This document shows, piece by piece, positions 1-64,000 of a stretch of 64,000 bases of DNA. A program made the position numbers and the translations under genes. The notes under the pieces are model-generated. The model was not told where the DNA came from. It saw only the letters and a program-made list of their open reading frames with translations, and ran no database searches. The first letter of the stretch is position 1. Each line of letters opens with the position of its first letter. The stretch is taken from assembly GCA_951406725.2 (NCBI GenBank), contig OX597828.1, positions 43,772,001-43,836,000 on the forward strand, in the 5' to 3' direction. Source of the DNA: Octopus vulgaris. Its lineage: Eukaryota.

Positions 1-78
1 AAACACACCGAAACATATATATATATACGTACATATATGAGCATACACACGTACACACATATATACATATATATATAT

Positions 79-123
<45 letters not shown>

Positions 124-420
124 AACCTACATACATATATATATGTATACAGATAAATATAAATATATATATATACATATAAATATAAATATAAATATAA
201 ACATATATATATATATATATATATAATTTTCGTTTGCCCTTACTTATAAGTTGTTTATAATTTAACCTTTAAAGGTATTTTTTAATATGCTGGCCATTGA
301 TAAATTAAGTTGACAATCATATGAGCAGCATTCTTTGTTACCCATATTGAGCTTAATTCACGCTCACACACACACACACGCACACACACTCTCTCTCTGT
401 CTCTCACTCCATCTCTCTTT

Positions 421-468
<48 letters not shown>

Positions 469-658
469 CTGCGTATGTGTGTGTATGTGTGTGTTTGCGT
501 GTGTATACATATAAATATGTATATATGAATATATATATATATATATATACATATATATATACACGCACATATATATATACACGCACATATATATATATAT
601 ATATATATACACATGTGTGTGTGTATGCAAAATAACGAAGGCAACCATATGCGGTGTA

Positions 659-1031
659 CTCTTTTACTCTTTTACTTGTTTCAGCCATCCGGCTGAGGCC
701 ATGCTGGGGCACATAAATATATATTTATATATAAATATGAATGTATGCCTGCATGTATGTATTTATATATGTATATATTTATGTCTGTTTGTATTTATGC
801 ATGTGTATATGCATGTAGGCGCAGGAGTGGCACACACATACATATATGTATATATATACATATATACGACAGGCTTCTTTCAGTTTCCGTCTACCAAATC
901 CACTCACAAGGCATTGGTCGGCCCGGGGCTATAGCAGAAGACACTTGCCCAAGGTGCCACGCAGTGGGACTGAACCCACAACCATGTGGTTGGTTAGCAA
1001 GCTACTTACTACACAGCCACTCCTGCGCCTA
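659..1031 (-). mobile_element. tRNA-derived SINE family A, internally deleted copy
   Basis: 864-1031 is the reverse complement of the head seen at 20584 and 30167 (AGGCGCAGGAGTGGCTGTG..GGTTCAGTCCC); 659-715 is the 3' tail (..GAAACAAGTAAAAGAG); a microsatellite lies between. Confidence 0.85.
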
Positions 1032-1679
1032 TGTATATATGAATTTATGTAAGTGTGTATGCATGTGTGTATGTACGTATCCTCTTCTAAGAACACATTT
1101 ACCTTAATGGCCTCGTACGGGTGCAGCTCTTATTTGACAGATGCTATTCTTTGTTTCCTCTCATGGTATCTTATTTTATTTTCTGCCTTTTATTTCCTCC
1201 TCCTTTATTGCTCATGGTTTCTAGTTACTGTTCTTCGTCGGAGTGTAATATTACCATATTTGTTTCTTTTTAATTTGTTTTGCTTTGTTGGTTTTTTTTA
1301 GTTCAGTTCTAACAAAGAATGAACAAGAAGGCATGAGGTTATCTAGAAATACGTGCAAAATTTCTGCTTGTAGAGTTATCTCTCTTTTTACTGTTTCTCG
1401 GTTTCGCTCTTGTGAGATACGATTGTATTTCAACTTCCGCTCGGTATTACGGTGTGATTTCTCATTCACATTGTATCTTAACAAGGAAGAAAGAAAAAAT
1501 AAAGGGAAATATTTACAGATAAGAAACAAGATTACTGATAAAAAAAATAGGAAGCTATAAATTATACAGCTGAATGGTCATCGTGGTCGCCGTCATCGTC
1601 GTTGTCGTAGTTGCTGCTGACTGTGAATTCGCCTTGGTCATCCTTGGTTTAGTTATTCTAGCGTAAAAAAATAAAAACT

Positions 1680-1746
1680 GCCACTCTGTCCATTTCGATG
1701 ACAAGTGTTCCAGTTGATCCAATCATCGGTACAGCCAATTCGTAAT

Positions 1747-1782
<36 letters not shown>

Positions 1783-2238
1783 TGTGTACAGTGCTCAGGT
1801 GCACTACAACTCATCTAAAGTGTATATATAATCAGGTGTAGTTTCGGCGGATTTCGGAAAGCATGAGGGCCTTAAAGGATGCAGTGTCATGGCAGTCAAC
1901 AACTGACGCAGGCAGTTTATTCCATGCTTCAGCAACTCTGAGCGTGAAAAAATGTTTCCGAAAGTCGTGGGAGCTGTGTTGTTTTCTGACTTTGTAGGCA
2001 TGTCTACGTGTGTTAGACACATGGAGATCAAGTGGCTGAGTATTCCACAGATATGCGTAACCTTAACGTCGTTCTGAGGGCGATTCAGCTTGACACAGAA
2101 TGTAACAAGGTTTGTCCTTCCAATTACTACTACAATTTATGTTTGACTGGAACAACGTGAAATAAAGTCCCAGGACATGACACGCTGCCGTGAATAGAAC
2201 TCATGAAGTCATGATTGTGAGCCGAATATCCTAACCGT
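1680..2238 (-). mobile_element. Degenerate tRNA-headed SINE interrupted by a CR1-like fragment
   Basis: 2027-2238 carries a head (GGTTAGGATATTCGGCTCAC..GAGTTCTATTC) and the CTTTATTTCACGTTGTTCCAGT module shared with the 46157 and 59160 copies. 1680-1745 appears to continue the element, based on a recalled consensus. Confidence 0.6.
1745..2020 (-). mobile_element. 5'-truncated CR1-clade LINE 3' end with (ATT)n tail
   Basis: Translation RRHAYKVRKQHSSHDFRKHFFTLRVAEAWNKLPASVVDCHDTASFKALM matches the CR1 ORF2 C-terminal motif (RGH..K...FF..RV...WN.LP..VV.....FK). A short 3' UTR and (ATT)n at 1745-1782 follow. Confidence 0.85.
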
Positions 2239-2789
2239 ATTTTTTTCCTCAAACATCAAACTCACAGTGGCTGCATTTTGTCAAATGATTTTGGTTTGTG
2301 TATTGCTATGCATCACATATTATATTACCGCATGGTTATATAATATCTAATGCATAGCAATAACTCTCGATCCATCAGTCACTCCGTAACTTCCGCCATT
2401 ATCTATTATAGTTATTTAACTTTTGTTATCTGGATTTCTAATTTAGACACAAGGTTAGCAATTTTGAAGGAAGTAGAGAAAAATGTAGCATCAACATAGT
2501 GTACTAAATTAGCAAATTATGCAATCGACCTCGGAGACAAGGTAATGCTTGCCTAGACAGTATTTGAACTCAAGTCACAAATTAGCCATTACAAATGCAG
2601 CAAATCATTGTATTCGACGCTCTAATCATTCTATTACCGAACCTTGTCACATACCTAATCCGCAGCTACCCTAGTTGCTTTACCTAAACAGTTGCAAACT
2701 TATGCCTCCATTACGGCAATTTATTTTCACTAAGAATCCAATACGTCTCATCGTTGTAAGATATTCTCAGTACGTTCAGTGCACAAGTT

Positions 2790-3590
2790 GAAATACAATG
2801 TTTCCCCCCAAGTGGTAGCTGACGGGTGAGTTTGGTACCCACAAGCTTGGTGTTACATGTTTGTATAAATTGTCTGGCATCAACTCTTGGATGAACTGGG
2901 ATTAATTAGGAAGAGCTGATTCGTACTGAAACTCTTATGAAATTTCACTGCATACTTAATCCATCCAGGTCTTAACAACTGTCTCCGAGACCCCGGCGAA
3001 TCCACCGGCATTATTTCTAGGGCATGTAGAATTATTCGAGGTGGTATAACATGATTATCATTACTCACCAATCCGCAAAACATCTCAAACGCTGGTAACT
3101 CGTGGACATAGAAGAACTTAATTTGAATAAAACCACATGTCGTTTTTCCTGATATTCGTCGAAGTTTTTCGCATTAGATTTCGAAACATCGTTATAGCTG
3201 TGATGGTTTTTAACCTTGTTAAATAACCGCTTGCCACGGAATAGTCGGTTTTACAGTGTGTCTGCAGAAGTGAATTGGCTTCTCCTTAATACATACGATA
3301 TGTATCGAAGGTGCTCGTGCATTACTGTTCTGATAGGCCATTCCAGCATCTGAAGTTAGTTCATGATGGTCTTCTTTGATATTCTAGGATCGTAATCAAT
3401 TATATTTTGAGCCCGTTGGATGAACTGCGGGCTCTCTTTAGTGTCTGAAAGTATAAAACATTTCGTTTTTCTTCTATACATTTGGAAAATGTTTGCGAAA
3501 TGCGTTTAATTCAAACCAGAATCCGTATACAACGGATCTTGCATCAGGTAGGAATATTGTAATTTGTAAGTCGTTGTGTCCTGAACATAT
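2790..3590 (-). pseudogene. Decayed Tc1/mariner (maT/DD37D-like) transposase
   Basis: Frameshifted segments SPQFIQRAQNIIDYDPRIS, HEHLRYISYVLRRSQF..NRLFRGKRLFNKVK, MFCGLVSNDNHVIPP and DNLYKHVTPSLWVPNSP, in the order of a maT-type transposase. Confidence 0.75.
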
Positions 3591-3741
3591 ATGTATATTA
3601 CCTGCTTTGGTGAGAATCTTTAAAAATCCCAACACAATCAAAACATTTTAATTGGTTTCAAGAGAGTAACATACTGATGATTAAGTATCATAAAATACTC
3701 CTCGCATCCTGTATATGGATACGTAGACACACATACACACA

Positions 3742-3803
<62 letters not shown>

Positions 3804-4034
3804 AATAAATGATTGAGTTAAATAAAGAAACAGCAAAAATCTTAATGTAAAAATTATAATACAAATAAATATGCACGATACATAAAATAATCAGAATAGT
3901 CTGGGTTGATATGTATTTTGTATTACATATTTACAATACTCGAACTTCTGTGTGTCTGTCTGTCTCCCAGGCTGTCTGTATGTATTTATGTAAGTTTGCC
4001 TATTTGTCTCTATATGTATTTATTTGTCTGTCTG

Positions 4035-4113
<79 letters not shown>

Positions 4114-4142
4114 GTCTGCCTGTCTTGCTACCTACCTGTCTG

Positions 4143-4216
<74 letters not shown>

Positions 4217-4477
4217 CATCAGTCTGCCTGTCTGTCTATCTAGCTACCTAACTATCTACTTAAATATATCTACGTGAGTTTGTGTGTGTGTGTGTGTGTA
4301 TTTGTGTATCTGTATACGTATATGAATTGCCTGTTTCTCAATGATTGTGTGTGTGACGAAGTGGGTATATTGATTAAGTTATTAAGGAATTAATATATTT
4401 TATATAAAACATGTGTAGACGTATATGCACACTGACAAACACGTATGAAATTGCGTATTGCATGCATTCCTCTGTGT

Positions 4478-4526
<49 letters not shown>

Positions 4527-4626
4527 GGATCGCGGGTCTGCGTGTAATTTACATGAAGTACATTAATTGCTTGATGACTACATAAAGATGCTCGCCAAAC
4601 AGCCACTCACGGAGTATATACATACG

Positions 4627-4662
<36 letters not shown>

Positions 4663-4807
4663 TATATATGTATGTATGTATATATATGTATATATACATG
4701 TGTAAATATACATATATGTATATATACATATACATATATGTATATATATACATACGTATATGTACATATATATATATATGCATATACACATACACACATA
4801 CATACAT

Positions 4808-4856
<49 letters not shown>

Positions 4857-4947
4857 CATAAATGCATGGATATATGCATTACATGTAGATATAATTGATA
4901 GTAAGACATACACGGAAACCGTAATATAAAATTGATGCGTATGTTTG

Positions 4948-4994
<47 letters not shown>

Positions 4995-5102
4995 GTATAT
5001 ATATTCACAATTACACATATATACATACATACATATATATACATATATGTGTGTGCATATGTGTGTATACATATAAATATATAAATCCACGTATATATGC
5101 GT

Positions 5103-5162
<60 letters not shown>

Positions 5163-5558
5163 GTGTGTGCGTGCGCAGGTGTGTATAAGTTAGTCAATGA
5201 AGCACTCAGCTTCATAGAAAATCACATTCACAAACTATATGCTACATGGCACATTGCAAATATCTATGAAATCGAATGATTAAAAAGTAATAATGTAAAT
5301 TCTATAGATATTAATTACCTATATGAACGCCTGTATCTGGTGAAGTATTTCATAAAAAGATGAAGGAATTGGACATCTTGGTGAGCAAATGGGCGGAGAA
5401 CGACGTCCAAGTTAAGAGGTATGTTTCGTGTACAATAGCAGTCGTAAGCAGATAATAGAGTCTTGCATCTCTCTCTTTCCCCTAATGCCTAATTTTACTG
5501 AATACATACCTTTCTGTTTAGAATATATTGATGTAAGCATGTATGTACAAATTCATAA

Positions 5559-5608
<50 letters not shown>

Positions 5609-5626
5609 TTTAGAGAATTATTATTG

Positions 5627-5686
<60 letters not shown>

Positions 5687-5746
5687 GGTATTGCGTGTGT
5701 GTCTGGATGGGTGTCAATATGCATACATATATGTGTGTGTAAATAA

Positions 5747-5777
<31 letters not shown>

Positions 5778-5873
5778 GATGTATCTGTATAATGATATTT
5801 ACATAAATATATACGTATTAATATATACATTTATTCATGTAAATATATATTTAAAAATATATATGTATATATG

Positions 5874-5936
<63 letters not shown>

Positions 5937-6147
5937 ATATGTATATATATATGTATATATATATATGTATATATATATGTATGCATCTATTTCTGTACCT
6001 AGTTTTATGTATTACATATTGGCTCAGGTGTGGTTGGGTGATAATGTGTTTACTTCCTAGCTAGATCGCTCTGAATTCGGCCATCTGCGCAGTACCCAGG
6101 GCAAGTGCCTACAACCATGACATCAGGTCGACCCGATGTAAATGAAT

Positions 6148-6434
6148 TTGCCGAACCGCTAAGTTACGGGCACGTAAACACACTAACATCATTTGTCAAA
6201 TGATGGTGGGATGACACATACACACACACACAAACGCGCGCACACACACACACAAACACATATACCTATATATAAATATATACGACGGGCTTCTTTCAGT
6301 TTCTGACTACCAGATACACTCACAACGGTTTGGTCGGCCCGAGGCTTTAGGAGAACACACTTGCACAAGGCGCCACGTAGTGGGACTGAATCCGGAATCT
6401 TGTTGTTGGGAAGCAAGCTTCTTACTAGACGCCT
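6148..6434 (-). mobile_element. SINE family A, partial
   Basis: Same head and 3' half as the other family A copies, split by (CA)n/(TA)n. A more decayed + strand head lies at about 6020-6150. Confidence 0.8.
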
Positions 6435-6437
6435 ATA

Positions 6438-6480
<43 letters not shown>

Positions 6481-6545
6481 ATGTATAGATATATGTATAT
6501 ATATGTGTGTATATATATGTGCATATATGTGTATGTGTGTATATA

Positions 6546-6588
<43 letters not shown>

Positions 6589-6594
6589 TTATAA

Positions 6595-6805
6595 ACGCCA
6601 TGATAGACCGTTAGCACCTACACACATTTTTTCTCTCCTTGTTTCTCTCCTTGTTTCTTTTCTGTGTATCTTTCTGTCGAAGAGCGTAGGCTCGAAACGT
6701 TAAAGACTTGTTCTATTTCTATTCCTGAGCGCCATACTAATACATTTGTTTGTTTGTACTCCACCTGCCTTCGTCTTTTGTTTATTTTCGTAAACCTTCC
6801 CGTTA
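6595..6805 (+). mobile_element. Short TA-flanked repeat family carrying a variant hammerhead motif
   Basis: Closely similar to 61608-61813 (+) and to the reverse complements of 8923-9070 and 50125-50315; abuts (TA)n. Confidence 0.8.
6669..6706 (+). ncRNA. Minimal hammerhead-like motif, non-canonical core CUGUCGA
   Basis: UCUUU-CUGUCGA-A-GAGC(GUAG)GCUC-GAAA-CG-UU-AAAGA: stem I 5 bp, stem II 4 bp, palindromic AACGUU in place of stem III. Confidence 0.5.
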
Positions 6806-6836
6806 TATATATATGTATATATATATATATATATAT

Positions 6837-7516
6837 ATCACAATCAAGGAACGGCCATAATAGGCCATTCACCCACTAGAAATAACAGCCAAAGCTTCAA
6901 CCGCAAAATAACATTAGTTCCGCAAACCAGGAGAAAATTAAAAAACATTTACCCTGTAATTTCTTATACGATGCACCGTTTCATCTACTGTTTAATGGTA
7001 AACTAACCTGATTAAATTAAATCAAGCCAATCTTCCATAGGCCCTTAGATTCGTCAGTAAGAAATAGCCAGAACGGAACAGATATTTTCACGAGGCATTT
7101 CTGTCCCTGCCTCGGCAATATCTGACCTAAAATTTTCAAATCATCGCACTCGCGCCAAATTTATCGGCAGCAAATAAATATAAGCCGCCGATTCCATTAC
7201 GGAATCAACCAGAAAATTCATAATTAATCAATATAGGGTGGCAAAAAAAATTTTGTAGAATTTTTTTGCCACCAGCGGCCTAGTGGGAAAAAATTAAATA
7301 GTCATAGACCATTTATAAGTTCAACATCACAATCAAGGAACGGCCATAATAGGCCATTCACCCATTTCTAGTGGGTGAATGGCCTATTATGGCCGTTCCT
7401 TGATTGTGATGTTGAACTTATAAATGGTCTATGACTATTTAATTTTTTCCCACTAGGCCGCTGGTGGCAAAAGAATTCTACAAAATTTTTTTTGCCACCC
7501 TATATTGATTAATTAT
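6837..7516 (-). mobile_element. Non-autonomous retrozyme / PLE pseudo-LTR-like element with terminal redundancy and an inverted arm
   Basis: 39-nt direct repeat at 6837-6875 and 7326-7364 (period 489); 7220-7364 is inverted at 7372-7516; one HHR inside; (TA)n on both sides; no ORF. Confidence 0.75.
6959..7065 (-). ncRNA. Type I hammerhead ribozyme, intact core
   Basis: AUUUCUUA-CUGACGA-AUCUA..(long hairpin)..UAGAU-GAAAC-GGUGCAUC-GUA-UAAGAAAU: 8-bp perfect stem I, all core nucleotides present, GUA cleavage triplet. Confidence 0.9.
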
Positions 7517-7573
7517 ATATATATATATATATATATTTATGCTTGTTCATTTATAAGAAAATCAATTTTACAT

Positions 7574-7622
7574 GAATCTGATGAGCTACTCTATACCATC
7601 GTAGAGAACAAGTTTGTTATTC
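7574..7622 (+). ncRNA. Decayed type I hammerhead motif
   Basis: GAAU-CUGAUGA-GCUAC..GUAGA-GAAC-AAGUUU-GUU-AUUC; stem I intact, GAAA and the stem II closing pair damaged. Confidence 0.45.
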
Positions 7623-8737
7623 TTATACAAGAACGTTATTGACAGTGACTTCGAAGTTTCGGTCAGTTTAGACATCGTTGGAATGGAATGCATTAGAATT
7701 AGTTTTGCCCTTTCTATGGTTATTACGGAGAGTTGTTTTGGAGAATATTTTATACATCAAATCTGAGGTTATGCGAATTTTTAGGATTTTTCACCTCTGT
7801 AAAAGTTTACAAAAAAATGTTGAGGTGCTTCTCTTTTATTAGATAGGCACAAGATGTGATAGTATTTTAGCTGAATTTGCTTTTAATGAATTTAGACCTT
7901 TTGCTTCGAAAATATAAACGTCAAAGTGACAATCTCCACTATTTAAATACTCAGAAATTTTCAGCATTTTTGTCTAAAAAACAATATAGGCGGGTGTTAA
8001 CTTTTGATAGCTATTTCTTTTGCAGGTCATGGTCTTCGTTAGTATATGAAAATGTTTCCATTGATTTTTGATGTTCGCAAAGTATTTGCGTAAAAGTTTG
8101 TGTGTCCGTATGTTTCTCTCTAGGTGCCCATTGATCTATAAGGAATTTGATGAGTATATGAAGATTTTAACCTTTGTGTTTTATTAAGGGAGAGTTTGAT
8201 TGCTGTCTGTTTATAAAATTTCTTCAAATTCTGTTCCAGATATATGCTAAAGAGGCGCTGTTCTGGAAGGTGTGCGTATATTCATGTACAAAATTAAGAA
8301 GAAATATTATATGAAGTTTAATCAGAAACAAAAGGAAAAGAAAAAATGTTAAAGAATAAAAAGAAAATGATCTTTCAGTTTGTTTGCGCACAAGTATATA
8401 TTTTTATGTATTTGTATTGTAGATTTGTGTATTTGGGTGGGGGTAGCATTTTGGTTGAATATATGTGAAACTTTCAGATAATTTCTAAAGTACTTGATTA
8501 ATGAAAAGCTATAAAAGTATAGAACTGTAAGAGTCTTTTTTTTAATTTATATATTATGGGGATAGTGTATGGTGCAGGTGGATGGAGTGGAGGTGATGAG
8601 ATATTAACACGTTTAACCGTTAGAAACGATTATGGGTTTAAAAAGTTTTAGTCGTTTTAAGATTTTGTGCTTACATGAAGAGATTAGTTCCGAGTTTCGG
8701 TTCAAGATTTCGTCCATGAATGCTAGTATTTAGTAGG

Positions 8738-8812
<75 letters not shown>

Positions 8813-8868
8813 ATGTATATATACAAATACATATATACATTTATATATATACATATATATATATATAT

Positions 8869-8922
<54 letters not shown>

Positions 8923-8926
<4 letters not shown>

Positions 8927-9070
8927 GAAATTTACAGATAAACAAAAGACGAAGATTAGATGTATAAACAATAAACAGGTGTATTTGTTTAATGCTCGGG
9001 AAGCTGAGAAAGTCTTTTACGTTTCGAGCCTACGCTCCTCAACAGAGAAAAACACGAAGATATAAGCAGA
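8923..9070 (-). mobile_element. Copy of the variant-hammerhead repeat family (motif at 9013-9050)
   Basis: Minus strand CUGUUGA-G-GAGC(GUAG)GCUC-GAAACGUA-AAAGA; the flank is homologous to 6710-6805. Confidence 0.7.
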
Positions 9071-9229
9071 ATATTTATATATATTAAATTATCTTTTCTA
9101 CTCTAGGAACAAGGCCCGAAATTTTGGGGGAGGGGGCCAGTCGATTAAATTGACCCCTAAAGTAGAAAAGATTATTTATCAATAGCTAGTCAGAAACATG
9201 CCAAAGAAAAGGTAAACAAGCTTTTCTAT

Positions 9230-9427
9230 TGTATGTTTCTTACTAGCTATTTACAACTGGCTTGAAAAATTTGCGTTCCTATATTGATATCCGACGTTCT
9301 AGACCTCCATATTCGCATTCTCAACTCATTCCTTGATACTGAGATTATGAAGGCCCAGAAACGCCAGATATTGATCTAGCAAATCTACTGTTTGTAACCA
9401 ACTGTAAATAGGTAATAAAAATATACG
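9230..9427. mobile_element. Possible MITE with imperfect terminal inverted repeats
   Basis: 9230-9274 is an imperfect reverse complement of 9379-9427 (CTATTTACAACTGG / CCAACTGTAAATAG). Confidence 0.4.
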
Positions 9428-10631
9428 AAAAATATGAATTAGAAAACGGTAAATTTTGAACATAGTTGTGTATTCAAAGAAACTACTTCAGCACAAACGC
9501 GATCACACATAATAACATATTATAGGACGTGTATACACTAGAACAGAAACGTTTGTAGTGCATCAAATTTTAGCTAGCATCCTTCAGAAGACTCACTCTG
9601 CTGCACCAGTCGATTATAAAACTTGTTTCTACTATAGACATATATTATGAGGAGGAGGTGGTAGATATTTGATTTAATCCCTCCATTACTTGGTTGTACT
9701 TAATTTATCGACTTTCAACTTTGTTTTACTTATTATTTAAATAGATGCAGGTGAATACCACAAGCTGTTTTATTCTACACTCTACTGATTAAACTAATTC
9801 AAATTTCATTGAACCTAACATATCGATTTCTTACTTAACATGAATCTTTTACATGCTTTTACATGCTTTTACATGCTTCAGTCATTGCAACCATGCTGGA
9901 ACATACCTCTTTGTAAGGTTTTAGTCGAACGAACTAATACCCCAACTCCGAATTTTTTAAAAGCCTGGCATTTTACTAGTCTCTTTCGACGAACCGCCAG
10001 GTTACGCGGACTGAACGTAGATATATATGTTAGTGGAGTATTATAGCGAATTAAATTGACTTCCTGCTTGGTTTATTATTCATATATCGACCTCAGAAAA
10101 ATTTAATTAATGGCAAAGTTGCCCTATTCGGATTTGAGTTTAATACTGTACTGACCGTATTAGCTAACAAAATATATTTTGTTTTTATGGATAATACTGT
10201 AAGTAATGTGAAGTTACAATGAACAGCAGGCGGTGTAATTCAACACTTATGTCTGACTAAAAACTGGGTGTTACTTTTTCTCCGTAATGAGAGTGAAATA
10301 TGTAGAACTTTAAATTAAATCAGTTCATTAAAAAATACCCTTACATAAAAATGAATGTGGAATCAATAAAGAAAGATTAAGAATAAAACATGGCATAGAA
10401 TTAATGGATGCTGAGTGAAAAGAAATGTAATGGAAGATGGATTATGCAATAAAATTTTATGAATTATCAAAAGTAGATTAAAATAAAGTAGTCGGAAAAG
10501 TTTTAATGAATAGGTGTACAAAAACCCTTATGCCTGCCTTGGTGTACATACACATACATATATACCTAGAGATAAATACACCAATAAAAAGAAGAAGACA
10601 AAGAAAATTCTTTAACACATCTTTAATTATA

Positions 10632-10747
10632 AGTTACAATGGTTTCCTTACTTTTTCTATATGTAACGCCAGTTTACGCGAAAATTCTAACTGAAAATTC
10701 TCGTAACGTTTGCAGTTTTAGGTAACAGAAAGGTATTTCATCAAACT
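10632..10747 (-). ncRNA. Decayed type I hammerhead with long stem II
   Basis: AGU-UUGAUGA-[UACCUUUCUGU..UUACGAGAAUUUU/AGAAUUUUCGCGUAA..AUAGAAAAAGUA]-GAAAC-CAUU-GUA-ACU; C3 changed to U. Confidence 0.5.
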
Positions 10748-11254
10748 AGAATCAGAGGTGTGTCGTCACACACACACACACACACGTGTGTATACATATA
10801 TGTATATATCGGTATGGTACAGCACCCAAATCATTGGGAGGCTGTAAAAAAGGAGAGTAATCAGTTCTTCCGTCCGTAGACATGTGTGACACCTTGGCCA
10901 AGGGATAGCAATATCAGCGATACGCTGAAGAAGCCGGCTAGCAGGATTTGGGATCATAGACACAGCGGAAGAGCCTTAGACAGAGGTCTGAAGGCTATTG
11001 CAGGTAAATGGAATATTTGTGAGACCAATAAACAGGTGGCCGCCAAATTGGAGATGAGCAGCTAATGCGAGGCAAGCTCATCGTCGATGATGTTCGCTTC
11101 ACTTTTGAACACCATTTGGTACATGGTGTGGGTGCCCGAAAAGGAAGCCTGGTTCGGAGACGTTTCTAGCTGCATTACCACTGTCCACAGTCATTTTGTT
11201 CTGAGATGTTATCTCTGTTATCCCTTTGAAGCAGATGTAATTTCTGCTGCAGAT

Positions 11255-11637
11255 TGTTTGTCGAGCGATGAGGTCTTCGTCCCAGAGCTCGCAAGCTCTA
11301 GTGGGAGAAGTCCGAAACGTAGTCCTTTGCTATTCGTAAGACCCGCAGAAGAGAAAGCAGGTCAACTAACGACACTGAGAGCATCGACGGATGGATGAAT
11401 GCGCATCCAGGCTCAGCGGTTGCGTAGTAAGTCGGGGGCAAGAAACAGGAAGAAAGAGTGAGAGAAAGTTGGGTCGAAAGAGTACAACAGGGGCCGCTAC
11501 CAACCCCTGTTGGAGCCTCGTGGAGCTGTAGGTGTTTTCGCTCAATAAACACACACAACGCCCGGTCTGGGAATCGAAACCGCGATCCTCCAACCGCGAG
11601 TCCGCTGCCCTAACCATTGGGCCATTGCGCCTCCACT
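11255..11637 (-). mobile_element. tRNA-derived SINE family C, full length with 11-bp TSD
   Basis: Head TGGCCCAATGGTTAGGGCAGCGGACTCGCGG..GGTTTCGATTCCC (A/B boxes); TSD CTGCTGCAGAT at 11244-11254 and 11640-11650. Confidence 0.9.
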
Positions 11638-12346
11638 TGCTGCTGCAGATCAAGAACATGCCTGGTAGCCGACATGCCAGCCTGCTGCTGGAGATGATTC
11701 CTGAACAGAACTTATATGGCGTCGAGCAGGTAGAACCCATCGCTAGTCGGACATGATGTTTAGCAATATTTCTTGCGGACCTTTATATTCGCAACTGAAA
11801 TTCTTCCGCTGTCGACTTTAGCATTTCTTACTAATGTATGGATAAAATAAGTACCAGTTGAACACTGAGGCCGATGGACAGACTTACAAACTCCTCTAAT
11901 GTTGTGTATATAATTTTATATATGTATGCATGCTTATATGCATATATATATTCAAATATTTCTTTGCCTATGTTCTTCATTGAACATAGCGAGATTGAGT
12001 TAGCTGAGCAAATGATTAATTAGTATTTTGTAAATAAGTTTAAAGTGTCTTAGTTACTTAATTATCCTAAATCTACACGATGAGAATAAATCCAAATATA
12101 AACGAAGTATGCATGAGTTGGAGAACAGATTCTCACATTTGGTACTAAGGTGCAGAGATAATACTGATCTTTACTGATATTGTAAGGAATTTGCCCCGAA
12201 CTCTCAAACAAATTCGCTCGCACTGCGACGAAGGTACTCTGCTTTTTCACTCAGATTTCGCTCTTGCAGAATCCCACCACAGTATTTTCTTTCAATTTAT
12301 AACTTTGATTTATTGAATACATACTCTTTCAGTGTTCCTTCTTTTC

Positions 12347-12378
<32 letters not shown>

Positions 12379-12607
12379 AGTTTATCTAAGTATATGTCTC
12401 TATATTTCTTTCTATCAAACTATATGTATGTCTGTTTATCAACGCGTGTCTTTTAATGTGTGCATATACATATATACTTACATGTGTATATATACATGCA
12501 CAGTTCTATGTAAGAGTTTGCGCATGGTTATATAAATGTATATATATATATATATATATATAAATGAAAGAAAGGAGTCGAACGAAGATGTTAACAAAAT
12601 TCCTTTA

Positions 12608-12689
12608 CTCTCGACGCATGTTTCGAAGACAGCATATTTTCATTCCGAAGGAATAAAGGGTGCATTATGCAATCTTCTCATCAGGAAAG
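12608..12689 (-). ncRNA. Type I hammerhead ribozyme, intact core
   Basis: CUUUC-CUGAUGA-GAAGAU..GUCUUC-GAAAC-AUGC-GUC-GAGAG. Confidence 0.85.
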
Positions 12690-12784
12690 AAAAGGAGCCT
12701 CTCTCGACAATGTTATTGCTTTGGTTACAATGTAGGCAATCATCGAAATTTTTGTTTGTCTTGTTGTCGAGAGAGGCTCCTTTT

Positions 12785-12866
12785 CTTTCCTGATGAGAAG
12801 ACTGCATAATGCATCCTTTATTCCTTCGGAATGAAAATATGCTGTCTTCGAAACATGTGTCGAGAG
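12785..12866 (+). ncRNA. Type I hammerhead ribozyme, intact core
   Basis: CUUUC-CUGAUGA-GAAGAC.GCAUA..AUUCC(UUC)GGAAU..UAUGC.GUCUUC-GAAAC-AUGU-GUC-GAGAG. Confidence 0.85.
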
Positions 12867-13104
12867 TCAAGGAATTTTGTTAACATCTTCGTTTGACTCC
12901 TTTCTTTCATTTATTCATATACAACACACACATTTCTACACATGAACCTGGAGTTTCTACCCTTGACAGGTCGCTTCAACCGTGTTTTCTGACGTGAATT
13001 TGCTACCCAGGTTTCGGTTAAACGAATTTTCCATGCTGACGATAAACATAGGATAATTCATTCACCTACTTATATATATATATATATATATATACACATG
13101 TATG

Positions 13105-13164
<60 letters not shown>

Positions 13165-13321
13165 CAGTAAATTATTCGGGAAATGAATATTTATAAATAT
13201 TAATATTGTTTATTATTAGCGAAGGCAATATAAATAGTTGATAATAACAGAAACATTAATAATATAGGTAGCTGCAGACCTAAAAAATAGCATTATACAG
13301 CTAAAGAATTAAAATTATATT

Positions 13322-13492
13322 AATCATAAGGACTCATTAAAGTGTCTACCCGCTAGGAATATTTGAACCACCAAAAAATTAACAATGAAACCAACGGAAA
13401 CTGCTGCTTTGATTGTTAATTTTTTGATGGTTCAAATAAGGGGTTTGACTCTTATTTCTAGCGAGTAGGCACTTTAATGTGTCGTTATGATT
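13322..13492. repeat. Imperfect inverted repeat between microsatellites
   Basis: Arms 13322-13390 and 13408-13492 with a roughly 15-bp indel; contains a GCTAGAAATAA-like motif seen in the 6837 family. Confidence 0.65.
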
Positions 13493-13512
13493 TGTGGATG
13501 TATGTTTGTGTC

Positions 13513-13565
<53 letters not shown>

Positions 13566-13681
13566 TTTTATAACCATACATATACACATGCTCGCAGACA
13601 TCCATTTATATAGTATATGGAATCATGCTTGCGCACATACGGAGATATGAATGTATGTATGTATATATATGTATACATATA

Positions 13682-13742
<61 letters not shown>

Positions 13743-13745
13743 GTA

Positions 13746-13783
<38 letters not shown>

Positions 13784-14755
13784 GATAGCTAGATATATAG
13801 CTATGTATGTATGTTTTCTATATATATATATATATACATATATATATTTGTACATACATACTTACAGGTAAACATACGTACATTTATACGTGCCTACATG
13901 TTTATATATATATACGCACGCACATTTAAATACATGTGTGTGTTTGTATGTGTAAACATGCGGATGCGCGTGCGTGTAGGTAGGCCGTCGTATCAATCAG
14001 ATGGATTCAGCCCTGATAATATTTCGTTATTTGTTCCCTTTAAGTTGTGACATGATCAAGGGGACGTGGCGTTTTGTAATGTCGGTTTCGACATCATAAC
14101 CCGCTCCTGTGCCCATCTAAATGAGAACGTTGTTACAAATAGCACGTTTTAGCTTGTATAGCAAAAGCAGGGAACCTTTAAATATCACTTTACATCCAGA
14201 GTACACGCACAAATTATAGTGGACAGATATAGCAAAAACACTACGGACAATGGGCAGGCCAAATATATCTGCCTTGTCACTTTCACTAAGACCATTAACA
14301 CGTCACAGTTCTGACGTCAAAATTCACTGTAATAATTGGCGCGGTCAATCTATTTGTGCTTCACCACACCCATTTTGCAACCTCCCTTTATTTCGCCTCG
14401 TCCATCGCATCTTTCCTCTTTCCTCTGTCCGCAATCCACTGTCCAGTTAATAGTGCACATTGTGTACAGTTAGTTAATTCCGTGCTGTCCACTTGCTTTC
14501 GTGCGATTAGCTTTTCCACTTTTGCTCTTTATCTTCTTCGTTGCTCTCTGCAATTGGTAACGCTTTTGTTGTTATTGTAGTTGTTGTCTTGTTTTCATTT
14601 TTTTGTTTTTTTTGTTTCTTTTTTGGTTTTTGTGTGTGACATTTTGGCATTTTCTGTGACTCACTATATCTGCAAGGAAAGATCGCTTCGTGCAGACAAA
14701 GAAATCAGCACACCCTCAGATTGAATAAGCTTGATAACACACACACACACACACG

Positions 14756-14834
<79 letters not shown>

Positions 14835-15214
14835 ACTAAACACATACACACACATACACTTACACACTTACACACAACAGTGCGTGCAGATACATGCATA
14901 CGAAGAAATATTACACAGGTATAAAGAATACGAAAATACATATATTTTTGAATTTGTGTATCAGAGAGAACCAAAGATTGGAAGGGGTTCTTTCGTATTC
15001 ACTCGTCTCCCAAGAAATGTCTGACGAATCTCTGACAAACCAAACTCTACTGGAGGAGAAAGCAATGGAGGAGTGAAATCCCAATCTTATACACACACAC
15101 ACATACATATATATATACATATATATGCTGCGTATATGTTAGGTATATATATATATATATATAAATATATATATATAAATATATATAAATATATATATAT
15201 AAATATATATAAGT

Positions 15215-15309
15215 TAAATGGTCTATGACTATTTAATTTTTTCCCACTAGGCCGCTGGTGGCAAAAAAATCTACAAAATTTTTTTTGCCACCCTATATTG
15301 ATTAATTAT
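15215..15309 (+). mobile_element. Fragment of the 6837-7516 element family
   Basis: Nearly identical to 7421-7516, ending at the same TTGATTAATTAT position, embedded in AT microsatellite. Confidence 0.9.
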
Positions 15310-15366
15310 AAATATATATATATATGTGTGTATGTGTGTATGTTTGTGTGTGTGTATGTTTGTATG

Positions 15367-15444
<78 letters not shown>

Positions 15445-16263
15445 TGTATATATAACCAAGAAGAGTATACAAGAGAGACAGAGTCAGGCAGAAACAAGGA
15501 AAATGCCCCTTGCATTTGAATACTATCCAAATATTCTGTTAAAACTTTTTTAATTTTTCAAAATTTAATCGTTTTGCGCACTCAGAGTTGAAAAAGTCTC
15601 AATGACTGAAATCGGTACTAAAACGTATTATGATAAAATTATTTTAGCATTTTCTACCTTGACTATCAATAGAACAACGGCAAGAATATTTTCGTTTTAT
15701 GTAGCTCCAGTTTACTTTTCAAAGTAATCACAGGTATAATAATGGATATTTGGGTTGTTATTAACCCAGTTCTTTAGGGAGTGCAACCACATTCTGTAGC
15801 ATGATTTTTACTGATATAAAAAAGTAGTGTTTGGAGACGAATTGATTGTTACTTGAGTTAAGTTAATTTTTAAAATAAAAACTCATTCATGACATCATTC
15901 TTTTGTGAAGTTTCTAACCAACGAATAGCCCCCACCACCCCACTTCCACATGCACAGTAGATAGTGTACAAGTATATCCATGTATACAAAATCATATTCC
16001 AGGTGCAGTATCTCCATATTTCTCATTAATTTATAACATATATTTTCTTTTTATTTTCATTTTATCAATAATTTATTTTAACCAATGATGTACAGCCGAT
16101 CTCTAATATTTTGCACGTTTTATTTTTCTCGTCCCAAATCATTATTTCTGGCCCATCGTCCTTGCATCTGACAAGAATTTTGACTGAAACATTTCATAAA
16201 ATTATGTCATGTTAATATATTCAGAGCAAGTAATCAAATAATATCGCTAATATATATGCATTA

Positions 16264-16900
16264 AGGTGGCGAGCTGGAAGAAACGTTAACACACTGGGCG
16301 AAATGCTTGGCGGTATTTCGTCTGCCGCTACGTTCTGAGTTCAAATTCTGCCGAGGTCGACTTTACCTTTCATCCTTTCGGGATCGATAAATTAAGTCCC
16401 AGTTACGCACGAGGGTCGATGTAATCGACTTAATCTGTTTGTTTGTCCTTGTTTGTCCCCTCTATGTTTATCCCCTTATGGGCAATAAAGAAATAAGAAA
16501 AGTTGGCACGCCGGGCGAAATGCTTAGCGGTATTTCGCCTGCCGTTACGTTGTGAGTTCAAATTCCGCCGGGGTAGACTTTTCCTTTCATCCTTTCGGGG
16601 TCGGTAAATTAAGTACCAGTTACGCACAGGGGTCGATAAAATCAACTCAACACGTTTGTTTGTTCTTGTTTGTCCCTTCTGTGTTTAGCCCCTTCTGGGT
16701 AGTAAAGAAATATGTATTTCGTCTGCCGTTACGTTCTGAGTTCAAATTCCGCCGTGGTCGACTTTGCCTTCCATCCTTTCGGGGTCGATAAATTAAGTAC
16801 CAGTTACGCACTGGGGTCGATGTAATCGACTTAATCCCTTTGTCCGTCTTTGTTTGTCCCTTCTACGTTTAGTCTCTTGTGGGCAATATAGAAATAAGAA
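16264..16900 (+). mobile_element. SINE family B, three tandem partial units
   Basis: GAGTTCAAATTCCGCCGAGGTCGACTTTGCCTTTCATCCTTTCGGGGTCGATAAATTAAGTACCAG module (with variants) repeated three times; B-box-like GAGTTCAAATTCC. Confidence 0.85.
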
Positions 16901-17142
16901 ACACACGTTCCTTGGAAAATATATTGACGAGCTATTGTCATGCTTATTCTTAATATACACGTCGTAATCACTTCCTATATTGACCTGGTGTTTGGTGCTT
17001 CAGGACACCGCTTTGTTTAGTTATATCATTGACTATGGATTGAAATAGGAGGTTCCTTGGAATACAGCCAGACTGGGATCGAATTCCTTCTGAACGTGTA
17101 GCAGTTATACTCGTTTGGACGCGATATCATTTTAATGTTTAC

Positions 17143-17662
17143 GTATGTATGTATGTATGTATGTATGTATGTATATATGTATGTATGTATGTATGTATGC
17201 AAGCATGTATGTATGTATGTATGTATATATGTATGTATGTATGTATGCATGTATGCATACATGCATGTATGTATGTATGTATATATGTATGTATGCATGT
17301 ATGCATACATGCATGCATGTATGTATGTATGTATGTATGCATGCATGTATGCATACATGCATGCCTGCGTGTATGTATGTATGTATGTATGTATGCATGT
17401 ATGCATACATGCATGTATGTATGTATGTATGTATGCATGTATGCATACATGCATGCTTGCGTGTATGTATGTATGTATGTATGTATGTATGTATGTATGT
17501 ATGTATGCATGTATGCATACATGCATGTATGTATGTATGTATGTATGCATGTATGCATACATGCATGTATGCGTATGTATGTATGTATGTATGTATGTAT
17601 GTATGTATGTATGTATGTATGTATGTATGTATGTATGTATGTATGCATGCATGCATGTATGT
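17143..17662. repeat. (ATGT)n/(ATGC)n compound microsatellite with a higher-order unit
   Basis: The palindrome ATGCATGTATGCATACATGCAT recurs about 7 times within ATGT runs. Confidence 0.9.
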
Positions 17663-18203
17663 ATTCTATGTGTGAGTGTGTGTGCGTTTGTATGTGGTTA
17701 TGTACGTATGTATGTGTATAGGTATATATGTGTGTGTGTGTGTGTGTGAGTATGCTTGTACGTATGGTTGTACATGTGTAGGTTTGTATGTATGCTTCTA
17801 TAATTGTATGTAAGGTTGTATGAAAGTGCATGTATCAATGTATGTGCGTATGTGTGTGTGTAGAGGGGGGGGCTGGTTGGTTGGTTGGTTGGTTGGTTGG
17901 TTGGTTGGTTGGTTGGTTGGTTGGGTGGTTGGCGGGGAAGTAGGTTCGAATATATATGTATGCATACGTATACAGATAGATGCTTACCTGTATGTGAGTA
18001 TGTGTGCATAGACGCATTTACGCACGTAGTTATTTTATCTATAGACACATACGCGCGCGCGCGCAGGCGTGAAGGAATACAGACATATATAGATCCATGC
18101 ACACAAGTATATATGTAAATATGTATGTGCGTATAATGTATGTACGTGTTTGTGTTTGCATTTTCTTCGTGTTTTCATATCAAGGTGTTTTGAAGTCAGG
18201 AGT

Positions 18204-18221
18204 GTTCTTCTTCTTTTTCTT

Positions 18222-18314
<93 letters not shown>

Positions 18315-18357
18315 ATAATAATAATTATTATTATTATTTTCTTCTTATTATTATTAC

Positions 18358-18409
<52 letters not shown>

Positions 18410-18410
18410 T
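18204..18410. repeat. (TTC)n/(TTA)n microsatellite
   Basis: Direct inspection. Confidence 0.95.
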
Positions 18411-18671
18411 CATTTTTTTTCTCATTTTTTGTCTCATTTTTTTTCTCCCCAAAATTATATACGTCTGGTTGTAATGTATCATATTCTATGGGATTTTGTA
18501 GAAATGTACGTAAGCACGAAACGTTTTCACTTTTCTCCTTCCACCCCGCCATTAGCACACACACACACACACACACACATATATACGTGTGTGTGTGTGT
18601 GTCGATGTACGCATCTATATGTATATGTATGGATGCATATATATACATATGTATATATATATATATATATG

Positions 18672-18708
<37 letters not shown>

Positions 18709-18748
18709 GTATATATATACATATATATATATATACATATACATATGA

Positions 18749-18800
<52 letters not shown>

Positions 18801-19239
18801 TTCTTTTTTATCTATATATGTAAACATATTTTACATATATGTATACATATATATATATACATATATGTATATATGTATATGCGTGTGTGTGTGTTTGTGT
18901 GTGTATGTGCGCGCGTGTATGCATGCATGTGTGCATGGTGTATGCATGGAGAAGATTATAGACTCCATTCCAATCCCCTTTGCAAACGCATCTTTGTCTC
19001 TTCCAAACCCTTCACCGCCTTTCTTTAACATTTTTCTTAATCTACTTCTTTTTTCTATCCATCAGATATCTCACCCCCTTATCTTCTTCCAACCTATCCC
19101 CCACCCACATGACCACCCACCACAACTTTCAGATTGGATTTCTCTCGCTCTCTCTCTCTGTCTTTGGAATCGTCCTCTTCATTCGCCCACCCCAATTCTA
19201 TCTCACTCAATTGTCCAATGTCCATATTTCTTGCTATCG

Positions 19240-19351
19240 CAACCAAACCCAACACCGCCACCAAAACCACCATTACTACCACCACCACCACAACCACCAC
19301 CGCCACTACCACCACAACCACCACCCCACCACCACCACAACCAACGCCACC

Positions 19352-19383
<32 letters not shown>

Positions 19384-20430
19384 CAACAATACCCAACACC
19401 AACAACACCAACATCACCGCCGACACTACCATCATTAACATCACAACTACCACCAACATGGTTACCACCACCACCACCGCCACTACCATCATTACAACTA
19501 CCACCAACAGACCCTTTCCCCCACCGTCACCAGCATCACAAACCATCTCCGTAACACCACTATGATAACCACCACCACCATAACCACAACTAACACCACC
19601 ACCACTATCACCACCACAAGCTCATCCATTGGAAGCACCACCACCACCAACAACTCTACTAGTAATATCAACACCCCCACTATCACCTTCCAACCGTCAC
19701 CATCATGACAGACTCTACTGCCACCACCACCATCACCATCACCATTATCTCCATCACAACTAATAATAACTCCATCACAGCCACTATGATAACGATCATT
19801 ACCAATTAACCAACACACCGCCACCGCTACCACCACCACCACCACCACCACCACCACCAACCATTACCACCACTAGTACCATCATCATCATCATCCTACC
19901 TACCAGTCATCGAACTATCATCATTATCATGACAACCACCACCACCACCACCACCACCGCCAGCACCACCATCACTAATATTATCAGAAGAGAAAGCACC
20001 ACTGCTTTTAACAGTTCAACAACCATCAATACCAACACCACCACCACCACCAGCACGACAATTATCACTGCTGTCAGTTCTACTCCCACCCCATCCAACG
20101 ATCACCAACGACTCAACCACCACCACCAATACCACCACCACCACCATCGCCACCATCACCACCATCATCGTCATCATCATCGTCACCATCGTCATCATCG
20201 CCGCTATCTTTAACGCCATCACTACCATCACCTCTGATACCGCAATTATTGTCCGCCACCCTCGATGCTACTCCTCGACACCTCATCCGTTTTCCCCCAT
20301 CTGATAAACACTGCTTCGATTTTCACCACCAACACTTCCACCATCTCAGCCACCGTTACCACTATCCCTCTCACTCTCACCCTTCTTACCATCTCTACCT
20401 TAATTCATATCACACCGACACCACAAAACC
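19240..20430. repeat. Degenerate (ACC/AAC/ATC)n low-complexity tract
   Basis: Mixed trinucleotide runs; the Thr/Pro/His-rich frames are broken by stops. Confidence 0.9.
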
Positions 20431-20462
20431 ACTAGAGTTTTAGTATATAAAATGTGTGTATG

Positions 20463-20567
<105 letters not shown>

Positions 20568-20583
20568 ATGTATATATATATAT

Positions 20584-21012
20584 AGGCGTAGGAGTGGCTG
20601 TGTGGTAAGTAGCTTGTTTACCAACCACATGGTTCCGGGTCCAGTCCTACTGCGTGGCACCTTGGGCAAGTGTCTTCTACTATAGCCTCGAGCCACCAAA
20701 GCCTTGTGGCCGGATTTGGTAGACGGAAACTGAAAGAAGCCCGTGGTATATAGGTGTATATATATATATGTATGTATGTGTATATGTATGTGTGTGTTTG
20801 TGTGTCTGTGGTTGTCCCCCCCCCCAAATCGCTTGTCAACCGATGCTGGTGTGTTTAGGTCTCCGTAACTTAGCGGTTCGGCGAAGGAGACCGATTCAAT
20901 AAGTACTAAGCTTACAAAGAATAAGTCCTAGGATCGATTTGCTCGACTAAAAGGCGGTGCTCCAGCATGGCCACAGTCAAATTACTGAAACAAGTAAAAG
21001 AGTAAAAAAGAG
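20584..21012 (+). mobile_element. SINE family A, full length
   Basis: tRNA-like head (TGGCTGTGTGGTAAG..GGGTCCAGTCC), internal (TA)/(TG) tract, 3' half ending GAAACAAGTAAAAGAGTAAAAAAGAG. Confidence 0.9.
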
Positions 21013-21091
21013 TTATATATATATACATGTATACATATTGGCATTTAAATATAAATAAATATATCTACATATATGTGTGTGTATATGTATA

Positions 21092-21485
21092 TTTTCTTTT
21101 TCTTTTTTCTTTTACTTGTTTCAGTCATTTGACTGCGGCCATGCTGGAGCACCGCCTTTACTCGAGCAAATCGACCCCAGGACTTATTCTATTGGTCTCT
21201 TTTGCCGAACCGCTAAGTGACGGGGACGTAAACACACCAGCATCGGTTGTCAAGCAATGCTAGGGGGACAAACACAGACACACAAACATACACGCACACA
21301 CACATATATATATACTTTTATACGACAGGCTTCTTTCAGTTTCCGACTACCAAATCCACTCACAAGGCATTGGACGGCCCGGGGCTATAGCAGAAGACAC
21401 TTGCCCAAGATGCCACGCAGTGGACTGAACCCGGAACTATGTGGTTGGTAAGCAAGCTACTTACCACACAGCCACTCCTGCGCCT
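21092..21485 (-). mobile_element. SINE family A, near full length
   Basis: Reverse complement of the 20584 copy. A further internally deleted copy lies at 21555-21722. Confidence 0.9.
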
Positions 21486-21744
21486 ATATATATATATATA
21501 TATATATATGAACATACACATACACACACATATATATATATATATGTATATGTATTCTTTTACTTGTTTCAGTCATTTCACCGCAGCTATACTGGAGCAC
21601 CGCCTTTAGTTGGCGAGAGGTTGTAGAAGAAGACACTTGTGTAAGGTGCAACGCAGTGGGACTGAACACGAGACCATGTGATTGATAAGCAAGCTACTTA
21701 CCACACAGTCACGCCTTCGCCGATAGATACATTTATATATACAT

Positions 21745-21785
<41 letters not shown>

Positions 21786-21847
21786 TATATTGAAAGAGAG
21801 AGTGAGTGATAGACAAGTAGACAGATAGATAGATAGACACAGAGACA

Positions 21848-21917
<70 letters not shown>

Positions 21918-21937
21918 TAGATAGATAGATAGAAAGG

Positions 21938-22057
<120 letters not shown>

Positions 22058-22389
22058 GCGACAGACAGATAGATGGATATATTGATATGCATAAGATTTT
22101 GTATCAGTATATTCCTATCATTATAACAACGTAACATTTACCAAGTAACTCCTCCCTGATATATTACTCAATAATGTCTTTCCTTACACTGATTGTCTTC
22201 TCTTCCAGATACTCCTCAATGCAAACTCCTTTCCTTCTCGATCACTTCTAGAAATCACAACTAAATCCTCGTCGAATCACTCACATTAATGTATGTATGG
22301 GTTTTGTATGCAGCCATCCGCGTACCTAATTATATATCTACCTATCCATCCATCCACCAATCTTTGTATATTTAGATGTCTGCTTCTCT

Positions 22390-22460
22390 TATCCATCCAT
22401 CCATCCATCCATTTTCCTTTCCTCCTCCTCCTTCTGCTGAATCTTGTTCTTGTTCATCGC

Positions 22461-22491
<31 letters not shown>

Positions 22492-23168
22492 TTCTTCTTC
22501 TTCTTCTTCTTCTTCTTCTTCTTCTTCTTCTTCTTCTTCTTCTTCTTCTTCTTCTTCTTCTTCTTCTTCTTCTTCTTTCTTCTTCTTCTTCTTCTTCTTC
22601 TTCTTCTTCTTCACCTTCCTCTTCTTCTTCTTCTTCTTTTTCTTCTTCTTCTTCGTCTTCCTTTTCTTCTTCTTTTTCTCCTTCCTCTTCATCAACATCA
22701 TCATCAACATCACCACCACCACCATCACCACCAACATCCTCCTGCTCCTCCTCCTCCTCTCATCATCATCATCATCATCACCATCATCACCATCATCATC
22801 ATCATCTTCAACATCACCTCCACCCCCCACCACCACCACCGACATCAACAATAACAACATCATCCTCATCATCATCATCGTCATCATCATCATCATCCAT
22901 ATTGACACTCTCCTGTGGTCCATCCATTCCTATCTATTTCTCCCTCCCTCTCTTCTCTCTCCACCCTCTCTCATATTCTCTCTCTTCAACTCTAAATCCC
23001 ACCCTCTTATTATTTCTTTACTTTTCCCCGTTACCTCTCACTCCCCCTCTCTCTCTCTCTCCCTCAAATTCTCTTTCCCTCTTTCTCTTATTCCTCGCAT
23101 TTTCTCGTCTATATATGCACTGGACTGTCGCTTATACTTTCACTTTCTCATTCCCCCATCTTTACATA

Positions 23169-23200
<32 letters not shown>

Positions 23201-23418
23201 ACTCTCTTATAGTTTTCTATTTTTCTTCTCTCTCAATTCTATCAATCCATCCGACTATTTTATTCCTTACTCTCCGTTCATCACTTACTCTGGCTCCCTC
23301 TCTCTTCCTCTCTCTCTCTCTCTCTTCCCCTCTCTGCTTCTCCTCTCTCTCTCTCTCTCTCTCTCCGTCACACACACACGGACAAGTACTCTCACAGACA
23401 CTTTCACCTCTCTCTCCA

Positions 23419-23499
<81 letters not shown>

Positions 23500-23508
23500 G
23501 TCTATCTG

Positions 23509-23565
<57 letters not shown>

Positions 23566-23860
23566 TTATGTATCTATCTATCTATTTCTCTGTCTATTTC
23601 TTTCTTTCTCTCTCTCTCTCTCCATCCATCCATCCATCCATCCATCCATCCATCCATCCTTTCCCATTTATTAACCCATCTTGCTCTTATTCTTTCTGCC
23701 TGCCTTTTAGTCGTCTCTCATACTCACATCACACATATCTCTTAATGTAACACACACAGACACGAACAAGCACCTCTTTCTCTCTCTGTCTCTCTCTCAC
23801 TCTCTCGCTCTCTCTCTCTCTCTCACTCTCTTTCTTTTTCTCTCTGCTTATCTATCGATC
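22390..23860. repeat. Pyrimidine-rich compound microsatellite (CAT, TTC, CT, TCTA, CCAT)
   Basis: Direct inspection; source of the 485-aa artefact ORF. Confidence 0.9.
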
Positions 23861-23984
23861 TGAGAGTCAGTCAGTCAGCCAGCCTATCATTCTGCCTCGT
23901 TTGTCAGCAGTAACACCGTTTGTGTGTTTGTCTCTCTCTCTCTCTCTCTCTCGTTCCTCTCTTCCTCACCTCGTCACTGTTAGC

Positions 23985-24016
<32 letters not shown>

Positions 24017-24798
24017 TGTGTATATGCGTGCGAATGTAGAAGTACGCTTGCCTTTGCCTTTATGTACGTGCGGATGCGAGCGCGCGTGTGTGCGTACAAT
24101 AGCGAAGTAAGATGGCGCTACTGATTAAATCAATGACGTTAAATTCTACAGACGTCCTCGGGTTTTGCGGTTAACCATTGTAAAAAGCCACATCCCTCTG
24201 TGGCTTTCTCTCTTGACAATACATCTGCTATTGTCTGATATTGCTGCAGTGATCGGCTCAGCCGTCTTCACCACAATCGCTGCTGCTGCTGCTGCTGCTG
24301 CTGCTATTGCAATGGAGGCTGCTGCTTGCACCGCCATTACTACTACCACAGCTGCTGCTGCTGCTGCTGCTTTCGACCGCTGTCACTACAGCTACTGCTA
24401 CTCCTTCTTCTGCCATAACCGCTGCTGCTGCTACTCGCAGTGCTATAATGACTGCTGCTGATGGTTTCTATTTCCGCCATAACTGCAAATGGAGACCGCA
24501 GCTCCAACTGCTGCTGCTGATGTTCACATCACATCGCAGTTGCTATCGCTTTCGTTCTCATCTATACTCCTTCGTTCTGCCACGAAAATGGTTAATATAA
24601 GAAAGCCAATAAGGAAAGAATCCTCAACGGGGGTCGCTTAGACCCGTCAATATAAAAGCAGGCAAAAGTCCCCCTCAAAACACCATGTCCCGTCCTTCAA
24701 CGAAAGATCTCCCTGAACCAATAAAAATGGTTCTACCCAATGGAATACTCGTTAGAAAGAACAGGGGGCATCTTCCTCAAATCTACAGCGTATCAATT

Positions 24799-25148
24799 AG
24801 TAAGCCTCAACTTGATGGATGGCCTATTAGAAATAACAGTGTGATCTCCCTCAAATCACAGTATATCATTGTGCATCAATGGATATTTTTGAAACAATAA
24901 GTAAGCCTATACGTGGTAGAAGACTTGTTAGAAATAAAAGCGCGATCGCCCTCAAATCACAGTGTATCGTCGTGCAGCGAACGATATTTTTCAAACAATA
25001 AGTAAGCCTCTGCTTGATGGAAGACCCGTTAGAAATAACAGCGTGATCTACCTCAAATCACAGTGTATTGTCGCGCAACGATATTTTTGAAGTAAGCCTC
25101 TATGTGGTGGAAGAACTGTTAGAAATAACAGCGTGGCCTCCCTCAAAT
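24799..25148 (+). repeat. About 100-bp tandem repeat, 3.5 copies
   Basis: Units start AGTAAGCCT at 24799, 24900, 25001 and 25091; core TTAGAAATAACAGCGTGATCTCCCTCAAATCACAG; degenerate relatives at 24630-24790 and 26085-26230. Confidence 0.85.
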
Positions 25149-25182
25149 CGATCCCTTGCATGAGCACGAGAACTTATTTAAT

Positions 25183-25600
25183 AGGCGCAGGCGGCGTTGC
25201 TCTGTGGTATAAAGATTGCTTCTCAACCACATGGTTGTTGGTTCAGTCTCATTGCATGGCACCTTGGGCAAGTGTCGTCTACTACAGCCTCGGTCCGACC
25301 AAAGCCTTGTGAGTTGATTTGGTAGACGGAAACTCAAAGAAGCCCATCGTATGTGTGAGTGTGTGTGTGTGTGTGTGTATTTATGTGTGGTTGTCTGTGT
25401 TTGTCCGCTTGCCATCATTTGACACCGATGCTGTTGTGTCGATGTCCCCGTAACTTAACGGCTCGACAAAGGATTCCGATAGAAAAAGTACAGGCTTACA
25501 AAGAATAAATCCTGGGGTCTATTTCTTCAACTAAAACCCTTTAAGGCAGTCCTCCTGCATGGCCGCAGTCAAATTACTGGAACATTTGAAAGAATAAAAT
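25183..25600 (+). mobile_element. SINE family A, diverged full length
   Basis: Head, internal (TG)n and 3' half as in other copies. Confidence 0.85.
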
Positions 25601-25638
25601 TATGATCGCAGACTCGTAGGAGGACCTTACTCCTCCAT

Positions 25639-26071
25639 TACTCTTTTTACTTGTTTCAGTCATTTGACTGTGGCCATGCTGGAGCACCGCCTTTAGTCGA
25701 GAAAATCGACCCCAAGACTTATGCTTTATAAGCCTGCAACTTATTCTATCGGTTTCTTTTGCCGAACAGCTAAGTTATGTGGAAGTAAATGCACCATCAT
25801 CGGTTGTCAAGCGATGTTGGGGGGACAAGCACAGACACACAAACGTATACACACATACATGTACACACACACACACACCTACATATATACATATATGTAT
25901 ATATATACGTCGGGCTTCTTTCAGTTTCCGTCTACCAAATCCACTTACAACGCTTTGGTCGGCCCGAGGCTATAGTAGAAGACACTTGCCCAAGGTGCCA
26001 CGCAGTGGAACTGAACCCGGAACCATGTGGTTCATAAGCAAGCTACTTACCACAATGCCACTTTTACGCCT
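25639..26071 (-). mobile_element. SINE family A, full length
   Basis: Reverse complement of family A with an internal (CA)/(TA) tract. Confidence 0.9.
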
Positions 26072-27252
26072 AAGGAATCTTTTCGTGGTGGAAGATTTGT
26101 TAAACATGATAGCGAAGTTTTCCTCAATTCACAGCGTACCGTCTTGTAAAGAAGATTCTTCCTGGATAATTTTCTACCTTGTGGAAAAACCTGTAACAAA
26201 TAACAGCAAAATCTCCCTCAAATCTTTATGATGTTGTCTTAGAATAAAGTGGCAGACATGGATAGTCATAAAGAGGTCATGGATAGTCATAAACAGTCAT
26301 AAACAGGTCATGGTCATGTGTGGAAAACATACCATTATAGGTCTACTGAATCGGAGCTGAGCTGCTGCTAAACCACACCAACCGCAAAAGTAAATAATAG
26401 TTTCACATTTCAACACAAGGCCAGCGATTTCGGAGGAGGGAACTAATCCATTATATCGTCTCCAATGTTCAATTGAAGTTTTTTTTATGGATCTTGAAAA
26501 AGGGAAAAATGTCATGGTCGTCCTCGGAGGAATTTGAACTTAGAATGTAAAATCGGACGAAATGCATTTAAGCATTTTGTTCGGATCGTGCCAGATCACC
26601 TCTTTGACGAAGTTAAGTAACACAAACTAAAAGAGATCAAGATAACTTATGTCTGAATAAAAGACATGATGACCAAGGGTGGAAAGCCTTTGAGAATAAT
26701 TCTGCTCAACTGGATACACTATACCTATATATATATATATATATACCTAGGAACGTACATACATAGATACACATCCCACACACACACACTCAGACGAATA
26801 AATGCATGTATACTTTTGTACGCAATTACTGAAGCAAGTAAGAGACCGAAAAAATAAATGAACATTCAGCTATAAAGTGCCAAACACACTAACACCAGAT
26901 AAAAGGCGAGATGGTTATGCCTGGATTGTCGTAAAGCATAGATTTGCCCCATCAGTGATGTCCTGGTTGTAAATTTGAGCAAGTACTGTAATCATCTTCT
27001 TGCCCAACTTTTAAAGATTTCTGTGAATAAATATGGAGATTAAGGGGTGGATTCGTGTCCTACGCGTAAAAAAACTACATTTTTCTGTCGAGAGCCTACA
27101 GGCTCCAATATTATACTATTTTTCCTTTTTTTTCAGAAACTTTAGGTTTATAAAATATCATTTATCCTTATTATTTACAGAATTTAAAAAAAATCTCGGC
27201 ACGGCTTGTCAAATCATCGCAGAAAACGCGCACTCACACAGATACATACACA

Positions 27253-27287
<35 letters not shown>

Positions 27288-27293
<6 letters not shown>

Positions 27294-27608
27294 TAAATCC
27301 TTGGGTAGCAAAAAGAAAAATAAATTTGAAAAATTCTAGAAAAATTCTCCGCTACCAGTGGTCTAGCGAGAAGGAAAGAATAGTCAATAGACTCTATATT
27401 ATTCATTTAAACACATAAGAGATGACCATAATAGGACATCTGACTCACTAGAAAGAGCAGTAAAAATCCAAACCACTAATAGTTGTAATTCTGAAAGGGA
27501 AAAACGTTTTTATTTCTTTTTCACTTTCAGAATTACAACTATTAGTGGTTTGGAGTTTAGCTGCTCTTTCTAGTGAGTCATATGTCCTATTATGGTCATC
27601 CCTTATGT

Positions 27609-27613
<5 letters not shown>
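27288..27613. mobile_element. TA-flanked relative of the 6837 family with an inverted arm
   Basis: Arms 27408-27504 and 27517-27613; shares CTACCAGTGGTCTAG, AATAGTCA, CCATAATAGG and CACTAGAAA blocks, in order, with the 6837 element. Confidence 0.75.
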
Positions 27614-27639
<26 letters not shown>

Positions 27640-27652
27640 GATAGATATAGAT

Positions 27653-27786
<134 letters not shown>

Positions 27787-27939
27787 CAGATGGCAAAGAA
27801 AACACAGTCACATTCTTGGACTGATCACTTTGACGGTACATTTTAAATACTTACGCTAAGATAAGCTTTGATATTTACATTGTAATGCTTGTTATTTCCT
27901 TTCTTTCCTTGCAGATTACTTTACACTATAGTTGTGAAA

Positions 27940-28970
27940 CTCGTATCGATTTTACCCTTTTGTAATGAGTTTAGCTCAGACTAATATCAGACACTGCAGG
28001 CTCTGTGAATTGAGGAGATGTCCGTCAGCAAGGAAGAAATATTCCTTTCACCTATGGGATTGAATCTAATTGTCTGGATATATTCCAACAATTGTTAGGC
28101 CTGTTTTCTATTGTAGCTATTCCTCGATGTGGACGATCGCATTCTGTCAATATTGGGTTCTAAAAGTCGTAAATTGGAGATCGTACAATGCAAACTACAA
28201 ACGAATTAGCGAAACAACACAATTCAAGTTACATTTCAATCATAAAGTACATCTATGAAATAAAGAAACAGTCTTCACTTGGACAGTGAATCTTTTATCA
28301 TCTAACACTCAGATTAGTCAAAATATTGCTCGTTATTGAAATGGATGGAAGAGTGACAAGGCCGGCCCTTTGAAATACAGGTACAACAGAAACAGGAAGT
28401 AAAAGTGAGAGAAAGTTGTGGTGAAAGAGTACAGCAGGGATCACCACCATCCCCTGCCGGAGCCTCGTGGAGCTTTTAGGTGTTTTCGCTCAATAAACAC
28501 TCACAACGCTCGGTCTGCGAATCGAAACCGCGATCCTACGACCGCGAGTCCGCTGCCCTAACCACTGGGCCATAGCGTCTCCTGTTATTGAATAGAATAC
28601 CCACAAATGATGAAATGTAGGGTCTCTGTAACCATCGGCAACACAAACTACAATGGCTAGATTCTCAAACCAATAAGCAGGACACTCGGAAGATGCTATG
28701 CTCTCTTTGTTTGGTGACATATGATGCGTGTCATCTATCGTCAAGTATTAAACCGAAGCAAAACAGTTTTTGCAGAAAAATATTTTTTGGCACTTGCAAG
28801 AATTTGACAAAAGTTTGCAGAAAAAGCGCCTACCTTTGGTAAATCGTAAAGAGATGTTGCTTTTCAACGATAATACCAGACCGCATATTAATCAAAACAT
28901 TCATTTCTAAATATGGCTGGTTAGTCTCATGCTCCTTACCCTCTTGTCCCGTCTGTCATTTCAAATTATT
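27940..28970 (+). pseudogene. Decayed mariner (DD34D-like) transposase interrupted by a SINE
   Basis: Segments PRCGRSHSV..QTTNELAKQHN, SLLNRIPTNDE (restored on removing the SINE and one TSD), VIYRQVLNRSKTVFAEKY, KKRLPLVNRKEMLLFNDNTRPH (cf. HDNARPH) and SHAPYP. Confidence 0.8.
28341..28583 (-). mobile_element. tRNA-derived SINE family C with 9-bp TSD
   Basis: Same head as 11255-11637; TSD GTTATTGAA at 28332-28340 and 28584-28592. Confidence 0.9.
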
Positions 28971-29768
28971 GCCAAATTATTCTGAGGGAAAATAGTAAAT
29001 TACTTGTAAAGATTTTAAAAGTGGTATTTGGTGTTTCTTTGCCCGGAGCGTTTTACGTTCGAGGGACATAGATGCGATGATGTGTGTTAAATAGATGGAA
29101 ATAGATGGGATGATATGATCAATAATGAAGGGAAAATATGATTAAATATATGACAAAAACAACATTTGTTTCTTAGCATCTTGAAATGCGATAGAACTTT
29201 CTTTACAACCTAATATGTATGCATATATGTCTTTATGTATGTATGTTTGTATATATGTCTGTATGTATGCATGCATTCTCTCTTTACGTATGTGTTGATG
29301 TATATGTATGCGTGTATGTTTCTGTGGGTGTGTCTGTATGTGTGTAACATTAACAAGCGTCAATTCATGCAAATTCCCTCTTCACGAAATCACAGAAATT
29401 TGACAAAATAAATAAATAACGATCACCGACTTGGGCGGATATAGTTTGGTATCAGCGTTGCGTTAGAAGTTGATATCAGGACAGACACACAGAACAGTAA
29501 CAGACACGGCAACGTATTTTGACCGACCGACCCATCACAGTTCTGCAAATCGAAGCGGCTGGATTGGAAATTTTTACCGACAGAAAAATGTCCTACGACC
29601 GCGCGTCCGCCACCCTAACCACTGGGTCATTGCGTCTCTACATTGACTTGTGCCTCACCACGCATTGAAAAATAGACGTCAAAAGATAGTATTGCCACCA
29701 TGATTCTCCGAGAAAAATAAACATCATATAGGCTAGTAGAAGAAAGAAAATGTATTGCAGCTTTGGTT

Positions 29769-29842
29769 AACGGTGTACTTGATTGTGTTTCGGGCTTAAA
29801 GTAATAAAAAAACTTTACATTTTTGCCTTCATCAGCGTCGTC
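29769..29842 (-). ncRNA. Decayed type I hammerhead motif
   Basis: GACGACG-CUGAUGA-AGGC..UAAAGU/ACUUUA..GCCC-GAAAC-ACAAUCAA-GUA-CACCGUU; core intact, stem I 5 of 7 paired. Confidence 0.5.
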
Positions 29843-29877
29843 GATATACTCAGGCATATATATGCGAGTCGCTGCGG

Positions 29878-29910
<33 letters not shown>

Positions 29911-29917
29911 GAGGGGG

Positions 29918-30127
29918 TTTGTGTGTCTGTGTTTGTCCCCCTAGCATTGCTTGACAACCGATGCAGGTGTGTTTACGTCCCCGTCGCCTAGCGGTTCGGC
30001 AAAAGAGACCGATAGAATAAGTACTGGGCTTACAAAGAATAAGCCCCAGGGTCGATTTGCTCAACTAAAGGTGGTGCGCCAGCATGGCCGCAGTCAAATG
30101 ACTGAAACAAGTAAAAGAGTAAAAGAG

Positions 30128-30169
<42 letters not shown>

Positions 30170-30332
30170 CGCAGGAGCGGCTGTATGGTAAGTAGCTTGC
30201 TAACCAACCACATGGTTCCGGGTTCAGTCCCATTCGGTGGCATCTTGGGCAAGTGTCTTCTGCTATAGCCCCGGGCCGACCAATGCCTTGTGAGTGGATT
30301 TGGTAGACGGAAACTAAAATAGACCTGTCGTA

Positions 30333-30373
<41 letters not shown>

Positions 30374-30795
30374 GTGTGTGTGTGTGTTTGTGTGTCTGTG
30401 TTTGTCTCCCCTAGCATTGCTTGAAAACCGATGCTGGTGTGTTTACGTCCCCGTCGCTTAGCGGTTCGGCAAAAGAGACCGATAGAATAAGTACTGGGCT
30501 TACAAAAGAATAAGTCCCGGCGTCGATTTGCTCGACTAAAGGCGGTGCTCCAGCATGGCCGCAGTCAAATGACTGAAACAAGTAAAAGAGTATGTCTGTG
30601 TTTGTACCCCCAATATCGCTTGTCAACAGATGCTGGTTTGTTTACGTCACCGTAACTTAGTAGTTCGGCAAAAAAGACCGATAAAATAAGTACCAGGGTT
30701 ACAAAGAATAAGTCCTGGGATCAATTTGCTCGACTAAAGGCGGTGCTCCAGCATGGCCACAGTCAAAATCACTGAAACAAATAAATTAGTAAAGT
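29918..30795 (+). mobile_element. SINE family A cluster: 3' half, full copy (30167-30592), duplicated 3' half
   Basis: Three consecutive copies of the TGTCTGTGTTTGT..GACTGAAACAAGTAAAAGAG-type module; only one head. Confidence 0.9.
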
Positions 30796-30836
30796 ATATA
30801 TATATATACATATATATATATATACATATATATATG

Positions 30837-30925
<89 letters not shown>

Positions 30926-31010
30926 TTAGAGACAAAACCACTATTTTGCAAAACAAACAAGGAAAGACTTAATCAATACATAAAATTTTAATAAAAAGTT
31001 AAAAAAACCG

Positions 31011-31053
31011 CCACTACAATTGTTTCTTGTCCTGATCGACAATCTTCAGGTGG
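31011..31053 (-). ncRNA. Minimal 43-nt type I hammerhead ribozyme, intact core
   Basis: CCAC-CUGAAGA-UUGUC(GAUCAG)GACAA-GAAAC-AAUU-GUA-GUGG; all stems perfect; its 3' half is inverted at 31072-31095; the 30920-31181 block lies between two (TA)n tracts. Confidence 0.9.
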
Positions 31054-31176
31054 ATTTCCAATAAGTCAGTTTCAGGACAAGAAACAATTGTAGTGTATAT
31101 AATATTTTACTATAAAATTGGATTTAATCCTAAATCTGATTTTTTTCCTGTAAATTTGGATTTATTCCCTAATATT

Positions 31177-31225
<49 letters not shown>

Positions 31226-31827
31226 AATATATGTATACGTATGTGTGTGTGTGCGTGTGTGTAAATACGATCACAAAACTTACACCAGTTGAAATTTGGT
31301 CACCGAAATAACGTACTTACGTATTTACGACTGTATTTTTATTATTGTATTAGTCTAAACCTCCATCACTCCTCCATTTTCGTAAACTTTTCCCCATATG
31401 TTCTTTCTCTCTATCTCTCTCTAATTCCCAGTCTCTCCCTCACTATGTCAGTCTTTGCTTATACTTGTCTTTAATTTCATAATATTCCCCTAGATTTTAA
31501 CTGTTCGTACATTATTTTGGCAATAATTACATGAATTCTTTCTTTATTTCGACAAATAAATCTAAAGAGTAGTTATCAACATACCTTTGTATAAATCTTC
31601 GAAACTTAATCAGATTTGTTTGATCCGAACGAGCTTTCGATTTCATACATTGCCTGATATAATGCGTAGATACACGCATACTTAGATATATTGTCTCATT
31701 TGCTGAGACAGGACACACAATGAGTCGTAGGGAATATATCTGTGTGCGAGAGAGGGGGCGTGTGTGTGAGTGCGTATGTGCATATGCACGTATGTATATA
31801 TATAGCGTGTATGTGTGTGTGTGCGTT

Positions 31828-31997
<170 letters not shown>

Positions 31998-32191
31998 ATA
32001 TATATGTTTAAATCGGACGTATAATGCATGGATATCTAAAGTTGTATTTACATATATGCATATTTACACACAGACATATATACATATGCATAAACCTCTA
32101 TCTATATATATGTATTAACATATACATATACACACACATATATATATATATAATACATAAACAAACACATACACCCACAGTCATACACACA

Positions 32192-32330
<139 letters not shown>

Positions 32331-32516
32331 CTACTTACGGAGATATTAAAATCTGGCACATTTTAAAGAAGTGAATTAAAACAAATGAAGGTACTATGTG
32401 GGAACAGCGTAGAGAAGAGATAAGACGGAGAAGACATATTGGAAACAGATTTTAAAAGCAAATTAAAAGAGAAAGAATCACACACGAACGCACACACACC
32501 ACATACACTGATACAC

Positions 32517-32644
<128 letters not shown>

Positions 32645-32874
32645 GTATATATACATATATGTGTATACACATTTATATACACACTCACAGTGACATACAC
32701 GCATACAGTACAAAACCGAAGCGCAGATCGTAATCTAATAACGCTCGTCATTGCTACGTTTATACACACACATATATACATCTATGCACGCATACATAAA
32801 TGTGCATATATATATATATGTATGTATATGTATATATATATGTATGTATGTATATATATATATATGTATGTATG

Positions 32875-32940
<66 letters not shown>

Positions 32941-33480
32941 GGGGCAACAACAATGCGCATAATAGTTTACCAAATTTCACTTCGTAGAAGATACTTTAAT
33001 CTAACTGTGTATTATCACAAAGAAGAACAATACTAAACTACAACAGCGCAAAGAAACAATCACTTTTAAGCCATTGTAAACCTATAAATTGAAAGCAGAA
33101 TGAAAATTTCCTTTCGAAAATATACCAGCCGACCAAAAACAACAAAGATGACAATATAACTAACAACAGACATTAAAAGACGGGCGAAATAAAAAAAAAA
33201 AAAAGAAAAATAAAGGTTTTAACGAATTTCTTATGGAAGTAGCAATAGCTTCTAATGCGATTTTGACACCTGAATATTTTAACGGTGTGCACGATTTTAA
33301 ACAATAGAACGAATACTTACTAATGCTGATTAACAACGGGGAAAGTCTTTCACGAGTAAATTGTCTTACGTTGAAGTGTAAAAGAGAAAGAAAAATACGT
33401 CTTGATAGGAAATAAATGGAGATAGAGTTTAAATTGCGCAACTGATGTTAAGTCTACACACACACATATGCATGTGTACA

Positions 33481-33527
<47 letters not shown>

Positions 33528-33529
33528 GC

Positions 33530-33634
<105 letters not shown>

Positions 33635-33815
33635 CATGTGTGTGTGTGTGTTCATCTATATATACGCAGATATAACAGATATATCTATACATGCCTACAT
33701 ACATACTCACATGCACTCTTACCTGTTACTTTAGCATTTGTATGAATGTATGAATAGATATTTGTGTAAGTAAATACTTAAACACACATGTATACACGAT
33801 AACTTATGCACTATA

Positions 33816-33862
<47 letters not shown>

Positions 33863-34547
33863 CATATATATATATATATGTCTGTATATATATATATGTA
33901 AGTATATATATATATGAACATATATTGTATATATGTATACACATACATATATATATATATATGTCTGTATATATATATATGTAAGCATATATATATATAT
34001 ATGAACATATATTGTATATATGTATACATATAAACATGCATATACACACGCTCACATGTATATGAACATGAAAGTATTTTTTCCTAATTCCAGATACATT
34101 CAATGTTTGTAGCTACCCGATTCAAAGATTACAAAATAAACAGAAACTCTGCATAAACATTGTTCAAAGCAAATACTTAGTCTTTAGATCTCTTTATTTT
34201 CACACATTCAGATTTAAGCTTTTGTACTTCTGTAAGGCTTTAATATTTTTTTTTGTATATATATATATATATATTGAAATTCATACTTATTAATGCATAC
34301 CATTTTGTAGAAATTGACTGTTCTAATCCCAATCTGGTTAATAATAAATCTTATAAGTACAGGCAACCGCCTTTCAAAGGATTTTATTCATACAATGGGA
34401 CAATGCCTGTCATGTGTACAGGAAACGAGCGTTCGAGTCCCACAGACGGCCTTCAAAATTTTTGTTTCTAGATGGCCTGTTCAAACCGATGTTTGCATAA
34501 TATTATCCGTAGCTTTAATGTATCTGTATGTTATATACACAGACATA

Positions 34548-34610
<63 letters not shown>

Positions 34611-34611
<1 letters not shown>

Positions 34612-34979
34612 TTTGTTTCAGTCATTTAACTGTGGCCATGCTGGAGCACCCGAGGACTTATTCTTTGTAAGCCTAGTACTCATTCTATCGGTCTCTTTTT
34701 CCGAACCGCTAGTTTACGGGGACGTAAACACACCAGCATCGGTTGTCAAGCGATGCTGGTGAGACAAACACAGAAGCACAAACATATACACACACATACA
34801 CATATATATATAAATACATATATACGACGGGATTCTTTCAGTTTTCGTCTACCAAATCCACTCACAAGTCTTTGGTCGGCCCGAGGCTATAGCAGAAAAC
34901 ACTTGCCTAAGGTGCCACGCAGTGGGACTGAACCTGGAACCTGGAACTATGTGGTTCGTAAGCAAGCTTACCACACATC

Positions 34980-34982
<3 letters not shown>
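34611..34982 (-). mobile_element. SINE family A
   Basis: Head and 3' half present with small deletions; between (TA)n tracts. Confidence 0.85.
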
Positions 34983-35035
<53 letters not shown>

Positions 35036-35188
35036 GTTTATGAGTTTGCAGCAATAAAATATTGTTGGAAAACAACCGTATGGTTCCGGATTCAGTCCCC
35101 CTATAGCCTCGGGCCAACCAAAGTGGATTTGTAAACAGAAAACTAAAAGGCGCTCGTCTCAGTTTTACTTCGAAACGGCAGAGAGTAA

Positions 35189-35274
35189 GGGCCCTGATGA
35201 AGCAGCACCGACCATGATACTACGTTGCATATCCAATAGTGTGCAGTCGCTGCAGTTGAAACACGTGTAGGTCC
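35189..35274 (+). ncRNA. Type I hammerhead ribozyme, intact core
   Basis: GGGCC-CUGAUGA-AGCAGC..GAC..GUC-GCUGCAGUU-GAAAC-ACGU-GUA-GGUCC; AATAAA about 27 nt downstream. Confidence 0.8.
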
Positions 35275-35349
35275 CGTAAAGATGCTGCAAATAACTGTTA
35301 AATAAATCTTTGGATGTGAAACATGTCCGTTCTCCTTATCATTCTAAAT

Positions 35350-35688
35350 AAGGCTGGCAGAATCGTTAGCACGCCGGACGAAATACTTAGCGATATTTCG
35401 TCTGTCGCTACGTTCTGAGTTCAAATTCCACCGGGGTCCACTTTGCTTTTCATCCTTTCCAGGTCGATGACTAGAAGCTGCGTACTGGCGTCGATATAAT
35501 CGACTATCCCCCTTCCCCTCCAACTGCTTGACGACCGGTGTTAGTGTGTTTACGTCTCCATGACTTAGAGGTTCGTCAAAGTGCCCAACAGAATAATCAC
35601 TGGGTTTAAAAAAGTAAGTCCCGGGCCGATTTGTTCGGCTAAAACTCTTCAAAGTGATGCTACAGTCAGATGTCTGAAACAAGTAAAA
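35350..35688 (+). mobile_element. SINE family B head joined to a family A 3' half
   Basis: 35350-35520 matches the 16264-type head/core; 35525-35688 matches the family A tail (..CTGAAACAAGTAAAA). Confidence 0.7.
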
Positions 35689-35980
35689 TCCCTAAACAAT
35701 CATACAGTCAACAGATGAGATCCTGAGTTGCTCAGTATAGAAAACACTCAATAACGCTCGAATGGTTTGAACGTACACTCCAAAACCTTTAACGAGGCCA
35801 GGTCTGCCAAGTAAACCGTAGCTACCAGAAGAATCCAGATAAGATATACAAGATATATATGCTTGAGCTATAATTATAATTAGAGAGAAAGCATGGATTG
35901 AAAATTTTTAAACGATGAATATTCAAATATAAATATATATTTATACATCAACAGAAAGTTAATGGGGAGAAGGTATGGCA

Positions 35981-36145
35981 TTACAAATCCGACAGCTGTT
36001 TCTGGGGCCTCGGTGTTATAAATCCAACAGCTGTTTCTGGGGCCTCGGTGTTATAAATCCGACAGCTGTTTCTGGGGCCTCGGTGTTATAATTCCGACAG
36101 CTGTTTCCGGGGCCTCGGTGTTACAAGTCCGACAGCTGTTTCTGG
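35981..36145 (-). repeat. 35-bp tandem repeat (4.7 copies) containing the 3' half of a hammerhead
   Basis: Unit TTATAAATCCGACAGCTGTTTCTGGGGCCTCGGTG; the minus strand reads GAAAC-AGCU-GUC-GGA in each unit (one GUU). Confidence 0.85.
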
Positions 36146-37012
36146 ATCCCCGAATTCACTTCATTATGTTAGCAATTGGAGTTCACAAAAATATGCAATT
36201 AGTAATGGAAGTAAATAAACATTGTTTAAATCCGTCTTACGTCCTCAGAGCACAGAGGTAAAATTTAGCATTTTGAATCATAATGCAGGGAAATTTAAAG
36301 GTACAATCGGTGACGAAGAAGGTAAGCAGTAGTACGTAAGCAGGAAGTACGTAACTCGATGGGAGTATGAGTCGTGTTGACGTAAAGGAGGGTAAAAGAT
36401 ATTAGAGAGTCTGTTTTGAAACACTGCCACAATCGTAATGTTTCATTTTATAAAACGGGGTTAAAGCAGAAATTTCGTTAAAAAAAAAGCTCAACAATTG
36501 AAATATTTAATGCAACATTGAACAAATTTAAAATACAGACGAAACATATAAAAGTTTCGATCAAATTCCTGCAAGTTCCAGAAGCGTAAATCTCAAAATA
36601 TTCTCGGGATAAATATGTGAAAAATAATCATGGCTGGATCCTTGGTGTACTATGACGAGAATTCCGTTCTATAACTTAGTCAGCAAAGAAGGTAACGCCT
36701 ATGAATCTTTACAGAACGTCAGAGACAACTGTTGGAAGGAATCTTAAAACTAATCAATGAAACTAAGGTGTTTGTATTAAACTGGCTGTGTTACATAGTC
36801 CACCATATAAGAAGGCTATAGGCGGGTTTGAACTCACAACCTGAAAAAAGAAAAAAAAAAGAAAAACGAACCAATTATCGCAATGTATCAATAAAATAAA
36901 AAGCTCAACAATTGAAGGGTAACTTTCTAGGTGCAATTCCATGGTTATTCATGACCGAAGGAGGTCACAGCGGTGAGGTGCAAGCCAAGCTCTTGTTATA
37001 ATTATGTATATA

Positions 37013-37055
<43 letters not shown>

Positions 37056-37361
37056 AGATAGATAGATAGATATTTATATACATATATTTATGTTGGGACA
37101 CACATACACAAACATATACACACACATACATAAATATGTATACGACGGTCTTCTTTCAGTTTCCTTTTACCAAATCCATTCACAAGGCTTAGGTCGGCCC
37201 GAGGCTATAGTAGACAACACTTACCTAAGGTGCCAAGTAGGGGGACTTTATTCGGAGCCACTCATGTGCCTATATATATGTTTGTATTCTTATATGTATG
37301 AATAGTATCTGTATATATATATATATATACATACATACATACAATACATACATACATATAG

Positions 37362-37422
<61 letters not shown>

Positions 37423-37467
37423 AGTAAATAGAGGGAGTTGAACGAAGATGTTATTCAAATTCTTTTA

Positions 37468-37549
37468 CTTTCGACATATGTTTCAAAGACAACATTGTAT
37501 TATTCCAAAGGAATAAACGGTGTAAAATGCAATTTTCTCATCAGGAAAG
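37468..37549 (-). ncRNA. Type I hammerhead ribozyme (12.6-kb family)
   Basis: CUUUC-CUGAUGA-GAAAAU..GUCUUU-GAAAC-AUAU-GUC-GAAAG; the element end abuts (TA)n at about 37425. Confidence 0.8.
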
Positions 37550-38285
37550 AAAGCGAACCTCTCTCAACAACAAGACATTATACCAATTACGATGACTACC
37601 TAAATGATAAACAGAACGTTATTAAATATTTAAAAAACCGTTAGTAGATTTGACGTGAAAGGCAGATACCAGGAAGAGAAGGGTTAAAGAAATAATAAGT
37701 AGAGAACAAATAAGGAGGGATACGTTGGTTGCAAAAATGTTCAAAGGCTTAGAAGTAGATTTCTCTATTGAAGTGAAGTGCAAGTTAAACTAACTGTTCA
37801 AGCTATAAAGACTGGCGAAATCACTTATATGAGTTAAAGGTATGTTTCCGCCAGTGTTTACATTTGTAAGATCGCTCTATAAGTGTGTTAACAAGGTGAT
37901 TCTTAGAGAAGAGAATATAGAAGAGTTCAGAGTTGCAAATGTTAAAAAATCCCTTACCCTTATCGTAAGGAAAATATATGGACAGTATGAATCAATCTAA
38001 CTTAAAATATTTATTGTTGTCTTTAAGATGCCAAACAAATGCTGAGATATTGTAAAACGGGGTGGGGTAGGGAGATAACAAATTTTTTAATGGGGTCGAA
38101 ATAACTAAAGTGTAGCCTCTCATATCTTATGTAATACAACCAACACGAATGAATGTTTGAAAAACGAACTAGAAATTTCGTAATATGTTTATATAAAACT
38201 ACTTTCTAAACACAGAATGGCTATGGGGGTCACCCAGCTTAAAATAGTTATCAAGGGGGTCCATAGATAAATAATTGTCAAGAAT

Positions 38286-38453
38286 AGGCGTAGGAGAAGC
38301 TGCGTGGTAAGTAGCTTGCTTACGAACCACATGGTTCTGGGCCGGATTCAGTCCCACTGCGTGGCATCTTGGCCAAGTCTCTTCTACTATAGCCTCGGGC
38401 CGGCCAAAGCCTTGTGAGTGGATTTGGTAGACGGAAACTGAAAAAGCCCGTCG

Positions 38454-38522
<69 letters not shown>

Positions 38523-38730
38523 CTTTGTGTGTCTGTGTTTGTCCCCCCAACATCGCTTGACAACTGATGCCGGTGTGTTTACGTCACTGTAACCTAGCAG
38601 TTTGGCAAAAGAGACCGATAGATTAAGTACTAGGCTTACAAAGAATAAGTCCTGGGGTCGGTTTGCTCGACTAAAGGCGGTGCTCCAGCATGGCCGCAGT
38701 CATATGACTGAAAAAAGTAAAGGAGAGTAA
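38286..38730 (+). mobile_element. SINE family A, full length
   Basis: Head, (TA)n(TG)n and 3' half. Confidence 0.9.
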
Positions 38731-39091
38731 CCACTGCCTTAATGCATCCCTCTGGCGGAATCAAATGAATGTATCACTGTGTATAGCAGAGTTGCTGTTC
38801 TTGAATTAGATGACCAATTCACCCGATGGGCTTCTATTCAGTTTCCATTTACCCCATATCACACACAAACCTTGATATAAAAGAAAATAGCATTTGCTGA
38901 AGCAGTTACTCCTCTGAATCGAACGAGTGATAATTTGTTTCATAAATGCAAAACAAACGTCTTAACCATTCGTTTATTCTGCACCTACAACTCAATTAAT
39001 TATACAGACTCTGGAAACAAAATACATTCTTAGCTTCTAATAAGAGGAATGCGTTATTTTTATAATACAATTTCCACTTAAAACACCAAAA

Positions 39092-39254
<163 letters not shown>

Positions 39255-39331
39255 TATATACATATATATATACATACATACATATATATATACATACATA
39301 CATATATATATATACATACATATATATATGT

Positions 39332-39362
<31 letters not shown>

Positions 39363-39459
39363 CACACACATATATATATATACACATATATATGTATATA
39401 TATACATATATATACATATATATATATACACATATATATATATACGTATATATGTATAA

Positions 39460-39562
<103 letters not shown>

Positions 39563-39955
39563 AATAATGAATATCATTTATCTCTCTTTTACTTTTATTA
39601 ACCAACAAAGGAAGAAACGAATAAAGCTGTATTGAATTCTAAAATTCTATTATTTCACATGTAATTTGTTATAAGCCGTAAATGACTTACTTAAACGATT
39701 TTCAATTTGCATGCCATTGTTACATATTTTGAATTAGATCTTATATTTCCGTGCATCGTAAAGCCACCGTTGGTGACCCTGTAACATTAATCTTAAAATG
39801 GTAAATGTACGAGAGAGAAGAAATATGGAATATATGAAATATGAAATATCTATAAATGCATCAAATATCTACCTCAATGTATGTTGTATTTGTAAATTTA
39901 TGTAATTCTACGTATGTATTCTCAAACCAACAAGCACATACACACACACATATAC

Positions 39956-40022
<67 letters not shown>

Positions 40023-40131
40023 CTTATATATATATATTTATTTATATATATATATGTGTGTATCTATGTATTTGTATATATATCCATATAGGTAGCCGGA
40101 ATATGTATCCATATACATACATATATATGTG

Positions 40132-40189
<58 letters not shown>

Positions 40190-40553
40190 ATTTATATATA
40201 TATAAACGTGTCTGTGTGTCTATATACATGTATGTATATCTGTGTGTATGTGTATGTTAGCTTGTGTGTATGAATATGCGTAGGAAAGTTTTTTGTGAGT
40301 GTTTAAGATGTAAATCTGTACATTTATGTGTGTGAGTGTATGTGTGTGTATGTGTGTGTGGGAGGGTGCATTATCGAACTAGCAGCAAACGTGAATATCT
40401 AACATATACATACGTAATGTTTTCTTCTATAGATTTTAGCATGTGGTATGTATTATTATATACACGCATTTGAAAATTCTGACATATGCAGTTACGCGGC
40501 AAACTCAAACTCGAAGAAGAACAACATAAATATGTATATATGTATAAACATAT

Positions 40554-40587
<34 letters not shown>

Positions 40588-40733
40588 ATGTATATATGAA
40601 TATACATATAGAAATACATATACGTATATACATAAATATATATACGTATGTATATATATACATATATATGCATGTATATATATATATGCGTGTTATACAT
40701 ATACATATATGTGTGTGTTTATATATGCATAGA

Positions 40734-40791
<58 letters not shown>

Positions 40792-40907
40792 GGTATGTAG
40801 AAAAATACAACATGGACAAGAAGGCACAACTCTTAGAAGACGATACAATAAACATGGACAGGACATTCTAAACCCTCAGTCTTCAGTCAAGAACCGGATC
40901 ATCGTAG

Positions 40908-40956
<49 letters not shown>

Positions 40957-41323
40957 CATATACACGTACATATATACACATAAATATGTATAAATGTGTA
41001 CAAACACACACGCATATATACATATGCTTATATACACCTACTCATATATGTGCGTGTTTATGTGTGTGAGTGTATGTGTATGTATGCTATGCTACGCTGT
41101 CTCTGAATTCATATATATATATACATACATGCATACATAGAAACACACATTCACACACAAACAGACACATATCGATACACACACACATATATGTATAAAT
41201 ATATATATATATATATATATACAGACAGACAGATAGATAGATAGATAGATAGATAGATAGTTTGGTACATATATATATATATGTGTGTGTGTATAACTAT
41301 CTATCTATCTATCTGTATATATA

Positions 41324-41427
<104 letters not shown>

Positions 41428-41808
41428 TGATGGTATATAGATATTTACCTATATGAATAAATGCACATATACACGTGTGTGTGTGTGTGGGTTATATACA
41501 TGTTAGCGCTTATCTACATATGTATTTGTGTATACGGTGATTGATTAGTTGGTGACATTTCGACGTGTCTTTTGGAGACCAATTCACCAAGAGTAGAACG
41601 TTCCAGTTTATTGATCTACGATATTTCTTGTGAATGGAATAAGATCAAACGGATTTCTGTAAGAAAGAAGAAAGTTTAAAGCTGTGGTTGTGCGCTCCAC
41701 AAAGGTCAACAGTTAAGAATGAACCAATATTTTGCTGGGTATTGCACATCAATGAGAAACGAACTGTATTCTGTTCTAGGACACACACACACACACACAT
41801 ACACACGG

Positions 41809-41870
<62 letters not shown>

Positions 41871-42001
41871 TAATAATAATGATAATAATAAAAATAATAA
41901 TAATAATAATATTATAATATTATAATATTAATAATGATAATAGTAAAAATAATAAAAATAAAATTAAAATAATAATGATAACAATAATAATGATGATGAT
42001 G

Positions 42002-42041
<40 letters not shown>

Positions 42042-42307
42042 TAATAATAATAATAGCAATAATAATAATATATATATATGCAAGTATGCATGTATCCGAG
42101 AGCAGAATATAAGAGAAGAATTATGCACTCTGCATTTTATTCTAAAGTATATAATACCAAAAGGAGATTCGAGAGACAAATTATCTTTAATTCTTGAGTG
42201 GAATATGGATATACACGAATTTGCATAGAGTTCTAAACATCGCATTGTACTCGAAATAGCAACTACTAAACATATATATGTGTGTGTGTGTGTGTATGTA
42301 ATTTATA

Positions 42308-42683
42308 CAGGTTGTGAAGAGTAAATTGTCACCATTATATATTTTTAATTTCGCGCATGCGCATTGTTTGTTTTTGTCGACTACACAATATAGTAGGGTT
42401 AGTTGGACACCTTCTGAGGAAATCAGCACAATGAAACAATTCACACTGCCAGAAATTTAGAAACGACATGCTATACTGCTTGGTATCCGTGCCGGAAGCT
42501 CCAATTCGAACATTTCAAAGTGTTTGAGTGTCAGTTTGAGGACAGTGCAATCTGAGGACATGTGCCGAGTGTGATAAAAATCAAACATCCAGTCAACATC
42601 ATGGTGTTTTAGAGTGATCACCCGTGATGGTGACGTTATGCCTCCATTCATATTCCTACACGGCCTCAGATCCAACACAGAGG
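42308..42683 (+). mobile_element. maT/Tc1-like transposon 5' end with an internally deleted transposase
   Basis: TA|CAGGTTG terminus; ATG at 42431 giving MKQFTLPEI*KRHAILLGIRAGSSNSNISKCLSVSLRTVQ, then KIKHPVNIMVF..ITRDGDVMPPFIFLHGLR. Confidence 0.8.
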
Positions 42684-44169
42684 AGTCGATAAAATAAGTA
42701 GCTCCCTCGAAATTGCAAGCCTTGTGCCAAAACTTGCAAGCAATATTTCACACATCTCCTATTCTTCGTTACTATACACACACACACACACGACCATACA
42801 TTCATTGAAACGCCGATCAGATCTGTATCTACGCAATGGTCTTGCATAACATTTGGGAAAGGAACTCACACATACTTGCATGGTGTGATGTTGATTGTCC
42901 TTTTAAATGTTATTGACTTGAGAATGAAGCGATGCATGAAGAATAACGAAATAATAAGAAATGTTTAGACAGCATTTGTGAGGTAGAGAGGTAGAGAGAA
43001 GAGTTGTGTTGGAGACAGACTATGAAGGAGAAAAAAAGGGTTAGACGTGGTGGGGATAATAACAAATAAGCTAAAGCAAAGAAACAGCTTAATACAACGA
43101 ACTTTTGCTGGTTGAGAAAAATTTGATGCCAATTATACTAGACAGAGTCAGCCACATACTCACAAACTCATATATGAAACACACTCACACATACGAATTT
43201 ACATAGAGAAATTGAGACATTTGAACCACTTACTGTACTAGGGGTATTTATACATCAACGCTCACACACACATACATATATACATAGAAGCTGATTCATA
43301 GATTTAAGTATTTACATAATCAGATATATGGCTTGTCACACGGACAATAGAAATATTAACGCAAACAGCCATACATACACGCGATCTCACAAGCATATAT
43401 ACATCAGCAGTGAAATAAACATATAATCACATCTATGAATACTGACACGAACCAATAAATAGAATCTTTCATTTACATTTAAACTCAAGTTCCTGAACAT
43501 ACACTAGAGACACACGTATGTGCACAAACGTAAGTAACAGTGAAAGAACACCCCACGCACACGTTCACCGATTTTGCCAATGTGGACATATTAGCGTACA
43601 GATCCCTGTTTGACCTAGGTCAACAAGTGGCCGACTCGCCAAATTTGATCCTTTCGCTTAGTCTAACACTAAACTTCGCCCCGTTAGCCATTTTCTGTTC
43701 CAGGAGGCAATGGCGATTTAGACTCGCTTTTCTGCGTTCGTTCAGATTATAACGTAAGAGAAATGAGAAACGGGACGAAATATCTGTTTTATTCGACCGT
43801 GAAATATTCATCGGTGAAAACCAACAGCACTTTACATTGTATCTCTTTTGCTCTTTTCGTCTATTTTTTTTCTCTTCCTCATTTTCTCCGCTATCACAGC
43901 CATACTTCGTTTCCTCCTTAGGCCAAACGTAGCAAAACTAATACATACACAGACGCCATTTTGAATAGAGGCATTTACTAAACCGTCTTCGTTTTATTCT
44001 TCATTATTTTGCTGTTTTCAGCTATTAGAATTGTGGCCATACTGGAGCACCAAATTTATAATACTACTCACCCAATTTTTTGTATGGTGGTGTGCACAAG
44101 TTAAACATTTTACAGTTATGATTATATTACGTTGTTATTACTGTATTGACAATTCAATAAAAGGGACAT

Positions 44170-44860
<691 letters not shown>

Positions 44861-45400
44861 ATACATTTAGTGATGACTATCGAAAAAGAAGAGTACTCAA
44901 TACCATAGTAGAGTATCTTGCGACTAAATTACGCCTGTGGGTGTACAGAGTTTTCAGGTAAGTTATGGCAGGCAAGTTGTGTATTCCGACTCGCCTTAAA
45001 TCTCTGCGCACCCACAGGTGAAGCTCAGGGTATCAACTGAGTGACATCACACACACACACACACATACACACACACACAAACACACGTATGTAACCGACT
45101 TCTATCTATCTTGATGTCTGCATTTTTCACTCTATATACCCAAGCGTGTCGTTTACAAACTAGCTAACCACATCAATCAAAATACTACCATAATACTACT
45201 TGGATTTACCTGGGATTATACTTAAGGGTCTATACCTTCAGAGAAGTACGGACTAACCTCCATACCCAGTGGAAAAAGATGAACTGTGAACTTTATTCTC
45301 CTGTCTTTATTCTTCTATCTACTTTTAAACTTTATTCTTCTATTTTATTCCTTATACTCTGTGAATTTCCCTGTCTAGAACTTTCATACATACTACCTTT

Positions 45401-45476
45401 GTCTCTGATGACAGAATACCCAGGGTAAGGACATGCTAGCCTAACACTTGAGATATCCCAGAAACAGCTGCAAGAC
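45401..45476 (+). ncRNA. Decayed type I hammerhead motif
   Basis: GUCU-CUGAUGA-..-GAAAC-AGCU-GCA-AGAC; stem I perfect, U16.1 changed to C, stem II eroded. Confidence 0.55.
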
Positions 45477-45499
45477 TTCAAATTTACCTTGTTGTTTGT

Positions 45500-45723
45500 T
45501 CCTTTTCGAGCCATGCCGGGCTCGTAAGGGCCGGTTCCCTGGTTTCCTGGTTCCTCACCTGGACCGGGCACCGGTCTGTCCCAAGCGAGCTGCTAAATGC
45601 AGGAGGAAACAGTGGGGAGAAAAGTTGTGGTGAAAGAGTCACCGGTGGTTCGCCATTACCTCCTGCCGGAGCCGCGTGTTTCGGCTCATAAACACACACA
45701 TCGCCCGGTGTGAGATTCGAACC
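45500..45723 (-). mobile_element. 5'-truncated tRNA-headed SINE (family C body, alternative tail)
   Basis: B box GGTTCGAATCTC, CTTTCACCACAACTTT body as at 28341, tail shared with the 59160 copy. Confidence 0.75.
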
Positions 45724-45986
45724 CATCTGACTATCACCTTTACGAAACGCTGAGACATATTTTGCGAGGTCGTCAATTTGCTACGGAAGAAGAAACGCAG
45801 GAAGAGATGTATAAATGTCTGCGCGATGCATCGAAAATCCTCTCCGATGGAATAAGCTAGCTTCTGAACCGTTGGCAAAAAACAAGGAAACTATGCCGAA
45901 AAATGATGTAATTGTTCAGCCCATGTTTTTGTTTAGTAAATTACAGCAACAAGAGTCTGTATAATATTTTAGCTAGCCTTCTGTAT
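45722..45986 (+). pseudogene. Mariner transposase C-terminal remnant and probable 3' end
   Basis: PSDYHLYETLRHILRGRQFATEEETQEEMYKCLRD..SDGIS*LLNRWQK matches mariner APSDYHLF..L.GRRF..DGI..L..RWQK. Confidence 0.8.
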
Positions 45987-46155
45987 ATACATATATATAC
46001 ATACATATATACATATATATATATATACATACATATATGTATATATATCTACGTATATATATATGTATATATATATATATACATATATACACATATATAT
46101 ATAAATATGTATATATATATATATACATATATATAAATATGTATATATATATATA

Positions 46156-46662
<507 letters not shown>

Positions 46663-46739
46663 AAAACAGTAAGATAACAAAAGAAAGAGAGAGACCTTAA
46701 CATAGAGACCTTAAATAGAGGAAATTTATCAATAAAATA

Positions 46740-46900
46740 ATATGTTACAATTATTCAATAGTCAAGATAGAACTCTGAGTTTCAGATGCCGAAGTGGAAA
46801 GCCACAACACCATCTCTTCGGTTAACCGAAGAAATGGTGTTGCGGTTTTCCACTTCGGCATCTGAAACTCAGAGTTTTATCTTGACTATTGAATAATTGT

Positions 46901-46906
<6 letters not shown>
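46740..46906. repeat. Spacer-less ~83-bp-arm palindrome with a hammerhead-like motif in each arm
   Basis: Centre CTTCGGTTAACCGAAG; each arm reads outward CCGAAGA-(A/G)AUG..CAUCU-GAAAC-UCAGA-GUU; the block is flanked by long (TA)n. Confidence 0.8.
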
Positions 46907-46981
<75 letters not shown>

Positions 46982-47050
46982 GATACCGTTAGGTGAAAAG
47001 ATGTTTTCCAGTGCCTTCAAATTTAATATACAATTATTTATAATTGAGGA

Positions 47051-47146
47051 ATCACTCGCTGAAGAGACGAAAATAGTCGGGTAAGGTATAATTATTTATT
47101 ATTTATGCTTTATACTGACTTAATTCCGAAACGTACGTCCGTGGGT
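47051..47146 (+). ncRNA. Type I hammerhead motif with long stem II and partly decayed stem I
   Basis: CG-CUGAAGA-G..AGUCGG-GUAAGGUAUAA/UUAUGCUUUAU-A-CUGACU..C-GAAAC-GUAC-GUC-CG. Confidence 0.65.
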
Positions 47147-47334
47147 AAACTAATATAGAATGATTTTCGTCATTTTTTCCCTTTTGCCTGCATGATTTGT
47201 TTTCAAGTGTTTTGGTTTTTCTGGGAACCCCCTTTAAAGTAAAAGGAATAGCTAAGATTTTTTGACTGCTATTTCTAAACTTCGGTATGTGGTGAAGCAA
47301 ATCGTTGCTGAACCCTAATTATATAGTATGTATG

Positions 47335-47370
<36 letters not shown>

Positions 47371-47829
47371 TATATACATATATATAAATGTATACATACA
47401 TACATACATACATACATACATACAAAAGTAAAAATTAAGAATATATTCATGGAAATTTCTTTGACGTAAACGGAAACGGACAACAGGCCACATGGGTGTG
47501 TCAAGGTGAAGTAACGTTAAGGGGAGAGTATGGAATGCGATCGTGAGATTTTGGTCCTCACCAAAAGTAGAAAATCAAAGCCAAGTGTGGAGGACAGATC
47601 AAAACCAAATAGACGTCCTACACGCTGTAGAGTAACAGAAGAAAAGAACAAGAAGGTGGAGTGGAAACGAAGTGAAAAAGATTCATTGTTGCATTCTGCG
47701 GTGTTGTTTCAAACAGAGAGTGGGGGGGGGGGCAGATAGAGAGACAGAAAGAGTGAAAGAGAGAGAGAGAGAAGGGCGGGAGGAGAGAGAGAAGTGAACG
47801 TAAAAAGAGAAAGGGATGTATATATGTTG

Positions 47830-47901
<72 letters not shown>

Positions 47902-48121
47902 TTTATATATGTGTGTTGTGTATGTATTTTGTATTATTAATTAAACTTGGCATATATCTATTTCTAAGTCTAGGTGTCAGTAGCCGAAAGGGAAGATAAA
48001 TATACATCAATCTGACTGTATACATACCTGTATAAGCCTTTATATTTTAATACATATATACATACACTTATGCATATGCATATACGTGCGCCCACACATC
48101 ACGTAGACTATATATATATAA

Positions 48122-48184
<63 letters not shown>

Positions 48185-48223
48185 GAATATGCATATGTAT
48201 ATACATATATCTACATATGAATA

Positions 48224-48320
<97 letters not shown>

Positions 48321-48371
48321 TATATATATTTATACACAGAAACCCACACGCACACGGAAACACTCACACAG

Positions 48372-48426
<55 letters not shown>

Positions 48427-48747
48427 CATATGTAGACATTCATTTCCTTTCCTTTATTTCAAAATTTAGTGTGGAAAATGAAAAATCGTGTGTCGGAGAA
48501 ACATACATAGAAATGTTAGGACGGCCTATTTGTAGCAAAAGCTAATAAATATTTAATGAAAAATTGATTAGTTCCACTTAGAATGATTAATTACCTCATC
48601 AACGTCAAGGAATATAACGCTTACTATATTAACTCTATCAACGAATCTAAAGTTACAAATGGAGGAAACCTTTCCGGCGTGCGCGAAATCAGTTTCTATG
48701 TTCTGTATCTTTAATCTAAGGGAAGATATCAGGAATATAAATAGTTA

Positions 48748-49360
48748 TTTCTACTCTATGCACAAGGCTCAACATTTTGGGGATGGGGGCCAGTCAATAA
48801 GATCCAACCCCAGTACGCAACTGGTACTTAATTTATCGATCTCGAAATTATGAAAAGGCAAAATCGACCTCGGTGGAATTTGAACTCAGAACGGAAAGAC
48901 AGGCGAAATACCTATTTCTTTACTACCCACAAGGGGCTAAACACAGAGAGGACAAACAAGGACAGACAAACGGATTAAGTTGATTATATCGACCCCAGTG
49001 CGTAACTGGTACTTATTTAATCAACTCCGAAAGGGTGAAAGGCAAACTCGACCTCGGCGGAATTTGAACTCACAACGTAACGGCAGACGAAATACCACTA
49101 AGTATTTCGCCCGGCGTGCTAACGTTTCTTATTTCTTTATTGCCCGCATGGGGCTAAACATAGAGGGGACAAACAAGGACAGACAAAGTGATTAAGTCGA
49201 TTACGTCGACCCCCGTGCATAACTGGTACTTAATTTATCGACCCCGAAAGAATGAAAGGCAAAGTCGACCTCGATGGAATTTGAACTCAGAACAGAATAA
49301 CAGGCGAAACGCCACTAAGCATTTTGTCCGGCGTGCTAACGATTCAGCCATCTCGCCGCT
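48748..49360 (-). mobile_element. SINE family B, three tandem partial units
   Basis: Reverse complement of the 16264-16900 modules. Confidence 0.85.
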
Positions 49361-49662
49361 TTATGACTATAAATAAGGAATAATGAAGGAGATATATTTC
49401 TATAATAGGTAAAGTTGCTATTCGTAATTATTCTCTATCATTCATCTTTACTCATTCAAGTCAATGGATTTCGGCAATACTGACACCCCACATTGAAATA
49501 GATGCTAGAACCAGTCGAGTCCAGTGGTTGTTGTGTTTTTTTTTGTAAGTCTGTCACATATTCCGTCAGTCTCTTTGGCAATACCCTTAATTAACGGGCA
49601 CTTAAGCATGCCAACGCCGGTTGTCAAGCGGTGATGCAGACAAACGAAGACGCACGTACACA

Positions 49663-49704
<42 letters not shown>

Positions 49705-49719
49705 GCTTGTGTGTACGAG

Positions 49720-49782
<63 letters not shown>

Positions 49783-49965
49783 ATACGTGCGTATGAGTGC
49801 GTGCATGCGTGTGTGTAAAAAGCAAGCAGAGTTGGCTCAGAAACCATTGTAACGAATCCCAAAAGATGTGTTAATGGATATCTTTTATATATCTCAACAA
49901 CAAGACATTATAACAATTTTGATGACTGCATAAATGATAATGTATTGTTAACATAGGTTCTCTTT

Positions 49966-50051
49966 CTTTCATGATGAGAAGATTGGATTTTTTTACACCG
50001 TTTATTCCTTTGGAATAAAACCAATGTTGTCTTCGAAACATATGTCGAAAG
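49966..50051 (+). ncRNA. Hammerhead of the 12.6-kb family with a C3A mutation
   Basis: CUUUC-AUGAUGA-GAAGAU..GUCUUC-GAAAC-AUAU-GUC-GAAAG; preceded by an inverted piece of the same element (49891-49940). Confidence 0.7.
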
Positions 50052-50092
50052 TAAAAGAATTTGAATAGCATCTGCGTTCAACTCAATTTATT

Positions 50093-50124
<32 letters not shown>

Positions 50125-50127
<3 letters not shown>

Positions 50128-50315
50128 TGGGGAAGTCACAAAAAAGCACAAAAGACGAAGACAGGTGTTGTAGACAACAAACAGATGTATTAGTTTAACG
50201 CACGGGAAGTGAAAATGTCTTTAACGTTTCGAGCCTACACTCTTCAACAGAAAGGAACAGAGAAAGAAACAAGGACTGAAAATAATGTGTAGTGGCTGGC
50301 GATATATCATGGCGA
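50125..50315 (-). mobile_element. Copy of the variant-hammerhead repeat family (motif at 50218-50255)
   Basis: CUUU-CUGUUGA-A-GAGU(GUAG)GCUC-GAAACGUU-AAAG. Confidence 0.75.
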
Positions 50316-52255
50316 ATATATGTATGTACGTATGTATGTACGTATGTATGTACGTATGTATGTATGTATGTATGTATGTATGTATGTATGTATGTATGTA
50401 TTATGTATGTATTTATGTATGTACGTATGTATGTATGTATGTATGTATGTAGGTAGGTAGGTAGGTAGGTAGGTAAGTAGGTAGGTAGGTAGGTAGGTAG
50501 GAAGGTAGGTAGGTAGGAAGGTAGGTATGTAGGGTGTGTGCGTGTGTGTTTGTGTGTATGTGTGTGTGCGTCCGTCTGTCAAATCATTCACAAGTCAATG
50601 TTCAGCTTAGTACTTTAGTACAAGAAGCTTGCCCAAGTTGTCATGCGCTGTCATTGAACGCGATGCTCCATAGTTGCAAAGTGAGCAACTTAACATCAAT
50701 GCCATGCCTGTACCTATTTCTGATTTTTGATTCTAGGTCCATTCTTTGTCAGAGTTAGTTTTGAATATACTATCCCACATTAATCCAAGAATGATATTGA
50801 GCACACACTTATTGCGTTCCTTGTAAAGAAGTTTACATATGGTTCTTACTCGAACCAATGCGTCGTGATTTGGGTACAGTAAACTGCATCAGCGTAACTT
50901 TCGATTGTGCAGCACCTACACATACTTATTTATGTGCATATATATACATTGGTGCATAGCTGACTATATATGCGTGTGTGGGAACCTGTTTGGCACGTTT
51001 GTAAACCATGAGCAAAACCCGGGAAGGCTCGACATTTGAGAGAGAAGATAAAAAATTCACCATTAGAGTCTTTTTCAAAGTGTCTTCACTGATCAGTTTT
51101 TTTGGCATGATGATTCAGTATGGAAATGCTGTGGGGATGTCGATAATAAAACACGCGATGTTACACGAAATCCGGAAGTAAGACAAAGCCCAACAAAAGA
51201 CAATTGAGGTTATTCTAACACCAAGTAAAGCCAATGGCACCTGGCTTTTAATTATCATGGTCGAAACAAAAGGATGAACAATGGAGATAGTCCAGGCGAT
51301 ATAGAAGTGAATTGTAATATTGTTTTATAACCGTAGAATTATACGTTTCCTAGCATAGAGTTGGGTCATCTGAGAGTCTTTGACAGCTGGAAAGACAGTT
51401 TAGTTTTGAAGATATCTACATCCACTCCATGTAGGTCTTACGGTGCCTTCGGTAGAATATTAAAGAGTTGTGAACTGCCGAATCCTAAGCTACTGCAGCA
51501 TCTGGTCCTGCATTTTCACAACAAGGGTGGGATTTCAGGCACTATGAAATGGCAACCTTTTTTCGTGCTAGTATAAATCTCCACGCTAAAGTTAGAGACA
51601 AGCCCTTCGAGGATCTTCCGAATGTACTTTACAGATAAAAATTTTCCTGCGTCCGTTTCAATGACAAGTATATTAACGTCTTCAATATTTCAGACTAGCT
51701 ATCCTACTCTTAGTTAAGAATTTCACCTCATAATCTTAACATCCTGTGACTGATCCTACAGTTTCAATACTTGGGTATATCTCATTTAGCCTCGGGTCAA
51801 TCCAAGCAATTTCAGTGAAGATGCGTTCATAGAAACTATTCTACATTTTAGGTAATCAATTCAAATATATGAACGGGGAATAATGTGTTCGCATCCTGAT
51901 AGGCAAAGGAGCTGATAACTGTCACAGAATTTGCTGATTACATTCCGAATTACTTTGATTATCGATCTCTTCCCTTCAAATTTAAATATTTGTATTTTGA
52001 TATCTTTTTAAAATACAATTATGGATATCATTTGAAATATATTTCCATTTTAATAACTTTCTGACTTTGTAAGCAATATTGTAGATATTTTTTTATGTAC
52101 GATTGAATATAAAAGGTACGTTGTGTGATGCAGAAACCGTCTATTATTACTACCACCAACACCACAACCAACACTACCACCACCACCATCCTACTCCTCC
52201 TCTTCCTCCTTCCCAGCATCATCATCATCATAATCACATACACCATCAAATTCAC

Positions 52256-52310
<55 letters not shown>

Positions 52311-52318
52311 GTCATTAA

Positions 52319-52358
<40 letters not shown>

Positions 52359-52654
52359 CAATGCTAAACAAACAAAATATAATACAAAGACAAATGTTTT
52401 GGTTTGGTAGGTATATTAAACCGAAAGCGCTGAATCTCGATTCTCGAAGTAAACTAAAATTTAGTTGATGACTATTAAGTTCATACCGTGTATATATTTT
52501 AAAATTTCCAAATAAATGTAAGCAAAAAAAAAGTATATTTTCACAATCATAAATGAAATACAAACACACACAGAATACTCAGTCATTAAATCATTGAAGA
52601 CAATGGCCAGTAATTAATTAATTAATTCTTTTGTTTGATTAAGCACGTTCATAT

Positions 52655-52720
<66 letters not shown>

Positions 52721-52880
52721 TAATGTATATAAGTTTATACTTATATGTTTGCACCTATCACAATACGTGCATGAACTTATTGTTGTGCAATAAGCAATAA
52801 ATTCTTTGTTCGGATATATATATATGTGTGTGTGCGAGTGTATGTGTATTATATACAAATATAAATATATATATACATAC

Positions 52881-52911
<31 letters not shown>

Positions 52912-53017
52912 AATATGTATATATGTATATATGTATATATATATATATATATATCTATATATGTATGTATATACAACAGCTTAGAGACAGGCATTACCAT
53001 TACGAAACAATGAATGG

Positions 53018-53057
<40 letters not shown>

Positions 53058-53426
53058 TGAATGTGTGTGTATGTGAGCGTTAGCAATACAAAGCAATATT
53101 AGAAATCAAAACAAAATTCGACAAAGAAAGAAAAGAATATGATATATAAACAGAGACCAAAAACAATTGAACAAACAGTTGCAGTAAAGGTATTAAGAGA
53201 AAGGATAATGAAGTGACGTACAGAAACAAAACGACAACAACACCGCACGATAAACAATAGACAAATTCGCGACAAATACATCTTACAGCCTCAAATAAGT
53301 TTTAACGCTATTAAAAACGGAAACAGCAACAACAACAACAACATCAGCATTACTACCACCACCAACAGCAGAAACGACAACAGCAACCACATCAACAGCA
53401 ATAACAACAACAACAACAACAACAAT

Positions 53427-53501
<75 letters not shown>

Positions 53502-53795
53502 AACGGTTAATGCGTCAAGAAAAACGCTAGTTATATATGATTTTATATAACATCAAGGGGTGTAAATCCTCGATATGATGAAGTTTGTTTCATTTTGAAA
53601 TAAGTAAACATATATATATATACATATATATATATATACATATATATACATACATATGTATATACACTATACACATGTATATATATATATATGTGTATAT
53701 ATATGTATATTTGTATATATATATATGTATATGTACAGTTATATATATATGTATATATATATATATATATGTATATGTATATTTATATATATATG

Positions 53796-53842
<47 letters not shown>

Positions 53843-54462
53843 ATGTTGTGTGTGTGTATAATATACGTGTCTTTAAATAACTTGAGTATTTGCACAGTAC
53901 TTCACAGTTTTCCTTGTGTTTGGACCACATAACTCATAAACACGGAACATACCTACACAAACAACCCACAGGCAAATATTTACGCGCGTACACACACACT
54001 AACACACACACATATACTCAAAAATGTGTCTCGTTTGCGTTATACATCTACGTACATCTGGGATGTGTTTTGTTTTGTATTTTGTGCAAAAATGAAAGAA
54101 CACAGTTATTTTGTGATGTATGTGTTGACAGCTGTAAAGAAACAGATTTAGACAATGTTTGTGATATTTTCAAAATATACACACATGACACCCGTGTCAG
54201 TTATTCGGGGTCAATTCGGTAATAACAGAAAACATCATTTGATTACTTTCCATTCAATTTCTTAGAATTCTTCAATAATCTCAGTATCTATTGCCACTTC
54301 CATCTTTTCACTATTGAAACCATTGTTTGTTTACATGTAATAAACAATGTTATATATATTTGATGATGTATATAACCATTTACTTGGATACATGTTTTAG
54401 CTTCATTATACATACAAACACGCGTGCGCGCACACACATAGGTAGATAGCTAGCTAGCTATA

Positions 54463-54599
<137 letters not shown>

Positions 54600-54642
54600 A
54601 TGGATACACATAAGTACGTATATAAATAGCTGTGTATATCTC

Positions 54643-54686
<44 letters not shown>

Positions 54687-55009
54687 GTATACCTATGAAA
54701 CTTTTGTTTCGATTTAAACTTTGAAGTATGTTTTGAATAGTGTTGATTTTGATGACAGAGGAGTCGGCAAAATAGAACAGAATATTTTACGGTATGAGTC
54801 CGGCTGTCAGCAACATGAGTTCAAATTCTGCTGACGTCAACATTGTCTATCCTTTTTTTCCTCGACCATGAATAAAGTATCATTCGACTTTTGTAATCGA
54901 TTTTTCAACTTTTCTCCCTGTCTCTTGAACACATTATTCATCCCTATTTAGATTTATAGAGAGAGAGGAACTCCCTGCCATCACCACCATGTTAAAAATT
55001 CCCACGGTA

Positions 55010-55479
55010 CAACATAGATAGAGGAATGTTGAGGTAGTTTGGCCACATGGAGAGGATGGATGAGGAGCGGATGATAAGGAGGGTGATGAAGGTAGAAGTG
55101 GTTGGCAGGAGGTCCAGATGCTTACCACGGTTTGTGTGGTTTGATGGTGTGAGGAAAGCTTTGGTGGTTTGAGGTGTTGGAGTGAGAGAGACAAGAGAGT
55201 TTATAAATGATAGGAGAGCTTAGAGAGTGTTTGTAGATGGATGAGTGAATTTGATGTTGCTCAAAGGGGTAGAGAACCAGTATGATGTGGTGGGGTAAAC
55301 CAGCATATGCTGCTGGGTCCCGCTGCTGATATTGAGGGTTGCGTTCTATACCTTGACCAGAGCATAGAACGGGGCTCCTTCTTTGAGGTGGGTAATGAAT
55401 GCCTGGTGTGTCTATTGTTGGAGCTACCCCCTCCTACAAAATGGGGAATAGACCTAGGTATATAAAAGAATAAAAGAAT
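55010..55479 (+). mobile_element. RTE-clade LINE 3' end, decayed
   Basis: GMLR*FGHMERMDEERMIRRVMKVEVVGRRSRCLPRFVWFDGVRK..DRRA*RVFV matches RTE LRWFGHV.RM..GRR.RGRP...W.D..DR..WR; ends in TAAAAGAATAAAAGAAT. Confidence 0.85.
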
Positions 55480-55621
55480 GATTCACAAGGGTTCTGCTAT
55501 ATGTTTTTCGCTACGCTCTGTTTATAGAAAGATCCTCAGTGACAACGAAGACTTGAAGTGAAGCAATCATGAGTTGCACAGTATTCATTTTAATCGAAAG
55601 GCAAGATTAATGCTTTTAATA

Positions 55622-56023
55622 CAGGGTGCCTAAGGTATTTGAGGACATACCTTTTGGGGCCATTGCAGCATATTTTGCTAACTCTGTATAATCTTTGGTT
55701 CAGAAAATAATAATGGCAGACCTTCAGCTTACCCAAGAAATGGAGAGGCATGCTGTTATTGTGGTTATAAAGGCTGGCCGATTTAGAAATATCTCGATTT
55801 TTAAAATTTGCCAGATCTTTCGTCTACAAAGTTCCAAGGAGCTAGAAACCGGAGGTGGAAACGTATCACCAGTATCAAAGCTTAAAGGCATTCTGCACGC
55901 TCTGGAATCATCACAACACCTGAATTTATCCAGCAAATTCAAAGACCATTGATTACAATCCCAGAGAAATCCATGACGTCAATTGAAAAAATCTCCATGT
56001 GTCAGATGGAACAGTCAGAAATG
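55622..56023 (+). mobile_element. maT/Tc1-like transposon 5' end, frameshifted
   Basis: TA|CAGGGTG terminus; MADLQLTQEMERHAVIVVIKAG..DLEISRFLKFARSFVYKV..TPEFIQQIQ..LHVSDGTVRN; homologous to 2790-3590. Confidence 0.8.
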
Positions 56024-56186
56024 GATCTAGACAAGGCAACAGATGTAAGACAGAAGCGATGTAGAACAAGTTTTTGAGCTGAAAAAAAGCTTTTGTTGAC
56101 GATCTTGAACGTGAGTAATAGGGAGAAAATTCAAACTGTGGGTCTAACGAAAATAAGGAGAACAAGAGGGGGAGATAGAGATGGAT

Positions 56187-56226
<40 letters not shown>

Positions 56227-57680
56227 TATACGCCATCATAGAGTATCCAAGAGGAAACCACTATACAAAGAAGTGAGAAATGGTTGAAGCTCATCTGTTG
56301 CTCGAGATGAAGGCAACGACATTTGTTTTATTGATTCTACAGAGGGTGAAGCCTATTTTTGAGTGACATAACACTAATTCTCTTGTAGACCTGGGTTTAT
56401 GAATCCGCAATAGTGAACGTTAAGAGAGAAGATAGGCAGGTAATGAGAAACGACACTGCAGTTGGGAAATTAGAGGAGTTGTACGTCGAGTAAACGATAC
56501 GTCCTAACGTGGAATTCCGTAACGTGAAATTCCGTAACGTGAAACTTGATTTCCATGGGCTTCCCGATTATGTTAGAATCAATAAGAAATATGATTCACA
56601 TTAATGAATTTCAATTCTTGATAAGATTTTCTGATACGTTATGTTTTCGTAACGTAGAAGTATGCTGTAACTAGTAAAATACATTCGAAAATACTTTTTA
56701 AAAAAATGACAAAAATAGAGAATAATAAAAGATAATAATTGCTTGTGGAAAGCGTAATGTTTTAATATTAAGATTCTGAGGAAATTTAACCAAATATTTC
56801 TTTAAACCTTTTCGCTTACGGAAGAACGAAGTAAGATTCTGAGAAATTTAGCTACAACAACAACGAAGGACAGAATATCCCACAACAACCATGGCAACGA
56901 TAATAAGAATAGCAACAAAGCAATATTAATAAATTTTAGATATTAGAAGACAAAAAAAATGAGGATAATATATACTCGCAGCTCTGACAAAGGTTTTTAG
57001 CAACAAAAAAAAGAATATATATATTTGAAAAAATAATGAAAGAAAAAATTGTATATATTCCTAAGGTACTTTTTGTTGCTAACATATTTCTCCATTAAAA
57101 ACGCTAATGGAATGAAGTTATAATTCTACCATTTCTTTTAATTTTTTAATGTTATATTTTATCTTATTTTTCTTTTTACCATTTTCATTCAGAATCGTAC
57201 TTTCGGTAGTTGATAGTTTAGAGTATCTGTTCAGTTATTATTGTTGTTTTTTTAGTTTGTTTGTTTTTTTCCTTTTACTCTTTTTTTTTTTTACCTAAAC
57301 TCTATAAAAATTATATTCGCATTTTTAAGTGTTGGTTCGAAGTTTGGTAGAGTACCTCCGTGGTTGCTGCCAGTAATGGAGAGAAGACTTAGTTGAAATC
57401 CTTCCATTGTCAATGCCTAAGGACTATCATAGGCCTCTGTCCCCTCTCTCTCTCTCTTTCTCCCTCGCCCTCCCTGTCCCTCTCTCTCTCTGCCCTCCCT
57501 CTCTCTCTCATTCTTTCTCACTTATCTTTCTGTTTGTCACAATTTGACACAGTCTCGTAACTGAATATGCATAAATGATCACTCAAATACCTACATATAT
57601 ATATCTATATTTTTACACACACACACACAATCACACACACACACACATATATATATATATACATACAAGTATATATCTAA

Positions 57681-57733
<53 letters not shown>

Positions 57734-57738
57734 TGTGC

Positions 57739-57979
57739 ATTCTTTTATTCTTTTACTTGTTTCACTCATTTGACTGCGGCCATGATGTACCATTGCCTTA
57801 AAGGGTCTTAGTCGAAGAAATCGACCCCAGGACTTATTCTTTGTAAGCCTAGTACTTATTCTATCGGACTCTTTGCCCAACCGCTAAATTACAGGGGCAT
57901 AAACACAACAGCATCTAATATCAAGCAATAACAGCGGAGGGGTGGTAACAAACACAGACAAACACACAAACACATACAT

Positions 57980-58014
<35 letters not shown>

Positions 58015-58191
58015 CATATATACATATGCGATGGGATTCTTCTAGTATCCCTCTACCAATTCCACTCACACAAAGGTTTGGTCGGCCCGAGGCTATAGTA
58101 GATGACACTTGCACAAGGTGCCACGCAGTGAGACCGAACCCGGAACAATGTGGCTAAGAAGCAAGCTTCTTACCACGCAGTCACACCTGTG

Positions 58192-58194
<3 letters not shown>
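57739..58194 (-). mobile_element. SINE family A, full length
   Basis: Head, internal microsatellite, tail GTAAAAGAATAAAAGAAT. Confidence 0.9.
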
Positions 58195-58237
<43 letters not shown>

Positions 58238-58395
58238 TAGATAGATAGATAGATATATAGATAGATAGATAGATAACTATCTATATATTATATATAAATA
58301 TTATATATAAATTATAATGTTTATTGACAATTCTTGTCTTTTTTTCGGCATATTTGGCATTAGAATTTTTCTTTTGCTCTTATCTTGTAAATTAT

Positions 58396-58455
<60 letters not shown>

Positions 58456-58473
58456 ATAGATAGATGTACATAT

Positions 58474-58536
<63 letters not shown>

Positions 58537-58568
58537 TAAATAGATAGATATACTTATATATATATACA

Positions 58569-58921
58569 TATTTCAACATAATAAATGATATTAGGGTAAT
58601 AAGAATTATAGAAATTATTATTAATAAATTATTGATAATTTCTATAATTCTTATTACCTTAATATTATTTATTATGTTTAAATATTGTTTTTAATTTTCA
58701 ATCCTTTCGAGAATTTATCAATAATTAGGGGTTTGAGATTTCTACTGCTCTTTCTAGCACAAGGCTTTCCTATTTGGAAGCCCCTTAATGTGTTCTAATG
58801 TACACGATATTTTTATGTGAATAATATATAGTCTATTGATTTTTTTTGTGTGCTAGGCCACTGGTAATAATAATTTCTATAATTCTTATTACCCTAATAT
58901 TATTTATTATGTTTAAATATT
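58569..58921. mobile_element. Relative of the 6837/27288 family with 235-bp redundancy and an inverted arm
   Basis: About 50-nt direct repeat at 58635 and 58870; its reverse complement at 58569-58620; shares CTGCTCTTTCTAG and CTAGGCCACTGGT blocks. Confidence 0.7.
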
Positions 58922-59154
58922 TTTTGATAGATATGTTCGAAATTTTTACCGGCATCCTCTCTGTCGCCGGAAAGTACCATTAAGTACCATTAAGATAATC
59001 TCGAAGCCCATTCTTCATAATCCAAATTTCAGTTCTAGAGAGTAGAGAATTTCTCTCCATCAAACTTTATGAAGGCAAGCATTTTAGACTTTGAAATACT
59101 TAACCGTTTATTTGCATTTTAATGCCACCAAAAAAAAAAAAAAAAAAGCCATTT

Positions 59155-59398
59155 TCTTTTTGAGCCACGCCAGGCTCCTAAGGGCCGGTTCCCCGGTTTC
59201 GGTGGCGTAGAAATTCCCCACCTAGACGGGACGCCGGTCCGTATCAGCATTACTCATTTTTGCCACCTGAGTGGACTGGAGCAATGTGAAATGAAGTGTT
59301 TTGCTCAAGAACACAACGCATCGCCCGGTCCAGGAATCGAAACCACAACCTTTCGATCATGAGTTCAACATCTTAACTACTGAGCAACACGCCTCCAC
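59155..59398 (-). mobile_element. tRNA-derived SINE
   Basis: B box GTTTCGATTCC, CTTCATTTCACATTGCTCCAGT core, tail shared with the 45500 copy; possible TSD AATGCCA at 59121 and 59399. Confidence 0.85.
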
Positions 59399-59827
59399 AA
59401 TGCCAGCGAAGATAGTACTAATAGTATTAGTAGTTACCAGCCAAATATGAATTATAATCTTTAGTAAAAATAGCTAGAAAATATTTTTAATACAAAATGT
59501 GTAAAGAAAAAAATGTCCACCTGAGATACAAACATAAAACTACGTGAAGAAAAAGAATATCATCCTTTCGGGATCAATGAAATAAGTACAAGTTGAGCAA
59601 TGAGATCGCTTTAATCGACTTAGACCCTCCTCTAAAATTGCTGGCCTTGTGTCAAAATATGAAACCAGTAGATTCATATGGAGTGTCATGTGCGATCAAA
59701 GTAGGTAAGATATTTAGATCGATGATGTAAAAATAAATCGTGGGTTCTCGTATCATTTTGTGTATATTCTGTCCCACTTCGTTATAAGGTTTATATCATA
59801 AGATATATTTGTGAACTAATTATTTTT

Positions 59828-60125
59828 GAAAAATTTAATCGTTGCAAGATAATTGTGTCTACAGGTAATTATAGAGTCAGATATCTTATTAAGTAAACTA
59901 TTTTTGTTGGATGGGATTCTGTGGATCGCCTCCTTCGTGCATAAATCGCAATTCTTCGAGCTACGGTTGGTGTTAGCTCGCCCATAGCAATCTATATCTT
60001 TTCGAAATGGCCGTTAGACTTTATACATAGATTTTATACTGGCTCCAGATTCCTTATAAATCATTTTACACTCGCTTTATAATCCTCTTCATTGATTCAA
60101 ATTCGAACATTCGGTCTTCGCAAGT
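59828..60125 (-). pseudogene. Penelope-like element GIY-YIG endonuclease C-terminal remnant
   Basis: SSKNCDLCTKEAIHRIPSNKNSLLNKISDSIITCRHN matches the PLE C-terminal pattern SK.C.LC..E...I.....LLNK.SE....CRH; upstream TAISK resembles T.LSK.IW; frameshifted. Confidence 0.7.
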
Positions 60126-61129
60126 ACATTTACGGGCTTATATTTTTATATATTTATATTTATGAATTTTTATGTGTCTATGAACTTTTATATATTTATA
60201 AATGTTCGTGTATATGTATGTATTTATTAATTCTTAGAAATTTTTTATGTATCATATAGACGAATGCATCTATGTATGTATTTCGTTAATATGGATTCAA
60301 TAAATATATACATTGCCCTTTGAATTTGTTTTCTCTCCTCCTTAATTTTATATTCCTGAAGCTCTACCAAAGCGCTAATTGGTTGAGCTGTATAAAGTGG
60401 ATATCTATATCACTTATTCGTTCAAAAAGAAAGTGGAGGGGTAGCCAAAATGGCAAACATCAGCCGGTAGACATTCTATTATGTTTATTTAGGGTGTATT
60501 ATAAGAATAGATACACATGCAAAGACTGTGTGATACACACATGTATACTAGTAATAGTAATAACAGTAATACATAAAAGTTTAAAATATTGAAGAATAAG
60601 TTCATTACGGCCATTTCTGCCAAGAGGTATGCTAGCTCCATCTCTTCAGTGTTCTATTGGGATGTGTAGACAGAGTTTCGATGTTGAGTGTGCATGTAGG
60701 CTTCATCAGAGGGTCTAAATGGTTAGAAGAGCCGATACATATAACAGTTAGTTACTTAATAGGTAAAGTATAAATTTTTTTATTAAAAGGGCATAAGAAG
60801 AATAGGAACAAGACTTAGAGTGTGAGAGGAGTAAAATTTAGTAAAATGGATTAGGTATAGAAAAGGGAAATAAATCATTGATTTGAAGTGTCGCCTTCCA
60901 AGATTCATGTTATTTTGTCCAGTGGTGGAAAGGTAGGTATAGCCGTTCTAAGGATGATATTTTTTTTCGAAAGGGTAAATTTAGGCAGTTGTACCTATTT
61001 TATTTACATATAAATACATGTAATCTTTGTATTTACAGTGGTGGGTTTGAAAGTATGGTCCGTGTTTCACACGTGGAAGTTTATATGTAGGAAGCCAATT
61101 GGTACATACAGTATGGCACCTGGTGGTGG

Positions 61130-61180
<51 letters not shown>

Positions 61181-61181
<1 letters not shown>

Positions 61182-61326
61182 GACGGGTTTCTTTCAGTTT
61201 CGGTCTACCAAATCCACTCACAAGGGTTTGGTCGGCCAGAGGCTATAGCAGAAAACACTTTCCCAAGTTGAAACGCAGTGGGACTGACCTCGGAACCATG
61301 TGGTTGGGAAACCACTCCCGTGCCTA
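61181..61326 (-). mobile_element. SINE family A 5' half
   Basis: Head only, ending at a (TA)n tract. Confidence 0.8.
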
Positions 61327-61500
61327 TATATATTAACAGCTTAGTCAGCCCGCAATAGCATTTCTCGTAAAATTTCCCGAAAAGGAGCTCCCTCACCTGA
61401 AATATTGAAAAATATGTTAGAAGTACAAAGTATTGACACGTATTATCTTTTATGAATTATGTTGTTTTAGCTTTATTGAAACACACACATACAGACGCAA

Positions 61501-61553
<53 letters not shown>

Positions 61554-61607
61554 CGTATATATACATATATACATATATATACATATATACATATATATAC
61601 ATCCATG

Positions 61608-61813
61608 TTGATTCGTTAGTTACTGCACGCATTTTTTTTCTCTCCTTCTTTCTGTGTTTTTTTTCTCTCTGTGTATCTTTCTGTTGAAGAGCGTAGGCTC
61701 GAAACGTAAAAGACTTGTTTTATTTATATTTCCTGAGCGCCATACTAATACAATTGTTTGTTTGTTTCCCACCTGCCTTCGTCTTTTGTCTATTTTCATA
61801 AAGCTTCCCGTTA
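61608..61813 (+). mobile_element. Copy of the variant-hammerhead repeat family (motif at 61676-61713)
   Basis: UCUUU-CUGUUGA-A-GAGC(GUAG)GCUC-GAAACGUA-AAAGA; very similar to 6595-6805. Confidence 0.8.
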
Positions 61814-62056
61814 TACATATATATACATATATATATATACATATATATACTAGTAATAATAAGAATTATGATGAACTAGCATTAACATTTTATTTAATTA
61901 TTTTTAAATATATATATAGCTTGAAATAGACCTACACATGTTTCTATTACTGCAACATTACTATAATAACGGTGCATTAACACAGACACCTACAAATAGG
62001 TGTGCCTGCGCAGCTAAGTATAACTATATATAAATATATATATATATTTATATACA

Positions 62057-62671
<615 letters not shown>

Positions 62672-62674
62672 TAC

Positions 62675-62714
<40 letters not shown>

Positions 62715-63364
62715 TTTTATTTTCATTCGTCCAAGTTTATGCTGTATATATATTTACTTTGAATTTTATATATCGCAAAAAGTTAAGTTACAAAACAAGA
62801 GGAAAGTTTGCTTCTCTTCGTAGAAAATAAAAGAAATCGTTGGCTTCAGACGAGCCATCGAAACATAATCCTCGACCAGCCACTTACATCCTCACCATCA
62901 GAGACAATTTAATAAACCTCACGTCGTACCCATAAAAATAAACAGCAAACCAAATCAAAAAAAGATTAGATATAGAAAAAAAAAATGAAACAACAAGCAA
63001 AATGTTCAGAGTATAAATAAAAAAATTCCTTTCTTATTTCCCAAGAGAAAACTTGAAAGAGAATGGTTAAATAAATAAATTATTATACAAGACTGATGTA
63101 GCTTAGAAAGAATAAAGACAATGCCTTCAGCTTACCACAGATAAAAACATTCACACCTAAAACATTATGTATTTCACGTAATTTGCCAGTTTCATTTAAG
63201 ACGCATATTTATCGTTTTTATACTGCAATAACGAGAGATAATGAAGGGACAAAAAAATAGTGTAACGCCCCCTATGAGGAGAAAATGAAATCATTGCTGC
63301 TGCATCAACACCGACACCTGCATATGGGTGTCTCTGTGTACCTATGTATAGGTATGTTTATATT

Positions 63365-63435
<71 letters not shown>

Positions 63436-63520
63436 AGAGTGAGAAAGAGAGAGCGAGAGAGATAGAGACAGATAGACAGACAGATAGGTAGATTGTTGGA
63501 CGAACAGACAGATATAAGTT

Positions 63521-63553
<33 letters not shown>

Positions 63554-63672
63554 ATGTATATAAATGCACATACATGTATACATACATATATAGATATATT
63601 TACATATAGATATATACATACATGCCTGTATATATAGACATCAAGCTACACACACACACACACATACATACA

Positions 63673-63715
<43 letters not shown>

Positions 63716-63756
63716 TTTTTCACATACAGAAATATATGCATTAATACACACACACA

Positions 63757-63827
<71 letters not shown>

Positions 63828-63955
63828 TTCTATTGTAAAAGTAAAACAATGCTATATGTTGGACGGAAAGCAACGTTGACATAAAGGAGTGAATACCCGA
63901 ATGTACAACTGAATATTTTCTCGGTAATACAGCTTATTGATTGCTTAATTATTTA

Positions 63956-64000
<45 letters not shown>

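Follow-up and report, generated by a model that had tools for sequence, protein, structure and literature searches.

Insertions of a hammerhead-bearing, retrozyme-like family in Octopus vulgaris join two arms that begin at two fixed sites

Each insertion of a short, hammerhead-bearing element family in the Octopus vulgaris genome is a site-A arm joined head-to-head to a site-B arm, a near-strict rule that we describe here starting from one locus. The locus lies in a 64,000-nt stretch of contig OX597828.1 (assembly GCA_951406725.2, positions 43,772,001 to 43,836,000 of the forward strand), referred to below as the window. On genomic criteria the element is a non-LTR retrozyme, with cleavage and an RNA circle as predictions. 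We consider it rather probable that such a retrozyme is inserted by a borrowed Penelope-type RT/endonuclease, which would prime on both ends of a TA break, probably on one RNA that is often a ligated circle. The element class is known; the strict A+B rule and the footprint of the ribozyme cut were not found in the literature searched, and the value of the family is therefore in mechanism.

Results

The features of the window locus are collected in Table 1. Unit positions are counted from window 6837 as 1, which puts the predicted ribozyme cut at 131|130. Both flanks are (TA)n, and no ORF of at least 120 aa in the ORF list of the window overlaps the element, which an earlier note, made from the letters of the window, had rightly called an ORF-less unit within (TA)n. 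The other features that it listed were likewise in place. A repeat search in the window returned the 39-nt repeat as an exact match with a spacing of 489, the inverted arms (7220-7364 / 7372-7516) are 99% complementary over 145 nt with 7 nt between them, and the reverse complement of 7365-7516 terminates in CTAGAAA, which the plus strand has only after the first repeat copy. The note had gone on to take the 39-nt terminal redundancy as the bounds of the monomer and the inverted arm as a copy of the same unit across its junction. Instead, the redundancy is incidental, arm A having run 1.08 units and inner ends varying from locus to locus, and the inverted arm is a second copy with its own start at the fixed site B. 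Arm B comprises a 105-nt 'tail', then crosses site A and has its inner end at unit position 46-47. The lengths of arm A (1 to 528) and arm B (384 via 489 to 46-47) thus account for both the 39-nt repeat and the 145-nt palindrome. The monomer RNA would be delimited by the ribozyme cut, not by the 39-nt repeat. A single substitution separates the two arms; it is a family polymorphism (C in 51/130 loci) that fits two templates or recurrent change, and it counts against one molecule at this locus unless recurrent.

Table 1. Features of the element in the window (window coordinates)
Feature	Position	Strand	Basis
Left (TA)n target tract	6804..6836	n/a	sequence read
Arm A, 528 nt, 1.08 units, from site A (unit position 1) adjoining (TA)n	6837..7364	minus (RNA sense)	
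39-nt direct repeat, copy 1 (copy 2 = 7326-7364)	6837..6875	plus	repeat search
Predicted hairpin A (6849-6870) and strand 6872-6879 of the 8-bp helix with 7280-7287	6849..6879	minus	predicted fold, pair counts
Type I hammerhead motif: 8-bp stem I, extended stem II, self-complementary stem III	6959..7065	minus	sequence, family conservation, end pile-up
Predicted hairpin B (7237-7273) and helix partner strand 7280-7287	7237..7287	minus	predicted fold, pair counts
Arm B, 152 nt, inverted, from site B (unit position 384) at 7516	7365..7516	plus (RNA sense)	
Right (TA)n target tract	7517..7536	n/a	sequence read

Elsewhere in the window, at 15215-15310, the same family has a second, short insertion that consists of one B-type arm, roughly 98 nt long and embedded in (TA)n. 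The stretch 7538-8330 is occupied by one or more old dispersed repeats, 75-85% identical to other copies, that end at the same TA tract; inside it, at about 7645-7665 of the minus strand, there is a decayed hammerhead-like half with folding not above chance.

By exact motif, the source genome holds at least 1,776 ribozyme 3' halves; (TA)n|A ends number at least 406 and (TA)n|B ends at least 668, and the reversed controls gave 0. With the best 40 of 1,224 candidates scored, a DNA search gave 212 matches, mostly 98-99% identical. We mapped 150 distinct loci on the repeated unit, 40 of them picked by similarity, which skews them to long arrays, and 110 taken in genome order from two end-motif lists. 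Duplicate loci (9-10) were removed ahead of counting, and L078 and L160, each of which fuses two insertions, were left out of within-locus divergence and of the reading of variant patterns. Copies were spread over many contigs, with (TA)n on both sides in 134 of the 141 loci seen whole and on one side in the other 7. Arms go from unit into unit with a period of 489, to a maximum of 14.3 units. Arrays of this length support a periodic source, in line with the circular or concatemeric template that the note had proposed. It had also held the insertion to be recent, and the window unit differs by 0.44% from its nearest relatives; units differ by 0.57% within a locus vs 3.8% between loci. A genome search with the unit and a mapping of copy ends had been suggested there, together with the remark that copies always joined to an RT/GIY-YIG ORF would be ordinary terminal repeats of a Penelope-like element (PLE). 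The search gave periodic arrays with fixed outer ends and variable inner ends, and the copies were bounded by (TA)n with no such joining.

The outer ends lie at two sites, A and B, 105 nt apart. In the 40 similarity-picked loci, whose ends were unselected, they fell at 485-7 (A) or 378-388 (B) in 39, and two-arm loci were A+B in 27/27. When all loci are taken together, A+B accounts for 101 of the 111 head-to-head junctions that were uncensored; one was A+A, eight involved an odd piece, and one belonged to a three-piece locus with outer ends B and A. A fold-back origin of the inverted arm was rejected, because each arm often carries sequence missing from its partner and the outer ends are different and fixed. 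The 105 nt between A and B can be likened to the 'tail' of PLEs, which is 30-40 bp and often found at one end only (Craig et al. 2021, PMC8557442).

Near-mirror junctions (within 12 nt) were found in 22/87 loci, 12 with arms of equal length and 10 with a whole-unit offset (shuffle means 1.6 and 3.0). As a test for circles they proved ambiguous and were set aside, many of them lying in self-complementary stretches where microhomology gives an equal outcome. A-arm stops were in excess where the B primer would sit (14/46), a post hoc count to which the microhomology alternative applies too. Three independent A arms (L070, L072, L125) share the end position 234, just past ribozyme stem I.

The arms of one insertion differed in 66/3,821 comparisons at polymorphic sites (1.7%) vs 20% across insertions, and at 35/3,740 when L160, with its two merged insertions, was omitted. 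An arm's own partner was its best or tied match in 61/83. In 21 of 91 loci, 29 locus-private alleles were common to both arms; another 142 private alleles occurred in one arm only, as expected from later mutation, and are undiagnostic. At the level of sequence comparison, this agreement shows that both arms of an insertion derive from a common source, and it fits either one molecule or two molecules from one source locus.

The hammerhead is on the minus strand. Stem I pairs 7065-7058 with 6966-6959 (8 bp), the core CUGACGA occupies 7057-7051, stem II extends from 7050/6983, and GAAA (6982-6979), stem III (6978-6969) and GUA precede the predicted cut at 6967|6966. This is the type I HHR, with its 8-bp stem I and cut site, that the note had called intact, a word that applies in the sense that the sequence consensus is satisfied. 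The region folds better than 200/200 shuffles (z -3.3). Rfam gave no match at gathering score, and its 36 weak matches, with no hammerhead family among them, are hairpin noise. In the minimum-energy fold of the window allele, stems I and II form, but the core pairs with stem III, a short self-complementary 10-mer, in a non-catalytic shape. Counted per locus, alleles were U39/C33/G30/A4 at the free position N7 and A79/C32, never G, at H17, and the remaining core positions were invariant except in 1/106. Compensatory pairs occurred in stem I (3 loci) and stem II (5 loci), and a double change in stem III (5 loci) leaves its self-complementarity intact, as a dimeric hammerhead would require. The allele pattern agrees with a working ribozyme, apparently under selection, and since the loci are akin to each other the changes amount to few independent events. 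Among Xenopus retrozyme dimers, only 1/9 cleaved (Li, Clavereau & Pollet 2026, bioRxiv 10.64898/2026.07.22.740005).

Inner ends piled up just short of the predicted cut. An automatic count covered 201 arms at 117 loci that had been selected through their end motifs; stops fell at positions 71-100 in 7/164 arms at risk, at 101-130 in 38/157 and at 131-160 in 7/119. Against a background of 5.2% per 30 nt, the pile-up at 101-130 has a p of 1e-15; the best other 30-nt interval of the first lap held 10/71. Two arms end exactly at position 130. In a hand-entered table, in which one value (L125) was wrong, both arms stopped before the cut in 15 of the loci where both reached this region, a single arm in 6 and neither in 39. 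We infer that the ribozyme cut formed the 5' end of the RNA template in about one arm in four and that joining cost these arms 0-30 nt; the stops are genomic evidence for cut RNA as a putative template. A pause at the ribozyme structure is disfavoured as the cause of the pile-up, as it would recur at each pass and affect the arms independently. Of the same 201 arms, 118 cross one cut site, 45 two and 16 three. At later cut sites stops were seen in 7/79 (unbiased), or in 10/170 with the long-array-biased set, a figure biased low, and neither is a clear excess. Indels at the cut were found in 3/335 passes (median elsewhere 1.3%). Because later cut sites show little or no excess of stops, the templates would appear to form two classes, one cut and one in effect never cut.

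The circular sense strand is predicted to fold at -148 kcal/mol (z -7 vs 60 shuffles) and the antisense at -109, and stem I is predicted to close the monomer, or to hold its two ends together. In the predicted fold, hairpins A and B immediately precede, in the 5' direction of the RNA, start site A and start site B (7220), respectively. Each site thus lies shortly 3' of its hairpin, and it ends in an AU-ending stretch that contains UUGAUU; the predicted 8-bp helix would place the two hairpins next to each other. Between the sister family described below and this family, 4 compensatory pairs among 26 were counted in the A/B domain, and over 14 sequences 97% of cells pair vs 42-61% in slid controls. 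We take this conservation as support for the predicted domain, not proof, because a single sequence yielded the structure and the change amounts to a single event separating the two families.

A sister family, with a unit of about 467 nt that can be aligned along its entire length, has a two-arm copy in the window (27287-27614) and further loci at L229-L234. Its hammerhead has a perfectly palindromic stem III and a GUC cut, and the genome holds 374 exact ribozyme halves and 2,538 candidates. The A/B spacing is identical. Both arms of the window copy stop just short of the predicted cut, and arms at L231 and L234 do likewise. More distant relatives of the A/B domain at L120:2437-2913 and L039:7577-7805, one of them two-armed, suggest further families. 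A different TA-flanked repeat was seen at L059:4348-4560 and L177:1990-2365; in L059 it directly abuts a family arm, which may reflect a switch between RNA families or a deletion. Public runs under four organism codes contain at least half of the words of unit 6837-7325, a lead towards spread across related species.

At least 4 families of RT + GIY-YIG elements are present in the source genome, one of them with many open 781-aa frames, and there are intact RT + GIY-YIG PLEs ending in (TA)n. By eye, at least 2 of the families end in (TA)n 65-125 nt past a hammerhead-like motif. The families carry the CX2-5CxxC linker, which is ascribed to Neptune and Nematis and tied to microsatellite targeting (PMC8557442). 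Young RT + GIY-YIG elements, candidates for the mobilising enzyme, lie at L220:842-3184 and at L224, L177 and L084; they include the family with open 781-aa frames and a second one whose copies are 99% identical. Among 39 GIY-YIG loci, searched with blastn and a profile of 67 natural units (150 of 6,136 candidates scored), no PLE sharing sequence with the unit was found, and the only match within them was one separate short insertion of the hammerhead family. The six sister-family loci, tried as a route to an autonomous partner, led to another ORF-less repeat.

Contigs of 4 of the 14 presumed-RNA runs cover the whole unit, and some span the cut site. Since (TA)n junctions occur in these contigs too, circle, read-through and DNA look alike in them, and we dropped them as evidence for circles. 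At L038:2992-5441, two variants alternate over four units, one of them being present in the other arm, an arrangement that fits a dimeric circle or a duplicated dimer.

Discussion

Our results suggest the following course of insertion. Arrays would be transcribed and the ribozyme would cut, perhaps in dimeric form by way of its self-complementary stem III, and a host ligase would close some of the monomers into circles. The enzyme would then nick both (TA)n strands and start cDNA from two internal sites, 130 and 235 nt 3' of the cut, a step modelled on known PLE biochemistry. One start of each kind and one haplotype in both arms is the pattern seen in the genome. On cut linear RNA both cDNAs would run off at the cut, which would be the cause of the stops observed there; on an uncut periodic template they would go on for about 570 nt on average and could pass several units. 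Finally, the two cDNA ends would be united head-to-head through a template switch or microhomology, and later unit duplications at the DNA level would extend some of the arrays.

Circles are probably the main long template, a judgement in which we lean one way with no great firmness. Private alleles fixed in all units (17 alleles in 15/63 multi-unit loci) are as expected if a single monomer is copied over and over. The scar-free crossings, the low stop rates at later cut sites and the strong predicted fold of the circular sense strand speak for circles too. An element of this kind, primed at the two sites, could also be copied from linear read-through multimers in which some ribozymes stay uncut, with arrays kept by DNA-level duplication and no circle needed; this we hold to be possible, and on the whole unlikely. 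Multimers would account for the variants in L033, L038 and L167 that are common to both arms yet not fixed, which call for either a multi-unit template or conversion at a later stage. They would also suit the period-2, -3 and -5 variant patterns of long arrays. Because these patterns point to DNA-level duplication or multi-unit templates, array length is presumably not pure rolling-circle output. Furthermore, an Anolis PLE works mainly on uncut RNA in vitro (Frangieh et al. 2024, PMC11167929), axolotl retrozymes also yield multimeric RNAs (Cervera & de la Pena 2020, PMC7229834), and the window locus by itself is fitted equally by a linear dimer with one uncut ribozyme, no circle being required. 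Random partial cutting, however, predicts an equal stop rate at every pass, whereas the rate drops from 24% at the first pass to 9% (7/79) or 6% (10/170) later. Apart from the fixed private alleles, it also counts against multimers that in-register shared variants occur in one locus only, two merged loci being excluded, that no junction outside the cut class recurs between loci (junction tables, by eye), and that (TA)n is missing on one side in just 7/141 loci, so that donor boundaries are rarely carried along.

Linear cut monomers could build arrays if the enzyme, on reaching the 5' end of a monomer, jumped to the 3' end of the following one or of the same one. Cut linear RNA is evidently in use, to judge from the stops at the cut, stem I is predicted to keep the two monomer ends together, and PLE RTs are related to telomerase (PMC8557442). 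A jump chance per site would nevertheless make stop rates equal at all passes, which is not what was observed, and array-internal cut sites are free of scars, as the indel count above indicates; we regard this course as very improbable. PLEs typically show a tail at one end, an inverted 5' copy and TA targeting (PMC8557442), and pieces of PLE ORF occur in the examined flanks of 13/150 loci, as an ordinary 5'-truncated pseudo-LTR of an autonomous PLE would lead one to expect. Yet these pieces are at least 540 nt away, the three inspected are separate insertions set off by (TA)n, arms run from unit to unit at period 489 and never into an ORF, and same-strand ribozyme spacing is near 489, with none ORF-sized in the first 100 positions listed, so that such an origin is scarcely credible. 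Just as hard to believe is a DNA-level minisatellite with an inverted arm made by fold-back or hairpin repair. The near-mirror junctions would fit it, and DNA-level duplication does alter arrays, but fold-back is unable to yield two different fixed outer ends or arm-specific sequence, and an RNA stage is indicated by the dispersal, by conservation specific to the ribozyme, by folding specific to one strand and by the stop at the cut. Within the preferred reading, a retrozyme inserted by a borrowed enzyme often copying circles, we tentatively propose that one dimer grips both ends of the TA break, starts at two sites of one circular RNA, strand-displaces round it and seals the cDNAs head-to-head, a version slightly more apt to fail than to hold.

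The element combines features of two known groups. Like a retrozyme, it has a tandem unit, a type I consensus in each unit, no coding capacity or LTR, and a monomer predicted to be self-paired. As in non-autonomous PLEs, there are two fixed 3' ends (a 105-nt tail at one), an inverted 5'-truncated copy and a microsatellite target; the RT + GIY-YIG ORF between pseudo-LTRs that marks an autonomous PLE is lacking. Plant LTR retrozymes, with a type III hammerhead in their LTRs and a 4-bp target duplication, are unlike this family with its type I motif and tandem units. The non-LTR retrozymes of animals described by Cervera & de la Pena (2020, PMC7229834) are alike in being ORF-less tandems of low GC with one type I hammerhead per unit, a self-paired monomer and a weak or palindromic stem III, in genomes that also hold PLEs. 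Their units are about 170-400 nt, as against 489 nt here, and circles and cleavage were demonstrated there, whereas here both are predictions. The main text of that paper does not contain the words 'inverted', 'microsatellite', 'Octopus' or 'cephalopod', and fixed starts, two arms and TA targeting are not described in it. The non-LTR retrozymes of Li, Clavereau & Pollet (2026), with unit lengths of 51-972 bp, are also alike, ranging from monomers to multimers and having type I hammerheads and a tie to PLE pseudo-LTRs; no mollusc is among the species sampled. In Xenopus 24/57 families match a known element, whereas for this family no sequence link to a PLE was found in the 39 GIY-YIG loci, and those authors favour local amplification by unequal crossover, whereas here two-arm insertions from single events hold more than one unit.

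The PLE insertions of Craig et al. (2021, PMC8557442) and the MRC1-type non-autonomous PLEs resemble ours in their partial tandems and inverted 5'-truncated copy, in a tail that is often one-ended, in a (TA)n bias tied to the CX2-5CxxC linker of Neptune, and in a target-site duplication that is not visible. The differences are that the tail is 105 nt here, not 30-40, that there is no ORF, and that the pairing of a tailed with an untailed arm has been counted and is near-strict. In vitro, the Anolis Poseidon PLE (PMC11167929) likewise has two internal RT starts 3' of the ribozyme that define the tail, an AT-rich target with both strands cut and extended, and a predicted dimer. Its start sites are used without strand preference, whereas here the two starts are used one each; uncut RNA is its main substrate and it gave no reads at the cut, whereas here the cut is visible in the genomic ends of about one arm in four.

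In the literature that we searched, a cephalopod retrozyme, a one-A-one-B rule and genomic ends at a ribozyme cut were not found, and older Penelope work may describe the pairing. The family is short, young and numerous, and hence each copy records one event, with its two starts, one haplotype and stop at the cut. Moreover, sites A and B, the cut and the (TA)n target are exact substrates for a direct test in vitro. Cervera & de la Pena (2020, PMC7229834) put forward the use of circRNA as an RT template as a hypothesis, and if one dimer does work on a single circle, these insertions would be the first evidence of retrozyme circles as actual insertion templates, and ribozyme cutting in vivo would be legible from the genome. 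Craig et al. (2021, PMC8557442) state the mechanism of tandem and inverted PLE insertion, and the role of the ribozyme, as open. A dimer working on a circle would, if true, explain the PLE tail, the tandem pseudo-LTR and the inverted copy at once, and the insertions would preserve, like fossils, the step that is missing from accounts of Penelope integration. Collectively, the family turns two questions raised by these known systems, how PLEs integrate and what retrozyme circles do, into defined tests.
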